From an uncultured Actinomycetes bacterium (GTDB lineage Bacteria; Actinomycetota; Thermoleophilia; Gaiellales; JAICJC01): DNA of 64,000 nt. The stretch is from the NCBI GenBank assembly GCA_963755675.1, contig CAVWLK010000062.1, positions 256,445 through 320,444 of the forward strand, read 5' to 3'. How positions within the stretch are numbered: the stretch's first letter is position 1; each line of letters opens with the position of its first letter. This document shows, piece after piece, positions 1 to 64,000 of the stretch. The position numbers were made by a program, and so were the translations under genes. The notes beneath the pieces are model-generated. The model was given only the letters and a program-made list of their open reading frames with translations. It made no database searches and was not told the DNA's origin.

Positions 1-589
1 ACGCGGGGATCTCGACCAGACTCGCGAATCGGCGCAGATCATGGCCGAGACCAGCGGCCGGATGGCGCGGACGCTTGCAGAGCTGCTGATGCTGGCCGAC
101 GGAGACGCAGGCGGCCGCCAGGAGCTCGAGCCTGTACGGCTCGACCTGATCACCGCCGAAGCGTGCGATGAGCTCCGCGCCGTTCACGAGGATCGCCGCA
201 TCGACGTCGAGCTGGCGGAGACGATCGTCCCCGGAGACGCGGGTCGTCTCGGCGAGCTGGTGCGAATCCTGGTCGACAACGCCGTCAAGTACAGCCCAGC
301 CGCCGAGCCGGTCAGCGTGGCGGTCTCCACCTCTGAAGACGGCGCCGAGCTGCGTGTGTCGGACCACGGCCCCGGTCTGAGCGACGACGAGTACGCACAT
401 GCGTTCGACCGCTTCTTCCGCGGTGCCGCCGCCCAAGGGGTTGCGGGCAGCGGCCTGGGCCTCGCGATCGCGCGATCGATCACCGAGCAGCACGGCGCCG
501 CGCTGTCGCTCGAGCCGGCGCCGAACGGCGGCACCCTGGCGGTGGCGCGGTTCGCCGCCCCGGTTCACCGCAGTAGGAGCAACTCTTAG
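1..589 (+). CDS. sensor histidine kinase, C-terminal HATPase_c fragment (5' end outside window)
   Basis: Frame is open from the window edge. Contains LVDNAVKYSP (N box), DHGPGL (G1) and GSGLGLAIARSI (G2) motifs. Confidence 0.85.
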   Translation, partial: RGDLDQTRESAQIMAETSGRMARTLAELLMLADGDAGGRQELEPVRLDLITAEACDELRAVHEDRRIDVELAETIVPGDAGRLGELVRILVDNAVKYSPAAEPVSVAVSTSEDGAELRVSDHGPGLSDDEYAHAFDRFFRGAAAQGVAGSGLGLAIARSITEQHGAALSLEPAPNGGTLAVARFAAPVHRSRSNS

Positions 590-846
590 GTCACGACCGC
601 ACCGCGGTGGTCACGGCTGGGACATACCCGCAGACATCCATCTCCCGATAGCGGTCGATGTCATGGAGGCCGCGGGTCTCAGCACCGGATCAAGCCGGGG
701 TCTGCGTACGCGTTGGGCCATCTCCGCGAGCAATCTCGGACGAACGCTGGACCGATCCTCACCATACGCTCAACTTTCAGGTCTACGGTGATGGTCAGGA
801 GGCAAACCGCCCCCAACAGATCTCCACAGAACAAGGGATACCAGCC

Positions 847-1116
847 ATGAATGAATTCATCGCCAGCACAATCGGGAGCGCGGTCTCGATCTACACCCTG
901 CTGATTCTCGCGGCCGTGATCTTCTCCTGGATACGGCCGCCGGCGGGAGCGCTGGGCGCGATTCGAGCCGCCGTCCAATCCATGACCGAGCCCTACCTGC
1001 GCATCTTCCGAAGGCTCGTACCGCCGATCGGCCGGATCGACTTCTCGCCAATCGTGGCGCTGCTTACGCTGCAGGTCGCCGGTGGGGTCGCCGTCGCGGC
1101 TGCAGCGAGCCTGTAG
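847..1116 (+). CDS. YggT family membrane protein
   Basis: Internal ATG of ORF 658..1116. The 89-aa product has two hydrophobic helices and a YggT-like core (EPYLRIFRRLVPPIGRIDFSPIVALL). Confidence 0.8.
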   Translation: MNEFIASTIGSAVSIYTLLILAAVIFSWIRPPAGALGAIRAAVQSMTEPYLRIFRRLVPPIGRIDFSPIVALLTLQVAGGVAVAAAASL

Positions 1117-1148
1117 CGCGAGACGTCGCAGACCGCCTCTTGAGAGAC

Positions 1149-1179
1149 AAGTTGGGCCGTCCTGATGGGCGGCCCAACT
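1149..1179 (+). terminator. stem-loop downstream of the yggT-like gene
   Basis: Perfect 10-bp stem AGTTGGGCCG / CGGCCCAACT with a 10-nt loop, about 35 nt after the stop. No U tract follows. Confidence 0.45.
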
Positions 1180-1230
1180 GGGTTACGCGTTGGGCAGCAA
1201 TGTCCGGCTCACGCCCACTGCCCAGCCGTG

Positions 1231-1382
1231 ATCGTCCATACGGCCGCCGCTCCGTCGTCCGAGGACAGCCGGCAGCCCTTGAGCACGACACGTCGGTAGC
1301 CATCCGAAGCCGAGATGGGTGGCGACCCCGACGCGGCCTCGGCCGTGGGCTGCGAAGGTGGAAGCGCTCTTCGATTCTGGAG
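1231..1382 (+). repeat. copy A of a ~150-nt element; copy B is the leader at 3355..3503
   Basis: Direct by-eye alignment shows long identical runs (ATCGTCCATACGGCCGCCGCTCCGTCGTCCGAGGACAGCCGGCAGCC, CCGAAGCCGAGATGGGTGGCGACCC). Confidence 0.8.
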
Positions 1383-1507
1383 ATGCCGCGAACGCCGCTG
1401 GTGTGGCCTCGCAGGAGGGCGTAGGCGAAGGCGCATGGGATCGCCGTCAGGAGCAGCGCGTCGATGACGCCGTAGCCGGCGCCGCGCCAGAGCGACTCGA
1501 AGGCGAA
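1383..1507 (-). pseudogene. inverted fragment of a paralogue of the membrane-protein gene at 3514..4227
   Basis: The minus strand translates to FAFESLWRGAGYGVIDALLLTAIPCAFAYALLRGHTSGVRG. The intact gene (3847..3971) encodes FAFELLWRGVGYGVIDALLLTAFPCAVAYALLRGHTSGVRG. The fragment has no start codon and is flanked by stops. Confidence 0.75.
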
Positions 1508-1606
1508 CTAGCTTACTCCTCCACTGAACGCCGGAATTAACGGCCGCTTTCGCACCCAGAACAACAGGTCAACCAGGCTGCACGGGCCTATTCTTAGATG
1601 TGTCCC

Positions 1607-1628
1607 GCTCTCTCTCTCTGCTCTCTCC
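1607..1628. repeat. CT-rich low-complexity tract
   Basis: gctctctctctctgctctctcc, in an otherwise GC-rich intergenic region. Confidence 0.6.
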
Positions 1629-1683
1629 AGGACGTATCCACCAAGAGGTACATCAACGCCACACCGGTCGCAAGCCGCTTCGG

Positions 1684-2412
1684 CTAGATGGCGGTCCCTA
1701 CGGCGCGGCCAACAAGCATCGTGAGCAGCATGGCGGCGACTCCCCAGGTGACGACGCGAAGTGCTCCTGTCAGCGGTGGCGCGCCGCCCAGTTGGGCGCC
1801 GGCCGCTCCGGCTAGGGCGAGCGCGATGGCCGTGGCGACCATCGTCACCTCAATTCGCACCTGCTTGGGGGCAAGGATCACTGCCAGCAACGGCAGCGCA
1901 GCACCGACCGTGAACGAGGCAGCGGAGGCACCCGCTGCCTGAAACGGCCGTGCGTGGGAGAGCTCAGTCATGCCCAACTCGTCGCGAGCATGTACCGCTA
2001 GCACGTCGTCATTGGCGCTGAGCTCCGCGGCAACCTCGTCGGCGAGGCGCGGTGACAACCCTCGCTGGCGGTAGATCGCGGCCAGCTCGGCCTGCTCCCC
2101 GGCCGGGTCGGTGCGCAGCTCGATCCGCTCCAGCGCGAGATCTGCACGTTCGACGTCCGCCTGTGAACTGACCGAGACATACTCGCCCGCGGCCATTGAC
2201 GCTGCACCAGCGACCAGGCCCGCGACGCCGGCCGTCAGGATCTCCACCCGGCTTGAACTGGCGGCTGCGACGCCCACGATAATCGCCGCGGTCGAAACGA
2301 TCCCGTCGTCCGCGCCCAGCACAGCCGCCCGCAGCCATCCACTGCGATGGCCGCGGTGCCGCTCGCCCCGACCGGCCCCCTCCGCCTCAGCGCCCACATG
2401 GGTCCGGGACAT
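1684..2412 (-). CDS. VIT1/CCC1 family iron/manganese transporter
   Basis: Contains LRAAVLGADDGIVSTAAIIVGVAAA, MAAGEYVSVSSQ and a C-terminal hydrophobic helix bundle. The start is taken at MSRTHVG; upstream alternatives at 2469 and 2502 are possible. Confidence 0.85.
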   Translation of the reverse strand: MSRTHVGAEAEGAGRGERHRGHRSGWLRAAVLGADDGIVSTAAIIVGVAAASSSRVEILTAGVAGLVAGAASMAAGEYVSVSSQADVERADLALERIELRTDPAGEQAELAAIYRQRGLSPRLADEVAAELSANDDVLAVHARDELGMTELSHARPFQAAGASAASFTVGAALPLLAVILAPKQVRIEVTMVATAIALALAGAAGAQLGGAPPLTGALRVVTWGVAAMLLTMLVGRAVGTAI

Positions 2413-2803
2413 GGCCTCATGCTTGCACACCTCCCGCGGGTCTGCGTTCGCCACCGAGCCGACCGGCATCAACGGCGGGACCGGCGGGATCGTCCTGGTC
2501 ATTACGATTGGCGCCGCGATTGTTCGTGTGCTCAGAAGCCTGGTATGACTGGCTCTCCCCTGCCCGCGAGCCGGCGCGTTTGTTGGTAGGAAGCCGCAGC
2601 GGGGTCGGTGGCTCTCCGGACGTGGTGCTTGGCCAGGCGTGCGACGGTGAGGGGAATGACGTTCGCATCGCGATGGCGGCTTGGCACGTTCACTCAAACC
2701 GGCGCTCGAGCGGACCGCGCGGTCGACCTGCCGGATCGTCGCTCATCGAGTGTGCGCTGTCCGATGTCCACAGGGTTCGCGACTCCGTCCGAGGATCGGC
2801 CTC

Positions 2804-3274
2804 GTGCATAGTCGAACGTCACTCCGACGCTGGTTGGCACGGATCGGCATCGCGTTGGCGGCGACGCTTCTCCTGATCCAGCTCGTCCCCTACGGGCACA
2901 GCCACAGCAACCCGCCGACGACCAAAGAGCCCGCCTGGGACTCGCCGCAGACACGGACGCTGTTCATGGCGTCCTGCGGCGACTGCCATTCCAACGAAAC
3001 GTCATGGCCCTGGTATACGAACATCGCCCCCGTCTCGTGGCTCACGCAGCGAGACGTCCAGGACGGCCGCGCCGCCTTCAACGTCTCCAACTGGGACCAA
3101 CCGCAGGACGTCAGTGCCCAGGACATCACCGAAAGCATCCAAGGCGGCAGCATGCCGCCCTGGTTCTATACACCTCTTCACCCGAAGGCGAACCTCTCCA
3201 GCGCCGAGCAGCAGCGCCTCATCGCCGGCATGACGCGCACCCTCGCCACCTCCCCACCGCTCGGCGGTGGATAA
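2804..3274 (+). CDS. haem-binding domain protein (Haem_bd-like, CxxCH)
   Basis: Contains CGDCH, WPWYTNIAPVSWL and DVQDGRAAFNVSNW. The GTG start has a GAGGA Shine-Dalgarno about 8 nt upstream and is followed by an N-terminal TM helix. Confidence 0.75.
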   Translation: MHSRTSLRRWLARIGIALAATLLLIQLVPYGHSHSNPPTTKEPAWDSPQTRTLFMASCGDCHSNETSWPWYTNIAPVSWLTQRDVQDGRAAFNVSNWDQPQDVSAQDITESIQGGSMPPWFYTPLHPKANLSSAEQQRLIAGMTRTLATSPPLGGG

Positions 3275-3354
3275 ACGTCGCCGGCGCAACACGTCCGGCG
3301 GTGTCCGTCGAGCGCGTCGACGTCCGCGAACGTCGTCGTTGCTTGCCGGGCGCC

Positions 3355-3503
3355 ATCGTCCATACGGCCGCCGCTCCGTCGTCCGAGGACAGCCGGCAGC
3401 CTGTGAGCACAGGTAGGTAGCAATCCGAAGCCGAGATGGGTGGCGACCCTGACGCGGCCTCCGCAGTCGGCTGCGACGGTGGGAGCGTCCTTCGATGCTG
3501 GAG
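3355..3503 (+). promoter_or_regulatory. structured 5' leader (candidate cis-regulatory RNA) of the membrane-protein gene
   Basis: Closing helix CGCUCC-GUCG / CGAC-GGUG-GGAGCG, with nested hairpins CCUGUGAGCACAGG, GGGUGGCGACCC and GCGGCCUCCGC. A CCUCC at 3459-3463 is complementary to the GGAGG Shine-Dalgarno at 3500-3504. A second copy lies at 1231..1382. Confidence 0.4.
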
Positions 3504-3513
3504 GTGACCGGTC

Positions 3514-4227
3514 ATGACCACCCACATCCACACTCCCTCAACCGTCGTGGTGCCACGCGCAGCTCGCCATGTCGGATGGTTCGCGTTCGGCAACCTGGTC
3601 GCGTTCCTGATCCCCTACGTCGGAGTGTCGGTGCTTGACCTGCAGCACGACGCGTTCTATCTCGCCTACTTCGCATCGACGCTCGGGCTGTTGGCCGTGT
3701 ACGCCAGCACAGAACACGTCGACGTGCGCGGCCTGTTCACACGCAACTGGATCTGGAGCGTGGGTATTGGCCTGGTCACCGCAGTCGCCCTGTGGCGAAA
3801 CGTGATCACCAACAGCTCCGCGACGCCACGCCCGCACGGTGCCTACTTCGCGTTCGAGCTCTTGTGGCGCGGCGTTGGCTACGGCGTCATCGACGCGCTG
3901 CTCCTGACGGCGTTCCCATGTGCCGTCGCCTACGCCCTCCTGCGAGGCCACACCAGCGGCGTTCGCGGCCGCATCCGGTTCATCGCGCTCGCCCTACCGC
4001 TGATCTGGCTGATCACCGCCACCTACCACCTCGGTTATCCCCAGATCCGCCAGGACGGCCTCAGCCGACCCGAGACCGGCAACACCATCATCTCGGTACC
4101 CGCGCTGCTCACCACCAACCCGGCCGGTTCGATCGTCGCCCATGTCACCATGCACGTCACCGCGGTGAACCACGCCTACCAGACGCGCGACTACCTGCCG
4201 CCCCAGACGTTCGTCAGCTCGAAGTAA
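3514..4227 (+). CDS. hypothetical polytopic membrane protein
   Basis: 237-aa ORF with a GGAGG Shine-Dalgarno 7 nt upstream and about 6 hydrophobic segments. No family recognised. Confidence 0.8.
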   Translation: MTTHIHTPSTVVVPRAARHVGWFAFGNLVAFLIPYVGVSVLDLQHDAFYLAYFASTLGLLAVYASTEHVDVRGLFTRNWIWSVGIGLVTAVALWRNVITNSSATPRPHGAYFAFELLWRGVGYGVIDALLLTAFPCAVAYALLRGHTSGVRGRIRFIALALPLIWLITATYHLGYPQIRQDGLSRPETGNTIISVPALLTTNPAGSIVAHVTMHVTAVNHAYQTRDYLPPQTFVSSK

Positions 4228-4530
4228 CTGCCGAGCCGTTCACGCCGACCAGTCCAGCAGGTGCTGAACGACCTCGCCGCGAACACGCCTTCGGGCAAAC
4301 GTGCGAACGGGCTATACCGGTTTGATGCATTTGACACTTAGACCCTGAGATGGGAGGATGCAGCGCGCTCCGATGGGTGGCCACTGGCGCCGGGTCGACA
4401 TGTGATCAGAACGAGCGCGACGCTGATACCGCCGCCCGGGCCAGCCAGAGTCGGTTTCCACCGCATCGTTGTGACACATCCTTACGGCAGTGGTCGCTGT
4501 CGTGAGCTCTAGTCGGATACAGGGGGAACA

Positions 4531-5028
4531 ATGAGACGCTTGATATCCATTCTGGTGGCCTGTCCGGTACTTGTGCTGGCAGGGTTCGCGGCATCTGCAC
4601 GCGCGGCAAGTCCAACATTTGAGCCGACCCATGACACCGGGACGTTCGTCGACCCAACGCTGTGCTCGTTTCCGGTAATGGTTCACGTCGAGTGGGTGGG
4701 AACCCTTGTCACGTTCTACGACCGGAGCGGCACGCCGATCCGCGCCCAGCAGCGGCTGCACGAAACGGACACCTTCTCCGCCCATGGGAAGACGCTGGTG
4801 GGCCAGGAGAACACCCTCCAGTCAATCTCGTTCGTTGACGGGCAGCCGTCCACGTTGACCGTCCATGGTCTGCTGTTCACCCACGTCCGGCTTCCCGGTG
4901 GTGGCGTGTTCCTGGGGAGCGTGGGACGGGTTGTCCTCGACATCGACGGCAATGTCGTGAGCTTGCACGGCATGCCGCCGACGGTGCCGCCGGCCCAGCA
5001 CGACGCCTTCTGCGCCGCGCTGATCTAA
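4531..5028 (+). CDS. secreted hypothetical protein
   Basis: Signal peptide MRRLISILVACPVLVLAGFAASARA-AS and a GGGGAA Shine-Dalgarno-like element upstream. Confidence 0.75.
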   Translation: MRRLISILVACPVLVLAGFAASARAASPTFEPTHDTGTFVDPTLCSFPVMVHVEWVGTLVTFYDRSGTPIRAQQRLHETDTFSAHGKTLVGQENTLQSISFVDGQPSTLTVHGLLFTHVRLPGGGVFLGSVGRVVLDIDGNVVSLHGMPPTVPPAQHDAFCAALI

Positions 5029-5037
5029 CCCGGCAGT

Positions 5038-5073
5038 CCTCGGGTGGGCGGACATCCGGCTGCCCACCCGGGG
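5038..5073. terminator. stem-loop between convergent genes
   Basis: CCTCGGGTGGGC / GCCCACCCGGGG, 12 bp including one G-U pair, with a 12-nt loop. No U tract. Confidence 0.4.
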
Positions 5074-5103
5074 AACCTGCGAGAGCAGCTACGCGCGGTG
5101 ACG

Positions 5104-5265
5104 CTAGTCGCCGCGGCTGAACAGCGGCGTCATCAACGCCCGAAGCTCAACCTGCGCTCGCATGCCGTCGAGCTCACGGCCGATCGGATCGTCGAGCTTC
5201 GCGACGAGCAACGCGATGACGCACGGAATTCCCAGCAGGATGATGGTGGAGATGACAACGTCCAT
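5104..5265 (-). CDS. possible small membrane protein (53 aa), absent from the ORF track
   Basis: Translates to MDVVISTIILLGIPCVIALLVAKLDDPIGRELDGMRAQVELRALMTPLFSRGD. It has one TM helix and GC-rich third codon positions, but no clear Shine-Dalgarno. Confidence 0.3.
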   Translation of the reverse strand: MDVVISTIILLGIPCVIALLVAKLDDPIGRELDGMRAQVELRALMTPLFSRGD

Positions 5266-5375
5266 AGACGCGTATATCGGCCGGAGAGCCTTCTACGGGA
5301 TACGCGCGATCGGTGATTCGAGCTTGCGAATCGGGTTAGAGGAACCCGACCCCCGAAGGGTTTGGCCTTGCTCGT

Positions 5376-5795
5376 CTACCTGATAGACATGGTGAAACGC
5401 ACTAAAGCGACCTGCCCGGTTTTGACGTTGACCTCTCTTTGAGGTGGTAGGAGCGGGTAGTTGGCCCGCGCCGTGAGCGCGTACCAACCCGGCTGCAGTC
5501 GCAGGCTGAAGCTCCCATGTTCATCGGTCGTCAGATGTCTGACGAGTGTCTCCCCGGTTGGGCTTCTGACCTTCACGGCGATTGGCTCATTCTTGAGCGG
5601 CCGCGTTGCAGTCCCGTCCTGCATCACCGGCCCACCTTCCATCATGACCAGCCCTCGCACCTCACCAGCCGGAATCGGCGCGGTCGGCTCCGCGCACGAG
5701 CCTCCGTGACCGTTGCACTCGCCGGCCGAACCACCCAGACAGCCGGACGCCAACAGGGCGAGCGCGACCGCGCCCATGACCAGACGTCGTCTCAT
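5376..5795 (-). CDS. lipoprotein with carboxypeptidase-regulatory-like beta-sandwich domain
   Basis: Internal start MRRRLVMGAVALALLASGC provides a lipobox. The HGSFSLRLQPGWYALTA pattern resembles CarboxypepD_reg. The rest of the 393-aa ORF is Arg/Pro-rich shadow sequence. Confidence 0.75.
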   Translation of the reverse strand: MRRRLVMGAVALALLASGCLGGSAGECNGHGGSCAEPTAPIPAGEVRGLVMMEGGPVMQDGTATRPLKNEPIAVKVRSPTGETLVRHLTTDEHGSFSLRLQPGWYALTARANYPLLPPQREVNVKTGQVALVRFTMSIR

Positions 5796-5893
5796 CGGCT
5801 GCTTGGACGCCGAACGCACGCGAAAGTTCCCAAAGGTCACAGTTCGCCATCTAGTCTTCCCCGGATGGCTCGATCTCGCGGAGCAACCGGCGC

Positions 5894-6715
5894 ATGATCG
5901 TCCACCTCGTGGACGGCACATACGAGCTGTTCCGCCAGTTCTACGGGAGGCGGCGTGGCGGCCGAGACGATCAGCCCTCGGGTGCCGTGGTCGGGGTGCT
6001 GCACTCGGTGCTCCAAATGATCGAGACCGGCACGACGCACGTCGGTGTTGCCACCGATCACGTGATTGAGTCGTTCCGCAACGACCTGTGGCCGAGCTAC
6101 AAGACCGGCGCCGGAGTCGATCCGGCGCTGAAAGCGCAGTTTCAGCCGCTCGAGGACGGGCTCGAGGCGATGGGCGTCGCGGTCTGGCCGATGACGGATC
6201 TGGAAGCCGACGACGCGCTCGCCTCGGCCGCGCGCATCGCGTTCGCCGATCAGGACGTCGAGCAGGTCTGCATCTGGACACCCGACAAGGACATCGCGCA
6301 GTGCGTCCGCGGTAGCCGCGTCGTGCAGGTCGACCGGCGAGCGAATGCGATCCGCAACGCCGAGCAGGTGCGCGAGAAGTTCGGCGTCGACCCGGAACTG
6401 ATTCCCGACCTGCTGGCCCTGGTGGGCGACTCGGCGGACGGCTATCCGGGCATCCCCGGCATCGGGCGCGTGACCGCGGCGCGGCTGTTGAACCGCCACG
6501 GCATGATCGAGAACTTCCCGCCCGAGATCCTTGCGGAGGACCGCCGCGAGCTGGCATTGCTGTTCAAGGATCTGGCAACGCTGAGGAGCGACGCTGAACT
6601 CTTCGGTAGCGTCGACGACCTTCGCTGGCGCGGCCCCAGGCCGACCTTTGCCGAGCACGCGAACAGGCTTGGGGATGACCGGCTGGTCACGCGCTCCCTG
6701 GCCGCCGCGGAGTAG
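5894..6715 (+). CDS. 5'-3' exonuclease (FEN / Pol I N-terminal-like)
   Basis: Contains LVDGTYELFR, LEADDALAS and GDSADGYPGIPGIG (H3TH motif). Confidence 0.9.
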   Translation: MIVHLVDGTYELFRQFYGRRRGGRDDQPSGAVVGVLHSVLQMIETGTTHVGVATDHVIESFRNDLWPSYKTGAGVDPALKAQFQPLEDGLEAMGVAVWPMTDLEADDALASAARIAFADQDVEQVCIWTPDKDIAQCVRGSRVVQVDRRANAIRNAEQVREKFGVDPELIPDLLALVGDSADGYPGIPGIGRVTAARLLNRHGMIENFPPEILAEDRRELALLFKDLATLRSDAELFGSVDDLRWRGPRPTFAEHANRLGDDRLVTRSLAAAE

Positions 6716-6788
6716 CCCGGCGTCGCGATGAGTCTGGCGAGCCGACACCGTCCTACCATCATCACCATCCAAACCACTGGAGTTCGCC

Positions 6789-7433
6789 ATGTCAAAGCTC
6801 AAGTTCTCCATCTCGATGTCCGTCGACGGCTACGTGGCCGGGCCCAACCAGAGCACTGAGAATCCGCTCGGCGAGGGCGGCATGACCCTCCACGAGTGGG
6901 CGTTCGCGACCCGCACGTTCAGCGAGATGCAGGGCAGGGAGGGCGGCGAGACCGGCCTCGACGACGAACACGCCAAGTACTGGAGCCGCGGCACGGGTGC
7001 CACGATCATGGGCCGCAACATGTTCGGGCCGATCCGCGGCTCGTGGGGCGACGAGTCTTGGAACGGCTGGTGGGGCGACGATCCGCCGTACCACACGCCC
7101 GTATTCGTGCTCACCCACTACGGCCGGGAACCCGTCGAGATGCAGGGCGGAACGACGTTCCATTTCGTCACCGGAGGGATCGAGGAGGCGCTCGAGCGCG
7201 CCAGCGAGGCGGCCGGCGACCTCGATGTCTCGATCGGCGGCGGAGCGCAGGCGATCCAGCAGTACCTCCGCGCCGGCCTCGTCGACGAGATGGAGGTGCA
7301 CATCGCGCCAAGGCTGCTGGGTGGCGGGGAGAGGTTGTTCGAGAACCTCGACGACTGGCCGTCCGGCTACGAGTGCGTCGAGCTGGTCAGCTCACCGAGG
7401 GTCGCGCATTACAGGTTCGTGCGGCGGACCTGA
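6789..7433 (+). CDS. dihydrofolate reductase family protein (RibD C-terminal-like)
   Basis: Contains KFSISMSVDGYVAGP, IMGRNMF and VFVLTH, typical of the RibD_C/YyaP family. Confidence 0.85.
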   Translation: MSKLKFSISMSVDGYVAGPNQSTENPLGEGGMTLHEWAFATRTFSEMQGREGGETGLDDEHAKYWSRGTGATIMGRNMFGPIRGSWGDESWNGWWGDDPPYHTPVFVLTHYGREPVEMQGGTTFHFVTGGIEEALERASEAAGDLDVSIGGGAQAIQQYLRAGLVDEMEVHIAPRLLGGGERLFENLDDWPSGYECVELVSSPRVAHYRFVRRT

Positions 7434-7544
7434 TACCTGGGTGTGACCCGCCGCGGCTCGTGGAGCGTCAGACCCCGTTTTGCGCGCGCAAGCCTTACAG
7501 ATTCCTCACTAAAACCGTCCGCTCTGGGAGCCGATGTATGCGAC

Positions 7545-8045
7545 GTGAGAATTCGCACACTGATCGCCTCCCTGATGCTGGCAGCGGTGCTGCTGACGGC
7601 GACCGCCGGCCCCGCCTCGGCGACGGTCAACTCCACCTACCGCTGGCGGCTGTTCCTGGCCATCAATGAGGTACGCGCCAATCACGGTCTGGCGCCGGTG
7701 CACCTTGCCTCCGGCCTGCGCAACGCCGCCCAGGCCCACTCGAACGACATGGTGGCGCGCAACTACTTCGCCCACACCAGCCCCACCGGCTCGACGCTCT
7801 GCTACCGCATCATGCACTCCACGTTCGACACCTACGGAGCGTGGTGGGCGGGCGAGAACCTGGCCTGGGGCACGGGCACGATCGGCTCGCCGCGCAACGT
7901 GATCCGGATGTGGCTGGCCAGCCCCGAGCACCGGGCGATCCTGCTCTCCTCGCGCTATACCTACGTCGGCATCGGTCGCGCGGTCGGCCCGTTCCAGGGC
8001 TTCGAAAGCGCGGCCGTGTGGACGGCCGACTTCGGCCACAGGTAA
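7545..8045 (+). CDS. CAP (SCP/PR-1-like) domain secreted protein
   Basis: GTG start followed by signal peptide IRTLIASLMLAAVLLTATAGPASA. Contains NEVRANHGL, YFAHTSP, GENLAWG and WLASPEHRAIL. Confidence 0.8.
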   Translation: MRIRTLIASLMLAAVLLTATAGPASATVNSTYRWRLFLAINEVRANHGLAPVHLASGLRNAAQAHSNDMVARNYFAHTSPTGSTLCYRIMHSTFDTYGAWWAGENLAWGTGTIGSPRNVIRMWLASPEHRAILLSSRYTYVGIGRAVGPFQGFESAAVWTADFGHR

Positions 8046-8088
8046 GGCTGCGCGACGCGGCCCGGCCGCGGTCAACTACCATCAGCCG

Positions 8089-9039
8089 GTGATGCCAACC
8101 CGCCTCGTACTTGCCTCGCCGCGCGGTTACTGCGCCGGAGTCGACCGCGCCGTCGACACCGTCGAGCGTGCGCTCGACCACTTCGGCGCTCCGGTCTACG
8201 TGCGCAAGGAGATCGTCCACAACTGGCACGTCGTCCAGGAGCTGTCCGACCGTGGAGCCGTGTTCGTCGACTCAGAGCTGGATGTCCCCGAGGGGGCGGT
8301 CGTCGTGCTGTCGGCGCACGGCGTCGCGCCGGCGGTCTACGCGAACAGCACCGAGCGCCGGCTGCAGGTGCTCGACGCCACCTGCCCCCTGGTGACGAAG
8401 GTGCACGTGGAGGCCAAGCGCTACGCGGCCGCCGGCTACACGATCGTGCTGATCGGCCACGAGGGTCACGAGGAGGTTGTGGGCACGATGGGAGAAGCGC
8501 CCGATGCGATCCGGTTGATCGGATCGGTGGACGAGATCAACGGCCTCGACATCCCTAACCCCGGCAAGGTGGCGTACATCACCCAGACCACGCTCTCGGT
8601 GGACGAGACGCTCGAGATCATCGCCGCCCTGCGCGAGCGCTTCCCCGAGATCGTCGGGCCCAAGAAGGACGACATCTGCTATGCCACCCAGAACCGCCAG
8701 AACGCCGTCAAGGAGCTGGCGCAGGAGGTGGACCTGGTGCTGGTGATCGGCTCGCGCAACTCGTCCAACTCCAACCGGCTCGTGGACGTCACCCGCGAGC
8801 AGGGGGTGCCCGCGCACCTGATCGACGACGAGACGCACATCGATCCAGCCTGGCTGGAGGGCATCGAGACGGTGGGCATCACGTCCGGGGCGTCCGCGCC
8901 GGAGTCACTCGTCGAGCGGGTGGTCGCCTACTTTCAAGAGCTGGGCGTTGAGCGGATCGAGTCGCACGAGCTGGTGGACGAGAATGTCCACTTCTCGCTG
9001 CCGCGCGGGCTGGCCCGCGCCACCCAGCCGGATAGCTGA
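8089..9039 (+). CDS. ispH: 4-hydroxy-3-methylbut-2-enyl diphosphate reductase
   Basis: Contains PRGYCAGVDRAV, SAHGV, ATCPLVTKVH, IGHEGHEEV, ICYATQNRQ and SSNSNRL. Confidence 0.95.
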   Translation: MMPTRLVLASPRGYCAGVDRAVDTVERALDHFGAPVYVRKEIVHNWHVVQELSDRGAVFVDSELDVPEGAVVVLSAHGVAPAVYANSTERRLQVLDATCPLVTKVHVEAKRYAAAGYTIVLIGHEGHEEVVGTMGEAPDAIRLIGSVDEINGLDIPNPGKVAYITQTTLSVDETLEIIAALRERFPEIVGPKKDDICYATQNRQNAVKELAQEVDLVLVIGSRNSSNSNRLVDVTREQGVPAHLIDDETHIDPAWLEGIETVGITSGASAPESLVERVVAYFQELGVERIESHELVDENVHFSLPRGLARATQPDS

Positions 9040-9049
9040 CCGAGCCGGT

Positions 9050-11464
9050 CTACGCCGCGGCCAGCGGGATCGAGAACCGCACCGTGGTGCCCGATCCCGG
9101 CGTGCTCTCGATGTCGAACTCGCCACCGGCGAGGGTGATCCGCTCCGCGCTCGACTCGAGCCCGTAGTTCACCCGCAGCCCACCGTTGCCGAAGGCGCGC
9201 TCGCGATCGAACCCGACGCCGTCATCGCTGACCTCGATTTCGAGTGCGTGTGGCCGGCCGCGCAGCTTCACGGACAGATTGACGGCCTGGGAGTGCTTGC
9301 GCGCATTCGTCACCAGCTCCTGCACCGTGCGGTAGCCGAGAGACTCGATTTCGGGAGCAAGACGCGGGACGGCAGCATCGAGCTTGACCCGGAAGCCGGC
9401 CGAGCGTCCGACCTCCGCCAGCAGGTCGTTGAGGGCCGCCACCAGGCCGCGGGCCTCCAACACCGGCGGACGAATCTCGAACGTCAGGCGACTCGTGCGC
9501 TCAACCGCCCTGTGGAGCGTCTCGCGCATCTCGCGAACGGCGGCCATGGCTCGCGGCTGGTCTCCGCCGGCGACCGCCCGCGCCTCCCGGTCGAGCGTGA
9601 TCAGGGCGGCCGTCATCACCTGGATCGTTTCGTCGTGCAGCTCCTTGGCGATCCGCTGACGCTCCTCGTCGCCGGAGCGAATCAGCTGCGCCAGCGTGTC
9701 ACGGCGTCGCTGCTCGCTCTCCTCGAGCGCGCGGCGGGTGCGGTCGCGGTGGATGGCGGCGGCCAGAACGACGGCGACCGCCTGGAGGAAGCTGGTGTCC
9801 TCCTGGTCGATCGCGATCGTTGCCGCCGAATGCATGCCCAGCACGCCGTATACCGGGTTCGAACCGATCCGCACGCAGGCCGCCGAACGAAGGCCCTCCG
9901 AGGCGATCAGCTCGGGCCAGAGGCTCGGATTCTCTTCAAGGTCGGGGACCAGCACGAGCTCGTCGGCATCCAGCGCACGGCGCCCAAGCGGCTTGTCGGT
10001 CACGCGTGCGCTGCACGTGTCGACTGTGCCCTCGGGCCATCCTGCCGCCGCACGCACGGTCACCCGATCGGTTCCCTCGGCCAGCTCCAGCACCCACACG
10101 TGTGAAACGCCGAGCACACGGGACACACCGCGAACCGCCTCATCTGCGAGCGCACGCCAGTTCTCGTCCGCCAGAGCGCGGATGCCGAGGTCGGCCACCA
10201 TCCGCTGCTGCTCGCCGTGCCGCGCGACGCGCTCCTCGGCGAGCTTGCGCTCGGTGATGTCGATGATCACACCCTGGAGGGCGAACGGCTCACCCTCGGA
10301 GTTGTGGATCCGCTGGGCCTGATCGCGAACCCACCGGTAGGTGCCATCCGACCGGGGTACGCGGTACTCGAGCAGATACGGCGTGCCGTCGGCGGCGAGC
10401 GCCCGATAGGCGGTGTCGACCTGCTCGAAGTACTCGTCACCGATGATCGACCGCAACCCATCCGTAGCCGTGAGCCACGCCTCGGTGCTGCGGCCGAACA
10501 CCTCCTCGACCCGCGGGCTGACGTACATCTGCTTGAGCTCCAGGTCGTCGACGTAGATGACCGCCGGCACCTGCTCGACCAACGTGCGAAACCGCCGGTC
10601 GGCCCGGTCGAGCCATTCCGTGCGCTGCACCTCTTCGGTGATGTCGCTGATCATGCCCTGACGCCACAGCGGGCCACCATCGGGCCCGCGAACGTACATC
10701 ACCGAGTCCCGGACGTGGATGTACCGGCCATCGCGGTGTCGCACGCGGTAGGTAACCAGGTGAGGGGCGTGAGTCGCGGCCGAGTGACGCACACCGGCCA
10801 CCACCCTGTCGCGATCGTCCGGGTGGATCAGTGCCCAGTACCACTCCATCGAGCCATCCACCCACTCCTTCGGGGTGTAGCCCAGCATCGACTCGACGGC
10901 AGGCGAGACGTAGATCGCCTCGTCGGCGTCCGCGGCATCGCGGTACAGAACCGCCGGCATCTGCTCGGCGATCGACCGGAACCGCTGCTCGGCGGCCGCG
11001 GCCTGCTGACGCGCCTCGACGAGGTCGGTGATGTCGAACGAGAGGCCCTGGCGACGGACGAACGTCCCGTCGTCATCGCAAACCACGCGCTCGAGGTCGC
11101 GAACCCAGATCGTGCGGCCGTCGGCGCGCACCATCCGGTATTCAGCCAGATGCGGCTCACCCGTCGCGACCGCCCGCGCCCAATCGGTAAGCACCCGCTC
11201 TCGATCGTCAGGGTGGAGCCTCCGCTCCCACCTCAGATCGGGGTCCATGTCGCGCTCCTCATCGGTGAGCTTGAGCAGCCGGTCCACCTGGTCGGCGGCG
11301 ATGTAGGTCGTGTTGCCCTCGGCGTCCGCTGTGTAGGTCAGGGCAGGAAGTTGCTCGATGAGGCTGCGAAAGAGCTCCTCGCTGCGGCGCGCGGCGTCGA
11401 AGGACGGTGTCCCCGGGGTCGGAGCATCTTGAGCCATGCAGCCATCGTCGGCGATTCGGCGCAT
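9050..11464 (-). CDS. multi-PAS / GAF sensor histidine kinase (HisKA_3 + HATPase_c)
   Basis: 804 aa with repeated PAS blocks (YRMVRADGRTIWV, YRVRHRDGRYIHV, YRVPRSDGTYRWV), a GAF region, the H box ELHDETIQ, and a C-terminal GGEFDIESTPGSGTTV. Confidence 0.9.
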   Translation of the reverse strand: MRRIADDGCMAQDAPTPGTPSFDAARRSEELFRSLIEQLPALTYTADAEGNTTYIAADQVDRLLKLTDEERDMDPDLRWERRLHPDDRERVLTDWARAVATGEPHLAEYRMVRADGRTIWVRDLERVVCDDDGTFVRRQGLSFDITDLVEARQQAAAAEQRFRSIAEQMPAVLYRDAADADEAIYVSPAVESMLGYTPKEWVDGSMEWYWALIHPDDRDRVVAGVRHSAATHAPHLVTYRVRHRDGRYIHVRDSVMYVRGPDGGPLWRQGMISDITEEVQRTEWLDRADRRFRTLVEQVPAVIYVDDLELKQMYVSPRVEEVFGRSTEAWLTATDGLRSIIGDEYFEQVDTAYRALAADGTPYLLEYRVPRSDGTYRWVRDQAQRIHNSEGEPFALQGVIIDITERKLAEERVARHGEQQRMVADLGIRALADENWRALADEAVRGVSRVLGVSHVWVLELAEGTDRVTVRAAAGWPEGTVDTCSARVTDKPLGRRALDADELVLVPDLEENPSLWPELIASEGLRSAACVRIGSNPVYGVLGMHSAATIAIDQEDTSFLQAVAVVLAAAIHRDRTRRALEESEQRRRDTLAQLIRSGDEERQRIAKELHDETIQVMTAALITLDREARAVAGGDQPRAMAAVREMRETLHRAVERTSRLTFEIRPPVLEARGLVAALNDLLAEVGRSAGFRVKLDAAVPRLAPEIESLGYRTVQELVTNARKHSQAVNLSVKLRGRPHALEIEVSDDGVGFDRERAFGNGGLRVNYGLESSAERITLAGGEFDIESTPGSGTTVRFSIPLAAA

Positions 11465-11500
11465 GGAGCGCGTCCCCGATTTGCGGTAACGGAGCGACCG

Positions 11501-12505
11501 CTATGAGCGAACTGCGTGGCCTGCCAAAGCCAGAAGGTCGGCCTCTCGCTCCCGCGTCATGCGAAATCCCGCCCGGTTGGCAGCGCCGACGTTGCCGCGA
11601 TGCCACTCCAGCGTGGCGGCGATCGTCTCGTCGATCCCCCGTGGACGCAATCCGGCGCCGATCGCGGGCGACGGATCGACGTGGTCGATCCACTCCAGCT
11701 CGGGATCGCCGCCCAGCCACAGCGGCAGGTCACTCCACGGCTCAACGCCCTGCTCCAGCAGCAACTCGTTCGCGACCCACACCAGCTCGGCATCGGACCC
11801 GGCCACGGCCACGCAGCGCGCGAGCAGCTCTCCCAGCGCCAGCGGCCGCTCCGGCGCGACCGCGTTGAAGGTGCCGGTGGCCCGTCGTTCGGCCATGTCG
11901 AGGATGAACGCGGCCAGGTCGCGGACGTCGATCACCTGCGTCTGCGCAGTCGGGATGCCGGGCGCGAGCACCGTCCCGCCGTCAGCGATACGGGCCGGCC
12001 AGTACGTGAACCGGTCGGTCGGATCGTCGGGGCCTACGATCAGGCCGGGGCGGATCACCAGCGTCCTGCCTGGCAGCGCCTCACGCACCGCGCGCTCGCA
12101 GAGCGCCTTCAGGGAGCCGTACGTCTCTTCGGTGATCTCCTCGACCGTCTCGTCGGCGATCGTGCCGACCGGTGAGTCTGGGTCGGTGCCCGCGCCGCCG
12201 TTGCCGTCGTACACGGACACGCTGGAGACGAACGTGTAGTGCTCCGCCGCGTCCGCGAGCCTGTGCGCGGATGCCGAGACCACCCTTGGCAGGTAGCCGC
12301 TGGTGTCGATGACGGCGTCGAAACTCCGGCCGCCCAGCGCATCCAACCCGCCGTCACGATCGCCCCGCACGTGCTCTGCCTGAGGAAACAGCTCAGGATT
12401 GGTGACGCCACGGTTGAACAATGTCACGGCGTGGCCGCGCGCGAGCGCCTGGTCGGCGATGTGGCGGCCCAGAAACGCGGTGCCGCCGAGCACCAGAAAC
12501 CTCAC
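11501..12505 (-). CDS. NAD-dependent epimerase/dehydratase family (SDR) protein
   Basis: N-terminal Rossmann motif MRFLVLGGTAFLGRH. The start abuts the ileS stop. Confidence 0.85.
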   Translation of the reverse strand: MRFLVLGGTAFLGRHIADQALARGHAVTLFNRGVTNPELFPQAEHVRGDRDGGLDALGGRSFDAVIDTSGYLPRVVSASAHRLADAAEHYTFVSSVSVYDGNGGAGTDPDSPVGTIADETVEEITEETYGSLKALCERAVREALPGRTLVIRPGLIVGPDDPTDRFTYWPARIADGGTVLAPGIPTAQTQVIDVRDLAAFILDMAERRATGTFNAVAPERPLALGELLARCVAVAGSDAELVWVANELLLEQGVEPWSDLPLWLGGDPELEWIDHVDPSPAIGAGLRPRGIDETIAATLEWHRGNVGAANRAGFRMTREREADLLALAGHAVRS

Positions 12506-12507
12506 GG

Positions 12508-15500
12508 TCAGGGAGTCCTCTCGATCGCCAGCGCCTCGCCGGGCACCAGCTCCGCAGCCAGCGTCTCGTCGGCGATCCAGGCGCCGTGTTCGCCCCAGAC
12601 GCGGTCGTCGGGATGCACCAGCCGGATGCGGTCGGTCACCTCGAGCCCGGCGTCCTGCCGCATCACCTGCACTTGGCGGATCACGTCACGCGCCTCTCCC
12701 TCCAGCTCGAGCTCGGGCGTGATCTCGGTGTCCAGCGCGACCGCGAAGCCGTCGCCGTCGAGCACCGCGAAGCCGTCCCGGGCGCGCGTGCGCAGCTCGT
12801 ACTCACCCGGCTCGAGCGTCCAGTCTCCGACCATCACGCGGCCGTCGTCCAGCCGGAACTCGCCCTCCCGCAGCAGGCCCCGGATCACGTCCAGATCGCG
12901 GCCGTACTTTGGTCCCAGCAGCTTTAGTAGGGGCATCACCTCGACCTCGGCGAACTCCTCGGCCGACGTGGCCAGCCGCACGGCCTTGACCCCCAGCTCA
13001 CTGCCCACGAGGTCAACGTGGCGGGCGACGTGCTCCCGGCGCCGACTGTCGTCGGTGGCCACGATCACCTCCGAGAGCGGCTGGCGGAGCTTCACGTTCG
13101 CAGCGGAGCGGGCCTTGTGGCCGAGCCGTACGGTGATGCGCACGCTCGCCATCTCGTCCATCAACGTCGCGTCGATCAGCATCGGATGCTCGGCCGGATA
13201 GCTGGACAGGTGGACGCTGTCGGGCGCTTCCGGGCACGCCCGGCGGACGAGGTTCTGCCACAGCTCGTCGGCCAGGAACGGCATCACCGGCGCGACGCAG
13301 CGGGTGACCTGCACCAGCGCGTACCACAGCGCGTCGTAGGCGGCCCGCTTGTCCGCCGGGTCGACCGACTTCCAGAACCGCTGCCGGCTGGCCCGTACGT
13401 ACCAGTTCGAGAGATCCTCCACGTAGGCCTCGACGGCCCGCACCAGCCGCGGGGAGTCATAGACGTCCAGGGCGGCGCGGCACTCCTTCACCAGCTCCTG
13501 GGTGAGCGCGGCCAGCCAGCGATCGATCGGCCGCGACGCATCGCCGATCGGCCCGCTGGTCAGCGTCTCGTAGCGGGGAACGTACTCGTCGACGTTCGCG
13601 TACAGCACGAAGAAGCTGTAGGTGTTCCACAGCGTCAGCAGGCGCCGCTTGACCTCGTTCGCCGGGCCGTAGCCGAAGTTGAGGTTCTGGGCCGGGGTCT
13701 GGGCGGCATACATCCAGCGCATCACGTCAGCGCCCATGTTCTCGACGGCGTCATCGAACCAGATCGCGTTGCCCCATGACTTGTGCATCGGGCGGCCGGT
13801 CTCGTCGTTCACCTTCTCGTGAGTCAGCACCCGCCGGTACGGCGAGCGGCCGTCCAGCACCACGCTCATGAACAGCATCGAGTAGAACCAGAGCCGGATC
13901 TGCTCCCGCATCTCGGTCACCCAGTCGGCCGGGAACCAGCGCTCCCACTCCTCGTGCGACGGCAGGTCGGCGACGGTCACGTCGGCGCCCGCACCGGTGC
14001 CGTAGCCGTGCTCGATCCGCTCCGGGTTGCGCCAGCCCATGGTCGCGAACGGGACGATGCCGGCGTCGAGCCAGCAGTCGCCGACGTCGGGCAGGCGCTT
14101 GGCCGGCTTGTCGCACTCGCCGCACGTCACGACCACGTCGTCGATCCACGGCCGGTGCAGCTCCTCAAGCCCGTCCGCCCCGCCGTGGGCGCGTTCCAGC
14201 AGATCGGCGCGGGAGCTGATCACGGTCATGTGGCCGTCCTCGCAGAAGTAGAACGGCAACGGGAGGCCCCAATAGCGCTTGCGGCTGATGCACCAGTCGC
14301 CCATGTTGCGAAGCCAATCCTCCATCCGCTTGCCGTACTGCGGCGGAGTCCACTCCACGCCGCGGGCGGCATCGATCATCGGCTGGCGCACCTCATCGCA
14401 GCGGATGAACCACTCGTCCACCAGCCGGTAGATCAGCTCCGTGCCACAGCGCCAGCAGACGGGGTATCGGTGGGTGATCTCGCTCGCCTCGACCAGCCGC
14501 CCGCGCTGGCCGAGATCCTCGACGATCTGCTGGGCGGCGTCGGCGGTGTGGCTCGAGTGCAGCCAGCCGAAGTCGTCGTAGAACGCTCCCGCCTCGTCCA
14601 CGGGGACGATGGTGGCGAGCCCTTCGCGCTGTCCCAGCTCGAAGTCCTCCGCGCCGCAGCCGGGCGCGATGTGCACGATGCCGGTGCCCTCCTCCATCGA
14701 GACCTCGTCCCAGCCGACAACGCGGTGCTCGACCTCTGACTGCGCTGGCAGCTCGTCGAACGGCCCCTCGTAGCGCATACCGACCAGCTCCGATCCCTTG
14801 ACCGTGTCGAGGATGCGGCCCGCGATCGGCACGGACTCCCGCCGCGCCGCAGCCACGTAGGCGATGCCGGCCGGCGTCTCGACGCGCGCGTAGTCGGCGT
14901 CGGGCAGCACCGCGGCGGCCACGTTGGCGGGCAGCGTCCACGGCGTGGTCGTCCACACCACCAGGTACTCGCGGTCGCGGCCCACCAGGGGCAGCCTCAC
15001 ATGCAACGAGGGGTGGGTGATCTCGCGGTAGGAGTCGATCAGCTCATGCTGGGAGAGCGAGGTGCCGCAGCGCGGGCACCATGGCATCGACCGGTGACCC
15101 TTGTACAGCCATCCGCGGTCATGACACTCCTTCAGGAAGCCCCAGATGTAGCTGATGTTGGTGTCGGTCATCGTGAAGTAGCTGGCGTCCCAGTCCATCC
15201 ACTGGCCGAGCCGGATCGACTGCTGGGTCTGGACGCCGGCGTACTTCGCGACTCGGTCGCGGCAGGCGCGGGCGAAGCGGTCGAGTCCGTAGCTCTCGAT
15301 CTCGGGCTTTGAGTTCAGACCGAGCGCCTTCTCCACCTCGACCTCGACCCACAGCCCCTGGCAGTCAAAACCGTTCTGGTAGCGCTGATCGCATCCGAGC
15401 ATCGCGTGGTAGCGCTGCCACATGTCCTTCAGGCTGCGACCCCAGGCGTGGTGCACGCCCATGCCGTTGTTGGCGGTGATCGGGCCGTCGAGGAACGAGA

Positions 15501-15627
15501 AGGTGGGGCCGCCGCGGTTCTGCTCGCGCAGCCGGTCGAAGGTCTTCTCCGACTCCCATCGCGCGAGCGTCTCATGCTCGAGCGCGACATGGTCGGGCTG
15601 CTTCGGGACCGGTGCAAACGGCGGCAT
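12508..15627 (-). CDS. ileS: isoleucine--tRNA ligase (type 2)
   Basis: 1039 aa containing PITANNGMGVHHAWGR (HIGH region), KMHKSWGN (KMSKS variant) and the editing and zinc-binding regions. Confidence 0.97.
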   Translation of the reverse strand: MPPFAPVPKQPDHVALEHETLARWESEKTFDRLREQNRGGPTFSFLDGPITANNGMGVHHAWGRSLKDMWQRYHAMLGCDQRYQNGFDCQGLWVEVEVEKALGLNSKPEIESYGLDRFARACRDRVAKYAGVQTQQSIRLGQWMDWDASYFTMTDTNISYIWGFLKECHDRGWLYKGHRSMPWCPRCGTSLSQHELIDSYREITHPSLHVRLPLVGRDREYLVVWTTTPWTLPANVAAAVLPDADYARVETPAGIAYVAAARRESVPIAGRILDTVKGSELVGMRYEGPFDELPAQSEVEHRVVGWDEVSMEEGTGIVHIAPGCGAEDFELGQREGLATIVPVDEAGAFYDDFGWLHSSHTADAAQQIVEDLGQRGRLVEASEITHRYPVCWRCGTELIYRLVDEWFIRCDEVRQPMIDAARGVEWTPPQYGKRMEDWLRNMGDWCISRKRYWGLPLPFYFCEDGHMTVISSRADLLERAHGGADGLEELHRPWIDDVVVTCGECDKPAKRLPDVGDCWLDAGIVPFATMGWRNPERIEHGYGTGAGADVTVADLPSHEEWERWFPADWVTEMREQIRLWFYSMLFMSVVLDGRSPYRRVLTHEKVNDETGRPMHKSWGNAIWFDDAVENMGADVMRWMYAAQTPAQNLNFGYGPANEVKRRLLTLWNTYSFFVLYANVDEYVPRYETLTSGPIGDASRPIDRWLAALTQELVKECRAALDVYDSPRLVRAVEAYVEDLSNWYVRASRQRFWKSVDPADKRAAYDALWYALVQVTRCVAPVMPFLADELWQNLVRRACPEAPDSVHLSSYPAEHPMLIDATLMDEMASVRITVRLGHKARSAANVKLRQPLSEVIVATDDSRRREHVARHVDLVGSELGVKAVRLATSAEEFAEVEVMPLLKLLGPKYGRDLDVIRGLLREGEFRLDDGRVMVGDWTLEPGEYELRTRARDGFAVLDGDGFAVALDTEITPELELEGEARDVIRQVQVMRQDAGLEVTDRIRLVHPDDRVWGEHGAWIADETLAAELVPGEALAIERTP

Positions 15628-15723
15628 CGCCGGATTCTACGCGGCGGCGAGCCGTGCAAGACCGGTACCCGGCGCATCTGCGCCGGGCGGCCGGTGCCAA
15701 GGTGTCAGAGCGAAATCACCAGG

Positions 15724-15873
15724 CTAAAAGTCAATGCTGTCGTGCCGGTGGCAGTAGTCGTCGAACGCGGCGTACTTCGCGAGGTAGCTGCCGAGCTCGG
15801 CAAATCCGAACTCGAACCACTCCGAGAGCCACCGCTCATCGATCTCCACTTGCTTTTCGTGCAGCTCGTCCAT
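15724..15873 (-). CDS. small acidic protein (49 aa), absent from the ORF track
   Basis: Translates to MDELHEKQVEIDERWLSEWFEFGFAELGSYLAKYAAFDDYCHRHDSIDF. A strong GGAGGAG Shine-Dalgarno lies 6 nt upstream, and third codon positions are GC-rich. Confidence 0.45.
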   Translation of the reverse strand: MDELHEKQVEIDERWLSEWFEFGFAELGSYLAKYAAFDDYCHRHDSIDF

Positions 15874-15986
15874 CGTCGTCTCCTCCGGAGGGGTCTCTCC
15901 GGACGACTCGCGTTGCGCTCCGATGGAAGGTGTGGTCTCCCTGCGGAGCCTGATGGACTTGTCATCGGCCGCAGTGGTCGCCGACT

Positions 15987-16505
15987 TTACGACTTCCGTA
16001 CAAATGTCACTATCGCCTCGCGACCGTTTGCGAACGCGACCTCGTGCAAGGGGACCTCGGCGAGCGGGAACCAGCCGATCTCGCTGACATCATCCGCCGG
16101 CCGCTCGTCGCCCGAGAGCACGGATGCGGAGTAGTAAAGATTGAATGTGCCAACGCCGTCCTCGCCGTAGACGTCGGTGAAGACCCCGATCAGCGGGCCG
16201 ACCTCGACCTCCAGCCCGGTCTCCTCGAGCAGCTCCCGGCGGACCGCCTGCTCGGGATGCTCGAGCGGCTCGACGAAGCCTCCGGGGACGTCCCACATGC
16301 CCTCGTAAGGCGCGCGCGCCCGCCTGGTCAGCATCAGCCGGCCGTCGCGGACGACCAGCGCACTGGCCGTCGGCGCTGGGTTGTCGTAGAGCACGAGTCC
16401 GCAGGCCGGGCAGTGCAACACGTCGCGGGCCTCGTCCCCTCGGGCACCGGACACCAGGGCGCCGCGGCAGCGCGGGCAGTGATGCCAGCCGGCGAAGCGA
16501 CTCAT
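15987..16505 (-). CDS. NUDIX hydrolase with N-terminal zinc ribbon
   Basis: Contains CPRC...CPAC and the Nudix box GGFVEPLEHPEQAVRRELLEETGL. Its ATG overlaps the upstream stop (ATGA). Confidence 0.9.
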   Translation of the reverse strand: MSRFAGWHHCPRCRGALVSGARGDEARDVLHCPACGLVLYDNPAPTASALVVRDGRLMLTRRARAPYEGMWDVPGGFVEPLEHPEQAVRRELLEETGLEVEVGPLIGVFTDVYGEDGVGTFNLYYSASVLSGDERPADDVSEIGWFPLAEVPLHEVAFANGREAIVTFVRKS

Positions 16506-17494
16506 GCGGCGAGCACCGCCCGGGTGAGGTCGGCCCACCGACCCGGTCGCAGCATCCAGCCGGAGTAGGTGCCCCGGTTCGCCAGGCAGACCAGCCCCAG
16601 CCCTGCATCGAGGTCGGCCCACATCAGCGTGCCGGAGGCGCCGAAATGCGACAGCGTGCTCGGCGAGACGGCGTCGCCGCACCAATGGGGCGAGCCGTGG
16701 CCGCGAATGTTCACGCCCAGACCCCAGTCCGGGCAGTGCATCTTGGGGAACGACTCCAGGCCTCCCTCCAGCCCTGGCCACTGCACCGAACGCAGCTCCG
16801 CGTGGGACTCCGCGGAGATCGGGCCTGATGCGGACAACAGCCACCTGACCACCTCCGCGTAGGCGCCGACCGTCGCGAACGCCCCGCCGGCAGCGTTGCC
16901 GCGGCGACGCCACTCGGGGGCGTTGAAGAGCTCGACACCCGGCCGCGACAGGCCCGGCTCCCGCACGACGAGCGTCCGCCCGGCTTCGGCATCTGAAAGC
17001 GGCAGGTGGGCGTCGAGACCGCCAGCGTGGAACACCGCCTCGGTCACGTAGGTGCGGTGGTCGATGCCAGTGGCGGCGGCGATCAGCGCGCCCAGCACGT
17101 GGAAACCCTCGTTGGAGTACACGCGCCGCGACCCGGGAGCCCACGCCGGCTCGACGTCCAATGCCTCCACCCCCTTCTCCGACTCTGGCAACCCCGACGC
17201 GTGAGCCAGCAGGTGACGCGCGGTGATCCCCTCGGTCGCCGGGCGGCGGTAGGCGGGCAGATGGTCGGCCGCCGGGGCATCCAGATCGATCGCACCCTCC
17301 TCCGCCGCGACCAGCGCCGCCAGCGCCACGAACGGCTTGGTGAGCGACGCCAGGGCAAACAGCGAGCGCTCGTTGGCGTCTCCTGCGACGTGCATGTCCC
17401 GGACGCCGTCGCGGCCGACGATCGCAGCGGCAACGGCCGAGACGTCGCCATCGCGGACCCACGTTTCGATGGCGTCCAAGGGCATGCCGGGCAT
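16502..17494 (-). CDS. serine hydrolase (beta-lactamase family)
   Basis: Contains an SLTK (SxxK) motif and LLAHASGLP. The start is taken at MPGMPLD. Confidence 0.85.
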   Translation of the reverse strand: MPGMPLDAIETWVRDGDVSAVAAAIVGRDGVRDMHVAGDANERSLFALASLTKPFVALAALVAAEEGAIDLDAPAADHLPAYRRPATEGITARHLLAHASGLPESEKGVEALDVEPAWAPGSRRVYSNEGFHVLGALIAAATGIDHRTYVTEAVFHAGGLDAHLPLSDAEAGRTLVVREPGLSRPGVELFNAPEWRRRGNAAGGAFATVGAYAEVVRWLLSASGPISAESHAELRSVQWPGLEGGLESFPKMHCPDWGLGVNIRGHGSPHWCGDAVSPSTLSHFGASGTLMWADLDAGLGLVCLANRGTYSGWMLRPGRWADLTRAVLAA

Positions 17495-17518
17495 GTTAGA
17501 GGTATCGTTTTTCAGGCG

Positions 17519-18124
17519 ATGGCACGAGTCGAGACACCACCTGGCAGAACGCGAGCCCAGAACGAGCCCGAGGAAGAGCATCTCGACGAGTGGTTCGCGC
17601 GGCGCCTCGAGTCGCAAGGGATCCCATCCCGCTTCGGCACCCCGTCGCTCTCGCGGGTGACGGCGCTGGTCGCTCTGGTGCTCGCGATCGGCGGACTGTT
17701 GTGGGCGATGTCAAGCGTTGGCCCCAAGCCCAGCACAACCGACACGCAGACGACCAACCCCCCGACTCAGGGCGGTCACTCGACCACCACCGGCGGCCAC
17801 ACCACTCCCTTCCAGAGCGGAAAGGTGTCGTGGCGTACGGTGACGGTTGACGTCCTCAACGGCTTTGGCGGATCGGGAGCGGCCGGAACCGCGGCCGCCA
17901 CGCTGCGCGCGCAAGGCTGGAAGGTGGGCACCACCGGAAACGCCACGGGCATCACCAACACCGAGGTCGTCTACCTGCCCGGCCACAAAGCCGAGGCCGT
18001 TGCCGTGTCCCGCAAGCTCGGGCTCGGCGCGCCGGTCAAGATCGGCGATGCGGCAGGCGTGGTGCCGTCGTCGACGACCGGCGTGGCGATCGTGTTGGGC
18101 CCGGACGGGCTGCCCACTACCTAG
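17519..18124 (+). CDS. LytR C-terminal domain-containing membrane protein
   Basis: TM helix VTALVALVLAIGGLLWA, a Thr/Gly-rich linker, then VTVDVLNGFGGSGAAGTAAATLRAQGW. Confidence 0.75.
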   Translation: MARVETPPGRTRAQNEPEEEHLDEWFARRLESQGIPSRFGTPSLSRVTALVALVLAIGGLLWAMSSVGPKPSTTDTQTTNPPTQGGHSTTTGGHTTPFQSGKVSWRTVTVDVLNGFGGSGAAGTAAATLRAQGWKVGTTGNATGITNTEVVYLPGHKAEAVAVSRKLGLGAPVKIGDAAGVVPSSTTGVAIVLGPDGLPTT

Positions 18125-18225
18125 CGAGACGGCAGCGACCCGTCGTGCTGGCGATGTCGCGACGGCGAACTGCCGCGTGAGTCCATAAGCGGGCTAGCGG
18201 GTAAGGTCGCCCGCAGGGAGAGTCG

Positions 18226-18930
18226 ATGGCCAGCGGCGATATATGGGAACCCGTCAGCGGAATCTGGTGCTGGGAGCGGCGCCCGCGAGGATTGCATCCG
18301 GGCGAGTTCGGCGCCAGGACGAGCTACGCCGTCCTTGCCAAGGACAGCGTGCTGCTGGTCGATCCTCTAGTGGATGGTGACGACGATCCGGTCGTGGGCG
18401 TGCTCGACGACCTCGTGGGCGGCGACGCACGGATCCTCATCACGATGCCGTACCACACGCGCAGTGCTGAATGGCTATGGCGGCGCTACCGCAGTGCCAA
18501 CGTACGCATCTGCGGGCATCCAGCTGTCGCGACACGGCTCGACGACGCCTCGGGCTTCGAGGCCATCCTCGGCGGAAGCGCGGTCGACGGCATCGCCCGC
18601 TTCCACGCGATCGGACGGCCGCCCCGCTCGGAGCAGCCGATCGAGATCCCTTCCGTTCGCGCCCTCGTCTTCGGCGACGCAATCGTCGAGATCGGCGACG
18701 GGGAGCTGCGCATCTGGGAGACCCCACCCGACAGCGACCGCCGCCGACGATGGTGGAACGAGGACTACCTACCAACCCTCGAACGGCTGGCGACCCTCGA
18801 CATCGAGCACGTCCTCGTAACACACGGCCAACCTGCCATCGGCAACGGCAAGCAAGCGCTGCAGCGCGCACTCAACAGCCGCCCGTGGCAGCGCCCAAAG
18901 CGTGCCAGGCGAACGCGTCGCCGAGGCTAG
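18226..18930 (+). CDS. hypothetical protein (possibly a degenerate metallo-beta-lactamase fold)
   Basis: 234-aa ORF with coding-like composition. The canonical HxHxDH motif is absent. Confidence 0.55.
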   Translation: MASGDIWEPVSGIWCWERRPRGLHPGEFGARTSYAVLAKDSVLLVDPLVDGDDDPVVGVLDDLVGGDARILITMPYHTRSAEWLWRRYRSANVRICGHPAVATRLDDASGFEAILGGSAVDGIARFHAIGRPPRSEQPIEIPSVRALVFGDAIVEIGDGELRIWETPPDSDRRRRWWNEDYLPTLERLATLDIEHVLVTHGQPAIGNGKQALQRALNSRPWQRPKRARRTRRRG

Positions 18931-19001
18931 CCCTCCAAAACGTAGGACTCCACGGGGACGGACGGCTTGGTTATGAGGCCTATGATTTTCGCGACGGCGA
19001 A

Positions 19002-20465
19002 CTAGCGCGGCGTCGCGTCCCGGAATGCCAGCCACGCCCGCTCGACGTGCTGCCAGCCGCTGGCGGCGTTGCCGATCGCGATCCTGGCCGCGAAGCGGCC
19101 GCCGACCTTCGTGTGCGAGACGAACGCGACGCCGCTCGCGTTGACCTGCTCGACGATGTCTGCGTTCAGCCGCTCGAGCTGGGCCTCGTCATCGACTCCG
19201 GCGGGATGGGCCCGAAAGCACACCGTCGACAGTGGCACGGGCGCCATCAGTTCCCAGCCCGGCTCGGCCTCGATCAGCGCGGCCAGCCGCTGCGCCAAGT
19301 CGATATGGCCGGCGACCAGCTCGGCCAGGCCGTCACGGCCGTAGGCGCGGATTACGAGCCAGAGCTTCAGCGCCCGGAACCGGCGTCCCAGCGAGACGCC
19401 GTAGTCCATGTAGTTGACGACCTCGGACTCGCTCGACGTGAGGTAGAACGGCACCACCGAGAAGGCCGCCCGCAGGACGTCGGGACGCGAGGTGTAGAGC
19501 AGGCTGCAATCCACCGGAGTGACCATCCATTTATGTGGATTGAAGACGAGCGAGTCGGCTCGCTCGCATCCTGCGAGCAGGTGGCGGTGGCTCTCGAGCA
19601 GCCCGGCGGCGCCGCCGTAAGCCGCATCGATGTGCAGCCAGAGGCCGTTGCGGGCGCAGATCTCCGCCACCGCTTCAACCGGATCGACGCTGGTTGTGGA
19701 TGTGGTGCCCACCGAGGCAACGACCGCGATCGGCCGCACTCCTTCCGCGAGGTCGCGGTCGATCGCCTCGGACAGAAGGTCGGCCCGCATCCGGTAGGCG
19801 TCGTCGGTCGCGATCTTCGTCACGCCGTCCTGGCCGAAGCCGAGCACGATGCACGCCTTCTCGACCGAGCTGTGCGCCTCCTCGGATGTGTACACGCGCA
19901 GCCGGGGCAGGTCGCGGCCGGCCATCCCCTGCCGCCGGATGTCGAGCCCGGCAGCCTCGCGCGCGGCGGCCAGGGCGCAGAGCGTCGAGGCCGAGGCGGA
20001 GTCGGTGATCTGGCCGAACCAGGCCGCGGGCAGGCCAAGCATCTCGAGCACCCATGACAGCGTGCGCTGCTCGAGCTCGGTTGCTGCCGGCGACGTCCTC
20101 CACAGCATCGCGTTCACGTTCAGGGCGGCGGAGATCAGCTCGCCGACGATGCCGGGGCCGGACCCCGTGATGCCGAAGTAGGCGAAGAACGCGGGATGGT
20201 TCCAGTGCGTAATGCCGGGCATGATCAGCGCGTCGATGTCGGCGAGAATCTGCGACAACGGCTCGCCCGCGGCGGGAGCTTCCAGCGGCAGCCGAGCGGC
20301 GATCTCGCCTGGCTCCACCTGCGCCAGCACGGGCCGGTCGCCGACCGACTCGAGGTAGTCCGCCACCCACCGCGAAGCCTCGTCGAGCGCCGCCCGAAGC
20401 TCCGCCGGGGTCGGCCCCGGGCTGGTGGCTGACGGTGGACTGCTCACCCGCCCAGTATCGCCCAT
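19002..20465 (-). CDS. group II PLP-dependent amino-acid decarboxylase (aromatic-L-amino-acid decarboxylase family)
   Basis: Contains THWNHPAFFAYF, HIDAAYGGAAG and NPHKW (PLP lysine). Starts 4 nt after the upstream stop. Confidence 0.9.
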   Translation of the reverse strand: MGDTGRVSSPPSATSPGPTPAELRAALDEASRWVADYLESVGDRPVLAQVEPGEIAARLPLEAPAAGEPLSQILADIDALIMPGITHWNHPAFFAYFGITGSGPGIVGELISAALNVNAMLWRTSPAATELEQRTLSWVLEMLGLPAAWFGQITDSASASTLCALAAAREAAGLDIRRQGMAGRDLPRLRVYTSEEAHSSVEKACIVLGFGQDGVTKIATDDAYRMRADLLSEAIDRDLAEGVRPIAVVASVGTTSTTSVDPVEAVAEICARNGLWLHIDAAYGGAAGLLESHRHLLAGCERADSLVFNPHKWMVTPVDCSLLYTSRPDVLRAAFSVVPFYLTSSESEVVNYMDYGVSLGRRFRALKLWLVIRAYGRDGLAELVAGHIDLAQRLAALIEAEPGWELMAPVPLSTVCFRAHPAGVDDEAQLERLNADIVEQVNASGVAFVSHTKVGGRFAARIAIGNAASGWQHVERAWLAFRDATPR

Positions 20466-20469
20466 GCGG

Positions 20470-21786
20470 CTAGCTTCGGTAGATCCAGGATCCGGCGTTG
20501 GTGTAGATCGTGAAGAAGAAGCGCCAGCCCGTCAGTCCCGTTGTCCACATGAAACTCCCGCCACCCTTCTTGAGCGCGAAGATCTGCGCTTCGCTGTGTG
20601 TGGAGAGATTGAAGCGGTAGAGCTGCATGCCCAGCAGCGTCTGGCGCACGTAGAGCACGATCGTTCCATCCACCGAGGGATTGGAGTAGGCCCAGCGCAC
20701 GGACGAACGCAACCGCGTGCTGACTCTGGTATCGATCCGGTAGAGCACCACGGAGCTGCGCTCCGAGCCGGTTCGGTGGTAGGTGACGCGCGGGTATGAG
20801 ATATCCGGCGCACCCAGGTCAACCGCGTAGGTGGACTGGGCGATCACCTTCTCGGTGTCGGTGGAGAGGTTGTACAGCACGATCTGACGGCCGGCCTTTG
20901 CGCCCCGCCGGTAGACGAGCCAGTTCCCAGAGAGCGCCGGCTGGTTCCCGACCAGCGGCAGCGTCTGCAGCACCGACATCGTGCCGGTGTCGATGATCTC
21001 GAACGCCGGGCCGGTATCCACCACGACGCGGGTGCCGTCCAGGTCGGGGTTGATGCCGGGCAGATCGGTGAGCACGCCGCCGGCCCGCACCACTCCGGTC
21101 AGCGAGCCGTTGGGGTTGACGCGATCAAAGGCCAGCAGGCCTGGCGCGGCGGAGGGGTCGGCGACGGGATCGGTGCCGAGGTCGAGCTGTGTCGCAGCGC
21201 GGGCGACGGCCGCATTCATGCCGAGCACCAGCACGCCGGCGAGCACCAGCAGCGCGACCGCGTTCAGGCGCCGAACTCGCCCCACACCCATGCCCGCCAT
21301 CCGCTCGATCCGCCCGGTCGCCTGCTCGTAGCTGCGCACGCGGCTGGTGGCGGCGATCAGCGCGAGCGCCCGGCCGGCGCCGAAGGCGCCAAGCACCACT
21401 GCACCGTCGCCGGCGCCGAGCAGCGCGACGACCGCCACCGCCACCACCAAGAGCGTCGAGACCGGCAGGTAGGTTGCGAAGCCGAGGCCGAGTCCAGCGC
21501 CGTAGAGCAGCGCGGCCACGGGCTGCGGATACCGTTCGCGCCAGCGTTCCGGCACCTGACGGCGGAGCTGAGGCACGGGCACCCTGATCACCCCGGCCTC
21601 ACCGGCCGCCTCCACCAGCGCGAGCACGGCAACGGTCGCCACCACGGACGGCCCGCCCGACGGGAGGGCGGCGCCCAGCAACAGTCCCAGCAGCGCCGCC
21701 GTCCCGGTGGCGCCGGCGGCGAACAGGGCGAGCGAGATGAGCCAGGTCCGTGTCCCGTGCACGACGGGGACGATGGTCTCGACCAT
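20470..21786 (-). CDS. polytopic membrane domain fused to a TolB/PD40-like beta-propeller
   Basis: The N-terminal ~190 aa carry at least 4 hydrophobic helices. The C-terminal part has repeated blade-like motifs (IVLYNLSTD, VVLYRIDTR, LYRFNLSTH). Confidence 0.75.
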   Translation of the reverse strand: MVETIVPVVHGTRTWLISLALFAAGATGTAALLGLLLGAALPSGGPSVVATVAVLALVEAAGEAGVIRVPVPQLRRQVPERWRERYPQPVAALLYGAGLGLGFATYLPVSTLLVVAVAVVALLGAGDGAVVLGAFGAGRALALIAATSRVRSYEQATGRIERMAGMGVGRVRRLNAVALLVLAGVLVLGMNAAVARAATQLDLGTDPVADPSAAPGLLAFDRVNPNGSLTGVVRAGGVLTDLPGINPDLDGTRVVVDTGPAFEIIDTGTMSVLQTLPLVGNQPALSGNWLVYRRGAKAGRQIVLYNLSTDTEKVIAQSTYAVDLGAPDISYPRVTYHRTGSERSSVVLYRIDTRVSTRLRSSVRWAYSNPSVDGTIVLYVRQTLLGMQLYRFNLSTHSEAQIFALKKGGGSFMWTTGLTGWRFFFTIYTNAGSWIYRS

Positions 21787-21872
21787 CGAGAACCCTCAAG
21801 GCGACCACGCGCCGGAGATTCCGGCGATCAGCGCGCAGGCGGCGAGCACGGCGTCTGGGCTGGCCGACGTCT

Positions 21873-22472
21873 CTAGCACGGGACGCTGGTCTGGTAGTAG
21901 AGGACGCAGAAGACCTTGCGGCCGTTGTAGCAGTAGCCCGTCAGCGCAGCGTCTCCGTTGATTCGGATCTGGGTGTAGGCGCAGCAGTCGACCAGCTTTC
22001 GAATCGTCCCGCCGCAGCAGCGGTACCAGCCACCGTCGATGCGAGTCGCAAGGTCGTAGCGCTCCGGGATCCAGTCCTGGCAGAGCCGGGTGCGCGGCGC
22101 CTTCGGCACCGGCTCGCCGGTCGGGCCGAGCAGGCGGTCGCCGTTCGCGTCGATCGCGTAGCCCTCGGCATCGATCAGCCGGCCCAGGTTGTCCACCCTG
22201 CGACCGTCCTTGGGCCGGAGCGGGAAGCCGTAGCGGTCGACGCGGGGCGGAAAGAACGGGCCGGGACAGGCGTGGGTGGTGTACGTGTGGCCGCAGAAGC
22301 CGTAGTAGGCCTCGGCCGTGTCCGGCGCGACCGCGCCCGCCGCCAGCCGACCGGAGGCGGCAGCCACCGCGACCCCGCCCACCCGGCCGAGGAAACCGCG
22401 CCGGGTATGTCCCGCCGCGAGCCGGCGGGCGAGGCGTTCGGTGAGCCCCTGGCCGGCGCCCTCAGGCCGCAT
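21873..22472 (-). CDS. Tat-exported Cys-rich protein resembling a methylamine/aralkylamine dehydrogenase light chain
   Basis: Tat motif TRRGFLGRVGG and 10 Cys in the mature part. GGWYRCCGG...KLVDCCA resembles the light-chain core (from memory). The start overlaps the upstream gene by 11 nt. Confidence 0.7.
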   Translation of the reverse strand: MRPEGAGQGLTERLARRLAAGHTRRGFLGRVGGVAVAAASGRLAAGAVAPDTAEAYYGFCGHTYTTHACPGPFFPPRVDRYGFPLRPKDGRRVDNLGRLIDAEGYAIDANGDRLLGPTGEPVPKAPRTRLCQDWIPERYDLATRIDGGWYRCCGGTIRKLVDCCAYTQIRINGDAALTGYCYNGRKVFCVLYYQTSVPC

Positions 22473-23337
22473 GCCGGACGGCTCCTTCCCGTTCGCGAGT
22501 GCGGCCGGTGACGACCACGCTTTCGAGCTGCTCCAGCGTGTTGACGGTGCCCTTGGCGCGCACCGCGCCGTCGTCTCCCACGTAGACCGCGTACGGCGTC
22601 CCGGGGACGAGGAACGCTCGGTGGAGCTCGTAGCCCCGGTCGTCGTCCTCCTTGGCGTGCACGACAGAAAGCGAGTGATCGCGGCCGAGCGCACGCAGGC
22701 CCGGCACGATCTGGGCGCACACCGGGCAGCTCGGCGACGTGAACACGACCAGCGATCCGGCTGTATCGGGTGGCGCCTGCTCGCCCAACGGCAGACCCTC
22801 GCCGTCGTGTTCGAAGGCGCTCCCGGGTCCGAGCCGCAGGTGGAGCACGCCGACCTGGCGGTAGAGCGCAAACACGAGCGCGGCCAGCCCGGCGACGATC
22901 AGCCACAGTGCGACGAACGCAGCCAGCCAAAATGTCTCACCCAGGCGTGGCCGCGCGCCGGCGATAGCTGCCAAGGCAACGGCCGCCAGCAGGACGTTTC
23001 GGATCAGGGCGTAGCGAGCCGGCAATCCGGTGCCCGGCGCCAGGCAGCCGCACGACGCCGGCGACGCTCCGACGGCGAGCTCGGCCGCCAGCGCGAGAGA
23101 AAAGGCGGCGAGCAGTCCCACTGCGGCCCAGCCGGCGGCTGCCGGCCCGGCGATCAGCGCGCAGCCGACGGCCAGCTCAGCCAGCGGCACCAGCCACACC
23201 AGCAGGGGCTTGGCCGGTGCCAGCCGGTAGCTGTCGAGCGACTCCCGGAACCGATCGACGCGGAGCAGCTTGCCCGCCCCTGCGATCAGGAACACGCCAC
23301 CGAGCAGCACCGCGAGTGGCAATTCGACCGTCGGCAT
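22462..23337 (-). CDS. MauE-like membrane protein fused to a MauD-like thioredoxin domain
   Basis: The N-terminal MauE/DoxX-type helices include GGVFLIAGAGKLLRVDRFRESLDSYRL. The C-terminal thioredoxin fold contains VVFTSPSCPVC. Confidence 0.8.
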   Translation of the reverse strand: MPTVELPLAVLLGGVFLIAGAGKLLRVDRFRESLDSYRLAPAKPLLVWLVPLAELAVGCALIAGPAAAGWAAVGLLAAFSLALAAELAVGASPASCGCLAPGTGLPARYALIRNVLLAAVALAAIAGARPRLGETFWLAAFVALWLIVAGLAALVFALYRQVGVLHLRLGPGSAFEHDGEGLPLGEQAPPDTAGSLVVFTSPSCPVCAQIVPGLRALGRDHSLSVVHAKEDDDRGYELHRAFLVPGTPYAVYVGDDGAVRAKGTVNTLEQLESVVVTGRTREREGAVRHAA

Positions 23338-23406
23338 GAGTCGCCGATGCTAGCCCTCGCTCCGGACGGAACTCCGCGGGGTCAGACCTTCCGGTTCTGT
23401 CACGTT

Positions 23407-23584
23407 GTGTGTCGGGACTGTGCCGATCGCACAACGCCGCCCGCGGAGGGGTCTGACCCCTCCTTCCCGCGCGCGCATCGGGCGCTGGGCCGCGAACCGC
23501 CATTTCAAGCCGATCATGGTCGGTGAGGTGTGTCGGCTCGGTGTCGATTGGGCAACACGCGGCGCAACGGGGTCTGACCCCCGC
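23407..23584. repeat. two ~57-bp direct repeats, each ending in a GGGGTCTGACCCC palindrome
   Basis: R1 is 23407-23463 and R2 is 23528-23584. Both begin GTGTGTCGG and end in the palindrome. An inverted half-copy lies at 23378-23388. Confidence 0.7.
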
Positions 23585-23640
23585 CCGCGACACGACCGGC
23601 GGTCGGTGGCGGTACCGACCGTCGTTGTCCGGCAGGGCGA

Positions 23641-24945
23641 TCAGCCGAGCGAGCTCTCGACGGCGGCCACCGCCACGTCGAGCATGCCGAGCATCTCGTC
23701 GATCTCGGCGTCGGAGATGATCAGCGGCGGCGCGAGCATCACCGCGTCCATGTGCTCGTTGACGATCGGCGTCGGGCAGGGGTAGATCATCAGCCCCAGC
23801 TCACGCGCGGCGGCGACCACCCGGCCCGAGATCCGGTCGGTTGCAGCGAAGCGCTCACCCGTCGCCGGGTGGCGCAGCTCGATCCCCTGCAGCAGGCCGC
23901 GGCCGCGCAGCCCGTGCATCAGCGGGTGCCGAGATGCCATCTGCTCGAGCTCGACCCGGATTCGCTCGCCCTTGCGATCGGCCGCCTCGACCAGCCCCTC
24001 CTGCTCGATCGTGTCGATCACCGCGCAGCCGACCGCACAGCCCAGCGGGTAGCCCGAGAAGGTGTGCCCGTAGGAGAAGCCGTTCGGCGCCGTCCCCACC
24101 ACATCACGTATGCCGAGGTCGCCACCATCCCCGACAGCGGCACAACCCCACCGCCGATCCCCTTGCCGAAGGTGATCACGTCGGGCACAGCGTCGTGGTG
24201 CTCCACCCCGAACCAGCGGCCGGTACGGCCAAAGCCGGTGATGATCTCATCCGCCACCAGCAGCACCTCATGACGGTCGCAGACCTCGCGCGCCGCCTTC
24301 AGATATCCCGGCGGGAGGTCGACCGCCGCCCCGGACGAGCCGGTCACCGGCTCGACGATGAACGCGGCCACGTGATCGGCGCCGCGGGTGAGGATCGCGG
24401 CCTCGAGCTCGGCCGCTCCCTGCTCGGCGGTCTCGGCGTTCGGCACGGCGGCGTACTTGTGGAGCAGCGACTCGAACGGCGCCCGCCATCGCGACCCCGA
24501 CAACGAGAGCGCGCCCAGCGTGGAGCCGTGATATGACGTGACCCGCGACAGGAACTCGATCTTGGCCGGCTTGCCACCAGCTCCCAGTAGAGCACCGCAA
24601 GGTGCATGGCTGACTCGTTGGCCTCGGATCCCGACGAGTTGAAGAACGACCACTCCAGGTCGCCGGGGGCGTGGCGGGCGATCCGCTCGGCCAGGTCGAG
24701 CATCGGCTCGTTGCGAAACGAGAAGCGGTACGTATAGTCGATCTCCGCCGACTGCCGCTGGAGCGCCTCGATCACGCGCGGATGGCAGTGGCCGAGCAGC
24801 ATCACCATCGCACCACCGCAGGCGTCCAGGTAGCTGCGCCCGTCGTCGGTCGATCCGCATCCCGGGCGCGCACCGCCACCGGCAGCGCCTCGCCGGCGGT
24901 CATCGAGTAGTCGACGCGCACAGCGCCGGTCGGGGATGCCTCCAT
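23641..24945 (-). pseudogene. class III (omega) aminotransferase, three frame breaks as assembled
   Basis: Homology is split across ORFs 24344..24808, 24018..24860 and 23641..24102. Motifs include LDACGGAMVMLLGH, NSSGSEANE, EPVTGSSGA, ADEIITGFGRTG and FGKGIGGG. Confidence 0.85.
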
Positions 24946-24965
24946 GCGGCGATTCTACCCGGCGG

Positions 24966-26584
24966 TCACAGCGACTGGGGCGGCGCCTGGAGCTCGGCCT
25001 GAAGCTCGATCAGCCAGCACCCCTGGGAGAGGCCGGCGAGCGCCTCGCGCAGCGCGGAGCCGGCATCGGCGGTGTCGGCAATTTCGGCGATAGCTGATGC
25101 CGTAAGCCGCCGCCAACTGCTCGAAGTCGGGCGAGCTCAGATCGACGGCGGTGGAGTGGCCGTAGGCTGACAGTTGGTAGTTCTTGAGCACGCCGTAGCA
25201 GCGATCGTTGACCAGCAACGTGACGATGCAATCCATGCTGCTGGGCCGTCACCAGTTCGTGACCACCCATCAGGAAGCCCCCATCGCCAACCAGCACCAC
25301 CGTAGGTACCGGGGTTCGCGGCGACCGTTCCCAGGCCGGTCGGGATCCCCGAGCCGAGCGCCCCGACATCGGATAGGCAAACCCACCCGGCCGCTTGGCG
25401 TCCAGGTAGAGCACGCCCCAATACCCTGAGAATCGTCATGTCGGACACGACAATCGCCCCATCCGGGAAGCGCCTGGTCGAGAGCACGCAAAAGCTCCGT
25501 TCCTGATCGTGAATCCCTGCGCCGCCACCTCGGACGCCCGCGCCGCGAGCGCCGCCCGGGCACCAGCGGTGCCGTCGCGGGCGCCCCGTCGGGCTGCAAC
25601 GCCACGACGGCGCTCACAGAACAGCCCCACGTCAGAGACGATGCCCTCCACAATCGGATAGTTCGCGCCCAGCCGCGCCGCGTCGATATCGACCTGCACC
25701 AGCGCCTCCGGGAACGGCACCGTCCAATGACAGGTGTACTCCTCGGCCAGCCGCGTCCCCAGCGCAAGCAGACGTCGGCGTTCGCCACCAGGGCCTTCAC
25801 CGCCTGCTCCTCGCACGACGATCCCGCGTGCAGCGGGTGTCCCGACGGCACCACACCCTTGCCGTTGTAGCTGGTGACCACCGGGGCGTCCAGCGCCTCG
25901 GCCAGCCTCGTCGGACCTGCTCAGCCGCCAGCCTCCCGCCACCCCGACGAAGATCATCGGCGCGCGGGCGCCGCGCAGCAGCTCCGCCACCCGCGCCACC
26001 GCTGCCGGATCCGGAGCAGGCAGCGACACCGGCGTCGCCCGTACCCGCACGCTTTCCACCGGCGCGGCCAAGACGTCGATATGCCGCCTCGATCATCGCG
26101 GGCCAGGACGCACCGCGATCGCGGTCAGCGCCTCATCCACCGCCGCGCCGAGCGCCTCGAGGCGTCCGCGGACGGGAGTGGTAGCGCGTGACCGCGGCAA
26201 AGGCCGAAGACTGACCGGACGTCTCGTGCATCCAGCCTCGCTCCCCGGGTCGCTCGGAATCTGGGTGGTGACGTGCAGCACCCGCAACGAGGACGCATCC
26301 GCCTCGCCCATGCCTGCGAATGCGTTGAACGCTCCCGGACCGTGCAGGTGACACAAACGCCAACCCGGCCCGAGGTCGGGCATACCCGGGCCGCGAAGGC
26401 CGCAGCCTGCTCGTGACGCACCACCACGAGCGGATCGACGAGTCGCTGAGCGCATCCCACAGCCCGAGAGCATGCTGCCCCGGAATCCCGAATACGATGT
26501 CGACACCGTGGGCCTCAACGCCGAGACCAGCGCGCCGGCGCCCGTCGCCACAATCTTCTCCTGCGCGATGCTCATGCCGGTCAC
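24966..26584 (-). pseudogene. thiamine-diphosphate enzyme (acetolactate synthase large subunit-like), at least 6 frame breaks as assembled
   Basis: Fragments occur in all three minus frames. They include VVVRHEQAAAFAA, GPGAFNAFAGMGEA, MIFVGVAGG, VLVGDGGFLMGGHELVTA and LLVNDRCYGVLKNYQ. Confidence 0.8.
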
Positions 26585-26585
26585 G

Positions 26586-27124
26586 CTACCAGAGCGCGAC
26601 AGGGCCGGCCCCCGCTACGCTGCCCTGGAGGATCAGCGCGACCAGGTTGTTCAGGTCAGTGGCCGACAGGCTGCTGAACGTGGTCGGCATGATGCCGCCG
26701 CTGAACCCGTGTGCGATCACCTTCTCGGGGTCGACGATCGACTCCTTGACGAAGTCGGGCAGCGGCGTGCTGCCGGCGTCGCCTGCGAGCGCCGTGTCGA
26801 GATTAGGGCCGACGGTTCCGGACGCGCCCGCCGCAGCCAGGGTGTGGACGAGCCGCACCCATTGCCCCATACCGCCTTGCCGGCCACGGCGTCGCCACTA
26901 GCACCGCCGCCCGTCGAACCGCCGGTCGAACCGCCGGTGCTGCCGCTCGGCGTCGAGGTGCTGGGCGCCGAGGTCGCCGACGGCGAGTAGGTCGAGAGCG
27001 GCAACGAGCCGAGCCCCTCGCTCGAGGCACCACTGGTGTCGGTGCCCGAGATGGCGATCACGACGACCATCACAACGATGCCGGCGATGGTTCCGACGAG
27101 GGCTGCAGCGAGTACCTTGATCAT
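26586..27124 (-). pseudogene. membrane-anchored class I cytochrome c, frame break inside the CxxCH motif
   Basis: TM anchor, then an S/T/G-rich linker, then GKAVWGNGCGS. After a frame shift the sequence continues HTLAAAGASGTVGPNLD...GGIMP. The stop abuts the start of the ThDP-enzyme gene. Confidence 0.7.
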
Positions 27125-27240
27125 CGCGCGGGCAACTTTACCAGCTTGACCCGGACGCGTAGCGGCAACCCTGACCGGTAGCCGGGATACCCCAAGAAGG
27201 GGATGTGCGGAGCGGCGTCGAACGACGACCTGTGACCCGT

Positions 27241-27423
27241 ATGCTCGATCGACGAGACATCCAGACACTGATGTACTGCGTGCGGCTGACTGAGATCGGT
27301 GGCCAGTGGCAGTCCGGCTATCCCGTGCGAACGCCGCACGAGCTGGAGTGCAAGCTGGCCGAGTTGCTGCGTGAGGTCGAGCGGGCCGAGCAGGCTCAGC
27401 TGCCCTCCCGCACGGCCGCCTGA
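27241..27423 (+). CDS. possible small hypothetical protein (60 aa)
   Basis: ORF in a 300-bp gap with moderately coding-like codon usage. No Shine-Dalgarno. Confidence 0.3.
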   Translation: MLDRRDIQTLMYCVRLTEIGGQWQSGYPVRTPHELECKLAELLREVERAEQAQLPSRTAA

Positions 27424-27433
27424 TCCGTCCCCG

Positions 27434-28405
27434 CTAGATCCATTGCCGGCGCCGGAAGAACGCCCACAGCACCGAGCTCGCCAGCACCATTACGACCAAG
27501 GCGTACGGATAGCCGAGCCGCCAGTGCAGCTCGGGCATGTGATCGAAGTTCATGCCGTAGATGCCGGCGATCAGTGTCGGGACGAGCACGATCGCGCCCC
27601 ATGAGGTGAGCCGAAGCACGACCTCGTTGAGCCGGTTCGAGACGACCGAGAGGTGCGCCTCCAGCAAACCGGTGAGCAGGTCGCGCTGGCTGTCGAGCTC
27701 GTCGTAGACACGCAGCACGTGGTCGTAGAGATCGCGGTACTCGGCGTCCAGCTCGACTCCCAGCACAGCCCTATCGATCCGCACCACGCGACCCAGCACA
27801 TCCCGCAGCGGCGCAACCGCACGGCGAAAGACGAGGATGTCGCGCTTGATCTGGAACGCCGCGGGAAGCGCGTCCGCGGTTCCCGGTCCGGTCAACAAAT
27901 CGGTCTCGGCCCGTTCGATGCGATCCTCGAACAGCTCCACGATCGGGAAGTAGCTGTCGATCAGTTCGTCGAGGATGGCATAGCCGACGTGCGGGCCGCC
28001 GTTTCGCACCATCTCCGGCGTGTTGTCGAGCCGCTGGCGAGCGACGTCGAGCGTCAGGTCGGCCGAGTGGCGGATCGTGACGACGAAGCGGGCCGAGACG
28101 AACATCGACAGCTCGAGCAGGGCGACGCCGCCGGCCTCATTCATCGCCGCGCCGTAAGCGACGACGAACACGTGGCCGTCGTAGTCCTGGATCTTGGGCC
28201 GCTGGTGAGCATGCTCGGCATCCTCGAGCGCCAGCGGATGAAGCCCGAACTCTTCGCCTATCTGCGCCAGCTCGTGGGCGGACGGGTTGAGCGCATCCAC
28301 CCACACCAGCACCGTCTCCTGCTTCAGCACCTCGGAGATGTCCTCGAAGCGGCACGCTTCGGGGGCGCGCTTGCCGTTCTCGTACAGGATCGTGGTGACG
28401 CTCAC
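27434..28405 (-). CDS. corA: magnesium/cobalt transporter CorA
   Basis: Contains the YGMNF (GMN) motif and two C-terminal TM helices. The GTG start is at VSVTTILYENG. Confidence 0.9.
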   Translation of the reverse strand: MSVTTILYENGKRAPEACRFEDISEVLKQETVLVWVDALNPSAHELAQIGEEFGLHPLALEDAEHAHQRPKIQDYDGHVFVVAYGAAMNEAGGVALLELSMFVSARFVVTIRHSADLTLDVARQRLDNTPEMVRNGGPHVGYAILDELIDSYFPIVELFEDRIERAETDLLTGPGTADALPAAFQIKRDILVFRRAVAPLRDVLGRVVRIDRAVLGVELDAEYRDLYDHVLRVYDELDSQRDLLTGLLEAHLSVVSNRLNEVVLRLTSWGAIVLVPTLIAGIYGMNFDHMPELHWRLGYPYALVVMVLASSVLWAFFRRRQWI

Positions 28406-28457
28406 GTCGGTCAGAGATTCGCGGCCTTCGGCTCGATGCCTCCCCGGAGCGGGAGGA

Positions 28458-30626
28458 TCAATCCCGGATGCGTGCCGGGAGCGCCAGACGCACCGTCGTG
28501 CCTTGACCGGGCGACGTCTCGATCGTCGCATGTCCACCGGCGGCCTGAAGTCGCCCCGTGAGAGCCTCCAACCCCAGGTGGTTCGTCTCGCGCGCGCGCC
28601 GCAGGGCGCTTTCGAGGTGAAAGCCACGGCCGTCGTCGGTCACGTCGACCTCCAGCTGCTCGCCGACGAGCCGGATGGCGACCTCGACCCGGCGGGCCGC
28701 CGAGTGCTTGCGGGCGTTGGTGATCAGTTCGGCGATGCTGCGAAACGCGATCGTCTCGGTGGCGGGATCGAGCCTCTGGTCGAGCCCCTGCTCGGTGAGC
28801 CCGACGGTGACCTGGCGCTCGCCCTCGATCGAGCGAAGCAGCTGTCTCACGGCCGGCACCAGGCCGTTCTCCCACAGCACCGCGGGACGCAGCTCAAACG
28901 TCATCCGGCGAGTGCGGTCGACGGCGCCGGCCATCAGCTGGGCGGCCTCGATCAGCATCGCCCGGGCGCGCACCACCTCCCCCTGATCGATCGCACGGCG
29001 CACCCGGTCAAGCGACAACACGCAGGCAGCCATGACCTGGATCGTGTCGTCGTGCAGGTCGGCCGCCACGGACGAGCGCTCATCCTCCTGTGCGCGCACG
29101 AGCCGCGCCAGCAGTTCGCGGCGGCTGGCCTCGAGCTGCTCGAGCCGGCGCGCGCGCTGCTCGGACTCGGCTCTCAGTCCAGCGCCGCGCATCGCTGCGC
29201 CGACCTGCTCGGCGATGGTGGTCATCAGCATCGCGTCGTCCTCGTCGAAGCCGTCCGTTTGCTCGTCGTACACACCGATCACGGCCTGGCAGACGCCGTC
29301 CACCATCACCGGGGTGGCCAGCACCGAGTTGAACGTGCACGGTCCCGGCCACGACCCGTCGTTCGCGTCCTCGAGTGAGGTGAGCACCAACTGCTGTCCG
29401 GTCGCGAACACGCGCCCTGCCGTCCCCTCCAATCGCCTCCGGCGCAGGCCGCGATGGCTCTCGCCGTGGCGCAGGAGGTCTTCGACCACGACGTGCGCAT
29501 CCTCCTCTGCCAGTGCTCGGAACGCGGACACCGAGCTGTACCCGGTCCACTCGAAGAGGATCTGAGACGCGCGTCGAAGCGCCTCATCGGCATCCCGGGC
29601 CGACGCCACCTGCTTGGCGACGTCGCCCGCCAACGCCAGCACCATCGCTCGCCGCCCGGCGGCCTCGCGCAGCCGCACGCCGCGGAGCGCCGCCGCGATC
29701 TGATCGGCGACCGTGCGCATCAGCGCGGCGTCGTTGACGCCGAATCGCTCCGGCAGCACGTCGCCGAGTTCGAGCACGGCCACGCACTCGTCATCGATCA
29801 CGATCGGCGTGACGATCAGGGACTGCTGGTGGGTCGGCCCCGGCCACGTATACAGGGGATGGTCCGGCGCGCGGTCGAGCAGCATCTGCATGCGACCGGC
29901 GATCACCCGGCCGACGACGCCCTCTCCGAGCGGCCGGCGCATGCCGCGAAGGCTGGTGCCGAGCGCCTGCAGGTCCTCGACCAGTACCTGCTCGCCGGTC
30001 GCACGATCGACCATGGTGGCGGCGACGCCTCGGTAGCCGATGATCTCGGACAGCGATGACGTAGCGACACGCAGCGCCTGCTCGATCGTCTGCGCCGAGC
30101 TGACGGCGTTGGCAACCACCCGCGCGAGCCGGAGCTGGGCCGAGCGCAGGGCGAGCGCCTGCTCCAGCGCGGCCGTGGCTGAGATCCACTCGCAGGCGGT
30201 CTTGGCCGCCTCAAGCTGCCGGTCGGAGAATCCTGAGTGAGACGCCCCGCGGACCAGCAACACCGCGCCCAGCACGTCTCCGGCGGAGATCAGGGGCAGG
30301 GCGACGGCCGCGCCGGTGGGCATCCGGCGGTCGCGAATCCCACTCGAGCGACCGGGAGGCATCCGGCGGCGAAGCTGAGGCTCGCGGGTCGCGAGCGCCG
30401 CCCCGAGCAGCGTCTCCGGCGCCTTGGGCCACACCGCGCGGGCCGAAACAGCGTCGACCCCGTCGGCGAGCAGCAGCCTCTGCGTCGAGCCGGTCAGGAG
30501 GATCGCGCCGTACTCCGCGCCGGACACGTCAACGGCATGCGCGAGCAGCGCACGCAACAGGCTCTCGCTGTCGGCAGCCGTGCGCGGGGGCGGCTGGGCA
30601 TCGCTGAGGCAGGGATCACTGGACAT
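28458..30626 (-). CDS. multi-GAF sensor histidine kinase (HisKA_3 + HATPase_c)
   Basis: 722 aa with several GAF-like blocks, the H box DLHDDTIQV, and C-terminal GGHATIETSPGQGTTV. Confidence 0.9.
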   Translation of the reverse strand: MSSDPCLSDAQPPPRTAADSESLLRALLAHAVDVSGAEYGAILLTGSTQRLLLADGVDAVSARAVWPKAPETLLGAALATREPQLRRRMPPGRSSGIRDRRMPTGAAVALPLISAGDVLGAVLLVRGASHSGFSDRQLEAAKTACEWISATAALEQALALRSAQLRLARVVANAVSSAQTIEQALRVATSSLSEIIGYRGVAATMVDRATGEQVLVEDLQALGTSLRGMRRPLGEGVVGRVIAGRMQMLLDRAPDHPLYTWPGPTHQQSLIVTPIVIDDECVAVLELGDVLPERFGVNDAALMRTVADQIAAALRGVRLREAAGRRAMVLALAGDVAKQVASARDADEALRRASQILFEWTGYSSVSAFRALAEEDAHVVVEDLLRHGESHRGLRRRRLEGTAGRVFATGQQLVLTSLEDANDGSWPGPCTFNSVLATPVMVDGVCQAVIGVYDEQTDGFDEDDAMLMTTIAEQVGAAMRGAGLRAESEQRARRLEQLEASRRELLARLVRAQEDERSSVAADLHDDTIQVMAACVLSLDRVRRAIDQGEVVRARAMLIEAAQLMAGAVDRTRRMTFELRPAVLWENGLVPAVRQLLRSIEGERQVTVGLTEQGLDQRLDPATETIAFRSIAELITNARKHSAARRVEVAIRLVGEQLEVDVTDDGRGFHLESALRRARETNHLGLEALTGRLQAAGGHATIETSPGQGTTVRLALPARIRD

Positions 30627-30656
30627 CGCCGTCAGACACGCGGCGGCCCCGTGCCG

Positions 30657-31340
30657 TTACACGGCCGCGGCCAGGGCGGCAACGAACCGGGCTCGCCACG
30701 ACGTCATGCTGAAGCTGTCGGCACCGATCAACCGGCGCGCCTCGTCGGCATCAGCCGCGGGCGTTGCCGACATTGCCAACCACGGATTTACCTGCCAGGT
30801 CGAGTCCCATCGCATCTCGGCCTCGAGCACCAGGCCATGCGGCGCCAGCAGATCTGCAACCTCCCCCTCACGTGGCAATCGGCGGTGGCCGCGATCGCGC
30901 AGCCGCTCCACCGTCTCCCACCGCTCGGCTCGCTCCGGGTCGGGGTCAGCCAGGTAGTCCTGGACGACGATCGAGCCGCCGGGAGCCAACACGCGTGCCA
31001 TCTCGGCCAGCGTGAGGGCGGGTTCGGCGACGTGATGGAGGGTGTTGACACATGTGACAAGGTCAAACTCCGCGTCCTGGAACGGCATCGCCTCCGCGCT
31101 CCCGACCACCGCCCGCACGCCGGCCGGAGCGTGGTCGAGCATCGCCTGAGAGGGGTCCAGGGCGACGGCCTCCCCCACCACGCCGAGCAGCGCAGCGGAC
31201 AGCAGAGCCGGCCCCGCGCCCACATCTAACGCCCGTTGTCCCGGCTGCGGACGACACCACTCCGCGAAACCCGACCAGTCCTTCAGCCGGGCGGCGTCTG
31301 CGTACAGGTCAGCCGTCCTGTCGAACCTGCTGCCTGACAA
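30657..31340 (-). CDS. class I SAM-dependent methyltransferase
   Basis: Contains ALDVGAGPA (motif I) and LAPGGSIVV. The start is uncertain; a TTG at 31340 is assumed. Confidence 0.75.
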   Translation of the reverse strand: MSGSRFDRTADLYADAARLKDWSGFAEWCRPQPGQRALDVGAGPALLSAALLGVVGEAVALDPSQAMLDHAPAGVRAVVGSAEAMPFQDAEFDLVTCVNTLHHVAEPALTLAEMARVLAPGGSIVVQDYLADPDPERAERWETVERLRDRGHRRLPREGEVADLLAPHGLVLEAEMRWDSTWQVNPWLAMSATPAADADEARRLIGADSFSMTSWRARFVAALAAAV

Positions 31341-32704
31341 GCTCCACCGCCTCCTCCCGCGTCGTGACCGTTCCTGCGGCCTGTTCCTCGGCCAAAATGT
31401 CCACCAGCCTGCCGATCGCGGGGCCGGCGACGCCCGCCTCGCCGGCGATCTCATCCCCACGCAGCAACGGCGGGCGGCCGTCTCGCTCGAGCTCGCCGAT
31501 CAGCGTCAGCATCTCGTCAGCCGTCTCGCCGTGCTTTCGCAGGTGGCGCAGGCGCGAGCTCGGGCCGCGGGTTGCCAGCCGGTCGGCCAGTGACAGCATC
31601 ACGCTCGAGCCGGGCCAGGGTGCCGTCGCGCGCAGGTAGCGGTGCGCCAGGCGCAGGCCCAGCGGCCGCGACGGGATCGAGAAGCCGAGCGCCAGGTGCT
31701 CGCGCACCAGCATTCTGCAGAAGCGGATCAGATGCGTTGCTGGCCTTCCAGCGGCCAAGGATGTCGGCGGCCGCCTCGGCGCCCTGCGCGTCATGGCCCA
31801 TGAACCCGATCCGGCCGTCCACCTCGCGCCGCGTCTGCGGCTTGCGGATGTCGTGGAACAGCGCCGCCAGCCGCAACGCCTGCCGCGCGGTCATCTCGTC
31901 ACCGACGACCGAGTCCAGTTCCCGCCTCAGGCGCTCGACGTGGGCCGGGAGGTAGTGAGCCGGGTGGTCGCCGATGTCGGCCACCGCCTCGATCACGTGC
32001 AGGGTGTGCTCCCAGACGTCCAGCTGATGGTGTTCGCTCTGAAGGCAACCCCGCAGGGGCACGATCTCGGGAAGCACCACGTCGAGCACTCCCAGCGCGT
32101 CGACCCGCCGCAGGGCCTCGGCAGGGCGATCGCCGCCCATCAGTCGACGCACCTCCATGAAGATCCGCTCCGCCGAGGGCTCCGCCGCCCTGCCGCTGCG
32201 CTGCTCCGCCAGCCGTGCGGTGCCCGGCTCGATCGCGAACCCCAGCTCGTGCGCGATCCGAGGCAGTCGCAGCAGACGCAGCGGATCGTCGTCGAACACG
32301 GCATCCGACACCGCCCGCACCACGCCGGCTTCGAGGTCGGCGGTGCCTCCGCTGGGATCGACCGGCTCGCCGCCCGCGAGCGGGATCGCGATCGCGTTGA
32401 TCGTGAAGTCGCGAAGAGCGAGGTCCTGCTCCAGCGTGCCCCGGCAGCCGGCCACGTCGATCGTGTGCCCGGCGTCGACCACGCGCCACGCACCATGCCT
32501 CTCCGAGAGCGGAAACGGCGATCCGCCCAGCGAGCGGGCGAGCCGCCGGGCAACGCGGCCGGGATCGTCCTCGACCACCAGGTCGATGTCGGTCACCGGG
32601 CGTTCGAGCAGCAGGTCGCGGACGCTGCCGCCCACCAGCCAGCCGCCGTCGACCGGCGCCTTGGCGCGGATCTCGGCCAGCCGGTCAGCCACCGACAACG
32701 ACAT
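31309..32704 (-). pseudogene. CCA-adding enzyme / poly(A) polymerase family protein with HD domain, one frame break (~31745) as assembled
   Basis: Contains GGSVRDLLL, DIDLVV, RDFTINA and LFHDIRKP. The C-terminal part continues in ORF 31309..31794. Confidence 0.8.
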
Positions 32705-33796
32705 GCTCCACCCGTCTGCGGCGGGGCGCAATGTCGGTCAGGATCTCGTAGCTGATCGTGTCCGACAGGCCCGCCCACTCCTCAGCGCCGATCCGCTCGT
32801 CGCCCTGCCCGCCGATCAGGACGACGGGGTCGCCGAGCTCGACGTCGCACCGTTCGCCGATGACGAAGGTGAGCTGATCCATGCTGATGGTGGCCGCGAC
32901 CCGGCGCCTGCGACCGCGCACGAGCACGTCCATCTTCCCGGACAGCACGCGCGGCACGCCGTCGGCGTACCCGGCAGGGGCGAGCCCGATCCAGATCGGG
33001 CGATGCGACCACCAGCCGGCGTCCGTAGCCGGCGCTGTCGCCGGGCTGGAGCTGCTTGACCTGGGCGACGTAGCTCTCGAACCGAAGCGCCGGGCGAAGC
33101 CCGTGCCGGGCGGGGTCGTCCTGGAACGGCGAGAGGCCGTAGACAGCGATGCCACAGCGGACGGCATCCCAGGCGGCGCCGGCTATGGCGATCGCGGCGG
33201 CGCTGTTTGCGACGTGGCGCGGGCAGGGCGGGAACACCTCCGCCAGCTGGGAGAACCGTTCCAGCTGGAGCTGCGTGTACCTGGCGTCCTCGTCGGCCGA
33301 GGCCAGGTGGCTCATCAGCCCGCCCAGCCGCAGCCGGGACGATCCGGCGACGAGCTCTTCGCCGGCCCGGCGCGCGTCGTCGGCGCTCATCCCCCACCGC
33401 CCCATGCCGCTGTCGAGCTTGACGTGCACCGGCAGCGGCTCGCGCGCGGCCGCCCGCAGCCGGGCCAGCCCTTCGACGGATGAGACCGCGACCTCGACGC
33501 CGGTCACGTCCTCCTCCTCGCCGGGGGCGAGCGGGCTCATCACCAGCACGGGCGCGCCGGGCAGGTCGGCACGCAGCGCCCGCGCCTCCTCCCACGTCGC
33601 CACGCACAGCTTGGTGGCACCGGCGGCGAGCGCGGCGCGGCCGACCAGCGACGCGCCGTGGCCGTAGCCGTCGGCCTTCACAACCGCCCACAGCTCGGCC
33701 GGGGCTGCCCGACCGCTCGAGTCGATCGACGTTGTCGGCGATCGCGGCCAGATCGATGGTCACCGTGGCTCGTGAGGTTCTCTGCGCGGCGATCAT
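32685..33796 (-). pseudogene. alr: alanine racemase, two frame breaks (~33700, ~33010) as assembled
   Basis: Contains TIDLAAIADNV, VKADGYGHG (PLP lysine), RCGIAVYGLSP and AGYADGVPR, spread over three frames. Confidence 0.85.
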
Positions 33797-35298
33797 GCCA
33801 CCTCCCCCGCGAGGACGCCCGGCAGCGCGGCAATCACGTCGCTGCTGATGATCCCGTCCCGGCCGCAGCGCCTCGGACGCGGCGCGCCCGGCGCGCGCGT
33901 GGGCCACCGCGCCGCAACAGGCCGCCGTCCACGGGTCGAGGCCGCGCGCGAGCATGGCGGCGATCACGCCGGTCAGCACGTCGCCGGATCCGGCCGTTGC
34001 CAGGCCAGGCGCGTCCGACACCGAGACGACGACGTGCTCGCCGCCGGGCTCGGCAATGAGCGTGTCCGCGCCCTTCAGCAGCACCACCGCGCGGCTGGTC
34101 GCGGCTGCCTCGCGGACGGCGGCCAGCCGGTTCGACTGCACCCAGCCGGCCTCGCGCCCAAGCAGCCTCGCCATCTCGCCCTCGTGCGGGGTCAACACCG
34201 CGGGGAGGCGACGGCCGGCGGTCAGCTCGAGCTCGCCGGCGAGCGCGAACAGCGCGTCCGCGTCGATCACGATCGATCCCCGGTGCCCGCGCGCAAGCCG
34301 CCGGGCCAGCGCGATCGCCTCCGGTGACCGGCCAAGGCCCGGGCCGAGCGCGACGCGCGCCCGCTCGCGACGCCAGCTCCAGCCCCTCCCGGCGCGGCCG
34401 CACCATCAACTCGGGCTGGCGACCCTCGATCTGGGCCACCTGCTCGTCCGGCACGGCCAGCCAGACGACCCCCGCGCCCGCCCGCAGCGCTGCGGTGGCG
34501 CACAGTACGGGGGCGCCGGCGTACCCAGGTGCGCCCCCGACGACCAGCACCGAGCCGGCGCTGTACTTGGTCGATGCTGACGTCTTCGGCGGCACCCGAT
34601 CGAGCAGGTCGCGGGTGGCCAGGGCTGCGTGCGTGGGCCGCTCGAGCTGGGTCGGGATCCCGATGTCTGCGACCACCACGGCGCCGGCATGGCGACTGCC
34701 GGGTGCGACCACCAGGCCCAGCTTTGGCCCGTGGAAAGCGATCGTGAACGCGGCTACGACCGCCTCGCCCTCGACCGTTCCGGTCGAGGCGTCAACGCCG
34801 GACGGCACGTCCAACGAGACGACGGGGCGTCTGCTGGCGTTGATGGCAGCGATCACGCCCGCCGCATCGCCGCGCGCTCGGCCACGGAAGCCGACGCCGA
34901 ACACGGCGTCGACGACCACGTCGGACCGGCGAAGCGCGGCCCGCAGGGCGGTCACCGCCGGCCGGCGGGTGATCCGGACTCCCAGTCTCTCAGCCGCCTC
35001 CAAATTCGTGCGGGCATCGATCGAGAGCTTCGACGCAACGCCCGTCAGCAGCACCTCGACGGTCGTGCCAGAGGAGTGCAGGTGGCGGGCGACGACGAAG
35101 CCGTCGCCGCCGTTGTTGCCAGACCCGCAGACGATCGCGACGCGGGTCGGCGGATGCGAAGCGCTGCCCGATCTCATGCGCTGCGGCCAGGCCGGCGCGC
35201 TCCATCAACACCGCCCCGGGCATGCCAAGGCCCTCGATGGCGGCGCTGTCGAGAGCGCGAATCTCGTCCGCGTCGTAGAGGGGAAGCAGTCCGCTCAC
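33793..35298 (-). pseudogene. nnr: bifunctional NAD(P)H-hydrate repair enzyme (epimerase/dehydratase, YjeF), about 3 frame breaks as assembled
   Basis: Contains VCGSGNNGGDGFV, KYSAGSVLVVGG, LTPHEGEMARL and ATAGSGDVLTG. Its GTGA overlaps the acpS stop and its ATGA overlaps the alr start. Confidence 0.85.
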
Positions 35299-35654
35299 GG
35301 CTCGTGCACGATCGCGACTGCGCCGGCCATGCCGCGGGAGTGGGTCATCGAGAGGTCGATCGCTCCCGCCCCCAGACGGTCGGCCAGCTCGGCCACCTTG
35401 CCGGACAGCGTCACGGCCGGCTTGGGACGGCCGGCGATCTCGATGTCCCGCCACATGAACTCGACGCCACACCCGATCGCCTTGCCGACCGCCTCCTTGC
35501 CGGCGAACCGAGCCGCGAAGTGCTGGGCGGGATTCGGGCGCGAGAAGCAGTAGGCGCGCTCACGCTCGGTGAACACCCGATCGGCGAAGCGCGGGCGCTT
35601 CTCGAGCGCGGCCCGCACGCGATCGATCTCGATCATGTCGATGCCGACCCGCAT
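35295..35654 (-). CDS. acpS: holo-[acyl-carrier-protein] synthase
   Basis: Contains GIDMIEIDRV, FAARFAGKEAVGKA and SMTHS. Confidence 0.92.
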   Translation of the reverse strand: MRVGIDMIEIDRVRAALEKRPRFADRVFTERERAYCFSRPNPAQHFAARFAGKEAVGKAIGCGVEFMWRDIEIAGRPKPAVTLSGKVAELADRLGAGAIDLSMTHSRGMAGAVAIVHEP

Positions 35655-35718
35655 GTTGGGCAGTGTAGAGGCTCGATCCAGTGCCAGTACCGCGACAATT
35701 CCATCACGCCCGCGCGGG

Positions 35719-35839
35719 GAGTGTTTGACTCCAATAATTCGCTTCGGCGAGAGATTCGCTCAACCAGGCGGTGAACTCGTCACAAACACGTCACAGCGGT
35801 GGAAACTCCGCTTCATGAGTGTTTGACTCCAGAATTCGG
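35719..35839. repeat. two direct copies of GAGTGTTTGACTCCA(n)AATTCG plus an inverted GTCACAAACAC
   Basis: The direct copies lie at 35719-35741 and 35818-35839. The inverted core lies at 35779-35789. All sit in the divergent acpS / MBL-hydrolase intergenic region. Confidence 0.6.
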
Positions 35840-35897
35840 CGCTCGACTGGGGGGTTGACGCGGAGGTACGGATGTGGTGCGGCGCTAGGCTTGCGCG

Positions 35898-36694
35898 ATG
35901 AGCAGAGCCGTCCAGCTCACCGCAACCGCCACCTGGTGGCCGAGCGTGCTGTGGCAGACCACCACGCTCGAGGTGCTGCGCGGCGGGGAGCGGCTGCTGG
36001 TCGATCCCGGCATCGCCCCCTGGGAGGTGCGCGAAGCAGCCGGGGAAGGCGCCGCGAACCTGCTCATCACGCACGCCGACTGGGACCACGTGATGGGCAT
36101 CGGGCTTCTCCCGGGCGCCCGCGTGCACGCCTCGCCGGGAGCCGCCGAGCGGATCCGGAGCGGCGAGGCGCGCAGCTCCGTCGAGACCGAGTCTCGCCCC
36201 TATGTCCTCCCGCTCGAAGGCCTCGACGGGCTGCGGGTCGACGAGCAGCTGCCCGAGGGCGGCGGCGAGACCACGATCGGGAGCTTCGCGGCCGTCTGCC
36301 ACCCCGCCCCGGGCCACACTCCGGATGGATTCGCCGTGCTCCTGCCCGAGGAGGATCTGCTGATCGTCGGCGACCACCTCTCGCAGCAAGAGGTGCCCTT
36401 CATCGAGGACTCCGCCTGGCACTACCGCGACACGCTGCAGATGCTCACCTCCGTGATCGAGCGCGAGCGCCCGGCGCTGGTCGTGATCGGACACGGCCCA
36501 CCCCACTCCAGCGACGTCGCGCTGCGCGTCGCGGCCGACGACCTGGCCTATGTCGAGGCCTTGATCCGCCACGCCGAAGCCGGCGGCTCCCCCGACACCC
36601 CCGAGGCCGTCCCCATCCCCAGCGGGGCAGCGACGACGAGGTCGAGCATGCCGGCAACCTGCGCCGCACCTGCGAGGCCGCCGTCGCGCGGTGA
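35898..36694 (+). pseudogene. MBL-fold metallo-hydrolase, one frame break (~36615) as assembled
   Basis: Contains LLITHADWDHVMG and PGHTPDG. The expected C-terminus ...DDEVEHAGNLRRTCEAAVAR ends in a TGA that overlaps the GTG of the next gene. Confidence 0.75.
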
Positions 36695-37452
36695 TCCCCG
36701 ACCGCGAACTGCTGCGCGACCTGGCCGAGGACGCTCTTGCGCCGGCGCCGCCTCCCGGAGCCGCCACCAGGCGCGTGGTCGGAGACGGCTGGATCGCCGA
36801 GATCGGCCCCGAGCCGTCGCCCGACATGAACATCGTGCTTCGGCTCCGGCTGGAGGGCAGGGACATCGCCACCACCGTCGCAGACCTGCGCCGGCTGTTC
36901 GAGACCGCCGGCCGATCCGCAGCGACGTGGGAGATCTCGAGCGGCTCAAGCCCGGCCGGCCTCGAGCAGGAGCTTCGCGCCCTCGGCATGGTCACCAACG
37001 AGCCCGGCTCGGTGCTCGCCCTGGCCTGCACCACCGAGCCGGCCAGCTCCACCGAAGGCGTCACCGTTGAGCGCGTCGAGAGCGAGGCGCAGTTCCAGCT
37101 GGTGCGTGGGATCTACCAGCAGGCGGACGGCTGGTCGCCGGGAGACGAGTGGCTGCACGGCCCCGGTCACGTCACCCGCTATCTGGCCCGGATCGACGAG
37201 CGCCCGGTGGCCACCGCCGACATCACCTGGCTCGAACATGAGCGTGCCGTCTTCCTGGGCGGCGCGCTCACGCTGCCTGACGCGCGGGGCCGCGGCGCAT
37301 ACCGGGCGCTCGTGCACGCCCGCTGGGGCGACGCGGTCGCCGCCGGACGGCCGCTTGTCGTCACGCAGTCCGAGCCGATGTCACAGCCGATCCTGCTGCG
37401 GCTGGGGTTCGAGGTGGTCGGCCACATCATGATCCTGCTCGACCGGTGGTAG
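36691..37452 (+). CDS. GNAT family N-acetyltransferase
   Basis: C-terminal acetyl-CoA fold LPDARGRGAYRALVHARW...LGFEVVG. Confidence 0.8.
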   Translation: MIPDRELLRDLAEDALAPAPPPGAATRRVVGDGWIAEIGPEPSPDMNIVLRLRLEGRDIATTVADLRRLFETAGRSAATWEISSGSSPAGLEQELRALGMVTNEPGSVLALACTTEPASSTEGVTVERVESEAQFQLVRGIYQQADGWSPGDEWLHGPGHVTRYLARIDERPVATADITWLEHERAVFLGGALTLPDARGRGAYRALVHARWGDAVAAGRPLVVTQSEPMSQPILLRLGFEVVGHIMILLDRW

Positions 37453-37453
37453 C

Positions 37454-38236
37454 GTGGCGGCCGTGGACGACCACGTGCTGGGCCTGGCCGAGGACGCCAA
37501 CACCCATACGCCGCTGGGCGAGGGTGACGAGCGCATCGTCCGCGACCGGTTCGTGCTCTGGATGGGCCCCGGCTCGGAGTCGCACTGGAACGTCGCCCAG
37601 CGGTTCCGGATGCGCGCCGACGAGTTGGACGAGGTGCGCGCCGAGGTTCACGCGCTGCTTCGCGAGCGCGGCCGCGAGGCCTGCACCTGGGAGGTCGGCA
37701 GTTCGGCCACGCCGCCCGATCTGGTGGCGCTACTTCGCAGCCGCGGGCTGACGCCGGACGAGCCGGATCCGCTGCAGATCGGGATGGTGCTGGAGAGCCC
37801 GCCGCCCACGATCCCTGCCGCCGTGGCCGTACGCCGCGTCGAGACGGCCGGCGATCACGCGACCAGCGAGCGGATCGCCCGGCGCTGCTTCGGCATGGAC
37901 GACCCCACCGACGAGGAGCTCGAGAGCAGCCGTTCGCGCGGGCAGTCGCGCCGCTACCTGGCGCGGATCGACGGCGTCGACGTGGCAACCGGGACGGCCA
38001 CCTTCACCCCCCACGGCGTTGTCTTGAACGCCGGCTCGACGCTCCCGGAGGCCCGCGGACGCGGCGCCTACCGAGCGCTCGTGCGCGCCCGCTGGGACGA
38101 CGCCGTAGCGGCCGGCACGCCGGTGCTGATCACCCAGGCCGGGCGCATGTCGCTGCCGATCCTGGAGCGGCTCGGCTTCCACGCGGTGTGCGAGATCCAG
38201 GTGCTGCTCGACGAGTTCGCAGGCGAGCCCCGATAG
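37454..38236 (+). CDS. GNAT family N-acetyltransferase (tandem paralogue)
   Basis: Clearly paralogous to the preceding gene (YLARIDG..., LPEARGRGAYRALVRARW, LGFHAV). Confidence 0.8.
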   Translation: MAAVDDHVLGLAEDANTHTPLGEGDERIVRDRFVLWMGPGSESHWNVAQRFRMRADELDEVRAEVHALLRERGREACTWEVGSSATPPDLVALLRSRGLTPDEPDPLQIGMVLESPPPTIPAAVAVRRVETAGDHATSERIARRCFGMDDPTDEELESSRSRGQSRRYLARIDGVDVATGTATFTPHGVVLNAGSTLPEARGRGAYRALVRARWDDAVAAGTPVLITQAGRMSLPILERLGFHAVCEIQVLLDEFAGEPR

Positions 38237-38266
38237 CTCCAGAAATCCGGCAACTACACTTCCCGC

Positions 38267-39529
38267 ATGCGTCAGAGCATCAACTTCGGGCGAATCGCCG
38301 GCATCCCGATCGGCGCAAGCTGGACATGGCTGCCCGTGTTCGTTCTGATCGTCTGGACCGGCGCAGCCGACTTCTTCCCGCACTGGAACCCGGGCCTCTC
38401 GACCGGCGCCTACGTGGCGATGGCCGTCGCCGAAGCGGTGCTGTTCTTCGTTGCGCTGCTGCTGCACGAGCTCGGCCACGCGCTGCGCGCCCGCCGGGAG
38501 GGCCTTCGCGTGAACGGCATCACCCTGTGGCTGTTCGGCGGCGCCGCCCGCTTCACCGGTGAGTTTCCCAACCCGGGAGTCGAGCTGCGGGTGGCTCTGG
38601 CCGGCCCGTTCGTGACCTTCGTGATCGGCGGCGCCTCGTTGCTTGCCGCGTGGCAGCTGTCGCTGCCCTCGACGGTGGACGGCGTGGTCTTCTGGCTGGG
38701 CGTGCCTTGCATGGTGCTGCTCGCGTTCAACCTGATACCCGCCTACCCGCTGGACGGAGGGCGAGTCCTCCACGCGCTGCTTTGGGCCTGGCGCCACGAC
38801 CGCCGGCGCGCGACGCAGGTATCGACCGCCGTCGGCCGCGGCTTCGGCTATCTGCTGATCGGCGGCGGCATCCTGCTGATCTTGGACACCGGCCGCGCCG
38901 AAGGGTTGTGGCTGGGGGTGATGGGCTGGTTCTTGCTCGGCGCCGCGACGGGCGAATCGCGCAGCGAGACGGTGCGAGACGCGCTGCAGGGCCTGACCGT
39001 GGCCGACGTGATCGAGCGCGATCCGATCTGCGTCCTCCCCACCCTGACCCTCGACAAGTTCTTCGAGGCGATCGAGTGGCAGCAGCGGCATACGACATAC
39101 CCCGTCTTCGACGGCGAGCGGGTGGTCGGGCTGTTGCCGCTGGGACGCGTGATGTCGATCCCCCGTGAGAGGTGGCCCGAGACGCGGATCGAGTCGGAGA
39201 TGGTTCCTCTGTCGGACGTCGTGCTGCTGCGTGAGCAGGCACCACTGGGAGAGGCGATCGGAGACCTGGCGGCCAGCGATCTGCAGCGCGGCCTGGTGAT
39301 CGAGGACGGCAGGCTGGTCGGCCTGGTCTCGGTGTCGGACATCGCGCGCGCATTCGAGCGCCGCGTCAGAATGCTCGTAGGATCCCGCCATGGACGCGTC
39401 AAAGCTGAAGTCGCTCGACCTGTTCTCGTCTCTCTCCGACGACGAACGGGAGCGGATCGCCCAGTGGACGGACGAGATCGAGATCGAGACCGGACACCAC
39501 CTGATCCGCAAGGATGGGTTCAGCTATGA
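38267..39529 (+). CDS. M50 site-2 protease with tandem CBS domains
   Basis: Contains HELGHAL (HExxH), NLIPAYPLDGGR, then two CBS-like blocks. The 3' end overlaps the next gene by 140 nt and is therefore suspect. Confidence 0.85.
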   Translation: MRQSINFGRIAGIPIGASWTWLPVFVLIVWTGAADFFPHWNPGLSTGAYVAMAVAEAVLFFVALLLHELGHALRARREGLRVNGITLWLFGGAARFTGEFPNPGVELRVALAGPFVTFVIGGASLLAAWQLSLPSTVDGVVFWLGVPCMVLLAFNLIPAYPLDGGRVLHALLWAWRHDRRRATQVSTAVGRGFGYLLIGGGILLILDTGRAEGLWLGVMGWFLLGAATGESRSETVRDALQGLTVADVIERDPICVLPTLTLDKFFEAIEWQQRHTTYPVFDGERVVGLLPLGRVMSIPRERWPETRIESEMVPLSDVVLLREQAPLGEAIGDLAASDLQRGLVIEDGRLVGLVSVSDIARAFERRVRMLVGSRHGRVKAEVARPVLVSLRRRTGADRPVDGRDRDRDRTPPDPQGWVQL

Positions 39530-39800
39530 GTTCTTCGTCATCCTCGAGGGGACGGCCGAGGCGATGGACGGCGACATCCATCTGGCGGACATGACAGCCG
39601 GCGACTTCTTCGGCGAGATCGGCATCGGGCACAGCCCCCGGCGCACGGCGTCAGTGCGGGCCACCTCTCCGATGCGGCTGCTGGTGATGGGTCGGCCGCA
39701 GTACCTGTCGATGGAGTCGCAGCTGCCGTCCGTCGCGGAGCGCATCAAGGCGCGGATTGCCGAGCGGATGGAGAACAGCCGGCTGAGCCAGCTGCGCTGA
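39390..39800 (+). CDS. stand-alone cyclic-nucleotide-binding domain protein
   Basis: Contains FFGEIGIG...RRTASVRA, the cNMP phosphate-binding cassette. No DNA-binding domain. Confidence 0.8.
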   Translation: MDASKLKSLDLFSSLSDDERERIAQWTDEIEIETGHHLIRKDGFSYEFFVILEGTAEAMDGDIHLADMTAGDFFGEIGIGHSPRRTASVRATSPMRLLVMGRPQYLSMESQLPSVAERIKARIAERMENSRLSQLR

Positions 39801-39886
39801 GCGCCGTTACACGATCGTCACGTTCCGTCGGGAACCCCGGTGGGACAATCGGCGTCTATACCCGAGTCGACTCACCTGGGGGATCC

Positions 39887-41311
39887 ATGCGCCGCTCGCT
39901 GTTCGTGCTCATCGCCCTGCTGACCGCGGCGCTGGCGGTGTCACCCGCTGTCCCGGCGTCGGCGGCGTCCGGCGAGCCACATCTGCGGCTGTTCGCGGCG
40001 TCTGACTCGATCGTCCTCAACAAGTACGGCACGGAACCGGTGCGGCTCGACGTAGGCGCCTACCTGTCCGCCACCGGTGCGGACTTCGAGCTCCTGGCCA
40101 CCCGCAGCTACGGCCGGACGATCGAGGTCAGCCAGGTCGTCGGGCACTCCCGGCGAGCGCTGCCGGACGGCGTCGCCGATGGGTGGAACGGCCTGTCCGG
40201 GTTTCTCCAGTTCACGGTGCTCAACTCGTCGGGAGGCCTTGTCGCCAAGCGCCTCGTCACGTTCTGCCCCGATCAGTGGAACCGGCAGCGGGTGAGCGAC
40301 AACGGCCCGCTGACACCCCGGTTCCCCACGTTCTGCGCCTCGAATCCGTTCTCGCTTGGCATGGTCTGGGGCATCGACCACGGCTGGGCGGACAGTCTGG
40401 GCGACAGCGCGCCCGACCTGCGGCTGGCCCCCGGCAAGTACCAGGTCGCGGTGCGGATCCCCGCGGCGTACGCCGACATGTTCGGCATCGCACCGGCCGA
40501 CGCGGTCACGCGGGTCGCCGTGACCGTCCGCAACTCCACCGGCGGTGGCTGTCCGCCGTTCTGCGCGGCGCACAAGACGGCCACCGACGACGGTGCGCAG
40601 CCGACATCGGTGCCCACTCTTACCAACCCCGCCCCCGACACGGTGCCCGACCTGGCGGCGGTGCCGGCATGGAGCATCGGCATCGAGCACGTGAACAGCC
40701 GTGACTTCGTGGACTTCGCCGCCACCGTCTGGGACGCAGGACCGGCGCCGATGGTGGTCGAGGGATTCCGGCGCAGCGACAGCAACGTGATGGACGCCTA
40801 CGAGTACTTCTTCCGGGACGGTGTCGCGGTTGGCCGTGCCCCGGCCGGCACGATGGTCTACGACGCACGCCCCGGCCACCAGCACTGGCACTTCGAGCAG
40901 TTCGCGCGCTACTCACTGCTCGCCTCCGACCACACCAGCATCGTGCGCAGCCGGAAGGAGGCGTTCTGCCTCGCACCCACGGATGCGCTCGACCTCACCG
41001 TGCCAAACGCCGAGTGGAACCCGTACTCGATCGGGCTGACCGGCGCCTGCGGCGATGCGGGCTCGATCTGGGTGCGAGAGACGCTCCCGGTCGGCTGGGG
41101 CGACACCTACTTTCAGTCCTTGCCGGGCCAATCGTTCGACATCACGACCGTGGCCAACGGCACCTACTTCATCGAGGTGCGAGCCAACCCGCTCGGGCTG
41201 CTGAAGGAGGCGAACACGTCCAACAACGTGCGACTGCGCGAGATCGTGCTGGGAGGAACCCCCGGACACCGAACGATCGACGTGCCGGCATGGCGGGGTA
41301 TCGACGCCTAG
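39887..41311 (+). CDS. secreted lysyl-oxidase-like (LOX family) copper amine oxidase homologue
   Basis: Signal peptide present. HQHWH at 40877-40891 matches the LOX HQHYH motif. RKEAFCL matches HKASFCL, and GDTYFQ...QSFDIT...GTYFIEVRANP...NTSNNV parallels the LOX catalytic domain. Confidence 0.8.
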   Translation: MRRSLFVLIALLTAALAVSPAVPASAASGEPHLRLFAASDSIVLNKYGTEPVRLDVGAYLSATGADFELLATRSYGRTIEVSQVVGHSRRALPDGVADGWNGLSGFLQFTVLNSSGGLVAKRLVTFCPDQWNRQRVSDNGPLTPRFPTFCASNPFSLGMVWGIDHGWADSLGDSAPDLRLAPGKYQVAVRIPAAYADMFGIAPADAVTRVAVTVRNSTGGGCPPFCAAHKTATDDGAQPTSVPTLTNPAPDTVPDLAAVPAWSIGIEHVNSRDFVDFAATVWDAGPAPMVVEGFRRSDSNVMDAYEYFFRDGVAVGRAPAGTMVYDARPGHQHWHFEQFARYSLLASDHTSIVRSRKEAFCLAPTDALDLTVPNAEWNPYSIGLTGACGDAGSIWVRETLPVGWGDTYFQSLPGQSFDITTVANGTYFIEVRANPLGLLKEANTSNNVRLREIVLGGTPGHRTIDVPAWRGIDA

Positions 41312-41323
41312 CCAGCGGGCTGT

Positions 41324-42592
41324 TTACATCAACGAGAACACGCCCAGCGAGACAACGCAGAGCGTGATCAGCACGATCGCGGTGATCACAACCAACGATG
41401 CGACCGGGCCGTTGGCATGCTCGCCCATCACCTCCCGATCGCTGGCTATGCGGTGCACGAACACGAGCAGGGGCAGGAGCAATACCGCGTTCAGCACCTG
41501 AGACAGGAACAGGATCGGCACCAGCGGCGCGGACGGCACAAGCACGAAACCGGCCGAGATGACGACCACGAACCCGTACGTGATGTAGAAGACAGGCGCA
41601 TCGGCAAAACGGTCGTTGAGGGCGGCCTCGTCTCCCAATGCCTCGCTCACAGAGTAGGCGGTCGAGAGCGGCAGGATCGACGCGGCCAGCAGCGAGGCGC
41701 CCAGCAGGCCGACGCCGAACAGCGTCGCGGCCAGCCCACCGGCCAGCGGATCGAGCGCCACGGCCGCGTCGCGGGCGTCCTGGATCGACCTTCCCTCGAC
41801 GTGCAGGGTGGCAGCACAGGCCACCACCACGAACACCCCGATCACACCGGTCAGGATGGCGCCCGTGATCACGTCGATTCGCTCGTAGTGAAGATCCTCG
41901 GGCTTCAGGCGCTTGTCGACGGCGTAGCTCTGAATGAACGCGAGGCCCCACGGGGCGAGCGTCGTGCCCACGGTGGCGGTCGCCGCCAGCAGCGCGGCGC
42001 GACTGGCCGGCATGCTCGGCACCACCAAGCCGCGGGCCGCGGCGCTCCAGTCGGGGCCGGCCAGAAACCCGGAGGCGATGTAGGCCACGAACACCGTCGA
42101 GAGCGCCAGCAGCAGCCGCTCGATGCGGCGGAACGACCCGCGCAGCACGAGCAGCGAGACGCCCACGGCGGCGATCGGAACGCTCAGCATCCTGGGTATA
42201 CCGGCCAGTTCCCCGGCGGCGGCAACGCCGGCGAACTCGGCGCACGTCGTGCCGACGTTTGCGATCAGCAGCGCGAGCAGCGAGACCGCCGCCCAACGAA
42301 CCCCGTACCGCTCGCGGATCAGGCCTGCCAGCCCCTGCCCGGTGATCACGCCCAGCCGCGCCCCGATCTCGTGGAAGAGCACGAGCGCCATCGTCGAGAG
42401 CAGCAGCACCCACAGCAGCGTGTAGCCGTAGTTCGCCCCGAGGATCGAGTAGGTCGTGATACCGGGGGCGTCATCGTCGGACAGCCCGGCCAGCAGGCCG
42501 GGGCCGACCACGGCCATCAGCGCGACCAGGCCGGCTGTCCTACCGATTCGAACGCCGGCCACGGTGAGGGAAGAGGCGCGGTCGATGGGCAT
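41324..42592 (-). CDS. NRAMP family divalent metal transporter
   Basis: Contains GPGLLAGLSDDDAPGITT and TVGTTLAPWGLAFIQS, with about 11 TM segments. An alternative start lies at 42517. Confidence 0.9.
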   Translation of the reverse strand: MPIDRASSLTVAGVRIGRTAGLVALMAVVGPGLLAGLSDDDAPGITTYSILGANYGYTLLWVLLLSTMALVLFHEIGARLGVITGQGLAGLIRERYGVRWAAVSLLALLIANVGTTCAEFAGVAAAGELAGIPRMLSVPIAAVGVSLLVLRGSFRRIERLLLALSTVFVAYIASGFLAGPDWSAAARGLVVPSMPASRAALLAATATVGTTLAPWGLAFIQSYAVDKRLKPEDLHYERIDVITGAILTGVIGVFVVVACAATLHVEGRSIQDARDAAVALDPLAGGLAATLFGVGLLGASLLAASILPLSTAYSVSEALGDEAALNDRFADAPVFYITYGFVVVISAGFVLVPSAPLVPILFLSQVLNAVLLLPLLVFVHRIASDREVMGEHANGPVASLVVITAIVLITLCVVSLGVFSLM

Positions 42593-43088
42593 GTGCGGCC
42601 GCCAGGTGGCCTTGGGCCCGCTCAGGATCGGTGGCCAGCACGAGCGAGTGGCCCCGCCTCGAGAGCGGGTGGAGCTCGCTCCAGGCGAGGGTGCGGCCGC
42701 GCGCCCGCCGCGAGGCGCGGGGAAGGCCGAGCCGGCGAAGTACAGGAGCGAGCCCGGCCTCGATCGCCGACACGACAAGCGCGCCGTCGGACATCTCCAG
42801 CACGACGTCCCCGACGCGGCTGATCCGGTGCCCCGCGATGTCGTACACCTGCGTGTCGAGCACGTCGCGCACCAGCCACAAGCCATCCACCTCGCTGCCC
42901 TCGCCGATCGCCGGCGCCGCCGGATCGAACCCGGTGGCCACCGGCCGTACGACGTGGTCACCGCGGAGCACGACACCGACAACGGGCGGCCGCTCGCGAT
43001 CGACCGCGACGACCAGATCGTGCAGTCGCCCGGCCGAACGGCCCTGGTGATCGATCACCTCGAGGCCCAGCAACTCGGTCAGAAGCAT
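42540..43088 (-). CDS. PRC-barrel-like domain protein
   Basis: LLGLEVIDHQGRSAGRLHDLVV pattern. The 3' end overlaps the NRAMP start by 53 nt. Confidence 0.55.
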   Translation of the reverse strand: MLLTELLGLEVIDHQGRSAGRLHDLVVAVDRERPPVVGVVLRGDHVVRPVATGFDPAAPAIGEGSEVDGLWLVRDVLDTQVYDIAGHRISRVGDVVLEMSDGALVVSAIEAGLAPVLRRLGLPRASRRARGRTLAWSELHPLSRRGHSLVLATDPERAQGHLAAAHAHRPRLFPHRGRRSNR

Positions 43089-43128
43089 CGGCGGCGCCAG
43101 CCTACTGAACGCAGCGGTCGCCGCCCGG

Positions 43129-43563
43129 TCAGTCCCCGCGCTCCATCAGGCGCGGGCTGGGAGCGCCGAACCCGAACCGCCGATACAGCTCGTGGGCGTC
43201 CCCGGTGTGCAACAACCAGCGGACGTTCCATCCCGCGGCCTCGACCATCTCCCGCACCAGCTCCTCGCCCAGGCCACGGCCGCGGTGGTCGGGCAGCACG
43301 TAGACGTCGGCCAGGTAGGCAAACGAGACGCCGTCCGAGACCGCCCTGCAGAAGCCGACCTGCTGTCCGTGGTGATACAGCCCCACCACGCGCGTGGCCT
43401 GCCGTACCAGCCGCTCAACCGTCTCGCGCGGCCGCCCCGCCGCCCAGTAGGAGTGAAAGGCGAGGAAGTCGTGCACGGCGTCCAGGTCGACGCGCTGCGC
43501 ATCGTCGTCCAGCTCGTAGCCTTCGGGGAGCAGCCGTCGCACCGGCCAAAACGTAGCCCACAT
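43129..43563 (-). CDS. GNAT family N-acetyltransferase
   Basis: Contains LPDHRGRGLGEELVREM and YRRFGF. Confidence 0.8.
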   Translation of the reverse strand: MWATFWPVRRLLPEGYELDDDAQRVDLDAVHDFLAFHSYWAAGRPRETVERLVRQATRVVGLYHHGQQVGFCRAVSDGVSFAYLADVYVLPDHRGRGLGEELVREMVEAAGWNVRWLLHTGDAHELYRRFGFGAPSPRLMERGD

Positions 43564-43649
43564 GGCTGATCGAGGGCCTGGGTTCGACCCGTCCGCCACG
43601 GACAGACTCGGATTTTCGCCGCAGCTCCCGCGGGTATCATCGCCGGCAG

Positions 43650-44297
43650 ATGGCCGCCCACCGACATCCGCCGGCGGTCGTGGCGCGGTCCGCGACTGCC
43701 GCCGACCTCGACCGCGTCACCGACATCCTGGCCACCTCGTTCTACGGCGACCCGACCTGGGGCCCACTGTTTGGCGAGGGCGATGGCAGGCAGCGTGCAA
43801 TGGCCGTTCTGCTCGGGTTCATGGCCGGAAGCGCCCTGCGCTTCCCATGGGTGCTGTTGAGCGAGGAGCGCGAGTCGGTGGCGGTGTGGATCCCGCCGGG
43901 CGAGGACGAGCTGACGGCCGAGCAGCTCGACCCGTTCGAGCGTCTGATCCATGAGCAGTGCGGAAGCGGTGCCGGCGACGTGCTGGAGGCGTTGGAGGAA
44001 TTCGAGCGGGCGCGTCCGCAGCGGCCGCACTTCTACCTCTCGCTGCTGGGCACCCACGACGACAGCCGCGGCCGGGGCATCGGCATGGGATTGCTGGCCG
44101 AGACCCTGCGCCGCATCGATGCGCTCGGCATGCCCAGCTACCTGGAGTCCACCAACCCGGCCAACGACGAGAACTATCGCCGGCAGGGGTTTGAACGGGT
44201 GGGGTCGTTCACGGTTCCAACCGGCGCGGTTGTGACGACGATGTGGCGCGAGCCGAGGGATGCAGCAGCGGAACCAGCGGCCTCCAGCCCGCCCTGA
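43650..44297 (+). CDS. GNAT family N-acetyltransferase
   Basis: Contains DDSRGRGIGMGLLAETL and YRRQGFERVG. Confidence 0.8.
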   Translation: MAAHRHPPAVVARSATAADLDRVTDILATSFYGDPTWGPLFGEGDGRQRAMAVLLGFMAGSALRFPWVLLSEERESVAVWIPPGEDELTAEQLDPFERLIHEQCGSGAGDVLEALEEFERARPQRPHFYLSLLGTHDDSRGRGIGMGLLAETLRRIDALGMPSYLESTNPANDENYRRQGFERVGSFTVPTGAVVTTMWREPRDAAAEPAASSPP

Positions 44298-44876
44298 GCA
44301 CCTCCACCAGCGACGGAGGGGTGATCACCGTGGTGCGCTCAACGGCCGGCCTCGGCTCGCCGGCCGCGTAGCCGCCGGCCGACCACGTCAGCAGCCGATC
44401 GCCGGCTACCAGACAGGGCCGTCCCTCGCGCAGCACGAACGTCCCGTCCGGCAGACCGGCCAGCGCGGCTTCGTGCAGCCGGCGTGCCCTTCCCGCGGCG
44501 TCCCACCGCTCACGATGCAGCGTGGCGTCGATCGCGTCGGCTCCCTCGTCGCGGGGATGCAGCGAGCGCCAGATCTCACCGAGGCGCACGTAGTCCTCAC
44601 GCCGGCAAAGCGCGCAGGCACGATGGCCGGCCGCCATCGCCGTGGCTTCGTCGAGGAAGAACAGCTCGGTGAAGCGTCCCGGCTGCAGCAGCGGCCGCGC
44701 AGCCATCCGCGAAACTCGAGCCGACACGCGATCCATCGGCGCCCGGCATGATGGCGGCGAATCCGGCCGTCCGCGTCGTGCAGGCAGCCGCGGTTGCCGT
44801 AGACGAGCCCGCGACCGGGGTCTGCGATCAGCTCGCCGAGCGGCGAGACGCGGTTCTGAAGCGGCCCCGCCGGCAT
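44209..44876 (-). pseudogene. conserved hypothetical protein, one frame break (~44700) as assembled
   Basis: The N-terminal MPAGPLQNRVSPLGELIADPGRGLVYGNRGCLHD lies in one frame. ...FTELFFLDEATAMAAGHRACALC... lies in another. The 3' end overlaps the convergent GNAT gene. Confidence 0.5.
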
Positions 44877-44919
44877 GGCTCGAGTGCTCGAGCCGCGGGT
44901 ACCGGACTACGATGGCGGC

Positions 44920-45797
44920 ATGCTGCGGGAGCTCCGACAGCACGACGCCGATGCCGTCGTCGCTCTGTACCGCGTTGCGTTCGGCGACGAGCGACCGATC
45001 GACGCGGCCGAGATCGTGTCCTGGGTGCAAAACCAGGAGCTGAAGCCGGAGTGGCTGCAGGTGCTCGAGGAAGACGGCCGCATCGTCGGATACGGCGACA
45101 TCGGATCCAGGATGACGAACTGGCGCTGGAGGTGGCCGCTCCCGGCCGCTGGCTGACGTTCATCGAATGGGCGGAGCGGCGCGCCCGCGGCGATGGCCTG
45201 CGGCACGTGCGGCTGTTCTTCCCGGCCGGCCACGAACTGGCGGGCATCCTCGAGCGGCGGGGCTACCGGCACTGGCGGTCAGCCTTCACGATGCACGTCG
45301 ACTTGGACGACGCGCCGCCCGAGCCACCCGATCTGCCGGCGGAGTTCGAGCTGCGCGGGTACCAGCCTGGCGACGAGGAGCCAATCCTCCGGACGCTGAA
45401 CGAGGCGTTTGTTCGCGACCCGTTCCATCACGAGGTCACGCCGCCGGCGTTTCGCGAGTTCCACCTCGAGAATCGCAGCTTCGATCCGGAGCTCTGGCGG
45501 CTGGCGTGGCGGGGAGGCGAGCTGGGCGGATTCGCACTGGCATACCCCGACAGCCCCGGCGAGCCAGATCTCGGCTGGATCTCGGTGCTCGGCGTCAGCC
45601 CATCGTGCAGGCGTCGCGGCCTGGGCGAGGCGCTGCTGCGGTCGGCCATGTGCGAACTTCACACCCGCGGCGTGCGCCGCGTCGGCCTCGGCGTCGACAC
45701 GGAGAACGAGACCGGCGCGCTACGGCTCTACGAGCGGGTCGGCATGCGCGCCGTTCGGCAGGGCGACAACTGGACGCTCGAGTTGCCCGGGCCCTGA
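44920..45797 (+). pseudogene. double-GNAT acetyltransferase (mycothiol synthase MshD-like architecture), one frame break (~45105) as assembled
   Basis: The N-terminal GNAT half lies in ORF 44875..45156. The second half lies in ORF 44748..45797 (VSPSCRRRGLGEALL, LYERVGM). Confidence 0.7.
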
Positions 45798-45805
45798 CTG
45801 TGGTC

Positions 45806-45847
45806 GTACCGCAGTGATGGTCCTTATTTGTACCGCTTGGGCGGTAC
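45806..45847. repeat. left copy of a ~42-bp repeat flanking the ATPase gene
   Basis: GTACCGCAGTG, then a 13-nt AT-richer spacer, then the palindrome GTACCGC-ttgg-GCGGTAC. Confidence 0.6.
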
Positions 45848-45854
45848 AGGCCCG

Positions 45855-47060
45855 CTACTCCTCGATTCCACCTCTGCGTTCTTCGATGTCCGCCAGCGGC
45901 GAGGCCCGCCGCAACCACTCGTTGAACAGCGGATCGACGATGTACCACTCGCCATCCCGCTGATCGACCAAACCACGGCCACGCAGCCGGCGCAGCGCCG
46001 GCACCACGCGGGAGTGACTGGAAAAGCCGTAGAGCGGCGCGAGCGCCCGGCCGGTCACGCCCGAGCCACCGCGATCGGCGAGCAGCTGCAGCGCGCGAAC
46101 CTCATTGACCTCGCCGTCATCGCCGTTCACGAGCACGTTCATCACGGAGGCGAACTCCGAGCGCTCGATCGAGTGCACCAGCCGCTCGTGCGCTCCGATC
46201 ACAGTCTCCAGCGTCACCCGCCCGCCCGCCGCGGTGCTCACCCAACACTCCCAGGCCAGCTGCTGGGTGCTGCGAGGATGCGACCGCGTCGAGTTGAGCA
46301 GGTACTCGAGCGCCTGCTCATCGGCCGGCTTGCCCGTGGCCTCGAACTGGTAGTCGAGATACTCGAGGAAGTCGACGCGCCTGATCGCCGGCAGCTGCAT
46401 CTCGGCCGCCTCTCCGAAGATCGGCTGCTGCGAATCCTCGAGCATCATCTTCAGCACGTTTCGGATCGACCCCGTGAAGAGCAGCGAGACATGGTTGGCG
46501 CCCGAGCTCATCAGCGCCGACCGGATGATGGCGAGCGGGTCACCGGGACAGTGCCGCAGTCGCTGGAACTCGTCGAACACGATCACGAGGTGCTCGGACA
46601 TCGCGCGAAGCGCCAGCAGCTGGGCGTGGAGCGTCTCCGCATCGCGCTCGCGAGCGGTGCCGGAGCGCTTCACGGAGCCCTTGATCACCCTGATGTCGAA
46701 ACCGATCTCCTTCTCCAGCGCGGCGATCTGGTGCTGACCCGCCCGGCGCAGCCGCTTCACCGGGTGGCCCGTCATGGCGTCGTGCACGCATCCGATGAAG
46801 CCCGGAATGCTCATCACTCGCTGGAGATTGATCCGCACCACGTCGAACGGCGGCGCGTAGTCTCCGTGTCGCTTCACGAGCTCCAACGCCAGCTGGTTGG
46901 TGAACGTGGTCTTGCCCGTGTCACGGGGACCGAACAGCGCGACGTTCGTCTGAGCCTTCAGCGTGAGAGCGACGTGATTGGCGAAGCTCTCCATGCCGAT
47001 GATCTTGGCCGGGTCGTCCAGCGGACGATCCCAGACGAAGGGATTCAGCGTCGTTGCCAC
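45855..47060 (-). CDS. AAA-type ATP-binding protein with C-terminal winged-helix-like region
   Basis: Walker A GPRDTGKTT and Walker B LVIVFDEFQ. The C-terminal ALRRLRGRGLVDQRDGEWYIVDPLF resembles a wHTH. GTG start. Confidence 0.85.
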   Translation of the reverse strand: MATTLNPFVWDRPLDDPAKIIGMESFANHVALTLKAQTNVALFGPRDTGKTTFTNQLALELVKRHGDYAPPFDVVRINLQRVMSIPGFIGCVHDAMTGHPVKRLRRAGQHQIAALEKEIGFDIRVIKGSVKRSGTARERDAETLHAQLLALRAMSEHLVIVFDEFQRLRHCPGDPLAIIRSALMSSGANHVSLLFTGSIRNVLKMMLEDSQQPIFGEAAEMQLPAIRRVDFLEYLDYQFEATGKPADEQALEYLLNSTRSHPRSTQQLAWECWVSTAAGGRVTLETVIGAHERLVHSIERSEFASVMNVLVNGDDGEVNEVRALQLLADRGGSGVTGRALAPLYGFSSHSRVVPALRRLRGRGLVDQRDGEWYIVDPLFNEWLRRASPLADIEERRGGIEE

Positions 47061-47069
47061 GCGCTCAGT

Positions 47070-47110
47070 GTACCGCAGAGTAAGACAGATCTGTACCGTC
47101 TAACCGGTAC
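47070..47110. repeat. right copy of the ~42-bp repeat flanking the ATPase gene
   Basis: GTACCGCAGAG, then a 12-nt spacer, then the palindrome GTACCG-tctaa-CCGGTAC. It overlaps the 3' end of the methyltransferase gene. Confidence 0.6.
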
Positions 47111-47780
47111 GCGATGGCGTCAGGCGTCGCCGATCGCACACCAATCCCGTGATGCTCGTGCCGCCCAGTGACCGCCGGATCTGGAACCCGGCGACATCGA
47201 CCATCGTGCAAAGCTCCTCCAGCGTCGGCGGGGAGCCGGGCGTGATTCCAACCGTTCGAGCAAGCGCAAGGATGGAACGATTGCGAAACGCGGACGAGCT
47301 GACGGGCGTGATCAGCCACAGCGCCCCCCCGGGGCGGACGACCCGGGCGAGCTCCGACAGGAATCGTTCGGGAGCGGGGATCACGTGCAGGCCGTTGATC
47401 GAGAGAACGCAATCCACCGAGGCGTCGTCGAGCGGCAGCTCGCGCGCGTCGGCTTGAAGCAGTTGGACGGCGAACCCTGGTTGCAGCCGGCGATGGGTGG
47501 CCTCCGCGCGGCGCATCATGGCGTCGGCCAGGTCACTTTCGATCACCGTTCCGCGGAACCCGGCGCGCGCGAACAGGGGGAGCAGGGTGCCACCGCCGCA
47601 GGGAACGTCGAGGACAGTTCCGTCGGTAGCCTCGCCTGCGGCGTCGCGCACGATGGTGTCGAGCTGGAGCAGCGGATCGGCGTGGCCCCACAACGAGAAT
47701 GCCGCTCGGCGAAGCGCGGGTGTCTGGATGACGCTGTTGTAGAGCCGCCCGTAGAGGCCCTCGAAACGTTCATTCGCCAT
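47100..47780 (-). CDS. class I SAM-dependent methyltransferase
   Basis: Contains VLDVPCGGG (motif I) and VRPGGALWL. The start at MANERF overlaps the upstream stop by 11 nt. Confidence 0.85.
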   Translation of the reverse strand: MANERFEGLYGRLYNSVIQTPALRRAAFSLWGHADPLLQLDTIVRDAAGEATDGTVLDVPCGGGTLLPLFARAGFRGTVIESDLADAMMRRAEATHRRLQPGFAVQLLQADARELPLDDASVDCVLSINGLHVIPAPERFLSELARVVRPGGALWLITPVSSSAFRNRSILALARTVGITPGSPPTLEELCTMVDVAGFQIRRSLGGTSITGLVCDRRRLTPSRTG

Positions 47781-49170
47781 CGAGGAGTCCCGCGTAGTGG
47801 CGGTACCACTCGCTCTGGAACAACCCGTCTGGATCGATCCGGCGCTTCGCCTGGATGAACTCCGGGAAGCGCGGATGCGCTGCAAGCATTTGTTCGAGCG
47901 TGGCCCAGCGATGGTAGGTCGGGAAGTAGCTTCCCCCGCGGGCAAGCGCGAGGTCGATCAGCGTGCGAAACGCTTCCGCCGAGCGGTCGATCCCGGCGGG
48001 CGAGTGCTCCGTGCAGAGATTGAAGATGACGCACGCCCAGGGCTCACGCGCCCAGGCGAGAAGGCTGTCCGTGTCGCGTTCGATCAACCGCACGGTGCCG
48101 TAGATGACGGGCACAGCCGCTTCGCGGAGCGCGACGCCCGCATCGCGCATGAAGTCGCCCAGCCGATCTCTGGGCACGTATAGCTCGCTGATCATCTCCG
48201 ACGCCGGATGCGCGGCGCCCTGCGCGGCATCGATCGCACGGTGGTAGCCGTCGTCGTACTCGGCCATCTGCAACGAATCCGAGCGATAGAGCTGTCCGGT
48301 GGTCGCGGCGTAGTGCTCCGTGTAGACGCGGTATGCGGCCGCGCGGTCGGAGTGGGCGAGGTAGAGCAGGCGACTCCAGTCCTCACGCGAGAGCACACGC
48401 TGGCCGCCTGGAATCGTGGTCGACGGATCAACCGGCCGGTAGCAGGAGAAGACGCCGTCTCGCAGGAAACCGTCGGAGCGCTCGTCGATCGAGAACTGGA
48501 AGTCACCGAAGACGTACCCGTCGCGGATGCGCTCGGCGAACGCCTCGTCGAGACCATCGATCGCGCGGATGTCAACGGTGCGCTCCAGTGTCTGCGCTCG
48601 GGTGAGCCGGAGCGTGACCGACGCGATGACTCCGAACAGGCCGTACCCGCCCGCGACCAGAGCGAACAGTTCCTCGTTCTCACTGCGGCTGATCGCCCGC
48701 AGCTCTCCGGCCGGATCAACGATGCTCATCGATTCGATGTCGGCGACGATCGGCGCCAGCGTCAGGCCGCGGCCATGACCGTTCGCCGAGATCGTGCCGC
48801 CCAGCGAGAAGCGATCCGCCCCGCTCTGCTTCTGGATGATCGTCCAGCGCTCCGGATCATCCGCATCCTGCGCGTCGACGAGAAAGGCGACCAGCTCCGG
48901 CCACTGGATACCCGCCTCAACCTCGACCAAGCCTCGCGTGCTGTCGAACGAGATCACGCGGCCGAACCGCCGCGTATCCAACAGCACCCCGCCCTCAACG
49001 AACTGCTGGCCGCCCATCGAGTGGCGTCCACCGGCCGCGATCACGGGCATCCGCTCGTCCTTCGCCCGTGCCAACTCGTGTGTGATGTCGGCAGTGCTCG
49101 CCGGCTCGGCGATCCGCGCGACGCAGGTTGCGTTGAGACCCGAATGGATGTCGTTGACCTGGGGACTCAC
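47770..49170 (-). CDS. FAD-binding (PCMH-type) oxidoreductase
   Basis: Contains VIAAGGRHSMGGQ and GGTISANGHG. The GTG start VSPQVNDIHSG sits in a GTGA junction with the upstream hydrolase. Confidence 0.85.
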   Translation of the reverse strand: MSPQVNDIHSGLNATCVARIAEPASTADITHELARAKDERMPVIAAGGRHSMGGQQFVEGGVLLDTRRFGRVISFDSTRGLVEVEAGIQWPELVAFLVDAQDADDPERWTIIQKQSGADRFSLGGTISANGHGRGLTLAPIVADIESMSIVDPAGELRAISRSENEELFALVAGGYGLFGVIASVTLRLTRAQTLERTVDIRAIDGLDEAFAERIRDGYVFGDFQFSIDERSDGFLRDGVFSCYRPVDPSTTIPGGQRVLSREDWSRLLYLAHSDRAAAYRVYTEHYAATTGQLYRSDSLQMAEYDDGYHRAIDAAQGAAHPASEMISELYVPRDRLGDFMRDAGVALREAAVPVIYGTVRLIERDTDSLLAWAREPWACVIFNLCTEHSPAGIDRSAEAFRTLIDLALARGGSYFPTYHRWATLEQMLAAHPRFPEFIQAKRRIDPDGLFQSEWYRHYAGLLDGE

Positions 49171-49866
49171 GCGGCCAGCCACCCTTCGACGGCGTCCACC
49201 CAGAGCCCGGGCTGGTCGGTGTGCGAGAAGTGACCGCCGCCGCGCAATGACCGCGAGCGTCCAGCCATGGCGTCGAGCGGCGCCGCGCGTCCAGCTCGAG
49301 GGGACGTGTGAGTCGCAATCACCCGAGATCGCCAACACCGGGCATCGCACGCTCCGTGCCACGCGGTCGAAGGCGGAGGGACGGAGTCCCACCCGGGCCA
49401 GCTGTATCACCACGGGCAGCGACGAGCGCAGTGTGGCCGTCCCATCGCTCCCCCCTGTCCGCAGGTGGCCGGCACGCACGAATCGGTGGACCAGGCGGAC
49501 GCGATGCTTGATCCAGCTGCCGGTGCCGATGATCCACGAGCGCTCGGCCCGGTTCGGTGGTATGTAGCCACCGGAGAGGATCACGCCGGTCACGCACTCG
49601 GGCCGTGATGCGGCCACCATCAGTGCCAGCATGCCTCCGCGAGAGTGGCCGACGACCACGATCTCACCCGTGCTCGGAAACTGTGCGATCACCCGCTCAC
49701 GTGCAGTCGCCAGCGATCCGGCGGGTACACCGACGCAGGTCACGTCGCCGAGCGCGGACAGGCGTGCCGCCACGCTCCCCCAGTCCGACGGGGCGCCACC
49801 GATCCCGTGGAGGCAGACGAACGTCCGCTTGAGAGAGGCAGCGCCTGCGTGATCTCGATCGCTCAT
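49167..49866 (-). pseudogene. alpha/beta hydrolase, one frame break (~49235) that fuses it in-frame to the downstream oxidoreductase
   Basis: Contains HGIGG and the nucleophile elbow GHSRGG. The expected tail GGGHFSHTDQPGLWVDAVEGWLAA-stop is readable in the adjacent frame. Confidence 0.75.
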
Positions 49867-49966
49867 GATCACTGAGGCTATGCAGCGCCAACCGGCCTCG
49901 CATCGGGGCAACCCCTTGAAGGCGCATTGCCGCCGAGCGGTTCGAGCACCTCCTGAACGTCCTCCG

Positions 49967-50902
49967 CTACCCGCGGTAGCGATACAGCTTGCTCTGGGTG
50001 TGGACGTACACCGAACCGTCCGGCGCCAGGATCCCCTCTTGGAAGCCGTCGGCCACGGTGTTCCACCAGATGCGGTCGCCACCCGGGTCGAGCGCGTCGA
50101 TGAAGCCGGCACTGCCGGGGGATAACGTATCCCAGCCGACGTCGTAGATCGTTCCCGACGGGGCGACCGCGATGTCCTCGATCTCGTCAGTGGTGTCGCC
50201 GAGGTCGTGCCGCCACCGCACTCGGCCGGACGGGGCAACGGCCACGATGCGGCCTGTGGCCCCCACGTAAAGAGTGCCGTCCGCCGCCGCGGCCATCGCG
50301 CGGATCTCATCGTGCTTCCCGAAGTCGATCCGGGAGACGTCCGTTTGCCAGCGGGTGGCGCCGTTTGGAGCGAGCGCGCACACGCCATCCGGCGTGGCGC
50401 CTTGATCGCCGGCTGTGCCACCCGCGTACACAGCGCCGCTCTCGCTGACAACGATGAACTGGGGGGCGGCCCAGTGGCAAGGTTGACTCATCCAACGGAC
50501 CTGCCCTCGGGGGTCGAGCGATACCACGCGCCAGCCGCACCCCACGTACAGGTTTCCGCGAGCGTCAGCTACGAGCCGCCCGGCCGGGCAGGGTAGGGAG
50601 CGCTGCCAGCGAGTCGACCCGTCGGGGCGGTAGGCCACGACCGACGTATTGTGGGGCTTGATCAGCCCGCCGTCGGGCTCCAAGACCTCATCGACCTTGT
50701 TGAGGACCATCGGAGTCGTCCCGATCGCCCACACCGGCCGGCCATTGCTGCCCACACCCAGGAAGCCAGCGGCTTGCAAGGGGATGGCCCCCTGGCTGAC
50801 AGGCGGCCGCCGCTCCCCGGCCACGCTGCCGCCGGTCAGGCTGCCGCACGCGGCGCAGACCACGGCGGCCAGCAGCACGGCGGCTGTCCCGCGAATCCTC
50901 AT
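49967..50902 (-). CDS. lipoprotein with PQQ/BamB-like beta-propeller repeats
   Basis: Lipobox LLAAVVCAACG, with repeated G.LYVG / G.VRW blade motifs. Confidence 0.7.
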   Translation of the reverse strand: MRIRGTAAVLLAAVVCAACGSLTGGSVAGERRPPVSQGAIPLQAAGFLGVGSNGRPVWAIGTTPMVLNKVDEVLEPDGGLIKPHNTSVVAYRPDGSTRWQRSLPCPAGRLVADARGNLYVGCGWRVVSLDPRGQVRWMSQPCHWAAPQFIVVSESGAVYAGGTAGDQGATPDGVCALAPNGATRWQTDVSRIDFGKHDEIRAMAAAADGTLYVGATGRIVAVAPSGRVRWRHDLGDTTDEIEDIAVAPSGTIYDVGWDTLSPGSAGFIDALDPGGDRIWWNTVADGFQEGILAPDGSVYVHTQSKLYRYRG

Positions 50903-51018
50903 GCTCGGCGCTGTCGGGCAGACGCTCACGCCGCAAGTATCCGCCCCGGTCGCGCTCGCGGCATCGGGGATACCCCTGCACCATCGTGGTGAAGTTCTCG
51001 AACGGCGCCGCGGACCGG

Positions 51019-52840
51019 CTACTCGACCGTGACCGTCTTGGCCAGGTTGCGTGGCTTGTCCACGTCCAGGCCGCGGCGGCGGGCGATCGCGTATGCGAGC
51101 TGCTGCAGCGGAAGGATCGCCAGCGCAGCCTGGAGCTCGGGCTCGGTCTTGGGCAGGTAGAGCACGTGCTCCGCCACGTTCCCGATCTCCTCGTTGCCTT
51201 CAGTGGCGACAGCGATCACGTGGGCGCCGCGGGCGCGCACCTCCTCCACGTTCGAGATCACCTTCTCGTAGACGTGGTTGTCTGTCGCGACGACGACCAC
51301 GGGCGTAGTGTCGTCGAGCAGCGCGATCGGCCCGTGCTTCATCTCGCCGGCGGCATAGGCGTCGGTCGGGATGTAGCTGATCTCCTTCAACTTGAGCGCG
51401 CCCTCGAGTGCGATCGGCAGGCCGATGTACCGGCCCAGGTAGAGGAAGAACTCGTTCTGCCAGAACCGGTCGGCGATCGGCTCGACGGCCCCGCCGCGAT
51501 CCAGCGTCTTCTGCGCCAGGTCGGGCAACGCCCTCACCTCGGCCAGCAGCTTCTCCGCCCGGTCCGGCTCGATCTGGCCACGCACCATGCCCAGCTTCAG
51601 CGCCAGCAGGTACATCAGCGTCACCTGAGAGGTGAACGTCTTGGTGGCGGCGACGCCGATTTCGAGCCCGGCCCTTGTGTAGAGCACGGAGTCGCAGTCG
51701 CGCGTCATCTGGCTACCGATCAGGTTGGTGATCGCCAGCACGTGGCCGCCCCGGGCGCGCGCCTCCTTCATCGCGGCCAGCGTGTCGATCGTCTCGCCGG
51801 ACTGCGAGATCGCGACCACCAGCGTGTGGTCATCGATCACTGGCCGCCGGTAGCGCCACTCGCTGGCGATGTCCGACTCGGCCGGCAGGCGCGCCCACTC
51901 CTCGAGCAGGTAACGGCCGATCAGGCCGGCGTGGTAGCTGGTGCCACAGGCCAGGATCACCACCCGCGAGAGATTCGCGATCTGCTCGTCGCTGAGGTTG
52001 AGCCCATCCAGCTGGAGCTCCCCGTGGTACAGCCGCTCGCCGATCGTCTCGGCGATCGCGTCCGGCTGCTCGTGGATCTCCTTGAGCATGAAGGTTCGTA
52101 GCCCTGCTTCTCGGCCGCGTCGTCGTCCCAGTCGACGGTCTCGACGGGCCGCTCGATCAGGGCGCCGGCGCCGGTCAGGAACGTCGCGCCACCGGGCCGG
52201 GCGACCACGATCTCGTCGTCCATCACGTATTGCACGCGCCGCGTCTCGCGGAGAAAGGCCGGAATCGCCGAGGCCATGAACGTCTCGCCATCCCCCACGC
52301 CGACCACCAGCGGACACTGCCGGCGCGCGGCCAGGATCTCGTGCGGGTGGTCGCGGTGCACGACCGCAAACGCGAAGTGACCGTGCAGCTCTTGTAGGCC
52401 CGCCGCACTGCCTCGACAAGGTCACCCTCGTAGTGTTCCTCCACCAGATGCGCGATCACCTCGGAGTCGGTGTCGGAGTGGAACTCGTGCCCGCCTTCGG
52501 CAAGCCTCCTGCGCAGGTGGACGTAGTTCTCGATGATGCCGTTGTGCACCACCGTCACCCCGGAGCCGTCACAGGCCTCCACCGGGTGTGCGTTGCCCTC
52601 AGTGACACCGCCGTGAGTGGCCCAGCGGGTGTGGGCGACGCCCAGCGTGGCCGGGCTACCGGCGGGGCCGACCGCATCGCGCAGCTCCTGCACGCGGCCG
52701 ACGCGGCGCGTGATCTCGACGCTGCCGTTGATCAGGCAGATGCCGGCCGAGTCGTAGCCGCGGTACTCGAGCCGCTCGAGCCCGGCCAGCAGCAGCTCCT
52801 TGCAGGGCCGCTCACCCACGTATCCGACGATGCCGCACAT
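51019..52840 (-). pseudogene. glmS: glutamine--fructose-6-phosphate aminotransferase, two frame breaks (~52370, ~52097) as assembled
   Basis: MCGIVGYVG lies in the N-terminal amidotransferase domain, followed by HFAFAVVH and FMLKEIHEQP. The two SIS domains run to the C-terminal KTVTVE, across three frames. Confidence 0.9.
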
Positions 52841-52842
52841 CA

Positions 52843-53008
52843 GGTGGTTGGTTCCATATCCAGCGTGGATGCAGGGCGGAGTTCAGGGCGCGTTGGGCGG
52901 CGGGAGCGCTCGCAGCGCAGGCTGGGGAAGCCCTGGGCAAGAGCGATCGTGCCGTCCAGCGTGTCCTGGGCCCGATCCTGCGCCGCGATGGATATGGAAT
53001 CAACCACC
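52843..53008 (-). promoter_or_regulatory. giant hairpin filling the glmM-glmS spacer (candidate glmS leader structure or MITE-like insert)
   Basis: The 20-nt arms GGTGGTTGGTTCCATATCCA (52843-52862) and TGGATATGGAATCAACCACC (52989-53008) are complementary at 19 of 20 positions. The 3' arm ends 2 nt before the glmS ATG. Confidence 0.5.
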
Positions 53009-53011
53009 TAA

Positions 53012-54324
53012 CTAACTCCCGATTTCGGTTTGCACGAGGCGCGCCAGGTGGGTGCAGATGCGCTCGCACTCAGCCTCGTCCTCGGCCTCGACCATCACGC
53101 GCACCAGCGGCTCCGTACCCGATGCTCGAAGAACGACCCTGCCGTTATCGCCAAGCTTCTCGGTCACCGCCGCAACCTCCTGCCAGATCCGGTCGCAGGA
53201 CGGTAGCAGCGAGCGATCCGCCGCAACCCCCACCAGCCTCTGCGGGAAGGGCTGGAACAGGTCATGCGCCTCGGCCATCGAGATCCCCAGCCGGTGAAGC
53301 GAGCCCAGCAACAGCAACGCGGTGGCGAGGCCGTCGCCGGTGGTGTGGTGGTCAAGGTCGACCACGTGGCCGGACTGCTCGCCGCCCAGCGCCACGCCCG
53401 TCTCGAGCATCCGTTCGAGCACGTAGCGATCGCCGACATCGGTCACCTCGACGGCGATGTCGTGCTCGCGCATCAGCCGGTGGAAACCCAGGTTGGTCAT
53501 CGTCGTGACCACCACGCGGCGGCCCGGAAGCTGGTCGCGACGGCTGCGGTCGATCGCCAACACGGCCAGGATCACGTCGCCGTTCACCGCCCTGCCGGCG
53601 GCGTCGACGCCCAGGCAGCGGTCGGCATCGCCGTCGAACGCCAGTCCCAGTGACGGTCCATGCGCCCGTACCAGGCCGGCGACGGCGTCGAGGTGCGTCG
53701 AGCCGACCCCGGCGTTGATGTTGCGGCCGTCGGGCTCGCTGCCGATCCGCTGCACGCTCTTCCCCAGCCGCTCGAACAGCGCGGCGGCCGGCGCCGATGC
53801 TGCGCCGTTGGCACAGTCGACGCCGAGCATCGTCCCGGACGGAACTCCCTCGCCGAACGTCTCGGCGAGCCAGGTCACGTATCGCTCGCAGGCGTCGTCA
53901 AAGCGCTCGACGCCGCCGCCGGGTTGAGGCGCCCCATCCATCAGCGACTCGATCCGCGCCTCGTCGGCGTCCGGCAGCTTGCGACCGTCTCCGCCCAGGA
54001 ACTTGATGCCGTTGTCGCGGTACGGGTTGTGCGAAGCCGAGATGACGCAACCGAGCCGAGCCCCGGCCTGGGCCGCCAGCACCGCGACGCCCGGGCGTCG
54101 GGATCACGCCTGCCGTGACCGCGACGCCGCCGGCATCGACGATGCCCTCGACCAGCGCCGCCTCGAGCATCGGCCCCGACTCGCGCGTATCGCGCCCGAT
54201 CAGGATCCGCTCGCCGGCGCCCGCGAAACGCGCCGCCGCCGCGCCCAGGTCGCGCGCCAACGGCCTCGGTCAGATCGACGCCCGCCTCGCCCCGGACACC
54301 ATCGGTGCCGAACAGCTTTCGCAT
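53012..54324 (-). pseudogene. glmM: phosphoglucosamine mutase, two frame breaks (~54270, ~54090) as assembled
   Basis: Contains MRKLFGTDGVRG, ISASHNPYRDNGIKF (active-site Ser), FDGDADR, GGEQSGH and RASGTEPLVRVMVE. Confidence 0.9.
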
Positions 54325-54347
54325 CAATGGCACGCGAATGGGCGCGG

Positions 54348-54746
54348 TTAGCGCTTCGAGAACTGCGGTCGCTTGCGCGCCTTCTTCAGGCCCGCCTTCT
54401 TCCGCTCGACCTCGCGCGCATCGCGAGTCAAAAACCCGGCCTTCTTGAGATCGGTTCGCAGCGACTCGTCCGCCTGCAGCAGCGCGCGCGAGATGCCGTG
54501 GCGCAGCGCGCCGGCCTGTCCAGCGATGCCGCCGCCGTCGATCCGGGCCCGCACATCGAAACCGGCCTCCGTTCCGCTCACCTTCAGCGGCGCGGTCGCG
54601 ACCGACTGCAACGTGGGGCGCGGGAAGTACTCCGCCAGCGTCTTACCGTTGACGGTGATCTGACCGGATCCGGGAACGAGCACGACGCGCGCGACCGAGG
54701 TCTTGCGCTTGCCCGTTCCACGGTATGCGACGGGAGTGTTGGGCAC
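54348..54746 (-). CDS. rpsI: 30S ribosomal protein S9
   Basis: Contains [12 protein letters not shown] and the C-terminal [12 protein letters not shown]. Confidence 0.97.
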
Positions 54747-55180
54747 TACGAGTTCTCCTTCAGCGGGACGGGGTTCTGCGCCGAGTGCGGATGATCCGGG
54801 CCGGCGTAGACCTTGAGCTTGCGCAGCTGCGCGGAGGCGAGCTTGTTCTTGGGCAGCATGCCCTTGACCGCCTTGCGGATGACTTCCTCGGGGCGGCGCT
54901 TGAGCTGCTCCGCGAGGGTGCGCTCGCGCAGCCCGCCGGGGTAGCCGCTGTGGCGGTAGTAGATCTTCTGCTCGAGCTTCTTGCCGGTGACGTGGATCTT
55001 CTCGGCGTTGACGACGATCACGAAGTCACCGGTATCCACGTGGGGGGTGTAGGCGGGCTTGCCCTTGCCACGCAGGACGTCGGCGATCTCGGTCGCAAGG
55101 CGGCCCAGCGTCTGGGCATCGGCATCCACCACGAACCAGCGGTGTTCGATCTCGCTCGGTTTTGCGCTGTACGTCTTCAT
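54746..55180 (-). CDS. rplM: 50S ribosomal protein L13
   Basis: Contains [30 protein letters not shown] and KGMLPKN. Confidence 0.97.
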
Positions 55181-55255
55181 GGGTCCTTGTGCGTGGGATT
55201 GTGGGTCGGCGGGCGCATGCAGCGGCCCGGCGGCCAAACGGCGAGGAATGGTACC

Positions 55256-56339
55256 TCAGATCGCTCCCACGCGGAGCCGCAGGACCGATCGCGGCCCGTC
55301 CGACTCGATTGCCTCCCACATCGCCGGCACCACGCCCGGATCGAACTGCGAGCCGGCGCCCGCCTCGAGCTGAGCCATCGCATCCTCGTGGCCGAGCTGA
55401 GGCCGTCCGCGACGACCCTCGCGCATCGCGACGTAGGCCGAGCAGACTGCCACGATTCTGGCCGACAGCGGGATCTGCGTCCCGCGCAGCCGTGAGGGAT
55501 AGCCCTCGCCGTCCCAGCGCTCGCGGATCGCCACCACGCCGGCCACCGCCCCTGCCAGATACGGCATGCGCGCGATCATGCGCTGTCCCACGATCGTGTG
55601 GCGCTGGATCACAGCCCACTCGACTGGCGTCAGCGGATCGCGCTTCTCGAGCAGCGCGGCCGGGATCGCAGCTCGTCCGGCGTCGTGCACCAGCGCCACC
55701 AGCCGCAGCTCGTCCAGCGACTCCTCGTCCAGCCGCATCGCTTCGCCGACGGCGGTCGCCATCTCGGCGAACCGCGGGTCGGCCGACGCCGATCTCGCGT
55801 GCGTTCTCGGCCGCGCGCCGGAAGTGCTCCTCGCGCTGGACGTCGCGTTTCACGGCGGCCCCGAGATGCCGGGATGTCTCGCGGACGAGCGCCGTCGCCC
55901 GCCGACGTTCGCGAAGCGTGAACACGCCCGAGCGGCGGTCGCTCCACACCTCGACCAGATACGGCACCGGTGCATCGAGCCGCAGCAGCAGGCCGGCGGT
56001 GAGGCCGAGCGTGCGCAGCAGCTCCTGCTCGGCAGGATCGCCGTCGGGGTCGCCGATCCAGGTGGTGTACGGCTGGCCGCCGTTCAGCACCGCCAAGGTC
56101 ACCGGGTAGCGGTCGAGCTGGTACTCGCCGCCAAACAGCCTCCAGCGCTCGGGCGTCCTGGTGAAGCCGGCCACGCCGGCGGTCACAGAGCGAAGCGGAT
56201 CCCACCGCGACACCAGGCAATCCGACGCCTGCAGATCCTGGGCGAGCGCCTCGCACAGCATCGAGAACAGCTCGCGGCTGCCGACCGCCCCGACGAGCCG
56301 GGTGGATGGCCTCGCAACCGCGAGTGGGCGTGTCAACAT
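55256..56339 (-). pseudogene. GAF-like sensor + HD-GYP domain protein, one frame break (~55790) as assembled
   Basis: The C-terminal half contains LVHDAGR, HTIVG and RERWDGEGYP. The N-terminal sensor part lies in ORF 55026..56471. Confidence 0.75.
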
Positions 56340-56485
56340 TGGTGGATTCTGCCCGTGGCGAGCGGGAGCCGCCATCCCCGAATTGTGGTGGTCTGGGTTC
56401 CATTCTTGGGGATCCCTTGCAGTTTGCCTCCGGCTGGTATAGACCCTCACCTGCGAGGCGCACCCACGCAACCAGGAGGGGTCAC

Positions 56486-56956
56486 ATGCAGAGGGCCGTA
56501 ACGATCTCCGTGAATGGGGTTTCGCACACGACCGGCGTCGAGCCGCGGACGCTGCTGGTGCATTTCCTGCGCGAGCAGCTGAACCTGACCGGCACGCACG
56601 TGGGGTGTGACACCTCGAACTGTGGGGCCTGCACCGTCTGGCTTGACGGTGAGGCGATCAAGTCGTGCACGGTGCTGGCCGTCCAAGCCGACGGCGGGGA
56701 CGTGACCACCATCGAGGGCATCAGCCGGACCGGCGACATGCACCCAATGCAGCGCGCGTTTCACGAGCAGCACGGCCTCCAGTGCGGCTACTGCACGCCG
56801 GGCATGGTGATGGCGGCGATCAAGCTGCTGGAGGCAAATCCGAATCCGAGCGACGACGAGATCCGCCATGGGCTGGAAGGCAACCTCTGTCGCTGCACCG
56901 GGTACCAGAACATCGTGGCGGCGATACGGACGGCGTCGCAGGGGGTGCCGGCATGA
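56486..56956 (+). CDS. (2Fe-2S)-binding small subunit of a CODH/xanthine dehydrogenase-family enzyme (CoxS-like)
   Basis: Contains [12 protein letters not shown] and CGYCTPGMV...CRCTGY. AGGAGG Shine-Dalgarno upstream. Confidence 0.92.
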
Positions 56957-59298
56957 GCGTCGCGACCGACACACGCAAAGGCATCGGCGTCTCGGTGCTG
57001 CGCAAGGAGGACGCTGAGTTCCTCACGGGGCAGGGTCGCTACGTCGACGACATCAAGCTGCCCGGGATGCTGCACATGTCGATCGTGCGCAGCCCCTACG
57101 CGCATGCCCGCATCAGCTCGATCGACGTCGCGGCCGCCCGGCAGATGCCCGGCGTGACCGCGGTCCTGACCGGAGCTGACATCGAGTTCGGGGCCGGCGT
57201 ACCGTGCGCATCGAACCCGACCGGAAAGACGCGCCAGCCGGCGCGGCCGCAGATCGCGATCGACCGCGTTCGGCATGCCGGCGAGCCGGTGGCTGTGGTG
57301 GTCGCCGCTGACCGCTACGCGGCCCGCGATGCCGCCGACGCCGTCGTCGTCTCGTACGAACCGCTGCCGGCAGCGATCGGGCTGGACGCGGCGATGGCCG
57401 CCGATGCGCCAAGGGTGCACGAGGAGTTCCCGGACAACACGTGCCTGGTGATCGAGAACGTCACGGACGGGGTGGACAAGGCGTTCGCCGACGCGGACGT
57501 CGTGGTCAAGCAGTCGATCCGAAACCAGCGTCTGATCCCATGTGCGATCGAGACGAGGGGCGTGGTCGCCCACTGGCTCGGCTCGAACGACGAGCTGACC
57601 GTCCACACGTCGACCCAGATCCCACACTTCGTGCGCACGTTCCTCGCCATCTGCTGCGGCGTCAGCGAGGCCAAGGTGCGGGTGGTGGCGCCCGACGTCG
57701 GCGGCGGCTTCGGCTCGAAGCTGAACTGCTATGCCGAGGAGTTCATCACCGCCGCCGTCTCGCGCGACCTGGGCGTCCCGATCAAGTGGATCGAGGATCG
57801 CTCGGAGGCGATGACGGCCACCACCCACGGCCGCGCGCAGGACGCCCACATGGAGCTGGCGGCCACCAAGGACGGTCGCGTACTCGGCCTGCGCGCACAC
57901 TACGTGCAGGACTGCGGCAGCTACCTGCAGCTGCTGACTCCGACCATCGCCCACCTCACGCTGTTCATGTCGATCGGCCCGTACGACATCCAGGCCGTCG
58001 ACATCAAGGTCACCGAGGTGTTCACCAACACCACGCCGACCGACGCCTACCGCGGGGCGGGCCGGCCCGAGGCAACGCACGCCATCGAGCGGATGATGGA
58101 CATCCTGGCGCTCGAGCTAGGGATGAGCCGCACCGAGGTTCGGCGCAAGAACTTCATTCGCGAGTTCCCGTACAGCTCACCGACCGGGCTCTCCTACGAC
58201 TCGGGCGACTACGAGAAGACGCTCGACAAGCTGCTCGAGCTGTCGGATGACAAGCCCGCCTTCGAGCGCCGCCGCCAGGAGGCGGCCGCGCGCGGCAAGC
58301 TGCTCGGCCGCGGGCTCTCGACCTACGTCGAGATCTGCGGTCTGGCACCGTCGGCAGTAACCCATGCCGTCGGACTGACGCCCGGCGGCTGGGAGACCTC
58401 GACGGTGCGGGTGCACCCGACCGGCAAGGTGACGGTGATCACCGGCACCTCGCCGCACGGTCAGGGGCACGCCACGTCGTGGTCGCAGATCATCGAGTCG
58501 CAGCTCGGGATCCCGTTCGACGATGTCGAGGTGATCCACGGCGACACCGCCTTCGCACCCTACGGGCTGGGCACCTACGGAAGCCGCTCCCTGGCAGTGG
58601 GCGGAACGGCGGTGTTCCGCGCGGCGGGCAAGGTGCGTGACAAGGCGCGCCAGGTGGCGGCCCACATGCTGGAGGCCTCGCCCGACGACATCGAGTTCGA
58701 GGACGGCGAGTTCCGCGTCAAGGGAAGCCCCGACAAGAGCATCGCGATCGGCGCCGTCGCCTTCCGGGCATGGCAGGGCTTTGACCTGCCGGAGGGGGTC
58801 GACCCGGGACTGGACGAGACGGTGTTCCACGACCCGCCCAACTTCACGTTCCCGTTCGGCGCCCACGGCTGCGAGGTCGAGGTCGATCGTGACACCGGCA
58901 AGGTCGAAATCACAAGCTACATCGCTGTTGACGACTGCGGCAACGTTGTGAATCCGATGATCGTGGACGGCCAGGTGCACGGAGGCGTGGCGCAGGGAAT
59001 CGGCCAAGCGCTCTATGAGGGAGCCGTCTACGACGAGTCTGGCCAGTTGATGACGAGCACGTTTGTCGACTACCTGGTGCCGTCGGCGGCTGAGATCCCG
59101 ATCGTCGAAACGCACCACACCGTGACGCCCTCACCCGTCAATCCTCTGGGAGCGAAGGGCATCGGCGAGGCGGGGACTATCGCCGCCAGCGCAGCGGTGG
59201 TCGGTGCTGTCTGCGATGCCGTCGGCGCCCGTGACCTGGACATGCCGCTTCAGCCCGAGAGGGTCTGGCGCGCGATCGACCGAGGAGGTGCATCGTGA
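56953..59298 (+). CDS. molybdopterin-binding large subunit, form II CoxL-like
   Basis: 782 aa with an ATGA junction to the small subunit. The active-site loop reads AYRGAGR (form II signature), not AYxCSFR. Confidence 0.92.
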
Positions 59299-60113
59299 TC
59301 CCGGCCGAGTTCGCATATGAACGGCCAACGAGCGTGGCCGACGCGGTGGGGCTGCTCGGGCGCCACGGCGACGGCGCCAAGCTGCTGGCCGGCGGGCACT
59401 CGCTGATCCCGCTGATGAAGCTGCGGCTGGCCGCGCCGGACGCCTTGATCGACCTGTCGGGCATCCCCGGCCTGGACGGCATCCGGGAGGACGGCGACCA
59501 CATCGCGGTGGGAGCGCTGACGACGCACCGCGCCGTGGCCGAGTCCGACCTGATCGCCCGGGAGTGCCCGGTGCTCGCCGAGACGGCAGCGGGCGTCGGC
59601 GACATGCAGGTGCGTAACCGGGGAACGATCGGTGGATCGATCGCTCACGCCGATCCGCACGCCGACCTGCCGGCCGTGCTGGTCGCACTGGGCGGTGAGG
59701 TGGTGGCCGAAGGACCGAACGGGCGGCGGACGATCGCCGCAGACGAGCTCTTCCTCGACTACCTGACGACCTCCATCTCGGCCGACGAGATCCTGACCGA
59801 GGTGCGGGTGCCAAAGGTTCGCCAGGCGGCGTACGTCAAGTTCAACCGCCGCATGCAGGACTGGGCCGTGGTCGGCGTTGCCGCCGCGATCGCCGGCTCG
59901 GAGGCAAGGATCGCGATCACCGGGGTGGCGTCGCGACCGACCCGGGCGACGGCAGCCGAGCAGGCGTGGAACGGCTCGAATACGGTGCAGGCGGCGTTGC
60001 TCGCCGGCAACGGGCTGACCCCGCCCTCGGACACCGCGGCATCTGGTGAATACCGCGTACACCTCGCAAACGTGCTCACCCAGAGAGCGCTCGAGGAGGC
60101 CGCGGGGCGCTGA
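59295..60113 (+). CDS. FAD-binding medium subunit (CoxM-like)
   Basis: Contains LLAGGHSLIPLMKLR and NRGTIGGS. GTGA junction with the large subunit. Confidence 0.9.
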   Translation: MIPAEFAYERPTSVADAVGLLGRHGDGAKLLAGGHSLIPLMKLRLAAPDALIDLSGIPGLDGIREDGDHIAVGALTTHRAVAESDLIARECPVLAETAAGVGDMQVRNRGTIGGSIAHADPHADLPAVLVALGGEVVAEGPNGRRTIAADELFLDYLTTSISADEILTEVRVPKVRQAAYVKFNRRMQDWAVVGVAAAIAGSEARIAITGVASRPTRATAAEQAWNGSNTVQAALLAGNGLTPPSDTAASGEYRVHLANVLTQRALEEAAGR

Positions 60114-60121
60114 GCGGACGA

Positions 60122-60170
60122 GTGGTGGGCGGCCCGTGTGGCCGCCCACCACGGCGTTCTGGTTTTCGCC
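60122..60170 (+). terminator. intrinsic terminator after the CoxM-like gene
   Basis: Perfect 13-bp stem GTGGTGGGCGGCC / GGCCGCCCACCAC with a 5-nt loop, followed by GTTCTGGTTTTCG. Confidence 0.65.
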
Positions 60171-60191
60171 GCCGGGAGGTAAGCTTCCGGC

Positions 60192-61193
60192 ATGAGAGAC
60201 GTACTTGACGATGCCCGCCGACTGGTCGACTCGGGCGACCGGGTGGCCGTGGCGATGGTGGTCGACAGCAAGCGCTCGGCGCCGCGGCCGCTTGGATCGC
60301 GCCTGCTGGTGACCGAGAGCGGCGAGATGCGCGGATCGGTGTCTGGCGGCTGCGTCGAGAGCGACGTCGTGCTGCGAGCCCAGGAGGTGCTGGCAAGCGG
60401 CGAGCCGCGCCTGGTCTCGTACGGCATCACGGATGACGACGCCTTCGATGTCGGCCTTCCGTGCGGCGGCGAGATCGAGATTTTCATCCAGGTGCTCGAC
60501 CCCGACGAGGTCTCGAGGATCGAGACAGCCGTGCGCGATCACGAGCGCCTGTCGGTGACCACCACGCTGAGCGGCCCGGACGCAGGCAGCAAGGTCTACG
60601 GCGAGGGCGAGCCCCACTCCACCGCCCGACGCGCGGCGCCGGACGCCTTTGTCGAGCATTTCGCCCCGGCGCCGGTGATGCTGATTTTCGGCGCCGTCGA
60701 CACGGCTCAGGCGCTGTGCCGGATGGCCCGGCAGGTGGGATTCCGCACCGTGGTATCCGATGCCCGCACCAAGTTCGCAACCCCGGAGCGGCTTCCCGAT
60801 GCCGACGATATCGTGGTCGGCTGGCCGGCCTTGACGTATGACCGCTACGCGCCGGACGAGGCGACGTACGTGGTCGTGCTGACGCACGACGCTCGCTTCG
60901 ACGAGCCCGCGCTGGGACCGGCGCTGCGCAGTAGCGCGCCCTACATCGGCGCGCTCGGCAGCCGCCGGGCGCAGGAAAAGCGCCGGACTCGGCTGCTGAA
61001 CGCTGGGTACAGCGAATCCGAGATCGACCGCATCTCCGGGCCGCTGGGCCTCGACATCGGAGCCGTCACCCCGGCCGAGACCGCGGTCTCGATTCTGGCC
61101 GAGGTGCTGGCCGTCCGCAGCCACCGTGACGGTGGCCGGCTCGCCGGCTCTGGTGGCCGCATCCACCCGGAGACTGTCACCAGCCCACGGTGA
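60192..61193 (+). CDS. XdhC/CoxI family molybdenum-cofactor insertion accessory protein
   Basis: Contains RSAPRPLGSRLLV, GSVSGGCVE and GLPCGG, followed by the Rossmann-like domain FGAVD. Confidence 0.88.
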   Translation: MRDVLDDARRLVDSGDRVAVAMVVDSKRSAPRPLGSRLLVTESGEMRGSVSGGCVESDVVLRAQEVLASGEPRLVSYGITDDDAFDVGLPCGGEIEIFIQVLDPDEVSRIETAVRDHERLSVTTTLSGPDAGSKVYGEGEPHSTARRAAPDAFVEHFAPAPVMLIFGAVDTAQALCRMARQVGFRTVVSDARTKFATPERLPDADDIVVGWPALTYDRYAPDEATYVVVLTHDARFDEPALGPALRSSAPYIGALGSRRAQEKRRTRLLNAGYSESEIDRISGPLGLDIGAVTPAETAVSILAEVLAVRSHRDGGRLAGSGGRIHPETVTSPR

Positions 61194-61900
61194 GAACCGC
61201 GCTGATCGCGGACATCCACGGCAACCTGGTTGCCCTGGATGCCGTGCTGGAGCGACATCGACCGGCGGGGTGTCGACCGGATCGTCTGCCTCGGCGACGT
61301 CGCCGCGACCGGGTCCTCAGCCGCGAGCTGCGATCGAACGGGTGGCGGGCCTGGGTTGCGATGTCGTCATGGGCAACACCGATGAGTGGCTGCTCGGACC
61401 GCGCGACGAGTCGATCGAGGACGACGACACGCGACGGATCGTCGAGATCGACCTGTGGGCACACGACCAGCTCGAGGATCGCCACGTCACGCTGCTGCGC
61501 AGCTACCGGCCGGTGGTCGAGCTGGACGGTCTGCTCTGCTACCACGGCTCGCCGCGCTCGAACACCGAGGTGCTGCTGCCGATCACGCCGGAGGCTGAGC
61601 TGGCGGCGATGCTCGACGGCCACTCCGAGGCGATCATGCGCCGGAGGCCATACGCACATGCCGATGCTGCGACGCCACGGAGCGTCTCTCGTGATCAACC
61701 CCGGCAGCGTCGGCATGCCGTTCGAGCACGCGGCCGGGGGCACATTCCGCAACCCGCCCTGGGCCGAGTATGCGATCACGGGCGACGGCGAGGTCGAATT
61801 CCACCGCGTACGGGTGGACGTGGGCGCGGTCACGGGCGCGGCGCTCAAGAGCGGCATGCCGAACGCCGGCTGGTGGGTGAAGGACTGGGCCTGGGAGTAG
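61190..61900 (+). pseudogene. metallophosphoesterase (YfcE/MJ0936-like), three frame breaks as assembled
   Basis: Contains ADIHGN, VCLGDV, MGNTDEW, GGHTHMP and NPGSVG, spread over three frames. GTGA junction with the xdhC-like gene. Confidence 0.75.
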
Positions 61901-62014
61901 GCGTCGCGGGGGCCGCCGGCCTTGCGGCCGTTGCAGGCACGGTAGAAAGGCGACGCCCGATCCCCTGTTTGTGCTCTAAAGCGCAAAAGTCACAAACCCG
62001 ATAGAAGACACAGC

Positions 62015-63415
62015 ATGCAACGCCGGGTCTACCTCCTGCTTGTCCTGGTGGTCGCGCTGTTGGCGCCGACCTCGCTTGCGCTGGCCAGTGGCCCGTCCGT
62101 GCTCGTCTCGGCCACGACCACCACCGACCGCTACCGGCCACAGGTGGTGTTCGAGTACACCAGCCCGGTCTCGATCGCGGATCCGGCCACCCAGGTGTCG
62201 CTGCACAAGGCGGGCAGCACGGTTCAGGTGCCGGTCACCGTCACGGGTTCCGGATCGACGACGATCACGCTGCAGGTCAACGGCACGTTGGCGTACGGCA
62301 GCCACTACGTCGCCTCGGTCACGCTCGACGATACGACGTTCGACTCGGTCGCCTGGCTCACGCGAGCCAAGCCGGCCCACCCGACATTGAAGGTGAAGGT
62401 GATCACCGCACTCGCGCCGGACGCCGTCGACGACATCGTCCGCCGCCTCGACCGCGCCAACCTGCTGGCGGTGCCACACGTGGGAGACCTGGTTGACATC
62501 TCGGCGGCGACGGGTCGCGCGCTGACCAGCACCGACCTCAAGGGCTACCAGGCGGCGCTCGTGGTCACCGACCAGGACATCACCGGCCAGCTCGCGGCCG
62601 CCGGCGCCCTCGCCACCTTCGCCGCGGCCGGGCACGGCGTGGTGCTCGGCGGCCAGACACACTGGACGAGCGGCGGCGCGTGGCCGTCGCTGAGCGCGAT
62701 CGGATCGGCCACCGGAGGCTGGGCGACGAACTGGTCGCCGCTCGGCTACGCCGACCCACCGACGATCATCGGCGGCGCGCTTAGGCCGAGCTCGGTGCAG
62801 CCCCACTTCCTCACCAAATACCTCTCCAGCCTGACGGTGATCGGCGCCGGGTCAGGGCGGGAGGCGACGCAGCAGAGCTGGAACGAAACGGTGCTGGCGC
62901 GGCTGCAGCCGCAGTCCGGATCGGGCTACAGCGTCGGACAGTCGCTGCTGGCGATCCACTGGGACACCGGCGACCAGCGCGGACGCGTGGTCGACCTCGG
63001 CTTCAACCCGTGGTCGAGCAGTGTGGCCAGCGGAGGCGGCGGCTTCGACCCGTCGGTCAGCCCGCAGGCCGGGCCGCTGGTGACCCGCGCTCTGTGGTGG
63101 GCGATGAACCGGATCCCGCCCACCCACACCCACTTCACGTCGAAACCACCGAGCCCGAGCCCGTTCGCCACCGTCTCGTTCTCGATGGCCGCGACCGACC
63201 CCGATCCGGCCAGCGCGTTCACGATCATGCGGTACCAGTACAAGGTTGGGACCGGTTCGTGGAAGTGGGCCAGCGGTGGGACGTCCTTCGCCCTGTATCA
63301 CCTGACGCCCGGCAAGACGTACACCGTGCGAGCCCGAGCCGTCGATTCGGGCGGCAACAAGGATCCAAAGCCGGCCGTCTACACCTTCCGGCTGTCGTCC
63401 AGCGCCTGGGGCTAG
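62015..63415 (+). CDS. secreted hypothetical protein with Ig/FnIII-like terminal domains
   Basis: Signal peptide LLLVLVVALLAPTSLALA. The C-terminal YTVRARAVDSGGNKD pattern resembles Ig/FnIII. No catalytic motif recognised. Confidence 0.7.
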   Translation: MQRRVYLLLVLVVALLAPTSLALASGPSVLVSATTTTDRYRPQVVFEYTSPVSIADPATQVSLHKAGSTVQVPVTVTGSGSTTITLQVNGTLAYGSHYVASVTLDDTTFDSVAWLTRAKPAHPTLKVKVITALAPDAVDDIVRRLDRANLLAVPHVGDLVDISAATGRALTSTDLKGYQAALVVTDQDITGQLAAAGALATFAAAGHGVVLGGQTHWTSGGAWPSLSAIGSATGGWATNWSPLGYADPPTIIGGALRPSSVQPHFLTKYLSSLTVIGAGSGREATQQSWNETVLARLQPQSGSGYSVGQSLLAIHWDTGDQRGRVVDLGFNPWSSSVASGGGGFDPSVSPQAGPLVTRALWWAMNRIPPTHTHFTSKPPSPSPFATVSFSMAATDPDPASAFTIMRYQYKVGTGSWKWASGGTSFALYHLTPGKTYTVRARAVDSGGNKDPKPAVYTFRLSSSAWG

Positions 63416-63493
63416 CGGCGTTTCTCGATCGGTCGGGCCGACCAATTTCGCGGAACACTGGTAATCACCGGCCGAAGCACGGAGAATGGCGCG

Positions 63494-64000
63494 ATGCGCC
63501 TACACCTCTTGGCGCCGATCGCGCTCGCCGCGACGGCTGCACTGCTCTGCGGAACGGCCGCCGGTCATGCGGCCGATCGAGGACCGGCTCCGCAGCGGCT
63601 TCACGGAAGCGCGTTGCCGATGCTGAGCCACGCGGTGCGCCTGCGGCCGACCCCAGACGCGACGAAGATCGACGTGGTCGTCTCGATGAACCCGCGGAAC
63701 CCAGAGCTCCTCGAGCGGATGGCAGCGGCGTCCAGCGGCGCCACGCCTCTCCCGCTGTCGAAGATCCGGCGCCTGTTCCTGCCGGCCGATGGGTCAGTGG
63801 CCGAGGTCACCCGATACATGCGGTCACGCGGATTCGACTTGGCCGCTGCGAACGGACTCGCACTCACGTTCCGTGGCAACGCCGCCTCGGTAGAGCGAGC
63901 ATTCGGAGTCGGACTCTCCGTCTACCGGGGTCAGGGTGGACGCACATTCCGTGCCCCGGACGGTGCAGTGAAGCTGCCCGCAGCCCTCGCGCCATCCGTC
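63494..64000 (+). CDS. S53 (sedolisin/kumamolisin-like) peptidase, N-terminal propeptide part (3' end outside window)
   Basis: GGAGA Shine-Dalgarno and a signal peptide. The pro-kumamolisin activation-domain pattern is present (SKIRRLFLPADGSVAEVTRYMRSRGF, ASVERAFGVGL). The frame is open to the window end. Confidence 0.75.
   Translation, partial: MRLHLLAPIALAATAALLCGTAAGHAADRGPAPQRLHGSALPMLSHAVRLRPTPDATKIDVVVSMNPRNPELLERMAAASSGATPLPLSKIRRLFLPADGSVAEVTRYMRSRGFDLAAANGLALTFRGNAASVERAFGVGLSVYRGQGGRTFRAPDGAVKLPAALAPSV

Follow-up and report, generated by a model that had tools for sequence, protein, structure and literature searches.

A translationally coupled cassette of a MauE-MauD fusion, a Tat-exported cysteine-rich protein and a MauF-like propeller protein with a candidate selenocysteine in Thermoleophilia

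In the analyzed window, a stretch of DNA of 64,000 nucleotides, four co-directional ORFs were first called on the minus strand at 22462-23337, 21873-22472, 20470-21786 and 19002-20465 (genes 1 to 4). The tight packing of these genes is real. The stop of gene 1 overlaps the ATG of gene 2 by 11 nt at 22462/22472 (ATGCGGCCTGA), 4 nt separate genes 3 and 4 (20470/20465), and the probable start of gene 3 as redefined, a GTG at 21879, overlaps the stop of gene 2 by 7 nt. The features of the locus, all on the minus strand, are:

22462..23337, minus strand: gene 1, MauE-MauD fusion, 291 aa (Pfam MauE, TIGR02661, tblastn)
22960-23319, minus strand: MauE domain of gene 1, aa 7-126 (Pfam MauE, E 2.5e-20)
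23044-23052, minus strand: CGC active-site motif of gene 1, aa 96-98
22498-22932, minus strand: MauD-like thioredoxin domain of gene 1, aa 136-280
22717-22728, minus strand: CPVC of gene 1, aa 204-207
21873..22472, minus strand: gene 2, Tat-exported cysteine-rich protein, 199 aa (motifs, alignment)
22350-22454, minus strand: MauA-type leader of gene 2, aa 7-41 (TIGR02659, hhalign)
20470..21879, minus strand: gene 3 as redefined, MauF-like domain and six-bladed TolB-like beta-propeller, 469 aa
21796..21798, minus strand: in-frame TGA of gene 3, candidate selenocysteine codon U28, motif AWSP-U-GFS
21752..21770, minus strand: candidate bacterial SECIS hairpin, 26-43 nt 3' of the UGA (RNAalifold consensus, 50 TGA-type genes)
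20473-21189, minus strand: propeller of gene 3, about aa 231-469 (AF2, Foldseek)
19002..20465, minus strand: gene 4, group II PLP decarboxylase of the aromatic-L-amino-acid decarboxylase type, 487 aa (Pfam, PDB relatives)

Order and strand of genes 1 to 3 are kept in essentially all of 87 related loci, which were drawn from at least 588 species-level genomes, and in 63 of the 64 full-length loci gene 3 follows gene 2 directly. Gene 4 lies outside this conserved core. It adjoins the cassette only in a Gaiellales subclade (L003-L033) and is missing at L001, L002, L031 and L034-L088; in more distant relatives only genes 1 to 3 travel together, so that a conserved four-gene order was not borne out. 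Three translationally coupled genes make up the core, a cassette that is present but unannotated throughout the class Thermoleophilia (soil actinobacteria).

Gene 1 combines MauE-type helices with a CPVC thioredoxin tail, as had been read from the sequence. Comparison with Pfam MauE yielded 73.5 bits (cut-off 27), the MauD-like domain matched TIGR02661 MauD with an E-value of 2e-18, which is under the curated cut-off, and in a tblastn search aa 136-280 aligned with Methylobacterium MauD (32% identity over 181 aa, E 1e-21). Behind the MauE domain lies a fifth TM helix. Of 85 related loci, 80 have both CXC and CXXC. Experiments have defined CXC as the active site of MauE, which forms disulfides in the manner of DsbB; 8% of the MauE proteins carry a Trx fusion (Gonzalez et al., bioRxiv 10.64898/2026.03.05.709764). 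Gene 1 shares with these fusions, which are analogous to VKOR-Trx, the four-helix core, the CXC in an outer loop, the extra TM helix and the CXXC thioredoxin; by analogy, the flow predicted for them, from quinone via CXC and CXXC to the substrate, may also apply to gene 1. It differs from them in that a specific client and a MauF-like partner are encoded in the same cassette, and this linkage favours a dedicated rather than a generalist role. That gene 1 is instead a general DsbB/DsbA-type disulfide system without a dedicated client, surrounded by unrelated passengers, appears highly improbable to us: MauE complements dsbB of E. coli and was proposed to be a generalist, with a distribution largely independent of mau clusters (bioRxiv 10.64898/2026.03.05.709764), but genes 1 to 3 show strict adjacency, fixed order and overlapping junctions in essentially all loci of two orders, the leader of the client is specifically MauA-like, and gene 1 is partnered with a MauF homologue.

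Gene 2 contains all the motifs on which the original prediction was built, namely the Tat motif TRRGFL (aa 23-28), 10 Cys and the stretches GGWYRCCGG, KLVDCCA and KVFC. In the alignment the 10 cysteines (60, 69, 131, 152, 153, 163, 164, 181, 189 and 199) are invariant together with H62 and W149, the latter flanked by Cys pairs. Signal cleavage probably occurs after AEA (aa 55); the mature product comprises ~145 aa. All 1786 homologues are annotated as 'hypothetical' and none of them has a Pfam domain. The leader follows the pattern ExLxRRxA-x4-[ST]RRxFLGRxG of MauA precursors. Residues 7-41 were aligned with MauA by hhalign at 96.6% probability (E 4.9e-10), and TIGR02659 was the sole NCBIfam match of gene 2 (E 1e-3, aa 10-39).

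The relationship to light chains held for this leader and failed for the mature part, which found no match in Pfam, in a PDB-sequence profile search, in hhalign against MADH/AADH light chains or in Foldseek. The Foldseek result is not decisive, because the AF2 model of the gene 2 product is only moderate (mean pLDDT 66.7). The Pfam light-chain model PF02975 did not match gene 2, and three hhalign runs with the mature parts gave a probability below 1% and three different registers; the proposed resemblance of GGWYRCC..DCC..KVFC to a TTQ light-chain core is therefore not above chance. Neither sequence nor fold comparison detected homology between the mature gene 2 product and MADH/AADH light chains.

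For gene 3 a membrane domain followed by a TolB-like propeller other than MauB had been described correctly, but the limits 20470-21786 were too narrow. The apparent gap of 86 nt behind gene 2 is coding and stays in frame across the TGA at 21796-21798 up to the GTG at 21879. This GTG, 93 nt upstream of the annotated ATG, is probably the start of gene 3, which would make the 438-aa database version (ATG 21786) in all probability a truncation artefact. Alignment of the membrane domain with Methylobacterium MauF by hhalign gave 98.9% probability with an E-value of 2.6e-17 over 162 columns; this likeness to MauF had been missed earlier. The AF2 model of gene 3 reached a pLDDT of 86 and matched TolB in Foldseek (E 1e-8), and similarity to MauB was absent. 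The membrane domain is polytopic with about six helices like CcdA/DsbD (PDB 5vkv), and the 'AGV..SPC' of CcdA TM1 aligns residue for residue with AGVSGAWSP(U/C) of gene 3, at a non-significant E-value of 0.24. Unlike CcdA/DsbD, gene 3 lacks the second active-site Cys (TM4 'TPC') and has a candidate selenocysteine as redox residue in most members; neither Pfam DsbD nor DsbD_2 matched it. Some gene 3 homologues carry the label CcdA at JGI.

The WSP-U/C-G motif of gene 3 is located in the first TM helix, and in alignments the TGA stands opposite the Cys in 'WSPCG' of MauF and in 'SPC' of CcdA. Position 28 is encoded by TGA in 57 loci and by TGC/TGT (Cys) in 25; the TGA-type comprises Gaiellales including the window, the Cys-type Solirubrobacterales and Conexibacter. 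Both flanks of the TGA are conserved in one frame and look coding. The codon-position entropy of the 16 codons upstream is 0.51/0.26/1.05, with the variation concentrated at third positions and including a TCN-to-AGC serine switch. TGA is the ordinary stop of 9 of 26 genes in the window, which argues against a global reassignment.

The stem of the candidate SECIS hairpin has 5 bp in the window and up to 7 bp in the family, with a loop CGUGC. Within the TGA-type genes 89% of the cells in the hairpin columns are paired, compared to 83% in shuffles (0/500 reached 89%), whereas the identical columns of 24 Cys-type genes are paired to 39%, as in shuffles; a conserved hairpin is found only in TGA-type genes. 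Double changes occur in 4 pairs, and the main compensatory change could be one clade-level event. In stability the hairpin of the window does not exceed shuffled sequence (single-sequence z-score 0.15), it was unmatched in Rfam, and selA, selB, selC and selD were not found in ~1 Mb of searchable sequence. The TGA/Cys ratio of 57:25, the coding flanks and the TGA-specific hairpin point to an uncatalogued selenoprotein, and from these comparisons the TGA of gene 3 probably encodes selenocysteine.

It is decidedly unlikely in our view that the TGA is a true stop and gene 3 a protein of 438 aa that begins at ATG 21786 and has no redox residue, and the same holds for the associated idea that the conserved upstream stretch is a separate mini-ORF or the decaying remnant of an ancestral Cys-containing N-terminus. 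Gene callers begin all database homologues at MVET, and an ATG or GTG lies 3 codons past the TGA in every TGA-type gene, but in the Cys-type proteins, where the M of 'SMVET' is internal, it is conserved just as well. The use of TGA as a normal stop in the host genome, the undetected selenocysteine machinery and the thermodynamically unexceptional hairpin would fit a stop codon; against it stand a frame kept through the TGA in 57 species-level genomes, the third-position bias with its serine switch, the exact match in position between the TGA and the Cys that is invariant in MauF and the Cys-type homologues, and the restriction of the hairpin to TGA-type genes.

Like TsoB (rhodanese/DsbD-fusion-like) and the YeeE/YedE transporter selenoproteins, gene 3 has at a presumed redox site a candidate Sec that is paired with Cys in homologues, and it shares with catalogued selenoproteins a SECIS-like hairpin just 3' of the UGA and a misannotated truncated ORF. 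In contrast to them, the candidate Sec lies inside a TM helix. A MauF-like domain, the motif WSPUG or a fusion to a propeller occurs in none of the 119 families of the prokaryotic selenoprotein catalogue (Zhang et al. 2026), and the NCBIfam models did not match gene 3.

Gene 4 is a group II decarboxylase as proposed (Pfam Pyridoxal_deC E 2e-94; NPHKW at aa 309-313). Among PDB entries, DOPA decarboxylase 7xin comes closest (2e-123), followed by tyrosine and tryptophan decarboxylases. Upstream of the cassette, tblastn with the proteins of L005 identified additional genes:

23641..27268, minus strand: Gaiellales-specific upstream context (tblastn with intact L005 proteins)
about 23647-24862, minus strand: class-III aminotransferase, frameshifted in the window
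about 25090-26551, minus strand: TPP-dependent enzyme, frameshifted in the window
about 26586-27268, minus strand: membrane-anchored c-type cytochrome, frameshifted in the window

The matches to all three proteins are spread over several frames in the window; in L003-L007 the neighbours are intact, with the Pfam domains Cytochrom_C, TPP_enzyme_N/M/C and Aminotran_3. The AADC-like decarboxylase, the aminotransferase, the TPP enzyme and the cytochrome c are lineage-specific neighbours, and in the Gaiellales subclade with gene 4 linkage the synteny of housekeeping genes (IleRS, Ala racemase) is maintained to the same degree.

The absence of MauB, MauG and amicyanin from the window, noted before, was upheld by tblastn and by Pfam on most ORFs, and MauJ was likewise absent; none of the four was found in the 87 related loci. 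Within 6-10 kb, all 87 loci lacked MauG-, LodB- and QhpG-type enzymes for cofactor formation, and a radical-SAM enzyme was near none of them. These results bear on the idea that gene 2 and the propeller form a periplasmic quinoprotein amine dehydrogenase with a cofactor derived from W149 (a mono-Trp quinone or a Cys-Trp cross-link), matured by MauE/D/F-like proteins. Each role of the canonical mauF-B-E-D-A has a counterpart here, the gene 2 leader is MauA-type, W149 is invariant between Cys pairs, and the four lineage-specific genes flank the Gaiellales cassette. Like the AADH/MADH light chains (PF02975, TTQ), gene 2 is small, Cys-rich and Tat-exported with a conserved Trp, and an aromatic-amino-acid decarboxylase adjoins it in one clade. 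We nevertheless consider this enzyme unlikely. The mature domain matched these light chains in none of the HMM, profile-profile and fold comparisons, a second invariant Trp to form a pair is missing, as are MauG and the other cofactor-forming or radical-SAM enzymes, and decarboxylase, cytochrome and aminotransferase are missing outside one order, in which housekeeping synteny is kept just as well. Equally unlikely is its second part, the oxidation of an aromatic amine, supplied by the neighbouring decarboxylase, with electron transfer to the cytochrome c close by; the decarboxylase has no signal peptide, so that the amine would arise in the cytoplasm. Since a light-chain match is missing and the four-gene order is not kept, the specific hypothesis of an amine-oxidising quinoprotein fails, with the decarboxylase link confined to Gaiellales. 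A protein-derived quinone and an amine substrate are speculation, because a light-chain match, a second invariant Trp, a nearby cofactor enzyme and a general decarboxylase link are all lacking.

The more general idea of a Mau-like module survives in the MauE-MauD fusion, the MauF homologue, the MauA-type leader and the E-D-'A' order. The evidence supports a compact module assembled from methylamine-dehydrogenase accessory parts, a variant of the Mau maturation system. The mau cluster (mauFBEDA-amicyanin-JG, for example in Methylobacterium sp. DM1 pLVM1 and in Paracoccus) has MauE, MauD and MauF in common with the cassette as homologues, the order E-D-small Tat protein is identical, MauA shares the leader ExLxRRxA...SRRxFLGRxG with gene 2, and a small Cys-rich subunit is likewise paired with a beta-propeller protein. 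On the other hand, E and D are unfused there, the MauF homologue of the cassette is joined to the propeller, is without about 75 N-terminal residues of MauF and has a TGA codon in place of the MauF Cys, and the six-bladed TolB-like propeller is non-homologous to the seven-bladed MauB. The MADH small subunit has 12 Cys, compared to 10 and a single invariant Trp in gene 2, and the mature parts are unrelated by every test. MauG, amicyanin, MauJ, MauL, MauM and MauN are all missing from the cassette, and its host is an actinobacterium instead of a proteobacterium.

Taken together, we consider it fairly probable that genes 1 to 3 form a dedicated extracytoplasmic folding/maturation system, derived from homologues of MADH accessory proteins, for a single client, the gene 2 product, which is not a demonstrable TTQ light chain. 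Judging from its motifs, the 199-aa precursor would leave the cell via the Tat pathway, and the N-terminal region of the leader may be a handle common to clients of MauE/D/F-type machinery. The CGC of the MauE domain, in the outer loop that joins TM3 to TM4, would draw oxidising power from quinone and, by comparison with the published DsbB-like MauE, hand a disulfide to the CPVC of the fused thioredoxin, which the fifth TM helix would place outside the cell. The MauD-like domain could then oxidise the 10 invariant cysteines of gene 2. Gene 3 may act as a second redox component, in which the MauF-like, CcdA-resembling polytopic domain with its single redox-active Sec or Cys would permit thiol/selenol exchange, be it isomerisation, reduction or tethering through a transient selenosulfide. 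The propeller of gene 3 is predicted to point outward and would give the folded client a docking platform; in function, though not by homology, it would correspond to the MauB heavy chain.

The window, which has a G+C content of ~69%, contains four ORFs on the minus strand that are tightly coupled:

22462 to 23337, minus strand: gene 1, MauE-MauD fusion, 291 aa
21873 to 22472, minus strand: gene 2, small protein with its ATG at 22472, 199 aa
20470 to 21786, minus strand: gene 3 as first called, MauF-like domain and propeller, 438 aa
19002 to 20465, minus strand: gene 4, PLP decarboxylase, 487 aa

Genes 1 and 2 overlap by 11 nt around the TGA of the former and the ATG of the latter (ATGCGGCCTGA), and the spacing between gene 3 and gene 4 is 4 nt. 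These coordinates and junctions agree with the original prediction, and every motif quoted there (TRRGFL, ten Cys, GGWYRCCGG, KLVDCCA, KVFC and NPHKW) was found in the proteins of the window. The nearest relatives of the locus are Gaiellales MAGs, in which the small protein is 87-94% identical.

The conservation of this arrangement was analyzed in related loci. In 87 loci gene 1 is located directly upstream and gene 3 directly downstream of gene 2 on the same strand. The small gene is carried by at least 588 species-representative genomes, and, judging by the record titles, the 80 loci that were kept stem nearly all from Thermoleophilia or unclassified actinobacterial MAGs. A four-gene unit had been proposed; the cassette of genes 1 to 3 is conserved, but the decarboxylase is linked to it only in a Gaiellales subclade (L003-L033). 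The same restriction applies to a class-III aminotransferase, a TPP enzyme and a c-type cytochrome flanking the cassette, and the surrounding housekeeping genes of this subclade are syntenic as well. At more distant loci the neighbors of the cassette are unrelated. When neighboring ORFs were clustered to see whether loci outside the Gaiellales share a further gene or redox partner, only ABC transporter parts, a subtilase and PntB emerged, each in a minority of loci. Judged from its sequence, gene 4 is a group II PLP decarboxylase of the aromatic-L-amino-acid decarboxylase branch. It matches Pyridoxal_deC with 316.9 bits and carries the PLP lysine in the expected NPHKW motif (aa 309-313); its best PDB relatives are DOPA decarboxylase (2e-123) and tyrosine decarboxylase (1.5e-108), with tryptophan decarboxylases also among the closest. 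The absence of MauB, MauG and amicyanin from the window was confirmed: tblastn revealed no match to these proteins or to MauJ in the window or the 87 loci, and Pfam scans of the other ORFs of the window did not find any of the four. The only non-actinobacterial MAG with the cassette is L067 (DATBHU010000509.1, labelled Polyangia bacterium), which contains a Cys-type version with 56% identity; a binning error is the probable cause, or possibly a horizontal transfer.

Gene 1 combines, as originally described, MauE-type helices with a MauD-like thioredoxin tail. The match to Pfam MauE (PF07291) reached 73.5 bits (gathering cut-off 27), and residues 136-280 align with MauD from Methylobacterium including the anchor helix (tblastn, 32% identity over 181 aa, E 1e-21). 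With the family models the MauE part is well above its cut-off, but the tail scores only 66.4 bits with the MauD model TIGR02661 and stays below the equivalog cut-off of 188.6. The MauE part contains a CGC motif at aa 96-98, in the loop between TM3 and TM4, and the thioredoxin part the CPVC motif at aa 204-207; CXC and CXXC are kept in 80 of the 85 related loci. Five hydrophobic helices can be read from the sequence, an arrangement that would place both motifs outside the cell. A recent preprint demonstrated that MauE complements dsbB with CXC as the active site and that ~8% of the MauE proteins are thioredoxin fusions (bioRxiv 10.64898/2026.03.05.709764).

The family of gene 2 comprises 1786 members in a 90%-clustered database, all of them named hypothetical and none with a Pfam domain. 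In the family alignment (A1), ten Cys residues never vary, nor do H62 and W149. For comparison with the light chain of methylamine dehydrogenase (MADH) we retrieved and aligned 27 real MauA precursors (A3). Using hhalign, residues 7-41 of both families were aligned with 96.6% probability (E 4.9e-10), and tblastn revealed 43% identity between the leader of gene 2 and MauA over 30 aa. Like its counterpart in MADH light chains, this Tat leader is long and contains the conserved N-region ExLxRxxA...RR. The sole NCBIfam match, TIGR02659 (MADH small subunit), is also located in the leader (residues 10-39, E 1e-3) and scores 19 bits compared to a cut-off of 196.85. Homology of the leaders is supported, and gene 2 appears to be MauA-like in this region only.

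The mature part had been predicted to contain a motif related to the tryptophan tryptophylquinone (TTQ) core of the light chains. It gave no match to Pfam PF02975 (Me-amine-dh_L) at E<=1, and neither phmmer nor the family profile revealed a MADH match among the PDB sequences. After removal of the leaders the hhalign probability for gene 2 and MauA was 0.9%, with the C-terminal sub-domain only 0.65% and with the N-terminal one only 0.56%; the three runs on mature parts chose three mutually inconsistent registers, none of which is the proposed W149/W57 register. A Foldseek search of the PDB with the AF2 model of gene 2, a model of moderate quality (mean pLDDT 66.7, most of the mature part 75-95), gave a best E value of 0.63, and chains of MADH or aralkylamine dehydrogenase were absent among the matches listed, which at E >0.6 are noise and mostly NTF2-like folds. 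Direct homology to the light chain was therefore rejected, as Pfam, NCBIfam, phmmer, the PDB profile search and hhalign with full, mature, C-terminal and N-terminal sequences matched the leader alone, and with a probability of 0.9%, varying registers and no Pfam, PDB or fold match the TTQ-like motif is unsupported. The observation that the site of the second Trp reads KVFC was correct (residue F188); a counterpart of the TTQ pair (W57 and W108, mature numbering) is not present in gene 2, since W134 is variable and W149 is the sole invariant Trp.

A whole-library profile search with gene 2 returned 300 relatives only, and many of these are fragments or gene-call fusions. Four database proteins of 430-490 aa (P0123, P0125, P0149 and P0182) match the small protein in their C-terminal part only; their lengths, together with the 11-nt overlap, raise the suspicion that gene calling has joined gene 1 to gene 2 in these entries. 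P0190 and P0255, two giant matches, are repeat proteins of the eukaryote type (DUF3659, plectin), which match the simple GxxVDxxG hairpin repeat at residues 75-122 and were discarded as uninformative.

In the AF2 model of gene 3 (pLDDT 86), the membrane domain is helical, and residues 200-438 after it form a beta-rich domain (pLDDT ~95). Foldseek identified the beta-rich domain as similar to TolB (E 1e-8, ~225 aligned columns, 3.6 Å rmsd), in agreement with the original description of a polytopic membrane domain with TolB/PD40-like blades that is not a canonical MauB. Homology of the propeller to the seven-bladed MauB was rejected, as the hhalign probability was 1% and Foldseek ranked TolB and further propellers with six blades highest; the 50 best matches include no heavy chain of MADH. 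The membrane domain was compared with the canonical cluster mauF-B-E-D-A-amicyanin-J-G from Methylobacterium sp. DM1 pLVM1. Alignment with MauF using hhalign gave 98.9% probability (E 2.6e-17, 162 columns), and both proteins contain the motif RVPxPQxRxQVP; in contrast to MauF of the canonical cluster, the gene 3 version lacks the N-terminal ~75 aa. A model for MauF is available in neither Pfam nor NCBIfam. Membership in the CcdA/DsbD family was not indicated (5vkv with E 0.24 using a profile of the extended domain, no Pfam DsbD match). Within this weak similarity, AGV..SPC of CcdA (5vkv) aligns exactly with AGVSGAWSP(U/C) of gene 3, whereas the second active-site Cys of CcdA is missing from gene 3.

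The WSPCG motif of MauF aligns with WSP-TGA-G in the gene 3 region. Using tblastn with MauF, gene 3 could be extended by 16 codons 5' of the annotated ATG. The frame reads VLETSASPDAVLAACALIAGISGAWSP-TGA-GFSMVETIVPVVHG, and the counterpart in MauF is TWSPCGYSS. The aligned codon is TGA in 57 sequences (56 related loci and the window) and TGC or TGT in 25, with flanks conserved in one frame. According to the record titles, TGA is carried by MAGs of Gaiellales/Gaiellaceae and Cys by MAGs of Solirubrobacterales/Conexibacter. Within the 16 codons before the TGA, variation at the third position dominates (entropy 0.51/0.26/1.05), and a switch between TCN and AGC serine codons was observed. An in-frame UGA aligned with the Cys of homologues and coding conservation on both sides, as found here, are expected of a bacterial selenoprotein gene. 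Because a GTG located 27 codons before the TGA is conserved in the clade of the window and overlaps the stop codon of gene 2 (GTGCTAG), gene 3 most likely extends from 20470 to 21879 and encodes 469 aa with a predicted selenocysteine at position 28.

The 26 other confidently called genes of the window terminate with TAG (14), TGA (9) or TAA (3), and its use as a stop codon in nine of them indicates that TGA is not reassigned globally. Given the ~69% G+C of this actinobacterial genome, TGA rather than TAG would have been expected to be the most frequent stop codon. A search with ARAGORN and with tblastn using SelA, SelB and SelD from E. coli revealed no tRNA-Sec, selA, selB or selD in the window or the fetched loci, which at ~1 Mb comprise too little sequence to be informative. 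A second Cys is located exactly 13 residues from the Sec/Cys of gene 3 (loci L002-L085) on a side that depends on the clade: upstream in the clade of the window (AAC15ALIAG, with His at the downstream site, PVVHG) and downstream in most other TGA-type clades (PAVCG); Cys-type proteins contain neither.

In bacteria, the SECIS element is formed by a stem-loop located 16-37 nt 3' of the UGA, and its apical loop contains a G. A consensus structure calculated with RNAalifold from 50 TGA-type genes contains a candidate hairpin 26-43 nt past the UGA, the loop of which (CGUGY) starts 32 nt after the codon. In TGA-type genes 89% pairing was observed, a value that none of 500 shuffles reached, and double changes occur at four pairs. 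In 24 Cys-type genes the same columns are paired to 39%, which equals the shuffled value. Compared to shuffled sequence the hairpin of the window shows no excess stability (z 0.15), and stability alone provides no support; an Rfam scan of the UGA region returned no match and no matching family. We found nothing relevant in the literature on a MauF selenoprotein or on selenocysteine use in Conexibacter or Thermoleophilia. The catalogue of 119 prokaryotic selenoprotein families (Zhang et al. 2026) contains no entry comparable to gene 3, which probably represents a new family beyond it. As gene callers truncate the gene at the TGA, it is systematically mis-annotated.

To our knowledge, the only role recognized for MauE, MauD and MauF in ~30 years is that of helpers that methylamine dehydrogenase requires genetically, and no function has been assigned to MauF so far. 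The best-supported reading of the cassette is a dedicated oxidative-folding/maturation system. Its three parts would be a MauE-MauD oxidase, a client that is rich in Cys and exported by Tat with a Mau-type leader, and a MauF-like membrane protein with Sec or Cys, to the propeller of which the client probably docks. The identities of the domains, the homologies of the leader and of MauF, the conservation of the cassette and the split between TGA and Cys are demonstrated; which way the electrons flow, what the selenocysteine does, the docking of the client on the propeller and the function of the client itself are inferred. The Sec/Cys pair at the CcdA-like SPC position would mark MauF as a redox-active membrane protein. 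The quinoprotein of the original prediction is a less likely reading, which currently draws only on analogy and lineage-specific neighbors. In another reading the cassette would encode a previously unknown two-subunit extracytoplasmic redox enzyme with a disulfide-knotted small subunit, which carries a protein-derived cofactor on W149 (or H62/Cys), is docked on the membrane-tethered propeller and is matured by the MauE/D oxidase and a membrane-embedded selenocysteine MauF. We consider this enzyme unlikely. If it existed, MauF would be the missing cofactor- or disulfide-editing catalyst, with a bearing on the first hydroxylation of TTQ biogenesis, a step that is independent of MauG and unexplained.

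In hundreds of actinobacterial species from soil, MauE, MauD and MauF recur together without MauB, MauG or the light chain, and the client beside them differs from MauA and retains the MauA leader alone. This implies that the E/D/F machinery is separated from TTQ chemistry and suggests that the MauA-type leader is the recognition element. The proposed Mau-type maturation system has fused components and a different client and occurs in a different phylum; with it, the long-obscure roles of MauE, MauD and MauF become testable outside TTQ biogenesis. Cys-type versions occur in MAGs of Conexibacter and Solirubrobacter. Cultured representatives are known for both genera, and if the cassette is present in such strains, the system may become accessible experimentally.

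Several other features of the window were recorded. On the minus strand (23641-27268) the aminotransferase, the TPP enzyme and the cytochrome are each split over 2-3 frames; they are intact in L003-L007. An alanine racemase (N domain only), a PGM lacking most of domain I and a GlmS-like ORF (SIS domains only) also look truncated. Random indel errors of the assembly seem more likely for these cases than pseudogenes. A 474-aa ORF on the plus strand (39887-41311, ~17 kb from the cassette) matches Pfam Lysyl_oxidase (E 8e-10) and is not linked to the cassette in other loci; lysyl oxidases, which are copper enzymes, carry a quinone derived from the protein itself (LTQ). A Haem_bd protein (PF14376, 2681-3274) and a CAP/cysteine-rich secretory protein (7443-8045), both on the plus strand, are likewise unlinked to the cassette. 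The plus strand also contains a cluster for a molybdoenzyme of the xanthine-dehydrogenase/CO-dehydrogenase type (56665-61193) with a MoCoBD large subunit, a FAD_binding_5 subunit and an XdhC maturation factor.
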